64,000 bases of DNA from Macrostomum lignano (taxonomy: Eukaryota), in the NCBI GenBank assembly GCA_002269645.1, contig NIVC01000628.1, positions 1 through 64,000 on the forward strand. Direction: 5' to 3'. Made by a program: the position numbers and the translations under genes. A model generated the notes under the pieces. It searched no databases and was not told where the DNA came from. It saw only the letters and a program-made list of their open reading frames with translations. Position 1 is the stretch's first letter. Each line of letters opens with the position of its first letter. Of this stretch, positions 1-64,000 are shown in pieces.

Positions 1-1316
1 TAGCACAATGACTTCACTCTAGAATGACCAGCAGCACAATGATCTCACTCTAGAATGACCAGTAGCACAATACTTCACTCTAGAATGACAGCAGCACAAT
101 GACCTTCACTCTAGAATGACCAGTAACAATGACCTTCACTCTAGAATGACCACAGCACAATGACTTCACTCTAGAATGACCAGTAGCACAATGACCTTCA
201 CTCTAGAATGACCAGTAGCACAATGACCTTCACTCTAGAATGACCAGTAGCACAATGACTTCACTCTAGAATGACCAGTAGCACAATGACTTCACTCTAG
301 AATGACAGAGCACAATGACCTTCATCTAGAATGACCAGTAGCACAATGACTTCACTCTAGAATGACCAGTAGCACAATGACTTCACTCTAGAATGACCAG
401 TAGCACAATGACCTTCACTCTAGAATGACCAGTAGCACAATGACCTTCACTCTAGAATGACCGCAGCACAATGACCTTCACTCTAGAATGACCAGTAGCA
501 CAATGACCTTCACTCTAGAATGACCAGTAGCACAATGACCTTCACTCTAGAATGACCAGCAGCACAATGACCTTCACTCTAGAATGACCAGTAGCACAAT
601 GACCTTCACTCTAGAATGACCAGTAGCACAATGACTTCACTCTAGAATGACCAGCAGCACAATGACCTTCACTCTAGAATGACCAGTAGCACAATGACCT
701 TCATTCTAGAATGACCAGTAGCACAATGACCTTCACTCTAGAATGACCAGCAGCACAAAAAACTTCACTCTAGAATGACCAGTAGCACAATGACCTTCAC
801 TCTAGAATGACCAGTAGCACAATTACCTTCACTCTAGAATGACCAGCCAGCACAAAACTTCACTCTAGAATGACCAGTAGCACAATGACCTTCACTCTAG
901 AATGACCAGTAGCACAATGACCTTCACTCTAGAATGACCAGTAGCACAATGACCTTCACTCTAGAATGACCAGTAGCACAATGACCTTCACTCTAGAATG
1001 ACCAGTAGCACAATGACCTTCACTCTAGAATGACCAGTAGCACAAAAAACTTCACTCTAGAATGACCAGTAGCACAAAACTTCACTCTAGAATGACCAGT
1101 AGCACAAACTTCACTCTAGAATGACCAGCAGCACAAAAAACTTCACTCTAGAATGACAGCAGCACAATGACCTTCACTCTAGAATGACCAGTAGCACAAT
1201 GACCTTCATTCTAGAATGACCAGCAGCACAATGACCTTCACTCTAGAATGACCAGTAGCACAATGACCTTCATTCTAGAATGACCAGCAGCACAATGACC
1301 TTTATTCTAGAATGAC
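1..1316. repeat. 32-bp minisatellite (TAGCACAATGACCTTCACTCTAGAATGACCAG)n in a tetraspanin intron
   Basis: About 40 tandem copies read directly. Many single-base deletions near the window start. Ends ~45 bp before the acceptor at 1361. Confidence 0.95.
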
Positions 1317-1361
1317 TATGACGTTAAAGTACTACTATTTTCTAAACGCCCCCACTCGCAG

Positions 1362-4445
<3,084 letters not shown>

Positions 4446-6002
4446 TCATCCAGCTGCCACCTTCATCAACTGTGCGGCGGGCCAAACAGACAGTCGATTT
4501 CAAATCTTTAAATATTTCTTTGACTGACATAAAACTAAATCAGAAACCAGCTGTCTAAATTTATTTAATATGTTTTGCATCGAAATCATTTTGGTACTTT
4601 TTTAAGTTCATTGAAACTTTTTCTACCCTTTTTTCTAAAACATGGATTTGAGAACCTTGGCGTGAAAAAGGACATAAAAACCGTGTTGCCAGCAGGTTTT
4701 TTTTATAAAACATTTGCAAATCTTCTTTGATTTACCGCCAAACGTATTTAAACAAAGCACTTTTTCGCTTCATTAATTTTAACAATTTAGCTTGTACTGA
4801 GTGCTTGATCGAGTGCTTTGACGCAGAACACAGAAACAGAAGCATTTTTAACTCATTTTAAATAAACACAGAGAAAATGAGTCTCAAAAGTAAATGAAAA
4901 TGGAAAAAGAGCATAAAAGTCGTAGATTAGGAATCACGAACGAAAAATTTAAATTTTTGACTCGTGTGCTCAGCTCCGGCTTTGTTGCTCAGCATAACAC
5001 GAGATCGAGACACAAAATTCAAAAGGACTATATTACAACTATAGCTAGACAATGTGTATTCTAGTCGTCCTTTGACAAAATCTTAATACACGGGCGACCG
5101 GAATTCGCGCTAACTTAATACAAAAACAGTACAGTAAATTGAAAAGAGGAAGAGATACATGAAGGAAAAGTATATGAAAAAGGGTAGAAAATTTCAAAAT
5201 TATGTCGGCCGCCAAGCACCATACGTACATGTACAGTAGATTCTATGAAGTTCTTTTAGTATGTGTTGCAGATCGAGTTTGTAACTATTACATGTCGACC
5301 TTATGTATACCTTAATTAATTATGTAATCACTTACTTCGATTTTTCAAGTGTAGATCAGCTAGGAAGTACGAGTAACATTTGCAAATCACTACAATGTAA
5401 CTTGAAGAACGTACTTTTGACCGTGGAAATGACGACAAAACTGGTGTATATAAACTGGAATTATACAATTAGCATAAAGCATAATACATACACGAGCACA
5501 AAATTGCAAATATAGTTCGCATGTTTCTATTATGCGATTTTTGTTTTCTAATCCGCCATTTATTTCATTTAGAAAATTTTATGCGTCGGAAATTGTCTTC
5601 CCTAAACGGTAAATAAAAGCCAATAAAACAAAACTTATTGTAAGTGTTTATACGTTACGCTAAAATCTAGAAAAAGTTAGTAAATTCAAATTAAAAACTT
5701 TATTTTGACTTTTTGTAAAAAGCAAAAGAGAGCGTGATTATTCAAAATTTACAATTCTTTTTCTTTTGTTTTCTACGACTCTTCAAAGAAATGAAGTCGA
5801 CGACACAGTTGGATTAAGTCTATATCCCATACCAGATGATTTCGAGTATTTCTTTCAAAATTTACAGTTTTTATTTTAATTGACAAAACGTTGGGAATAA
5901 TGATTAAAACTCAGTGCTGAAATTTTAGTTCTGAAGAAGGAGCATTATAAGTTTTAAAAGCGATCGGCTACAAAACCAAAAGCAAAACTGCGCAATAGAA
6001 CC

Positions 6003-35327
<29,325 letters not shown>

Positions 35328-35654
35328 CATGGTTGGAGAGGCCGACTGCCTGGCTCTGCTGTTGTATAGTTTCTGTTTATTTGCTTTTCCATATTAGTGC
35401 GATTGACAGGTGTCTGCTTGAGCCGCTCAGGAGGGGCAGGGGGCTCGGCTAATGCTGGCCCGCGACCCCTGCAATTATTGTGGCAGCTGCTTGTCCGCGC
35501 GAATCTGCCGCTTCTAGTGGATTTTTGATGCGGCGCGAACTTTTTTCTGTTCTGTTTTTCTCCTTACCGTATTCTTCTTCTGCGAATGCAATGCCGAACA
35601 TGCAAGGTTTGCTTTTTGTGCTTGACTTTTGCTTGTTTTGTACTCTGGTTAGAC

Positions 35655-36372
35655 ACAATGATGCGGTCCAGCTATCTGTGTCCTTGAATGAACACAATGA
35701 TGCGGTCCAGCTATCTGTGTCCTTGAATGAACACAATGATGCGGTCCAGCTATCTGTGTCCTTGAATGAACACAATGATGCGGTCCAGCTATCTGTGTCC
35801 TTGAATGAACACAATGATGCGGTCCAGCTATCTGTGTCCTTGAATGAACACAATGATGCGGTCCAGCTATCTGTGTCCTTGAATGAACACATGATGCGGT
35901 CCAGCTATCTGTGTCCTTGAATGAACACAATGATGCGGTCCAGCTATTTGTGTCCTTGAATGAACACAATGATGCGGTCCAGATATATGTGTCCTTGAAT
36001 GAACACAATGATGCGGTCCAGCTATCTGTGTCCTTGAATGAACACAATGATGCGGTCCAGCTATCTGTGTCCTTGAATGAACACAATGATGCGGTCCAGC
36101 TATCTGTGTCCTTGAATGAACACAATGATGCGGTCCAGCTATCTGTGTCCTTGAATGAACACAATGATGCGGTCCAGCTATCTGTGTCCTTGAATGAACA
36201 CAATGATGCGGTCCAGCTATCTGTGTCCTTGAATGAACACAATGATGCGGTCCAGCTATCTGTGTCCTTGAATGAACACAATGATGCGGTCCAGCTATCT
36301 GTGTCCTTGAATGAACACAATGATGCGGTCCAGCTATCTGTGTCCTTGAATGAACACAATGATGCGGTCCAG
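35655..36372. repeat. 39-bp minisatellite (CACAATGATGCGGTCCAGCTATCTGTGTCCTTGAATGAA)n
   Basis: About 18 near-identical copies downstream of the CASK stop. Confidence 0.96.
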
Positions 36373-36749
36373 TTCTTGAACATTGTGCTAACCTGTGATC
36401 GAATTGCATAAAGGCTTGACAGATGTCCTCTACGCAATTTATATGGAGCCTCGGGGAAAAATTTTGGCATTAAAGAAGTTCGTATTGATTAGCAGTAAAT
36501 TTGAAGCTTAATTATTATCTAAGTTAGGATGAGTTCAATCGATCACGTACTCCTTCTTTGATGTCAGCAACTCCCTCATCTGTACGCGCCCAGGCCTTTA
36601 CTTGTTGTTAATTTTAGTCTATTTTTACCTTCTGGCCATCAAAATTAGACAACCGAGCTGCCTCATATTGGAATTTCGACGCGTGCGTGCAAGTTTTGGA
36701 ATTCATCTATAAGTATGTCATAGTAGTGCAGGGCTCGGTAACATTTTAT

Positions 36750-37978
36750 GAGATCTTATCTCATCTATCTCAGATCTTATCTCATCTATCTCAGATCTTA
36801 TCTCATCTGTCTCAGATCTTATCTCATCTATCTCAGATCTTATCTCATCTGTCTCAGATCTTATCTCATCTATCTCAGATCTTATCTCATCTATCTCAGA
36901 TCTTATCTCGTCTGTCTCAGATCTTATCTCATCTATCTCAGATCTTATCTCATCTATCTCAGATCTTATCTCGTCTGTCTCAGATCTTATCTCATCTATC
37001 TCAGATCTTATCTCATCTATCTCAGATCTTATCTCATCTATCTCAGATCTTATCTCGTCTGTCTCAGATCTTATCTCATCTATCTCAGATCTTATCTCAT
37101 CTGTCTCAGATCTTATCTCATCTATCTCAGATCTTATCTCGTCTGTCTCAGATCTTATCTCATCTATCTCAGATCTTATCTCATCTGTCTCAGATCTTAT
37201 CTCATCTATCTCAGATCTTATCTCATCTGTCTCAGATCTTATCTCATCTATCTCAGATCTTATCTCATCTATCTCGGATTCTTATCTCATCTATCTCAGA
37301 TCTTATCTCATCTATCTCAGATCTTATATCATCTATCTCGGATTCTTATGTCATCTATCTCAGATCTTATCTCATCTATCTCAGATCTTATCTCATCTAT
37401 CTCAGATCTTATCTCATCTATCTCAGATCTTATCTCATCTATCTCAGATCTTATCTCATCTATCTCAGATCTTATCTCGTCTGTCTCAGATCTTATCTCA
37501 TCTATCTCAGATCTTATCTCATCTATCTCAGATCTTATCTCATCTATCAAGATCTTATCTCATCTATCTCGGATTCTTATGTCATCTATCTCAGATCTTA
37601 TCTCATCTATCAAGATCTTATCTCATCTATCTCGGATTCTTATGTCATCTATCTCAGATCTTATCTCATCTGTCTCAGATCTTATCTTATCTATCTCAGA
37701 TTCTTTTGTCATCTATCTCAGATCTTATCTCATCTATCTCAGATCTTATCTCATCTATCTCAGATCTTATCTCATCTATCTCAGATCTTATCTCATCTAT
37801 CAAGATCTTATCTCATCTATCTCGGATTATTATGTCATCTATCTCTGATCTTATCTCATCTATCTTAGATCTTATCTCATCTCTCTCAGATTGTATCGCA
37901 TCTATCTCGGATTCTTATCTCGTGTATCTCAGATATAATCTCATGTATCTCAGATTTGAAGATGAGATAAGATCTCAT
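36750..37978. repeat. 21-bp minisatellite (TCAGATCTTATCTCATCTATC)n
   Basis: Read directly; explains ORFs 36687-37868. Confidence 0.96.
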
Positions 37979-38699
37979 TCGTACCGAATTTCAGCTCGGT
38001 CTCGGGTTCCATCTCGAATCTCTGTCTCTCTGTTTTCAGTTTTTTCTTTCACTTCCCGACTTTTCCTGCCGCGGAAGCTCTCTTATAATCAACTACCAGC
38101 TGTCTCTTCTTCATCGCCCAGCATCTTAAGAGCCGTAGCTTGTCCGCAGCCCACTCAGCCTCTGTCCGCGGTCTGTCATCAAGCAGAATTATTCAATTTT
38201 TCCTTCTTTTCCTTCCTAACCGAGCTCTGCTCCCATCGGTTCTGTTTTGATCCCCCGTTTTGCGTCATAAATATCTCGGCTTCCTCTCGGGTTGCTGACA
38301 GCCGGGCGGGTCACGCTATTCTATCGAACTCGTACAACCTATCGTCAGCTTTGATTACCTTAGCTGCCTGTCCGAATACACTGCTGTAATTATTGATTAT
38401 GAAGCGCTGAACAAACTAATGCATCATGACTGACTTGCTTCTGTACATAGCCTGCTGACATAACATTGTTTGTGTTGTTAAAAGTTCGTTCTTAGAAATG
38501 CCAGAATCTAAATATATGTTTTAATGCATATTTGACGGTTTAGTTAAGGCATGGATGAGACCTCCTCAGCTACTCCGAAATTGTTCACTGATCAGTTGGT
38601 TTATTGTGTTGCCTTCCACTGCTTCGAAGTTTCACATCGTCGGGAAGTTTTGAGAAAAGTATTTTTTTTGTACAAAACTTCATGGTGGCGTGAAGCTTC

Positions 38700-40225
38700 T
38701 GGTTTGTGAAGATTCGAGCTTGTGAAGACTAGAGCTTGTGAATATTCGAGCTTGTGAGGATTCGAGCTTGTGAAGATTCGAGCTTGTGAAGATTCAAGCT
38801 TGAGACGACTCGAGCTTGTGAAGATTCGAGCTTGTGAAGATTCGAGCTTGTGAAGATTCGAGCTTGTGGAGCTTCGGGTTTGTGAAGATTCGAGCTTGTG
38901 AAGCTTCGGGTTTGTGAAGATTCGAGCTTGTGAAGCTTCGGGTTTGTGAAGATTCAAGCTTGTGAAGATTCGGGTTTGTGAAAATTCGAGCTTGTGAGAA
39001 AATTCAAGTTTGTGACAATTCGAGCTTGTGAAGATTCGAGCTTGTGAAGATTCGAGCTTGTGAAGATTCGAGCTTGTGAAGATTCGAGCTTGTGAAGATT
39101 CGAGCTTGTGAAGCTTCGGGTTTGTGAAGATTCGAGCTTGTGAGGATTCGAGCTTGAGACGACTCGAGCTTGTGAAGATTCGGGTTTGTGACAATTCGAG
39201 CTTGTAAAGATTCGAGCTTGTGAAGCTTCGGGTTTGTGAAGATTCGAGCTTGTGAAGCTTCGGGTTTGTGAAGATTCGAGCTTGTGAAGCTTCGAGTTTG
39301 TGAAAATTCGAGCTTGTGAAGATTCGGGTTTGTGACAATTCGAGCTTGTAAAGATTCGAGCTTGTGAAGCTTCGGGTTTGTGAAGATTCGAGCTTGTGAA
39401 GCTTCGGGTTTGTGAAGATTCGAGCTTGTGAAGCTTCGGGTTTGTGAAGATTCGAGCTTGTGAAGCTTCGGGTTTGTGAAAATTCGAGCTTGAAGATTCG
39501 AGCTTGTGAAGATTCGAGCTTGTGAAGCTTCAGGTTTGTGAAGATTCGAGCTTGTGAAGATTCGAGCTTGTGAAGCTTCAGGTTTGTGAAGATTCGAGCT
39601 TGTGAAGATTCGAGCTTGTGAAGATTCGAGCTTGTGAAGATTCGAGCTTGTGAAGCTTCAGGTTTGTGAAGATTCGAGCTTGTGAAGAAAATTCAAGTTT
39701 GTGACAACTCGAGCTTGTGAAGATTCGAGCTTGTGAAGATTCGAGCTTGTGAAGATTCGAGCTTGTGAGGATTCGAGCTTGAGACGACTCGAGCTTGTGA
39801 AGATTCGAGCTTGTGAATATTCGAGCTTGTAAAGATTCGAGCTTGTGAGGATTCGAGCTTGAGACGACTCGAGCTTGTGAAGATTCGAGCTTGTGAATAT
39901 TCGAGCTTGTGAAGATTCGAGCTTGTGAAGCTTCAGGTTTGTGAAGATTCGAGCTTGTGAAGCTTCGGGTTTGTGAAGATTCGAGCTTGTGAAGATTCGG
40001 GTTTGTGACAATTCGAGCTTGTAAAGATTCGAGCTTGTGAAGATTCGAGCTTGTGAAGATTCGAGCTTGAGACGACTCGAGCTTGTGAAGATTCGAGCTT
40101 GTGAAGCTTCGGGTTTGTGAAGATTCGAGCTTGTGAAGCTTCGGGTTTGTGAAGATTCGAGCTTGTGAGGATTCAAGCTTGTGAAGATTCGGGTTTGTGA
40201 AAATCAGAGCTTGAGAAGCGTCCCC
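38700..40225 (-). repeat. 16-bp minisatellite (GAAGATTCGAGCTTGT)n, reverse complement of the 14620-15008 family
   Basis: About 94 copies with variants; ends in GAAGCGTCCCC. Confidence 0.95.
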
Positions 40226-41362
40226 AGTTCCCGTTTCACATACTGCATGACCAGAGCCAGCCCAGCTGCTATTTTAGTTCAGACTTGGCACTGCCCACAC
40301 ACCAAAACGCGTGTAGCAAGGCAAGGTAGGCAATGCCGAATTCTGTAGTTACCATGGCGGCAGTCGAAACTGCAAGCAAACCGCTTTGCGGAGCGGCAGT
40401 TGGCTTTGGGCTGAGCTCGTTAATACCCGCCCACCGGATCTGCAGGTACGCCAGGGGGGCGGCAGCTGGTGATGAGGCGCCGCGAATTCTTAGTAAGAGG
40501 AAGAGTAGGATTATTAGGCAACTTGCTAATTAATCTGTTCGCTGGGACTATGTCGTATGAAGCAGATCCGTGCGATCCGCAGCCGACAGCACTGCTTTCG
40601 CAGTTTCCTACATGCAGTGGCATGAAAGTTCTGTTTAGCCTACAGAGTCACGGGCGTAAAATCTCAGAGCAGTCGTGGTCCATCATTCTACTGACCCTGA
40701 GCAATGGCTTGGCCCTGCTCGTGCAATTAACGCCCTTGAGGGCCAACCCCAAAGGTACAGTGAAGGTATACATACTTAACGACAAATAAAGTTAGGGCCG
40801 CTGTACACTCCTGTGTGAGTGTGTGCCTGTGCGTAATGACTGCGTACGCATCCGCGCGCTTGTGTGCCTGCTCAGGGGAGTCTGCGAAGTGGGCAGTAAT
40901 GCCTCTCTCTCGCTGGTTGTGTGACAATGTCGCTTACAGTGCGCCAGGGTGCACACAACCCCCTGTCTCTTATATCCGATGCACATCTGGTGCGCATCCG
41001 GTGCACATCCAATGCACATCCGATGCACATCCGGTGCACATCCGGTGCAAATCCGGTGCACAAGCCCCATTCGAATGTGGCCGCGCGCGGAGTCGAATCC
41101 CCAGGGGTCGTGTCGCGAGAGCCAGACCCTTGCCCTGTTTCGTACATTATTTGTTCCGTATTTTTAATTTTCCCTCACAAAAAATGAAAAAGATGAATGG
41201 CATTTGACTTGCAAACAATCGCTCAGAATCTAGATTTGCATGTCGGTACATGAACCAGACGAATGACTTCTGACTTTAACAATAAAAACCCAAGTCAAAG
41301 GTAGGGAGGCTGTGACAGACACGAGAAGTGCAACCAGTTAGACTTTAATCTCCAGAGCTCCG

Positions 41363-42628
41363 CTAGCGCCGTCCGCATGTCAGAATCCGGCGGAACGCCT
41401 GTCTGAAGTCCTTGTTGAACACCGTGTAGATGACCGGGTTCAGAGCGCTGTTGCAGTAGCCCAGCCAGAAGAAGAAGTCGAATAGGATCAGCGGCACGCA
41501 GCCGCAGAAAATGTCCGTCAGGTAGGTGGTGAAGAAGGGGAACCAGCAGAGCACGAAGGCGCCCATGATGAGGCCCAGGACGAGGGTTGCCCGGCGCTCC
41601 CGGGCTCGCGCCAGTCGGCGCTTCTGCCGCAACGCCGCCTCGGCTGCCGACATGGCCTTCGGGGCTGCAGACTGCGCCGCTTCCACCGCAGCGGTCTCGC
41701 CCGAGTCCATCAGCTGCTCGTCGGGTTCGACATCCGGTTCGACATCCGGTTCACCATCCATTTCGACATCCGATCGAGCTCCGTCCTCGACGGCGTCGGC
41801 GTTGGAGGCGCGCTGTTGAAGCCGCCTAACAGAGCGTCGCAACGCTTCGACATTTCGCTGCGTCGATGTCGCCGCCGCCGCGGCTGCCGTCGCTGACGTC
41901 GACAACGGCTGAGGCGGGCAGCGCCGGCGGGCGTGGCGTCTGGCGGTGCGGAAGATCCTGGCGTACACGAACAGCATGATGAGCATGGGGATGTAGAAGC
42001 TGCCCATGCTGCTGTACATCACGTAGCCGATGTCTGTGGTCAGTTCGCACCTGTCCGGCCGGGCCTGCGGCTTCCGCCAGCCCAGCAGCGGCGGCAGGCA
42101 GATGGCGGCGGACAGCAGCCAGACGACGCCAATCATCCCGGCGGCCCGCCGCGGCGTCCTCCTCCGCGGGTACGTGAGCGCCTTGGAGACGCTCCAGTAG
42201 CGGTCTAGGCTGATGAGGCACAGGTTCATGATGCTGGCCGTGCACGCTAGGACGTCGATGGCCAGCCATAGCTCGCACCAACGGACGCCGAACACCCAGG
42301 CGCCCAGCAGCTGCTTGACCAGGGAGAACGGCATCACCAGCAGGCCCAGCAGGAGGTCAGCGAAGGCCAACGACGCCAGGAACCAGTTCTGCACACTGGA
42401 AACCTTGCGGTCGCGTGCAATGGCCGCGATCACCAGCAGGTTGCCGAGGACCACCAGCGTCCAGATGATTAGCACCGCCAGGATGATTGCGGCGGCCGCG
42501 ACCGGCGGGTACTGCAGCTGGACTAAGGCGAGGAGCTCGTCTTCTCCGAGGGCTGCGGAGGCGGTGACGCCGCTAGAGTTCGAGGCCAGCGGGCTGGCCT
42601 GCCGCTGCGACTGCTGGTGCGGTGACAT
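41363..42628 (-). CDS. Biogenic amine GPCR, alpha2-adrenergic/alpha2-like octopamine receptor type, intronless, 421 aa
   Basis: Seven hydrophobic segments with GNLLV, QNWFLASLAFADLLLGLLVMPFSL, IDVLACTAS (D3.32), LDRYWSV, ICLPPLLGW, YSSMGSFYIP (TM5 serines), CWFPFF, FFWLGYCNSALNPVIYTVFNKDFRQAF. Confidence 0.93.
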   Translation of the reverse strand: MSPHQQSQRQASPLASNSSGVTASAALGEDELLALVQLQYPPVAAAAIILAVLIIWTLVVLGNLLVIAAIARDRKVSSVQNWFLASLAFADLLLGLLVMPFSLVKQLLGAWVFGVRWCELWLAIDVLACTASIMNLCLISLDRYWSVSKALTYPRRRTPRRAAGMIGVVWLLSAAICLPPLLGWRKPQARPDRCELTTDIGYVMYSSMGSFYIPMLIMLFVYARIFRTARRHARRRCPPQPLSTSATAAAAAATSTQRNVEALRRSVRRLQQRASNADAVEDGARSDVEMDGEPDVEPDVEPDEQLMDSGETAAVEAAQSAAPKAMSAAEAALRQKRRLARARERRATLVLGLIMGAFVLCWFPFFTTYLTDIFCGCVPLILFDFFFWLGYCNSALNPVIYTVFNKDFRQAFRRILTCGRR

Positions 42629-42679
42629 GGCTCTGGAGGCTGGGATCGGGGCGGGCGGGGAGGGTGTTTTGTTTATTTA

Positions 42680-42990
42680 AATCTCGATCCCGAGTCTCTA
42701 TTCCCTATCCCGAATCTCTAATCCCCATTTCGAATCTCCAATCCTCATTCTGAATCTCTAGCTCCTATTCCAAATCTCTATTTTCCATTTCGAATTTCTA
42801 ATCTTCATTTCGAATCTCTAATCCCTATTCCGAATCTCTAATCCTCATCCCGATTCTCTAATCCCCATCCCGAATCTCTAATCCCCATCCCGAATCTCTA
42901 ATCCCCATTCCAAACCTGTAATCCCCTATTCCGAATCTCTTTTTCCCATTCCGAATCTCTAATCCCCATCCCCGAAGCTCTAATCCCCAA
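42680..42990. repeat. ~20-bp imperfect repeat (ATCCCGAATCTCTAATCCCC)n upstream of the GPCR start
   Basis: Read directly. Confidence 0.88.
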
Positions 42991-43389
42991 CCAGAATGGG
43001 AACTGAAGCATATCTAGCATTCCCACATTTTCAAAAGCAGCCGGCGAGAATTCGGTGCGACAAGGGCTGCAGGCCGGGTCAACTTTAATTCGCTAAATAA
43101 CAGCTGGGTCGGAAGTGGATCTTTTTGGCATTTCAAGGCTCCCACGCTTTGCTGAAAATCACCGTTGGGATCCGCTTCGCCCCACCCCTCCCCCACAGCC
43201 AAATGCCCTTTACCCTTCCTGGCAACCAACTCCCTAAAGAGTTCTTAATGGCTTTGGATTGCGCAGCCTCCCCCGCTTTTGCCTTCATTGGCAGCGGTGC
43301 TTTTGGCATCCCGCTTTTCCACCGAAACCCGCTCTGGAATGCAAACAGCTGCTTGTGGTTGCGGCAGATTCCAACTGTAGGTCCTGGGC

Positions 43390-44550
<1,161 letters not shown>

Positions 44551-45348
44551 AATCCATCAATGTAGCTATCTATTCAGCTCCTTTAAATAGGGACAAGCGC
44601 AGCCGAGACAATGGACCAGCCTATTCGGGACAGCAGTGCAGCAGTATTCTGTGATGAATAGCGGAGGCCCTGGCCATTTTCAAGCAACCCGCAGTTTTGC
44701 GCTGGTCGCCGGGCGTTGCCAGATTCATAATTGAAAGGGAAGCCTCCTAAATCCGGAACCTTCGAGACCTGCCCGGATGGATGAAGCCGCTTTTTAAATA
44801 ACTGAGACCGAATTCCACTGTGTTGTGTCCGAACGGGTTAACAGAAATCGCTGCTTTTTATTTTGAAGCCGTTCCACTTTGCCGAGCCACCTTGCAATTC
44901 CAGCTCATGCTAGCAGAATTTGGAATCAATAAATTCAGAAATCTACAAATTTTGATTTTTTGCCACTATAATGCCACATTTTTAAAACTAAAATTGCATT
45001 TTTTTAATCAACAAGTCTGTTCAGGTGCGACATTGCCGCACTCCTGTCCCATCTGTGCCAAGCTGCGGCATGCATTTCCTGCCTGCCTGCCTGCCTGTCT
45101 GTCTGTCTGGCTAGGCGTCCCGCAATTAAGAAGTGGTAGCCCCCGGCCCCCGAGACTCCACTGCTGCATATGGGTTTCCACACGGTCTCTGGCTCGGATT
45201 AAGAGGCTCCTTGAGAGGCAGAGGAATCGATTCAATTCTACTCGAATTGGCCGTATGGAATATGGGATATGTGAATTTTTTACACTGGACCGCATCGTTG
45301 TGTTCAATTTAGCCTGAGCATTTTCCTGCAATGGAGTCCCCAGCCTCG

Positions 45349-45697
45349 TTAGGTTTAGGTCTAGGATTTAGTTTTAGGTCTAGGGTTTAGGTTTAGGTCT
45401 AGGGTTTAGGTTTAGTTTTAGGGTTTAGGTTTAGGGTTTTGGTTTATGTCTAGGGTTTAGGTTTAGGTCTAGGGTTTAGGTTTAGGTCTAGGGTTTAGGT
45501 TTAGTTTTAGGGTTTAGGTTTAGTTTTAGGGTTTAGGTTTAGTTTTAGGGTTTAAGTTTAGAGTTTAGTTTTAGGTCTACGGTTTAGGTTTAGGCTTAGG
45601 TTTTAGGTTTAGGGTTTAGGTTTAGGTTTAAGCTTTAGGTTTAGGGCTTATGCTTTAGGTTTAGGTCTAGGGTTTTTAGGTTTAGGGTTTAGGTTTA
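45349..45697. repeat. Interstitial telomere-like repeat (TTTAGG/TTTAGGG/TCTAGGG mixture)
   Basis: Read directly; G-rich strand is +. Confidence 0.88.
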
Positions 45698-46047
45698 CAG
45701 ATAGATACATCCATGGTAATATAGCGCAGAGGCCTGGTGCCTGAAGAAGAGGCTTAGATAATTTTTCCACAAAGCCAGAACAGAGATTAAACTGATTCTT
45801 TGAAATGATGTCTTTGTGGTTTCCTTTCAAGACACTGTTGAAACCTGATCCTGCTAACCGTAAGCTTTAAATGCTTTTAAAACTGTAAGAATTTTTGTCT
45901 TGCCCGCGATTCTCTTGACTTTCGAAACAAACCAAAAGACTGAAACCGGAGCAAGCAGTTAGTGTTTCTTTTAAAAGCGGCTTTGCTGCCAGAGGACTGG
46001 ATTTGAAAGGAAAGAAAATGACAGTTAAAACCAGCTTTAATGTCACA

Positions 46048-46235
46048 TCGTTGTGTTCAATGTACACTGGACCGCATCGTTGTGTTCAATGTACACTGGA
46101 CCGCATCGTTGTGTTCAATGTACACTGGACCGCATCATTGTGTTCAATGTACACTGGACCGCATCGTTGTGTTCAATGTACACTGGACCGCATTACTGTG
46201 TTCAATGTACACTGGACCGCATCGTTGTGTTCAAT
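46048..46235. repeat. 29-bp minisatellite (CGTTGTGTTCAATGTACACTGGACCGCAT)n
   Basis: About 6.5 copies; single copy of the core at 45285-45310. Confidence 0.93.
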
Positions 46236-46644
46236 CTTAACTTTCATGGCGAATCCCTTCCTTTTGTACTTTTGTACTTGCATAGCAGCTCAGTGCGCTC
46301 AGTCTGCTCCAAACGATGCGCAGAAATGAACTAGAAATACGCTCCGAACCCGCATCTACTTGGCGACAGCAGTAAAAAAAGAAGCTTTTGCACTTTTTAT
46401 TTATGCTATCGCGAATGCTCAGCTGAGAGATAACTGGAGGTTGGGGGGGGGGCGAGGGTTTGCCGCCAAATTATGGGGGGATATCGATACTCGACCAGCC
46501 GTTGAATGACCCTTGCAGAGTAGGTTGAAGAGAGGGCGGAGGCTGCGAGGCTGCGTGGCTCTGAGCAGCTGCTGCTGTTTTACTGCGGAGCCACGGCAGT
46601 TCTGACGGCCGGAGGTGTGGCAGAAGTTTCTTTCAGGCGCCTGA

Positions 46645-46645
<1 letters not shown>

Positions 46646-46702
<57 letters not shown>
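46646..46702. repeat. (CA)n microsatellite
   Basis: Read directly. Confidence 0.97.
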
Positions 46703-46706
<4 letters not shown>

Positions 46707-47272
46707 GGCTCAGTCCTCCGCTACATGGCGGATACTGGCAGCTTGGAAAAGACCGACAGCTCAGTATAGAGAGAGACGGGAAGCGGGAGGCACAGTGACA
46801 CCCCGTAGAGTCAGCCCAGTCTCGGAATTCGTGATGGATCGCGGCGCGGAGAGTGTCGCCCATCGGACAAAAAATGGCTCCGTCAGTCACATAAAAATAA
46901 TGTTTGACGGTCGGTCGAAGGCAGGCTGGGTGAGAACGGAGAGTTGCCTGCATCATATACGTGGGTTTTATACAGGCATAGAACTGCTGCACCATCTCTG
47001 CTTCTACCCCTGGGAGGGGGGCTCACAAACTGCGTCCCAAAGTTTCAGCTCAAATTTAAGACTGAATCGTAAGTGCATTCCACCTCGATGCCAGCTCAGA
47101 GGGTGAGAATTCTGGGTGGAGGTGCGGTTTAAAGTAGGATTGGCCTTAGACAAACCTCAACATTAAAAAAGTGTTTCAATTGCCAAGTCTCACTAGTCGG
47201 ATAACTCCTGTCAATTCGACTTGGGAAAACTCCTTGTTCAGTTGGGATCTCCTCTATTAGACAATTAGATCC

Positions 47273-47583
47273 TAATAATAATAATAATAATACTGAAATG
47301 ATTGCACCTGCCTTAATGGCCAGATGTGCAACCGACAGCTCAGCCGCAGCTATTGCGTGGTGCATCTGAAGGCTGCGTACGGCTGTTCAGTCCAAGGACT
47401 GGGGGGTCGCCACACACCCTCAGTTACTCCAGCTAATGCTGGCACCCATTTTACAGTTGGGTGAACTGAAGCATTGCAGAGTTAAGTGTCTTGCTCAAGG
47501 ACACAAATTGCTCCGAGTGGATCGAGAATCGAACCCCCGACCTTTCACTCATGAGTCCGACGATCTGACCACTAGGCTACAAC
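47273..47583 (-). mobile_element. tRNA-derived SINE, copy 1
   Basis: Minus strand: A box TAGCCTAGTGG, B box GGTTCGATTC, CORE/V-like body TGTGTCCTTGAGCAAGACACTTAA...AAATGGGTGCCAGC, (TTA)n tail. Second copy at 58505-58792. Confidence 0.85.
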
Positions 47584-48346
47584 CTGCTTGCTCACCTGGC
47601 CCTATAGACAACCTAAATAGTTAGGGGTACGGATCCCCCATTTAATACAATAAGTAAAACATATAGTCTATGGCCTCTGTGGCGTAGTCTATGGCACAGA
47701 GCAAGTGACGGCATTAATTAAGTCAACAAACAGCCGAAAAAAGTACTCACACTCTCTGGTCTCTTTTATCGAACGAAATTCTTACAAACAAATAGAAATT
47801 ATAAACTTTTTCGGTTGAAAATGCTGAAATTTTTTTAGTTTAAACTGTCACTAGTAAAGTCAGCGGCGGTGAGGCCGTATGCTTCTGGCAGTGTATTTAT
47901 TCACCGTAGAAAATCATCCCTAGGGCTTCCAGAGAATTGGCGCAGATCACTTCCTGATTGGTTGCTGGGTAAAAGCAGAGGAAGGTCCAATCGGTATAAA
48001 GCTACACAAGGTTCAATCCAATGTGAAACTTATTAAGGTTTCGTCAAGGCTTAATGAAACCTGACAGTGTGACGTTTAAAAAGAATGCATTTGAATGGCA
48101 AAATGCCATGATTTGCCTGCGCCTTTCGTTTTAACAGCTTCTACAGAGCATTTATCCCGGCAGGGATGTGAAAAGGAAACAAGCTGTGCTGTGGTCCGTA
48201 GGTTCCTATTTCCACTGTGGCCTAAAGGACACGAACTCTTACTGCTGCACTGTAGAGGGATCTGGGACGTCCTGAAGCAGCCTTCAATGTTGACACAAAC
48301 ATCCGTCAGGACTATGCAATGAGCTTGGTCACGCTTCAATGTACGG

Positions 48347-49836
48347 CTGAGGGAGCGGAGAGGCAGATTCTCAAGGAGTGATGGAGCAGAGGCAGATTCT
48401 CAGGGACTGAGGGAGCGGAGAGGCAGATTCTCAAGGAGTGATGGAGCAGAGGCAGATTCTCAGGGACTGAGGGAGCAGAGAGGCAGATTCTCAAGGAGTG
48501 ATGGAGCAGAGGCAGATTCTCAGGGACTGAGGGAGCGGAGAGGCAGATTCTCAAGGAGTGATGGAGCAGAGGCAGATTCTCAGGGACTGAGGGAGCGGAG
48601 AGGCAGATTCTCAAGGAGTGATGGAGCAGAGGCAGATTCTCAGGGACTGAGGGAGCAGAGAGGCAGATTCTCAAGGAGTGATGGAGCAGAGGCAGATTCT
48701 CAGGGACTGAGGGAGCGGAGAGGCAGATTCTCAAGGAGTGATGGAGCAGAGGCAGATTCTCAGGGACTGAGGGAGCGGAGAGGCAGATTCTCAGGGACTG
48801 AGGGAGCGGAGAGGCAGATTCTCAAGGAGTGATGGAGCAGAGGCAGATTCTCAGGGACTGAGGGAGCGGAGAGGCAGATTCACAAGGAGTGATGGAGCAG
48901 AGGCAGATTCTCAAGGACTGAGGGAGCGAAGAGGCAGATTCTCAAGGACTGATGGAGCGGAGAGGCAGATTCTCAAGGACTGATGGAGCGGAGAGGCAGA
49001 TTCTCAAGGACTGAGGGAGCGGAGAGGCAGATTCTCAAGGACTGATGGAGCGGAGAGGCAGATTCTCAAGGAGTGATGGAGCGGAGAGGCAGATTCTCAA
49101 GCACTGAGGGAGCGGAGAGGCAGATTCTCAAGCACTGATGGAGCGGAGAGGCAGATTCTCAAGGAGTGATGGAGCGGAGAGACAGATTCTCAAGGAATGA
49201 TGAAGCGGAGAGGCAGATTCTCAAGGGGTGAGGGAGCGGAGAGGCAGACTGTCAAGGACTGATGGAGCGGAGAGGCAGATTCTCAAGGAGTGATGGAGCG
49301 GAGAGGCAGATTCTCAAGCACTGAGGGAGCGGAGAGGCAGATTCTCAAGCACTGATGGAGCGGAGAGGCAGATTCTCAAGGAGTGATGGAGCGGAGAGAC
49401 AGATTCTCAAGGAATGATGAAGCGGAGAGGCAGATTCTCAAGGGGTGAGGGAGCGGAGAGGCAGACTGTCAAGGACTGATGGAGCGGAGAGGCAGATTCT
49501 CAAGAACTGATGGAGCGGAGAGGCAGATTCTCAAGGAGTGAGGGAGCGGAGAGGCAGACTGTCAAGGACTGAGGGAGCGGAGAGGCAGATTCTCAAGGAA
49601 TGATGGAGCGGAGAGACAGATTCTCAAGGAATGATGAAGCGGAGAGGCAGATTCTCAAGGGGTGAGGGAGCGGAGAGGCAGACTGTCAAGGACTGATGGA
49701 GCGGAGAGGCAGATTCTCAAGAACTGATGGAGCGGAGAGGCAGATTCTCAAGGACTGAGGGAGCGGAGAGGCAGATTCTCAAGGACTGATGGAGCGGAGA
49801 GGCAGATTCTCAAGGACTGATGGAGCGGAGAGGCAT
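48347..49836 (+). repeat. ~30-bp minisatellite (GAGCGGAGAGGCAGATTCTCAAGGACTGA(T/G)G)n, left arm of an inverted pair
   Basis: Read directly. Confidence 0.95.
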
Positions 49837-50130
49837 CTCAGTGAGACAGAGATCACAGCACGATCACTGCGCCTCCAAGACAATGAGCAGTAACTGATGA
49901 CAGCAGGCTAAGGTTCATAGTCCTACATTAGCCCAAGGTTCATCACCGCATGCGTGTCGGAGCATACGAAATTCCCTAAATAGTTTTTCTGATGAGATGC
50001 TGCATAGGGGCGGGAAATTATTAAAACAGCCACGACACCTCTCTCCAGGTTTGTTTTTACCCTACTGGCTTCTGATGCGAATAACAAGTGCATACGTTAA
50101 AATGTTCATACGTTAAAAAATACAGTCCGT

Positions 50131-50372
50131 TCAGGGTCCTTCGATGTGGCCACCACCGTTTGTAAGGCAGGCCTCCAGCCGCCGCGGAAAGTCCAGCAGG
50201 GCTTTGGTAAGCGTCTCAGGCGAAATCTGGGCCTGATATGAACATGCTTTTGGTGTCAAAAAAATCCCTTTTCTATATATTTTTCTATGCTAAAATCTGG
50301 TTGGGATCCAAGCAATTAATCACAAAGTTATTCACGAAACAAGTTGTAAAGTTACTTATGGGACACCCTGTA
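50131..50372 (-). mobile_element. Internally deleted Tc1/mariner remnant
   Basis: TA-CAGGGTGTCCCATAAG terminal sequence at 50372-50355 (minus). Downstream peptide AQISPETLTKALLDFPRRLEACLTNGGGHIEGP* (50232-50131) matches the mariner transposase C-terminal RLxxCxxxxGGHxE pattern. Second TIR not found. Confidence 0.65.
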
Positions 50373-50377
50373 GACTT

Positions 50378-51714
50378 GAATCTGCATCTCCGCTCCATCA
50401 CTCCTTGAGAATCTGCCTCTCCGCTCCATCAGTCCATGAGAATCTGCCTCTCCGCTCCATCACTCCATGAGAATCTGCCTCTCCGCTCCATCACTCCTTG
50501 AGAATCTGCCTCTCCGCTCCATCACTCCATGAGAATCTGCCTCTCCGCTCCATCACTCCATGAGAATCTGCCTCTCCGCTCCATCACTCCATGAGAATCT
50601 GCCTCTCCGCTCCATCACTCCATGAGAATCTGCCTCTCCGCTCCCTCAGTCCTTGAGAATCTGCCTCTCCGCTCCCTCACTCCTTGAGAATCTGCCTCTC
50701 CGCTCCCTCAGTCCTTGAGAATCTGCCTCTCCGCTCCCTCAGTCCTTGAGAATCTGCCTCTCCGCTCCCTCAGTCCTTGAGAATCTGCCTCTCCGCTCCC
50801 TCAGTCCCTGAGAATCTGCCTCTCCGCTCCATAAGTCCCTAAGCATCTGCCTCTCCGCTCCATCACTCCTTGAGAATCTGCCTCTCCGCTCCCTCAGTCC
50901 TTGAGAATCTGCCTCTCCGCTCCCTCAGTGCTTGAGAATCTGCCTCTCCGCTCCCTCAGTGCTTGAGAATCTGCCTCTCCGCTCCCTCAGTGCTTGAGAA
51001 TCTGCCTCTCCGCTCCATAAGTCCCTAAGCATCTGCCTCTCCGCTCCATCACTCCTTGAGAATCTGCCTCTCCGCTCCCTCAGTCCTTGAGAATCTGCCT
51101 CTCCGCTCCCTCAGTGCTTGAGAATCTGCCTCTCCGCTCCCTCAGTGCTTGAGAATCTGCCTCTCCGCTCCCTCAGTGCTTGAGAATCTGCCTCTCCGCT
51201 CCCTCAGTCCTTGAGAATCTGCCTCTCCGCTCCCTCACTCCTTGAGAATCTGCCTCTCCGCTCCCTCAGTGCTTGAGAATCCGCCTCTCCGCTCCCTCAG
51301 TGCTTGAGAATCTGCCTCTCCGCTCCATCACTCCTTGAGAATCTGCCTCTGCTCCATCACTCCTTGAGAATCTGCATCTCCGCTCCCTCAGTGCTTGAGA
51401 ATCTGCCTCTCCGCTCCCTCAGTGCTTGAGAATCTGCATCTCCGCTCCCTCAGTCCTTGAGAATCTGCCTCTCCGCTCCATCAGTCCTTGAGAATCTGCC
51501 TCTCCGCTCCATCACTGCTTGAGAATCTGCCTCTGCTCCATCAGTCCTTGAGAATCTGCCTCTCCGCTCCCTCAGTCCTTGAGAATCTGCCTCTCCGCTC
51601 CATCAGTCCTTGAGAATCTGCCTCTCCGCTCCCTCAGTCCTTGAGAATCTGCCTCTCCGCTCCATCACTCCTTGAGAATCTGCCTCACAGTTCCATCAGT
51701 TCCTTAGAATCTGT
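50378..51714 (-). repeat. Same ~30-bp minisatellite in reverse orientation, right arm of the inverted pair
   Basis: Unit CTCCGCTCC(A/C)TCAGTCCTTGAGAATCTGCCT is the reverse complement of the 48347-49836 unit. Confidence 0.95.
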
Positions 51715-51855
51715 CAGTCAAACGAGAACACTAAAACTCTAACATAGCCAACACTGTAGTTACAGCAAATAATGTTTTGTATTCTCTCTCGCAAATGAAA
51801 ATGCGCATCAGAATTGAGAACAAAAACAGGCAACAGAAAGCCTCAGCCCTGCACC

Positions 51856-54309
51856 TCAATGCAGTTGGAATCTCGGATAGGCCAGGTTCAGCGCGGCCGT
51901 TGCCGCCTCCTCCTCCAAGTCCTGCAGCTCGCCCCGGCGATGCAGCTGAAGTTCGCTGCCACCACCGCTGCCCCCCAGCAGGTGGCCTCCAATCTCACGG
52001 CCTGGCAGCAGCAGCAGGTCCTGCAGAGAGCGCCGGCCGCTGCTGCCTCGGCCCGGCGGTCGGGCGGTCCCGTAGCTCGAGTCCATGGCCGCCGCCGCTG
52101 CAGCAGCCGCAGCCGCCGCGGCCAGAAGCAGCGGGCTGGGCAGCGACAGCTCGCGATTGCCCAGGCGGGCGATAATCCTGGCCCGGCGGACCCGTTCGAA
52201 GTGCTTCGTCTTGTAGGCCTCGTAGAAGCCGTTGCCAGAGCAGCTCGGCGAATCTTCGTTGTTGGCAAAGTTTCGTCGAAGCAGCACCCGCCAGACGGAG
52301 CTGTCGCGGTGCAGCTCGGCCAGGAGCCGGCAGGTTTGGCCCAGCCGGCAGACCTCGACGCAGCTGTCGCAGCGGCGCATGATTTGCAGCAGCAGCTCGG
52401 GCGGCAGGCAGACGAGGCTGGGCTGGGGAGGCGGTCGGCCGTTCAGCTCGAACAGAGCCGTCCTGGCGGGCAGGGCGATCTGCGTTTGCGGAAAAGTGAC
52501 GACTCTTGTCCATGCACCGAAGATGGATGAGGCTTAGTCTAGGAAAATCGAAAAATCATCTCACAACTAGCGGGTGCTGCAATTCTACCCATTTCGCTGA
52601 CTTTGTGCTTCTGGCCCTCACGGTTGGATGAACAACCCTGACCAATATTTGTGCGCCAGCCCCAAATTAATGAATTGAACCAGTCCGATGAAAACGGTAC
52701 CTAGGTCAAGAAGCGTCCCAGAGTAACTTGAGTCTCCCCAGAGTCGTTTCAGAGTCGTTGCAGGTAACACAGGTAAAATAGAAAAGAAGTGACTCTAGAC
52801 GACTCTAAAACGTCAAGATGTCACGGTACAGGTTGCGAAAAAGTCGTCTAAGGCGTTTTTTTTATTTGAGGCATTTTATTCTGCGACTTTGAGACGACTC
52901 TGGGGCGACGCAAGCTTCCATAATGACTTAGGGGTCGTAGAGTCGTATTTGAGGCGTGCTTAAAGTCGCTGTAAATTTAGGCCTAAAGCGTATATGCATT
53001 AGAATCGCATTTCGCATTTACAACAGCTCTATTTAGTCTACTTAAGTTAGTAGTTCAAAGTTAAGCGCCAACACAACTACTCTGGGACGACTTTTTCGCG
53101 ACTCTTACGATTCTGCAACTCGCGTGACGCGCACGTGACTCAACAGTCGCTTCTCCGTTGCAAGTGAGTTGTTCACAATGACTCACTAGCGATTCTTGTC
53201 ACGGGAACGTTTTCAACGGGCAGGGGTCGTGGCGGGAGAGTCAAGTGCTACAGCCGCTGAGCTTCACTGCTCCTAAAGGCGAGTTCACATTACCGCCGGT
53301 AGCTTCGCGGCCCAAAAATTACTCAAATGAATTCTAAAATGGGTCTGAACCAACTGCTACATTGGTTTGAACAATCTCTTTGACCCCGCGGAGCTACTGG
53401 TGGTAATTTAAACCGGCCTTAATGCGTCCAAACACCTAGCTTAGCTCGTTATGTTTCCGGGTTTCGTGCATAAATAGAGCGCGACTACTGTAAGTAGTAT
53501 TTTGAAAAGTTCTTCGGGTACTTTTAGTACTTCCGACTTAAATTACATCGCGCTTGTAACTTTTTCTTCCAAAGCTCAGATCTACTTACTATTAGCAGAT
53601 GTAACAAGGGCTTTTTGTAAATATTGTCGGTACAGTCAATTGACTTGAAACTCACCCCATCCTTGAACTTCATGCTCAACTCCCGCTGGTTCAACAGTCG
53701 AACACTGGCCGAGGCCGGGTCGCTGCCAAAGTACCTGGCCAGGACGAGGTGCTGGGATGCATAGGCTGACGCTGGCAGGTTGTCAGCCGGTGCAACGCCG
53801 CAGTGACAGCCGACTTGTCCGCCTTCGTTCAGCAGCTTCAGCAGTGCGTAGCCTTCAAGTTGGTCAGCAGGGCGATGCCGGTAAGAGTAGCGGAGCGCCA
53901 CCGAGACGGCGGGCTGGCAGCCGAGCTGTCGGAGCTGCTGGACCACCGACGACGGCAAGTCAAAGTGGGTCAGCCTTGCGGACTCATTCTGATCGGCTCC
54001 TGAATAACTTGCGCCTGCCAGTTGCGGGGTCACCCGCAGTGCGTCTAGTTCCGTCTTTATTATCGATTGGTCATCCGGATTGTCTTCGAAGTCCGGCTGC
54101 GACCGCTGTTCAGCTTCTTCGGTCTCTGCGTCCTCGCCCGCGGCTGTAAATCCGCACTCCGCCATCAGGCAGTGCAGGGTGAGCAGCAGCCAGTGAAACT
54201 GACTCTCCGGGCGGAGGTCTGCTACCAGGCGACTCAGCGATGGACAAAGTTGGCCATCTTCTGTGCAGATTTCCGACACCTCCTGGGGGAGTTGGTGCGA
54301 CCTCGCCAT
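51856..54309 (-). CDS. F-box protein, FBXO7/nutcracker-like (FP/PI31-like domain + F-box), about 425 aa
   Basis: Exons 54309-53656 (ATG in ACAATGG context; HWLLLTLHCLMAECGF ... LSMKFKDG, donor GTGAGT) and 52479-51856 (CAG acceptor; IALPARTALFELNG..SLVCLPPELLLQIMRRC...LGQTCRLL...DSSVWRVL). The join FKDG|IALP parallels FBXO7 FKDQLVYP. Start codon is uncertain. Confidence 0.75.
53277..53419. mobile_element. PIF/Harbinger (Tourist)-type MITE in the F-box gene intron
   Basis: TAA target duplication at 53274-53276 and 53420-53422; termini AGGC...GCCT; inverted ATTACCGCCGGTAGCTTCGCGG / CCGCGGAGCTACTGGTGGTAAT (19/22). Confidence 0.75.
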
Positions 54310-54544
54310 TGTGCTGCATGCAGCCAGGCAACAGACTGTGCACTGCGCCAAATAGGCCAGTGTAATTTCCAAACCAATATCTACAAAGTCACTGTTACTC
54401 ATTTTAGAAGTTCACTTTCTCCATAGACAAAAGACTCGCCACTTCTCTTCCTCGAAACCAGCTGTTAGAGATCGTAGAGGAAGTAATCGAGTTGCAACCT
54501 TTTATTTGGGAAGTGACAAAAATAGCATACCTCATTGAATCACC

Positions 54545-55180
54545 AGTGACTGAAGCCCACCCCGTGACTGAAGCCCACCCGTGACTGCAGCCCACCCGTG
54601 ACTGAAGCCCACCCGTGACTGAAGCCCACCCGTGACTGTAGCCCACCCGTGACTGAAGCCCACCCGTGACTGAAGCCCACCCGTGACTGCAGCCCACCCG
54701 TGACTGCAGCCCACCCGTGACTGCAGCTCACCCGTGACTGCAGCCCACCCGTGACTGCAGCCCACCCGTGACTGTAGCCCATCCTTGACTGAAGCTCACC
54801 CGTGACTGCAGCTCACCCGTGACTGCAGCCTACCAGTGACTGAAGCCCACCCGTGACTAAAGCCCACCCGTGACTGTAGCCCACCCGTGACTGTAGCCCA
54901 CCCGTGACTGAAGCCCACCCGTGACTGCAGCACACCCGTGACTAAAGCCCACCCGTGACTGCAGCCCACACGTGACTGCAGCCTACCAGTGACTGAAGCC
55001 CACCCGTGACTAAAGCCCACCCGTGACTGTAGCCCACCCGTGACTGCAGCCCACCCGTGACTGCAGCCCACACGTGACTGCAGCCCACCCGTGACTGAAG
55101 CCCACCCGTGACTAAAGCCCACCCGTGACTGTAGCCCACCCGTGACTGTAGCCCACCCGTGACTGAAGCCTACCCGTGAC
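54545..55180. repeat. 17-bp minisatellite (GTGACTGCAGCCCACCC)n
   Basis: About 37 copies between the divergent F-box and AChBP-like genes. Confidence 0.95.
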
Positions 55181-55924
55181 GGTGTGTTGAAACTCATTTT
55201 AATTATTTGTTTCAACATAAAAGATTGAAATAACTTTTATTTAATTTTATTAAATCGCTCCAGAATTTACATTTTAGATAAAAATATACCCAGATCTGTA
55301 AAATTAGCTAACTCAGGACAAAGAATTTCCTGATCCCATTTTTGAGTGCTCTTTGTTGACCAAATGCTTGGACTGTGAGCTCTCAGTTATTGATTTGTGG
55401 AGCAAAAAGAGCGAATTTAGCATTTTTGTTGGTTCATTTTCACAGCTGAAGGTCATAGGCTTAGATAATAACTAGAAATGTGCACTGGAATTCATAAGGC
55501 CGCGAGTTTTCTATCAGATTCTGAAACTTCTAAACACAAATTAAAACACAAAGTTTTCAGCCATCAATGCCTAAAACAGCAAATCTAAGCAGGTGATGCT
55601 GATTTACCTGCAGTCATGCAAGTGGTCAGAACAAGCCCTTAACCGTAAAATCTGGTGATAAACAATAAGTTGATTGACAGCAGCTGCGGTCCCTGGACTG
55701 ATTAAAATCTTAGAAATCTTAAATAAGTCGCTCAAAGCCGAAATTCGGTAAATAAACTGGAAAATTCCAACATGAAAAGCTGGCGAAGCCGTTCTCTAGC
55801 GATGGTGATATTCTGTGACACCTGGGAGGTCCGGTTTGTTTACATCAGACGTGCATAAATGCGAGCCTGTTTTACAGGCAAGAAACTCAGCATCATTCTC
55901 GACTGCTAAAATCAAAAGTAGGTC

Positions 55925-58211
55925 ATGAAGAATTCTCTTGCCCTCCTGCTGCTGCTGGCCGCGTCCACCTGTCTGGTGCAAGGTGATCTAACTTAAATGT
56001 TTTCGTAACTATTTTATGCTTCTGAGCAATTTGAATTCAAACTTCATTGTTGCCTTGTCATGCCATCGCTTTAGGCCAATCCGATGAAGACAGACTTGCG
56101 AGCTACCTGCTGAGGCGGTTGGGCAAAACCGGCTCCATCGCTCGGCCTATCGCTCCCGGCAACGGAAGCCAGACGGTGGACTTGTCTCTGGGCCTGTCTC
56201 TGCTGCGAGTGGCGTCACTGAAGGAATCGTCTGCTGAGATGGACGTGTGGATCCAGATGGTGAGAGAATTCTCTTCACACTCGAGCGTAGGTGGGGGGCC
56301 CAGGACGATTGGAGGTTTCGTGTGAAGGGGTTGCTGACGGAGAAACCGGGACACAGAGGTGTCCGCAGCGCGGTCCCCCTCCGGAGAGTCCAGGAGATGG
56401 ATGGTTGCTCGCCCGGTAGCCCTTCGGTAGCGGACGAGCTGGCAGAGATTCTCGGGCCTGAAAACGTCGGAGACTCTCTTATTCTCAATCGCCACTCCGC
56501 AGTTCTGGAAGGACCCGAGACTCAGCTGGGACCCGGCCGAATTCGGTGGTCTGAGCCAGATCGCCCTGCCCTCCAATCTGCTGTGGATTCCGGATGTTCG
56601 ACCTTTCCATGCGTAAGTGTCTCGTGACAGGCTTCTAAGATAAAGCTTCCATCTGCCCGCTCTGCTCCATCATTACAAGTATTCCCTCCGCCACCCGACC
56701 ACCTCAGCGGGAACTACATACCGGACCGGGTCTCCCCAGTCCGAGTGGTCGCCATGAGCAGCTCTGACGTCATCTACGTACTGCCGGCCAGGCTGCGGGC
56801 TCCCTGCGACCGTCTGCGAAACAAGTCGATGAGCTGCCGCCCGGTGCTGGGCAGCTGGGTGTACAGCGGCCTCTTGCTGAACACGACGCTGAGCTCCAGC
56901 CCCTTCAATATGGCCGATTTTGAGCCTCTGGCCGGTTGGGACGTGGCCAGAGCCACCGCCAGGAGGGTCGAAACCTACTACGATTGCTGCCCAGAGCCCT
57001 ACATCTCCATCAACTACAGCCTTGTGTGAGTAAACCCTACATCTCCATCAACTACAGCCTCGTGTGAGTAAACCCTACATCTCCATCAACTATACAGCCT
57101 TGTGTGAGTAAACCCTACATCTCCATCAACTATACAGCCTTGTGTGAGTAAACCCTACATCTCCATCAACTATACAGCCTTGTGTGAGTAAACCCTACAT
57201 CTCCATCAACTATACAGCCTTGTGTGAGTAAACCCTACATCTCCATCAACTATACAGCCTCGTGTGAGTAAACCCTACATCTCCATCAACTACAGCCTCG
57301 TGTGAGTAAACCCTACATCTCCATCAACTACAGCCTCGTGTGAGTAAACCCTACATCTCCATCAACTACAGCCTCGTGTGAGTAAACCCTACATCTCCAT
57401 CAACTATACAGCCTTGTGTGAGTAAACCCTACATCTCCATCAACTACAGCCTCGTGTGAGTAAACCCTACATCTCCATCAACTATACAGCCTTGTGTGAG
57501 TAAACCCTACATCTCCATCAACTATACAGCCTTGTGTGAGTAGACCCTACATCTCCATCAACTATACAGCCTTGTGTGAGTAGACCCTACATCTTCATCA
57601 ACTAAACAGCCTTGTGTGAGTAGACCCTACATCTCCATCAACTATACAGCCTTGTGTGAGTAAACCCTGCATCTCCATCAACTACAGCCTTGTGTGAGTA
57701 AACCCTACATCTCCATCAACTACAGCCTTGTGTGAGTAAACCCTACATCTCCATCAACTATACAGCCTTGTGTGAGTAAACTGACAGACGAATACTCCAG
57801 AATGCCACATAGTTCTTAATTCTTTAGCAGAAAAAAGCATCTATTCACAGAATGTGCATTGTAGTCTACTGCTTGGGCGAAGATAAAGAGTAGGCAATTA
57901 GCGAATTTTCACGCCACGGTCGCAAGTTTACAATGCGCCTAATTACGATCGTGGCCAACGTATTTATGCACTTGAATCCTGGCTTCAATGCATTTTAAAC
58001 TTTGCTAATTGCCTACTCTTAATCTTCACTAAAAGAGTAGGTTATAACACATTTAACGCAATATTTTGTGCATTTTGTAAGGAAACTCGAATTGGTGTCT
58101 TGTCGGTGAACCATGCTGCCCCCCGCAAATATTCACAGGCTCGACAAGAAGCGCAAGGGCAAGGATGGCAAGGGCAAGGGCAGGCCTCGCGGAGAAGAAG
58201 ATGATGACTGA
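55925..58211 (+). CDS. Secreted acetylcholine-binding-protein-like protein (nAChR alpha-type ligand-binding domain, no TM region), 247 aa precursor
   Basis: Exons 55925-55982, 56075-56259, 56503-56612, 56708-57025, 58139-58211, all GT-AG with matching phases. Signal peptide MKNSLALLLLLAASTCLVQG; EDRL helix; VWIQM|FWKDPRLSWDP; LWIPDV; C-x9-C; GSWVYSG; YYDCCPEPY; ends INYSLV|LDKKRKGKDGKGKGRPRGEEDDD*. AATAAA at 58243. Confidence 0.85.
56995..57780 (+). repeat. 38/40-bp tandem array of the AChBP-like exon 4 end plus its GTGAGT donor
   Basis: Unit CCCTACATCTCCATCAAC(TA)TACAGCCTTGT|GTGAGTAAA; 20 GTGAGT copies counted between 57026 and 57777. Confidence 0.96.
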
Positions 58212-58242
58212 TGAATCTCGAAGACTGCCAAACTTTGATCTC

Positions 58243-58248
58243 AATAAA
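58243..58248 (+). promoter_or_regulatory. Likely polyadenylation signal of the AChBP-like gene
   Basis: AATAAA 32 nt after the TGA at 58211. Confidence 0.55.
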
Positions 58249-58504
58249 CGTCTCAAGCTAACAATATTAAACAATCGGAGATTTTCTTGAAAAAACAAAT
58301 CGCAATGCCACCAAATAGATTAAGATGTCTTGAAACTGCACAACTACGAGCTTCCAATTACTCCAGACCCGACTCCAAGTCTCAAGTGGTACTTTTGTAC
58401 TTTAGCGCATATGTCGCTTACCCCATAAGTTTGATCAGATGTCAAGACTTTTTAAACTAAATAAATTCTCCAAAATTTCTGAATAAATTGTCAACACTAC
58501 AATA

Positions 58505-58792
58505 CAAGAATAATAATACTTGTAATTGACTACACCTTTCCTAATGGGCAGATGTGCAACCGACAGCTTCTGAAGGCTGCGTACGGCTGTTCAGTCCAAG
58601 GACTGGGGGGTCGTCACACACACCCCCAATTACCTCAGCTAATGCTGGCACCCATTTTATAGCTGGGTGAACTGAAGCAATGCAGAGTTAAGTGTCTTGC
58701 TCAGGGACACAAATTGTTCCCAGTGGATCGAGAATCGTACCCCCGACCTTTCAGTCGTGAGTCCGACGCTCTGATCACTAGGCTACTGCAAC
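58505..58792 (-). mobile_element. tRNA-derived SINE, copy 2
   Basis: Closely similar to 47273-47583 over most of its length (CTGAAGGCTGCGTACGGCTGTTCAGTCCAAGGACTGGGGGGTC... shared); same orientation. Confidence 0.85.
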
Positions 58793-59965
58793 CCACCCCT
58801 AGGCTACAACACTGCATGCTATAAACGTCAAATCCAATTATCAGTAGCTTTTTTTAACAAAAAAGATTTAAAAAGATGTCCAGAGCCTTTGTTAGGTAGA
58901 CAGTAGTATAGCTAACTTTTTACTTGCAAATATGTGAAAAACGCAAATAAGACGAACTAGCTAAAATTGTGACTGCGCCGCGCCAATGCAGCTTCCAAAC
59001 TGTCCTGTGCGCTTAAATAAGTTTTGTCAGTGGGGCAGAGCGCGCAACCGTATTGTCGAAGAATTGTGCGATAATAAGGATTGCACTGTTGCGGCCCAGC
59101 AGTCCAACGCATTTGGTGCCGCATCTGTGTGTCGCAATGGGCTGCTTCAATGAGCAAAGAGAGCTAATCAATAACTTCAGTCGATAGTCAGAATTCTAGG
59201 AAACGATAGTCAGAAGGGGCAGAAATCGAGACTGGACTCACATTATGTACAAGGAAATTTGTAAGCAATGGACCAAGAACCAGTTGGGGTCAGTCACAAT
59301 CTTCGGCAGATGCTTCTATTGAAAACATGCGAATTGAATAGCAACATTGTGCTGCAGCGGGAGCAAAGCGCGGGACGGTGCAGGAGAGGCTGCTTGTGTA
59401 CCGATTAGAAAGCTGGCGATGCGCTCAGCATACTGCTACAAGTAGCTAAGGCAGTAAGACTGACCGATTTAATAAGCATTTTATGCGCACAGTTTTAAAA
59501 ACCTTTGCAGAAGGTGTTTTACAAAGTCGAAAGATTAAATGATCGCTAGGGAGAAGGGAGAGCTTTGGTCAGTTAAATAAACCAAAACATGAAGGCGAAA
59601 TCAGCATTGGGTTTGCAGCTTATCAAGTGCAGGCAGGTTTGCAAACTTCAGCGGTTCTTTGGTAATTCGGGAGGCGCTGAAGCAGACAGTTACAGATCAG
59701 GCTTGGTCTGACTGCAGTTGTCTCTCAGCGCCTGCAGGACCTCCGGGTCTCTCATTGCGCTGTCAAACGAACGGTTTTGATGAGGACTCGCGCACAGGCA
59801 AGGCGCCTCTCGGAGCAGTAGCTCAAATGTGTGCGCCATCAGAGCCCGGAAAACTCCCAAGAAGACGCTCTACTAGGAGCTAACGGGTGAAGAACACCGG
59901 AAGTCCTACTACTACTACTAATATACATGTAAATGGTCAACAACAGCGCAGAGTTGGTCGGAGGG

Positions 59966-60749
59966 TCAGTGACGCGACATGTCCACAGCCATGTCTTCTT
60001 CCTCGTCGATGTCCTCCATGTCTCCGGCCTGACAGCAGCCGGTGGTGGAGTCCTCTCTGGCCGGTGAGGTACGGCCCAGCGGGCTGCCCAGCTGGCTGCC
60101 CTGGTCTTCGGCAGTCTCGCCGGAACTGCCGGCCACCTTGATGCCAAGACTCTTGGGTATCTTGGCCAGTATGTGCACTCCGGCGCCGAAACTTTTGAAC
60201 CAGGCGCCGCCCTGCTCCCAGGCGGTGTCCACGGACAGATAGAACGGGTGATAGGGCTGTCGGCATTCGATGGGTCTCAGGTTTGTGTAAATCTGCAAGT
60301 TTATTTGTTACAATATCTGGAGATGTGGCACAATAGTAGAGAAGTGAAACATGATTCACTGACTTAAGCTCATAACTGACTGCTCATAAATCACCGTGTG
60401 CTCATTAGGGACTGTGCTCATAAGGGACTGTGCTCATAAGGGACTGTGCTCGTAAGGGACTGTGATGATAAGGGACTGTGCTCATAAGGGACTGTGCTCA
60501 TAAGGGACTGTGCTTACTGCTTACCTTGAACACCTCGAGTGCGTCGATGGGCAGCTCACTGTAGGAGTTTGAGGCCGGCAGGTAGTACCGCCTCTCATCA
60601 GCGCCCGGACACTGGCTGAACTGCAGGAACTCGGAGCCGTCAATATTAGTCAACACCTGGAACTGGCCCCAGGTGAGCGACTTGTGCCGACTGGTGCCAC
60701 GGACGCAGAAGTGAACTCGATTGAAGAACCACAGCGTGTTGAGTAGAGC
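59966..60749 (-). CDS. DUF3504 (Crypton tyrosine-recombinase-derived, KIAA1958/ZMYM/QRICH1-like) protein, 3' part
   Basis: Exons 60749-60525 (TAG acceptor, GTAAGC donor; ALLNTLWFFNRVHFCVRGTSRHKSLTWGQFQVLTNIDGSEFLQF...DALEVFK) and 60292-59966 (IYTNLRP...PFYL...WFKSFGAGVHILAKIPKSLG...*). Both phase 0. Upstream exons not identified. Confidence 0.75.
60407..60513. repeat. 16-bp repeat (GGGACTGTGCTCATAA)n in the DUF3504 gene intron
   Basis: About 6.5 copies. Confidence 0.9.
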
Positions 60750-60984
60750 CTAAAATCAAGTGCATGTATTCTGTTGCATTATCTGCTACTTTTATCAAAT
60801 AAACAACAACCGTTATATAAGTTTAATTTTGGAAAACAACAACAACTGTTTGGGTGAGGGTTATTAAATAATTATTGATCGACCCCACCATACGAATGTA
60901 CATCAAGAGTACAAGTGTACATTGTGGCTTTATTAATTTTGTGTCTATTCATTTCATTTCACTTCCTTTCTAAAAACCTTAATG

Positions 60985-61912
60985 TCTCCGAAACTTCATT
61001 TCTCCGGAACTTCATATCTCCGAAACTTCATATCTCCGAAACTTCATATCTCCGAAACTTCATATCTCCGAAACTTCATATCTCCGAAACTTCATATCTC
61101 CGAAACTTCATAGCTCCGAAACTTCATATCTCCGAAACTTCATTTCTCCGGAACTTCATATCTCCGAAACTTCATATCTCCGAAACTTCATATCTCCGAA
61201 ACTTCATATCTCCGAAACTTCATATCTCCGAAACTTCATATCTCCGAAACTTCATAGCTCCGAAACTTCATATCTCCGAAACTTCATATCTCCGAAACTT
61301 CATATCTCCGAAACTTCATATCTCCGAAACTTCATATCTCCGAAACTTCATATCTCCGGAACTTCATATCTCCGGAACTTCATATCTCCGAAACTTCATT
61401 TCTCCGAAACTTCATATCTCCGAAACTTCATATCTCCGAAACTTCATATCTCCGAAACTTCATATCTCCGAAACTTCATATCTCCGAAACTTCATATCTC
61501 CGAAACTTCATATCTCCGGAACTTCATATCTCCGAAACTTCATTTCTCCGGAACTTCATATCTCCGAAACTTCATATCTCCGAAACTTCATATCTCTGAA
61601 ACTTCATATCTCCGAAACTTCATGTCCCCAAAAACTTCATATCTCTGTAACTTCATATCTCCGAAACTTCATATCCCTGAAACTTCATATCTCCGGAACT
61701 TCATATCTCCGGAACTTCATATCTCCGGAACTTCATATCTCTGAAACTTCATATCTCCGAAACTTCATATCTCTGAAACTTCATATCTCCGAAACTTCAT
61801 ATCTCCGGAACTTCATATCTCTGAACCTTCATATCTCCAATAAGCCTAACCCCAACGGAGATATGAAGTTTTGGGGTTGGGAAAAAGGCTGCTATTTCGG
61901 AGATATGAAACC
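60985..61912. repeat. 16-bp minisatellite (CTCCGAAACTTCATAT)n with inverted copies at the right end
   Basis: About 53 copies to ~61838, then CCTAACCCC and two reverse-complement units (61854-61872, 61897-61912). Explains ORF 60915-61928. Confidence 0.94.
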
Positions 61913-64000
61913 TTCGAGTTCTTGCTAAAAAAAGTCCTGGATAAAACAACTCGCATCATTGAAGTGCATAATTAAAGGTTTCTTTGCAGCTATTAAAAAA
62001 CTTCATTCGGTTTGACGGTTTGACACGACTTATTTTTACCCATTCACGTGTGTCCCTGCTCAGAGCCAGAAGCAATTCCATTTGCCCAATCTGCAATTCA
62101 TATTCATAATTTCACATGCCGAAAGTAGAGAACAGAAAATTTTCGGCGTCAGCCGTCATAATAATTAATGCCGCTAGCAGCCGACTGCTTCCGCAGTTGC
62201 GCTCTGTTTCAATAAGCATATGCAAGTGTCCGATATACCAAGTGGACAGCCCTGATTCAACAAGCCCGTAATGCCTGCTCTCCAGTCTACCGGTAATTTG
62301 GCAGTTGAATAGAGTGACTTTTCCTACTCAACAAAGCTGTATGACTCATATCGTGCCGATATAATTGTTTCTCTGTTGCCAGGCGCAAGTTGAAAGCTCA
62401 ATTTGTACAACATAGTCGAGGAAATACAACACGAAGCAAAAAAAGCAGCACAGAGCTGCTAATTTAGCAGAGGAAATCGAGCTTTCTGGAGATATGAGAC
62501 TCCATAGAACAGGTGAACTCCACCCCACCTTTGGCTTGGATACCAAAAATCTGCATTTAGCCACGCACGAGTGCCCCTCCGAGCCATAGACATCTCGCAT
62601 TTGTTTCGGACGCGCGGGGACCCAATCGGTGGACAATGTCGCCTATATTACAGTCGAGCCGAGGAAACAGCAATCAGACGAATAAAAGCGCGGGGGGGGG
62701 CCATTCAGACCAGGAAATATATGGGCGCCTTGTGCAATAAAATGTAATTGGCAAAGTAGCGAATTTCTGGCAAAAGAGCGGAAAGTCGTTTCAAGCAGAG
62801 AGATCGAGAGGATGGGTAGAAATACGACCTAATGTGTCTGTCTCCTTTTGCAGCCACGGTAAGAGATGGAATTCCAAGGACCGAGCACAATGGATACTGT
62901 CTCCTGCAGCCAGATAGTTAGCCCCCGCTTTAGGCAGCCTCTTGTGACAAGAGACGAAAATTGATATAAGTTGAAAAAAGACAACAGAGGAACTGAAAAA
63001 CACACTGGTGGATGCTCTGCTGTGTCAGCATCAACTGCCGGTAGCGAGCCAACAAGTTTAAACTTCGCCGCCAGAAGGCACGCATCATTTTGCCTCTCCG
63101 CGAGCGGCTGCTCCTAGTGAAGTATTTTTTCTTCAGCGGCTCTTTAAACCTGAAACAATGTAGCGAACTGGTGGCGGGACCGCTCTGATCTCGACGGTTC
63201 TCTGCATTCCCTTTTTTTATATTGGCTGACCGACTTCACGGGTGTTTCACGAGTCGCTCCGAGCGCGCCGGGAGGCCCCGCGCGGCTTATTGCCAATTAT
63301 AACCATCGGGGGCCCCCGCTCTTCCGCACGGGCTATGCGTATAAATATACTGTATATATATATAAATAGTCTTTTGAATTTTTACGCTCCAACTTCATGT
63401 TGCTTGTCCCCAAATCGGGTTCATCATCTGCTACTATGCCGGGCCGATGCATTGTGTTGAACCAATAAGGCGCTTCACCAGGCCACGGCAGTCCAAAACC
63501 CATGGGAGCGGAAGCCTGGGGGACCGCGGGGGGCGCAATAAACCTTCGCTCAGGTGGCTTCAATAAATGCTGCGATTTTTCTCTTTTTTATACAATTTTA
63601 TTATTTCATTTTTTACACTGCACAAAATAAGCGGTCCTTTATACTCCGGAAGAATTGGGAAATGCGACCACATTGCTCCCGGTGTAAATTCTGTCTGGAG
63701 AATCTGTTATCTAAACAAATTGCCCCATGTCCAAGAGAATTAATAGTGTGCTTGCACAGGAAATCCTGACTGGCCCGCTTTCGCCCCAAATTCAGGGCGG
63801 AACCGCCGCTGACCCATTAAAGATTTAAGAGATTTGTTTCCGTAATTACCTGCTGCAACCCCGGCGCAGCTGACAAACAATTTCAGATTGACAAGCTCAG
63901 GTGGCGTGTGAAAATTGCTGTACTTCGCTAAAAGCTCAACCAAGTGATCCGAAAAAGGATGCCGATCAGTGCAAGATCATCTTTTCTTCGGTTCGTTTAA

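Follow-up and report, generated by a model that had tools for sequence, protein, structure and literature searches.

In structural pharmacology, AChBPs serve as the classic soluble substitutes for the ligand-binding domain of nicotinic receptors, and those of snails are believed to have a modulatory effect on cholinergic transmission. The mollusc versions (Lymnaea, Aplysia and Bulinus; e.g., the Aplysia 'soluble acetylcholine receptor', P0166, and Pleurobranchaea ABI96921, P0021) consist of a signal peptide and a ligand-binding domain of ~210 residues without M1-M4, stop a few residues past strand β10, and carry a vicinal cysteine pair in loop C. In the searchable literature, the reported AChBPs come from molluscs, a single annelid and, putatively, spiders, and the paper on the spider AChBP considers their physiological roles still unclear (PMC4569296). 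Binding data for the Capitella AChBP are cited in the same paper (PMC4569296), and the Biomphalaria AChBP is described as a 60-mer of the hemolymph (PMC3423370).

Here we analyze a gene with the same overall organization from the flatworm Macrostomum lignano, present in a 64-kb window (the whole stretch of DNA that was analyzed). We consider it quite likely, on the combined evidence of gene structure, predicted fold and related transcripts, that the locus is an expressed M. lignano gene whose product is a secreted, AChBP-like protein comprising the ligand-binding domain alone. The initial annotation, made from the DNA alone, had guessed correctly at a flatworm host and had read the product as a nicotinic ligand-binding domain of alpha type that carries a signal peptide and lacks a channel domain; this structural reading is fully supported by what follows.

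Gene structure and fold of the flatworm protein

Reconstruction from the sequence yielded a 247-aa product encoded by five GT-AG exons on the + strand, with the ATG at 55925 and the TGA ending at 58211. The features of the locus are:

55925..55982, + strand: exon 1, with the start codon and the predicted signal peptide MKNSLALLLLLAASTCLVQ/G; the downstream intron is in phase 1
56075..56259, + strand: exon 2, with the N-terminal helix, β1-β2 and loop D (…MDVWIQM, W78); ends in phase 0
56503..56612, + strand: exon 3, 110 nt, FWKDPRLSWDPAEFGGLSQIALPSNLLWIPDVRPFHA, with F116 of loop A; ends in phase 2; tblastn match at 56506-56613
56708..57025, + strand: exon 4, with loop E, the Cys-loop C151-x9-C161 (CDRLRNKSMSC) and loops B (GSWVYSG, W168), F and C (Y209, C211-C212, Y216), through …INYSLV
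57026..58138, + strand: intron 4, 1113 nt, phase 2, located precisely where the ligand-binding domain ends, the position of M1 in receptors
56997..57781, + strand: intron-4 minisatellite with 20 units, each 38-40 nt long, of which the first alone is exonic
58139..58211, + strand: exon 5, the charged tail (V)LDKKRKGKDGKGKGRPRGEEDDD and the TGA stop
58243..58248, + strand: polyadenylation signal AATAAA, 32 nt past the stop, with ATTAAA next at 58266

The exons, the motifs GSWVYSG, YYDCCPEPY and VWIQMFW, the 23-aa tail, the stop and the AATAAA all lie where the initial annotation had placed them. The end of exon 2 probably coincides with the old '45/110' intron position of nAChR genes, and exon 3 is presumably the old 110-nt exon of vertebrate nAChR genes. 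The donor of exon 4 (GTGAGT at 57026) is in phase 2, and reading through it leads at once to a TGA. The proposed junction from 57025 to 58139 is supported because GenBank already contains an M. lignano protein (PAA75741.1/PAA79548.1, 'hypothetical protein') to which the conceptual product is 100% identical; further, two orthologous/paralogous cDNA-like contigs align gap-free over all four junction positions. As for the genomic surroundings, a cholinergic gene cluster was considered and rejected, the neighboring GPCR being alpha2-adrenergic/5-HT1A-like rather than muscarinic.

The minisatellite of intron 4 is built from the gene itself, its unit being the final 29 nt of exon 4 together with the donor GTGAGTAAA; accordingly, the array holds 20 GTGAGTA sites. 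Two paralogous loci carry the same array, L003 with 9 donor sites and L004 with 33. Were a later donor of the array used, the in-frame TGA would be kept in the mRNA and the protein would stop at …SLV.

The conceptual protein matches the Pfam family PF02931 (Neur_chan_LBD) with an E-value of 7.6e-25 and a score of 88 bits, the cut-off being 26, a sequence-based assignment to the ligand-binding domain that is far beyond chance. Its top matches by sequence among solved structures are the Aplysia AChBP and alpha7/AChBP chimeras (E-values 5e-27 to 1e-23), and these are aligned through the C-terminus. A single-chain AlphaFold model (pLDDT 79.3, pTM 0.73) shows the exon 1 helix at residues 2-19; in Foldseek comparisons the model recovered the extracellular domains of alpha7, alpha1 and alpha9 along with AChBP chimeras, with target-normalized TM-scores of 0.79-0.85. 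The domain is a complete β-sandwich ligand-binding domain and the homolog of the extracellular, N-terminal one in Cys-loop receptors.

On either side of this domain lie two short segments. The N-terminus combines a charged n-region with a hydrophobic core of 15 residues and a small-residue cleavage motif, V-Q-G (V-x-G), before Q21, and the top Kyte-Doolittle window of the entire protein falls in exon 1; it is thus signal-peptide-like, and the protein is predicted to be secreted. At the other end, the 23-aa tail encoded by exon 5 contains nine K/R, seven D/E and five G residues, and is kept in the paralogs and in an ortholog of 67% identity (there ending in …KRKGDKRRGDDQDDD followed by the stop). 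AlphaFold predicts residues 231-247 to be disordered (pLDDT <50). More speculatively, this disordered, basic-then-acidic tail may tether a ring of subunits to the extracellular matrix or be clipped at a conserved K-R site.

Absence of a channel domain and constraint on the gene

The reading frame stops 23 aa past strand β10, and none of the 19-residue hydropathy windows past the signal peptide reaches 1.6. We searched for TM domains by tblastn with 26 receptor TM domains and with a local TM-domain HMM run against six-frame ORF pieces, a procedure that in a spike-in control recovered canonical TM pieces and missed very divergent, small-exon ones (pieces of P0014 and P0019). Within these limits, it detected no M1-M4 coding sequence in the stretch that separates the stop from the convergent gene at 59966, in keeping with the original claim for this interval, nor elsewhere in the 64-kb window; likewise, there was no TM-domain match within ±10 kb of the paralogous loci L003 and L004.

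It might nevertheless be proposed that the locus represents just the 5′ half of a regular nicotinic subunit gene, with M1-M4 farther off, past the convergent gene or outside the window, and the 247-aa form a minor or artefactual isoform. Intron 4 does sit exactly at the boundary between the ligand-binding domain and M1, the window ends 5.8 kb past the stop codon of the gene, and the TM search is weak for very divergent domains. However, intron-less contigs of RNA type (1050, 916 and 906 nt) encode relatives of 252 and 236 aa, with 67% and 47% identity, both of which stop at the same point and run on into a 3′ UTR. The tail exon shows both conservation and constraint, the polyadenylation signal follows shortly after the stop and is itself followed by the convergent gene, and the 10 kb downstream in the two paralogous loci give no TM match.

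The Cys-loop also argues against channel exons lying farther off. Of the 48 channel-bearing relatives that have both Cys-loop cysteines, 45 show the spacing C-x13-C, and the channel-coupling motif [FYW]P[FYWH]D occurs in 42/49 channel-bearing relatives versus two of the 64 channel-less ones, in which the Cys-loop spacing ranges from 8 to 23. With its C-x9-C spacing and lack of an FPFD-type motif, the M. lignano protein fits the channel-less signature, unlike a full-length nAChR subunit. Consistent with this, a profile of channel-less members outscores one of channel-bearing members by 20-27 bits (the maximum among channel-bearing controls being +4.6), and the margin for the channel-less class is still ~+15 bits with the Cys-loop masked. 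We regard a truncated view of a longer receptor gene as very improbable.

Purifying selection acts on the gene, with a dN/dS of about 0.2-0.3: the value is 0.21 against the 67% ortholog, a comparison in which dS has reached saturation (about 1.2), while paralogous loci compared with each other give 0.29-0.32 on the basis of about 10-20 substitutions. These larger comparisons bear on the further alternative of a pseudogene, that is, a decaying receptor remnant that has lost its 3′ half and is transcribed yet functionless. Such decay would accord with the presence in the intron of a copy-number-variable minisatellite duplicating the exon end and donor, and with a dN/dS of 0.66 between the window locus and L003 (9 substitutions only). 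Against it stand, in addition to the lower ratios, a reading frame that is undisrupted in three or more loci as well as in both the 67% and the 47% relatives, and the retention of all structural cysteines and pocket residues in the M. lignano protein and in P0002; we hold it to be extremely improbable.

Binding pocket and possible ligands

An alignment to the Aplysia AChBP identified alpha-type pocket residues in the flatworm protein, namely F116, W168, Y209, C211-C212, Y216 and W78. Four of the five residues of the aromatic box are canonical, the exception being loop A, where Phe116 takes the place of the Tyr of other family members. In the relative with 47% identity (P0010), the loop A position is occupied by Ile and both Cys-loop cysteines are absent.

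We infer that the product is probably a secreted, pentameric, AChBP-like ligand trap, and this extends to its secretion, assembly, ligand and role. In such a scheme, the protein would be secreted and N-glycosylated (it has four sequons), whereupon five subunits would form a ring by analogy with the mollusc and annelid AChBPs, and acetylcholine, or some cationic ligand resembling it, would bind in the five interface pockets. As an AChBP-like protein without a pore could only sequester what it binds, its role would be to buffer cholinergic signals or nicotinic toxins, or to act as their decoy, much as the initial annotation had proposed.

A different possibility is that the protein is indeed a channel-less ligand-binding domain, with a natural ligand or job outside cholinergic signaling: the ligand might be another amine or a different small molecule, or the protein might have a structural, immune or secretory role of the kind reported for certain mollusc AChBP homologs of the hemolymph. 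The replacement of the loop A Tyr by Phe, together with the Ile and the lost Cys-loop disulfide of P0010, implies that the ligand specificity of the clade may not be acetylcholine. The flatworm clade is also isolated, its next relatives showing at most 36-37% identity, and the unclear roles of AChBPs and the hemolymph location of mollusc homologs such as the Biomphalaria 60-mer would sit well with another function. Conversely, the remaining aromatic-box residues and the vicinal cysteines are canonical, the one change in the box is conservative, and loop B is that of the Aplysia AChBP; a non-cholinergic function hence seems unlikely to us. Returning to the proposed acetylcholine-binding decoy, M. 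lignano is a model species for which in situ hybridization, RNAi and transgenesis are available in the laboratory, so the in vivo role of such a decoy can be tested genetically.

Origin and relationship to other channel-less nicotinic domains

Exhaustive searches revealed that relatives with the ligand-binding domain only are plentiful in molluscs, annelids and environmental transcriptomes; because they are so numerous, one further protein of this kind is not very surprising. P0011-P0013 (Strigamia, Clunio and Mesorhabditis) were rejected as close relatives since they are fused multi-receptor models with TM domains, and their very high scores arise from summing over several domains. The related RNA contigs come from the runs SRR28338164/5/6, SRR31412048 and SRR19644540. 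In a neighbor-joining distance tree of 134 domains (200 bootstraps), the flatworm clade is recovered with a support of 0.99-1.0, and its attachment to the rest of the tree with ≤0.09. On the alternatives raised in the initial annotation, an AChBP lineage or an independent loss of the TM domain, the tree thus favors neither, and common descent with the mollusc and annelid AChBPs is neither supported nor contradicted by it; the profile scores side with the channel-less proteins, while the 3′ gene structure departs from that of two mollusc genes.

The supposition that this might be an undescribed AChBP lineage holds in part. The gene model already exists in GenBank/UniProt (as 'hypothetical' or 'Neur_chan_LBD domain-containing'), whereas no description of an AChBP from any flatworm was found in the searchable full-text literature, in which the locus tags Mlig018664 and Mlig011179 are likewise absent. 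A conserved, expressed AChBP-like family in a free-living flatworm would add a third spiralian phylum to the range of this protein type, and the locus offers a concrete test case for a single versus a repeated origin of channel-less nicotinic domains.

With regard to this origin, we consider it likely that the M1-M4 exons of a nicotinic subunit gene gave way, at the domain-boundary intron, to a short terminal exon that was new. A fuller scenario, which we put forward tentatively as possible though somewhat doubtful, is that of an independent, flatworm-specific soluble acetylcholine trap: a 73-nt terminal exon would have been captured at the domain-boundary intron with loss of M1-M4, the tail would anchor or process the pentamer, and the likeness to molluscs in the short, motif-less Cys-loop would reflect convergent relaxation. 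If such an independent origin were true, at least two spiralian lineages would have evolved channel-less nicotinic decoys by convergence.

Comparison with known systems places the flatworm protein in relation to four groups. The nAChR subunits alpha7, alpha9 and alpha1 share its fold (Foldseek E-values of about 1e-18 to 1e-19), the alpha-type loop C and the tryptophans of loops B and D; unlike nAChR alpha subunits, it lacks M1-M4, the C-x13-C Cys-loop and the FPFD coupling motif. Outside molluscs and annelids, the spider Cupiennius salei has in the putative AChBP CsAChBP, known from a transcriptome, another complete protein with only the ligand-binding domain and an atypical Cys-loop length (PMC4569296). 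This protein, compared here by its description only, is however ecdysozoan, and its Cys-loop has 16 residues against nine in the flatworm. Among annelids, the Capitella teleta AChBP and Owenia fusiformis CAH1796943 (P0032, one of the top matches to the flatworm protein) are likewise channel-less ligand-binding domains in a non-mollusc spiralian; nonetheless, the annelid proteins are distant from that of the flatworm and form no supported grouping with it in the neighbor-joining tree.

The mollusc AChBPs resemble the flatworm protein in having a variable, hydrophilic Cys-loop without FPFD, and loop B of the Aplysia AChBP is identical to its GSWVYSG. Yet the Aplysia protein shows only 26% identity to it, and the flatworm Cys-loop (x9) is shorter than the mollusc one (x12), with Phe in place of Tyr in loop A. 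The intron after exon 3 is common to the Haliotis and Saccostrea genes for proteins with the ligand-binding domain only; both of these, unlike the flatworm gene, terminate within a single large last exon and lack an intron at the domain boundary. The basic/acidic 23-aa tail on an exon of its own sets the flatworm protein apart from mollusc AChBPs, and the absence of a separate tail exon from the two mollusc genes hints, as far as gene structures go, at a different truncation event in the flatworm.

Gene structure and the channel-less product

Within the interval 55500-60500, we located the exon junctions of a five-exon gene, in which all exon borders are GT-AG:

55925-55982, + strand: exon 1 (58 nt)
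56075-56259, + strand: exon 2 (185 nt)
56503-56612, + strand: exon 3 (110 nt)
56708-57025, + strand: exon 4 (318 nt)
58139-58211, + strand: exon 5 (73 nt, with TGA at its end)

The 744-nt CDS codes for a 247-aa protein that begins with MKNSLALLLLLAASTCLVQG followed by QSDED… and ends with …YYDCCPEPYISINYSLV followed by LDKKRKGKDGKGKGRPRGEEDDD; an AATAAA is seen at 58243, with the stop codon 32 nt upstream. The exons, the AATAAA and, in the translation, every one of the loop B, C and D motifs confirm the AChBP-like gene proposed in the initial annotation. This gene model is already present in databases without a functional name: the M. lignano entries GenBank PAA75741.1/PAA79548.1 match the translation at 100%, which identifies the host as a free-living flatworm, and further copies are found at 96-98% identity (PAA56211.1, PAA85864.1, UniProt A0A1I8I0E5 and UniParc UPI0007A30767). 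PAA85864.1 (269 aa; paralogous locus L004, NIVC01000302.1) starts 19 codons 5′ of the ATG used in all other copies (MRACFTGKKFNIIFDQKKV-, at 10001-10057 of L004), and this upstream start is probably mis-called. L004 is flanked by genes for Tom7, Med20 and an AAA ATPase, neighbors different from those in the window; hence, it is a second genomic site rather than an allele.

Transcript-type contigs, searches for transmembrane (TM) segments, hydropathy and a convergent neighbor support the 247-aa short form as a real product. P0002, a 252-aa relative with 67% identity to the window protein, is encoded by an intron-free ORF on contigs of 1050 nt (SRR28338165) and 916 nt (SRR28338164); this ORF ends after …RRGDDQDDD and is flanked by a 5′ UTR and ~180 nt of 3′ UTR. 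A more distant relative, P0010 (236 aa, 47% identity), comes from a 906-nt contig of the adjacently numbered run SRR28338166. As these ORFs run unbroken across the four intron sites of M. lignano, the contigs are mRNA-derived, and in both relatives the end of the domain is the position of the stop. Retention of intron 4 in the window gene brings in an immediate in-frame TGA (after …SLV), so no read-through into a channel domain is possible. The initial annotation had also noted the lack of downstream M1-M4 exons, and this was upheld in the window: tblastn of the 64 kb with two full-length receptors recovered ligand-binding domain (LBD) exons and no TM exons, tblastn with 26 receptor TM domains against the window and the paralogous loci L003 and L004 with 10-kb flanks gave best E-values of 0.05-0.6 (to repeats or a GPCR), and a TM-domain HMM run on all six-frame ORF pieces of the window, L003 and L004 likewise gave best E-values of 0.05-0.6. 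In a spike-in control, 35-aa canonical TM pieces were recovered (E 1e-11 to 1e-2) while pieces from two very divergent short receptors were missed; thus, the negative search has limited sensitivity for divergent TM segments and is by itself not absolute. No 19-residue Kyte-Doolittle window after the signal peptide exceeds 1.13, and the convergent gene starts ~1.75 kb downstream.

Intron 4 carries a minisatellite (56997-57781) whose unit joins the final 29 nt of exon 4 to the splice donor. Its copy number differs among the paralogous loci: GTGAGTA occurs 20 times in the window array, 9 times in that of L003 (~11070-11420) and 33 times in that of L004 (~11130-12360). Use of any later donor would retain the in-frame TGA, and the transcript would then either encode a protein lacking the tail or be subject to NMD. 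The same intron has a 51-nt inverted repeat (57859-57909 and 57997-58047; 78% complementary, 87 nt apart) with a perfect 17-nt palindromic core pair, AAGAGTAGGCAATTAGC/GCTAATTGCCTACTCTT; this repeat is possibly a small foldback element or an insertion of the MITE type.

Fold, class signature and binding pocket

The Pfam Neur_chan_LBD profile matched the window protein over profile positions 16-214 of 216 (E 7.6e-25). Sequence searches of solved structures recovered the Aplysia AChBP ("soluble acetylcholine receptor") and AChBP/alpha7 or alpha1 chimeras as best matches (E 5e-27 to 1e-23), with full-length alpha7, alpha1 and beta2 ranking after them; the alignments to AChBP structures span residues 22-231, including the natural AChBP C-terminus. 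An AlphaFold model based on an eight-sequence alignment (pLDDT 79.3, pTM 0.73) has a helix at the N-terminus and a beta-sandwich, with residues 231-247 as a disordered tail, and Foldseek matched it to AChBP chimeras and to the extracellular domains of alpha7, alpha1 and alpha9 (E ~1e-18 to 1e-19; target-normalised TM-score 0.79-0.85 for ECD-only entries). All these analyses agree with the earlier structural reading of a nicotinic-type LBD.

We searched 1.84 billion representatives exhaustively with HMMER and obtained 3115 matches; the best per-domain matches after the flatworm proteins are mostly 220-260 aa long and lack a TM segment. The ones that could be assigned a name come from an oyster (XP_062617358), an abalone (XP_067655201), a freshwater mussel, the annelid Owenia and a sea slug (ABI96921, "soluble acetylcholine binding protein"). 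Three other models of 857-1215 aa (Strigamia T1JBH7, Clunio CRK86397 and Mesorhabditis CAJ0574943) contain 2-5 receptor units in tandem and look like fused annotations of tandem Cys-loop receptor genes; as scores are summed over the units, their rank in the homology search is inflated.

We compared the Cys-loop across 134 aligned domains, 49 of them from TM-bearing and 64 from LBD-only relatives. The TM-bearing set shows C-x13-C in 45/48 and [FYW]P[FYWH]D in 42/49, whereas in the LBD-only set the spacing varies from x8 to x23 and the latter motif occurs in 2/64. With C-x9-C (CDRLRNKSMSC) and no [FYW]P[FYWH]D, the window protein has, at the sequence level, the class signature of the channel-less proteins. 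When LBD-only and TM-bearing profiles were built without the four flatworm proteins, these four scored better with the LBD-only profile by 20-27 bits. In leave-one-out controls, the corresponding margin was +13.5 ± 13.8 bits for LBD-only proteins, while TM-bearing ones averaged −25.3 ± 13.4 bits and reached +4.6 at most. Masking the Cys-loop left a margin of ~+15 bits.

Alignment with the Aplysia AChBP and two receptors mapped the pocket to F116 in loop A (canonically Tyr), W168 in loop B (within GSWVYSG, as in Aplysia), Y209, C211-C212 and Y216 in loop C, and W78 in loop D. The mature protein has only four cysteines, namely the Cys-loop and loop C pairs, and four N-glycosylation sequons (N49, N156, N176 and N220). 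All pocket residues, cysteines and sequons are kept in P0002. The pocket is of the alpha type and, judging from these residues, looks fit for a quaternary-ammonium ligand. In P0010 (contig L005, SRR28338166) loop A has Ile, the loop C vicinal cysteines are kept and both Cys-loop cysteines are gone (…LPTDRLRNESRLGY…), making it a Cys-loop-family domain without a Cys-loop.

Constraint on the sequence bears on whether the gene might be a decaying remnant. By the Nei-Gojobori method, dN/dS is 0.21 between the window gene and the P0002 cDNA (dS ~1.2, saturated), 0.29-0.32 between either the window or L003 and L004 (~20 substitutions), and 0.66 between the window and L003, where there are only 9 substitutions. 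The values of 0.21-0.32 from the larger comparisons, together with a frame unbroken in every copy compared, argue against decay. Beyond the demonstrated architecture, class signature, intact pocket, constraint and expression-type evidence in relatives, we infer a physiology in which the subunit would be secreted and glycosylated and would assemble into a pentameric ring, whose interface pockets could capture acetylcholine or some related cation; lacking a pore, such a ring would work as a buffer or decoy.

Other features of the window

The window is crowded with long minisatellite arrays. Because these open extended but spurious reading frames, often in more than one frame, the length of an ORF says little about gene content in this region. 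Two other genes had domain matches and are listed here ahead of examples of the arrays:

41363-42628, − strand: single-exon rhodopsin-family GPCR, 421 aa (Pfam 7tm_1, E 4e-74)
~20731-34666, + strand: exons of a CASK/MAGUK-like gene, with kinase and guanylate-kinase domain matches
1655-2880, 3785-4203, 7696-8502, 12700-13590, 25400-27270, 32600-33750, 35450-36470, 36690-38390, 38600-40180, 43125-44654, 54541-55180 and 60985-61838: examples of minisatellite arrays

The best solved-structure matches of the GPCR are alpha2A-adrenergic and 5-HT1A receptors (E ~1e-88 to 1e-85), which marks it as an aminergic receptor of the octopamine/tyramine/serotonin type rather than a muscarinic one. The CASK/MAGUK-like gene has guanylate-kinase exons at 32056-32568 and 34331-34666 (Pfam E 2e-30) and the end of a protein-kinase domain at ~21100-21519, a weak match under the Pfam cut-off. 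The Pfam scan gave no match for the last exon of the convergent gene (59966-60298, −) or for the upstream ORFs at 53524-54402 (−) and 51856-52380 (−); the convergent downstream gene at L003, annotated with a 754-aa product, likewise has no Pfam match.

Origin and relation to known AChBPs

Four introns interrupt the M. lignano gene: one behind the signal peptide (phase 1), one following …VWIQM (phase 0), one at the end of the 110-nt exon (phase 2) and one at V224 (phase 2). In Haliotis and Saccostrea the LBD-only genes have four coding exons: they share with M. lignano the intron after …LYN/G, but carry one 5′ of the "45-nt" segment that is absent in M. lignano and lack its intron after …IQM. 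Their final exon continues to the stop codon, uninterrupted where the domain ends, whereas the flatworm C-terminus is a charged tail from its own exon. As the positions differ in this comparison, the flatworm and mollusc lineages hold different subsets of what we take to be an ancestral nAChR intron set. The arrangement is compatible with a separate truncation via capture of a new terminal exon, though it is no proof of one. In a distance tree the flatworm clade has bootstrap 0.99-1.0 and sits, in the point tree, among LBD-only proteins, but its attachment has support of ≤0.09, too low to tell a shared from a separate origin. Searching with a profile of the flatworm alignment recovered only members of that clade, followed by an unnamed protein of 227 aa and by Aplysia AChBP (26% identity).

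The 23-aa tail contains 9 K/R, 7 D/E and 5 G and is predicted by AlphaFold to be disordered. Its pattern, with K-R in the same place, a basic stretch and an acidic D-D-D end, is kept in the M. lignano paralogs and P0002; speculatively, it might serve in matrix tethering or convertase cleavage.

We found no paper in the searchable literature linking AChBP with Macrostomum, flatworms, planarians or schistosome proteins, nor any occurrence there of the gene's locus tags. A spider transcriptome study described AChBPs as known only from molluscs and one annelid, and added a putative spider AChBP (PMC4569296). As the gene had been predicted earlier and has many LBD-only relatives elsewhere, its interest is moderate: it brings AChBP-like proteins, a known kind of protein, to a new phylum.
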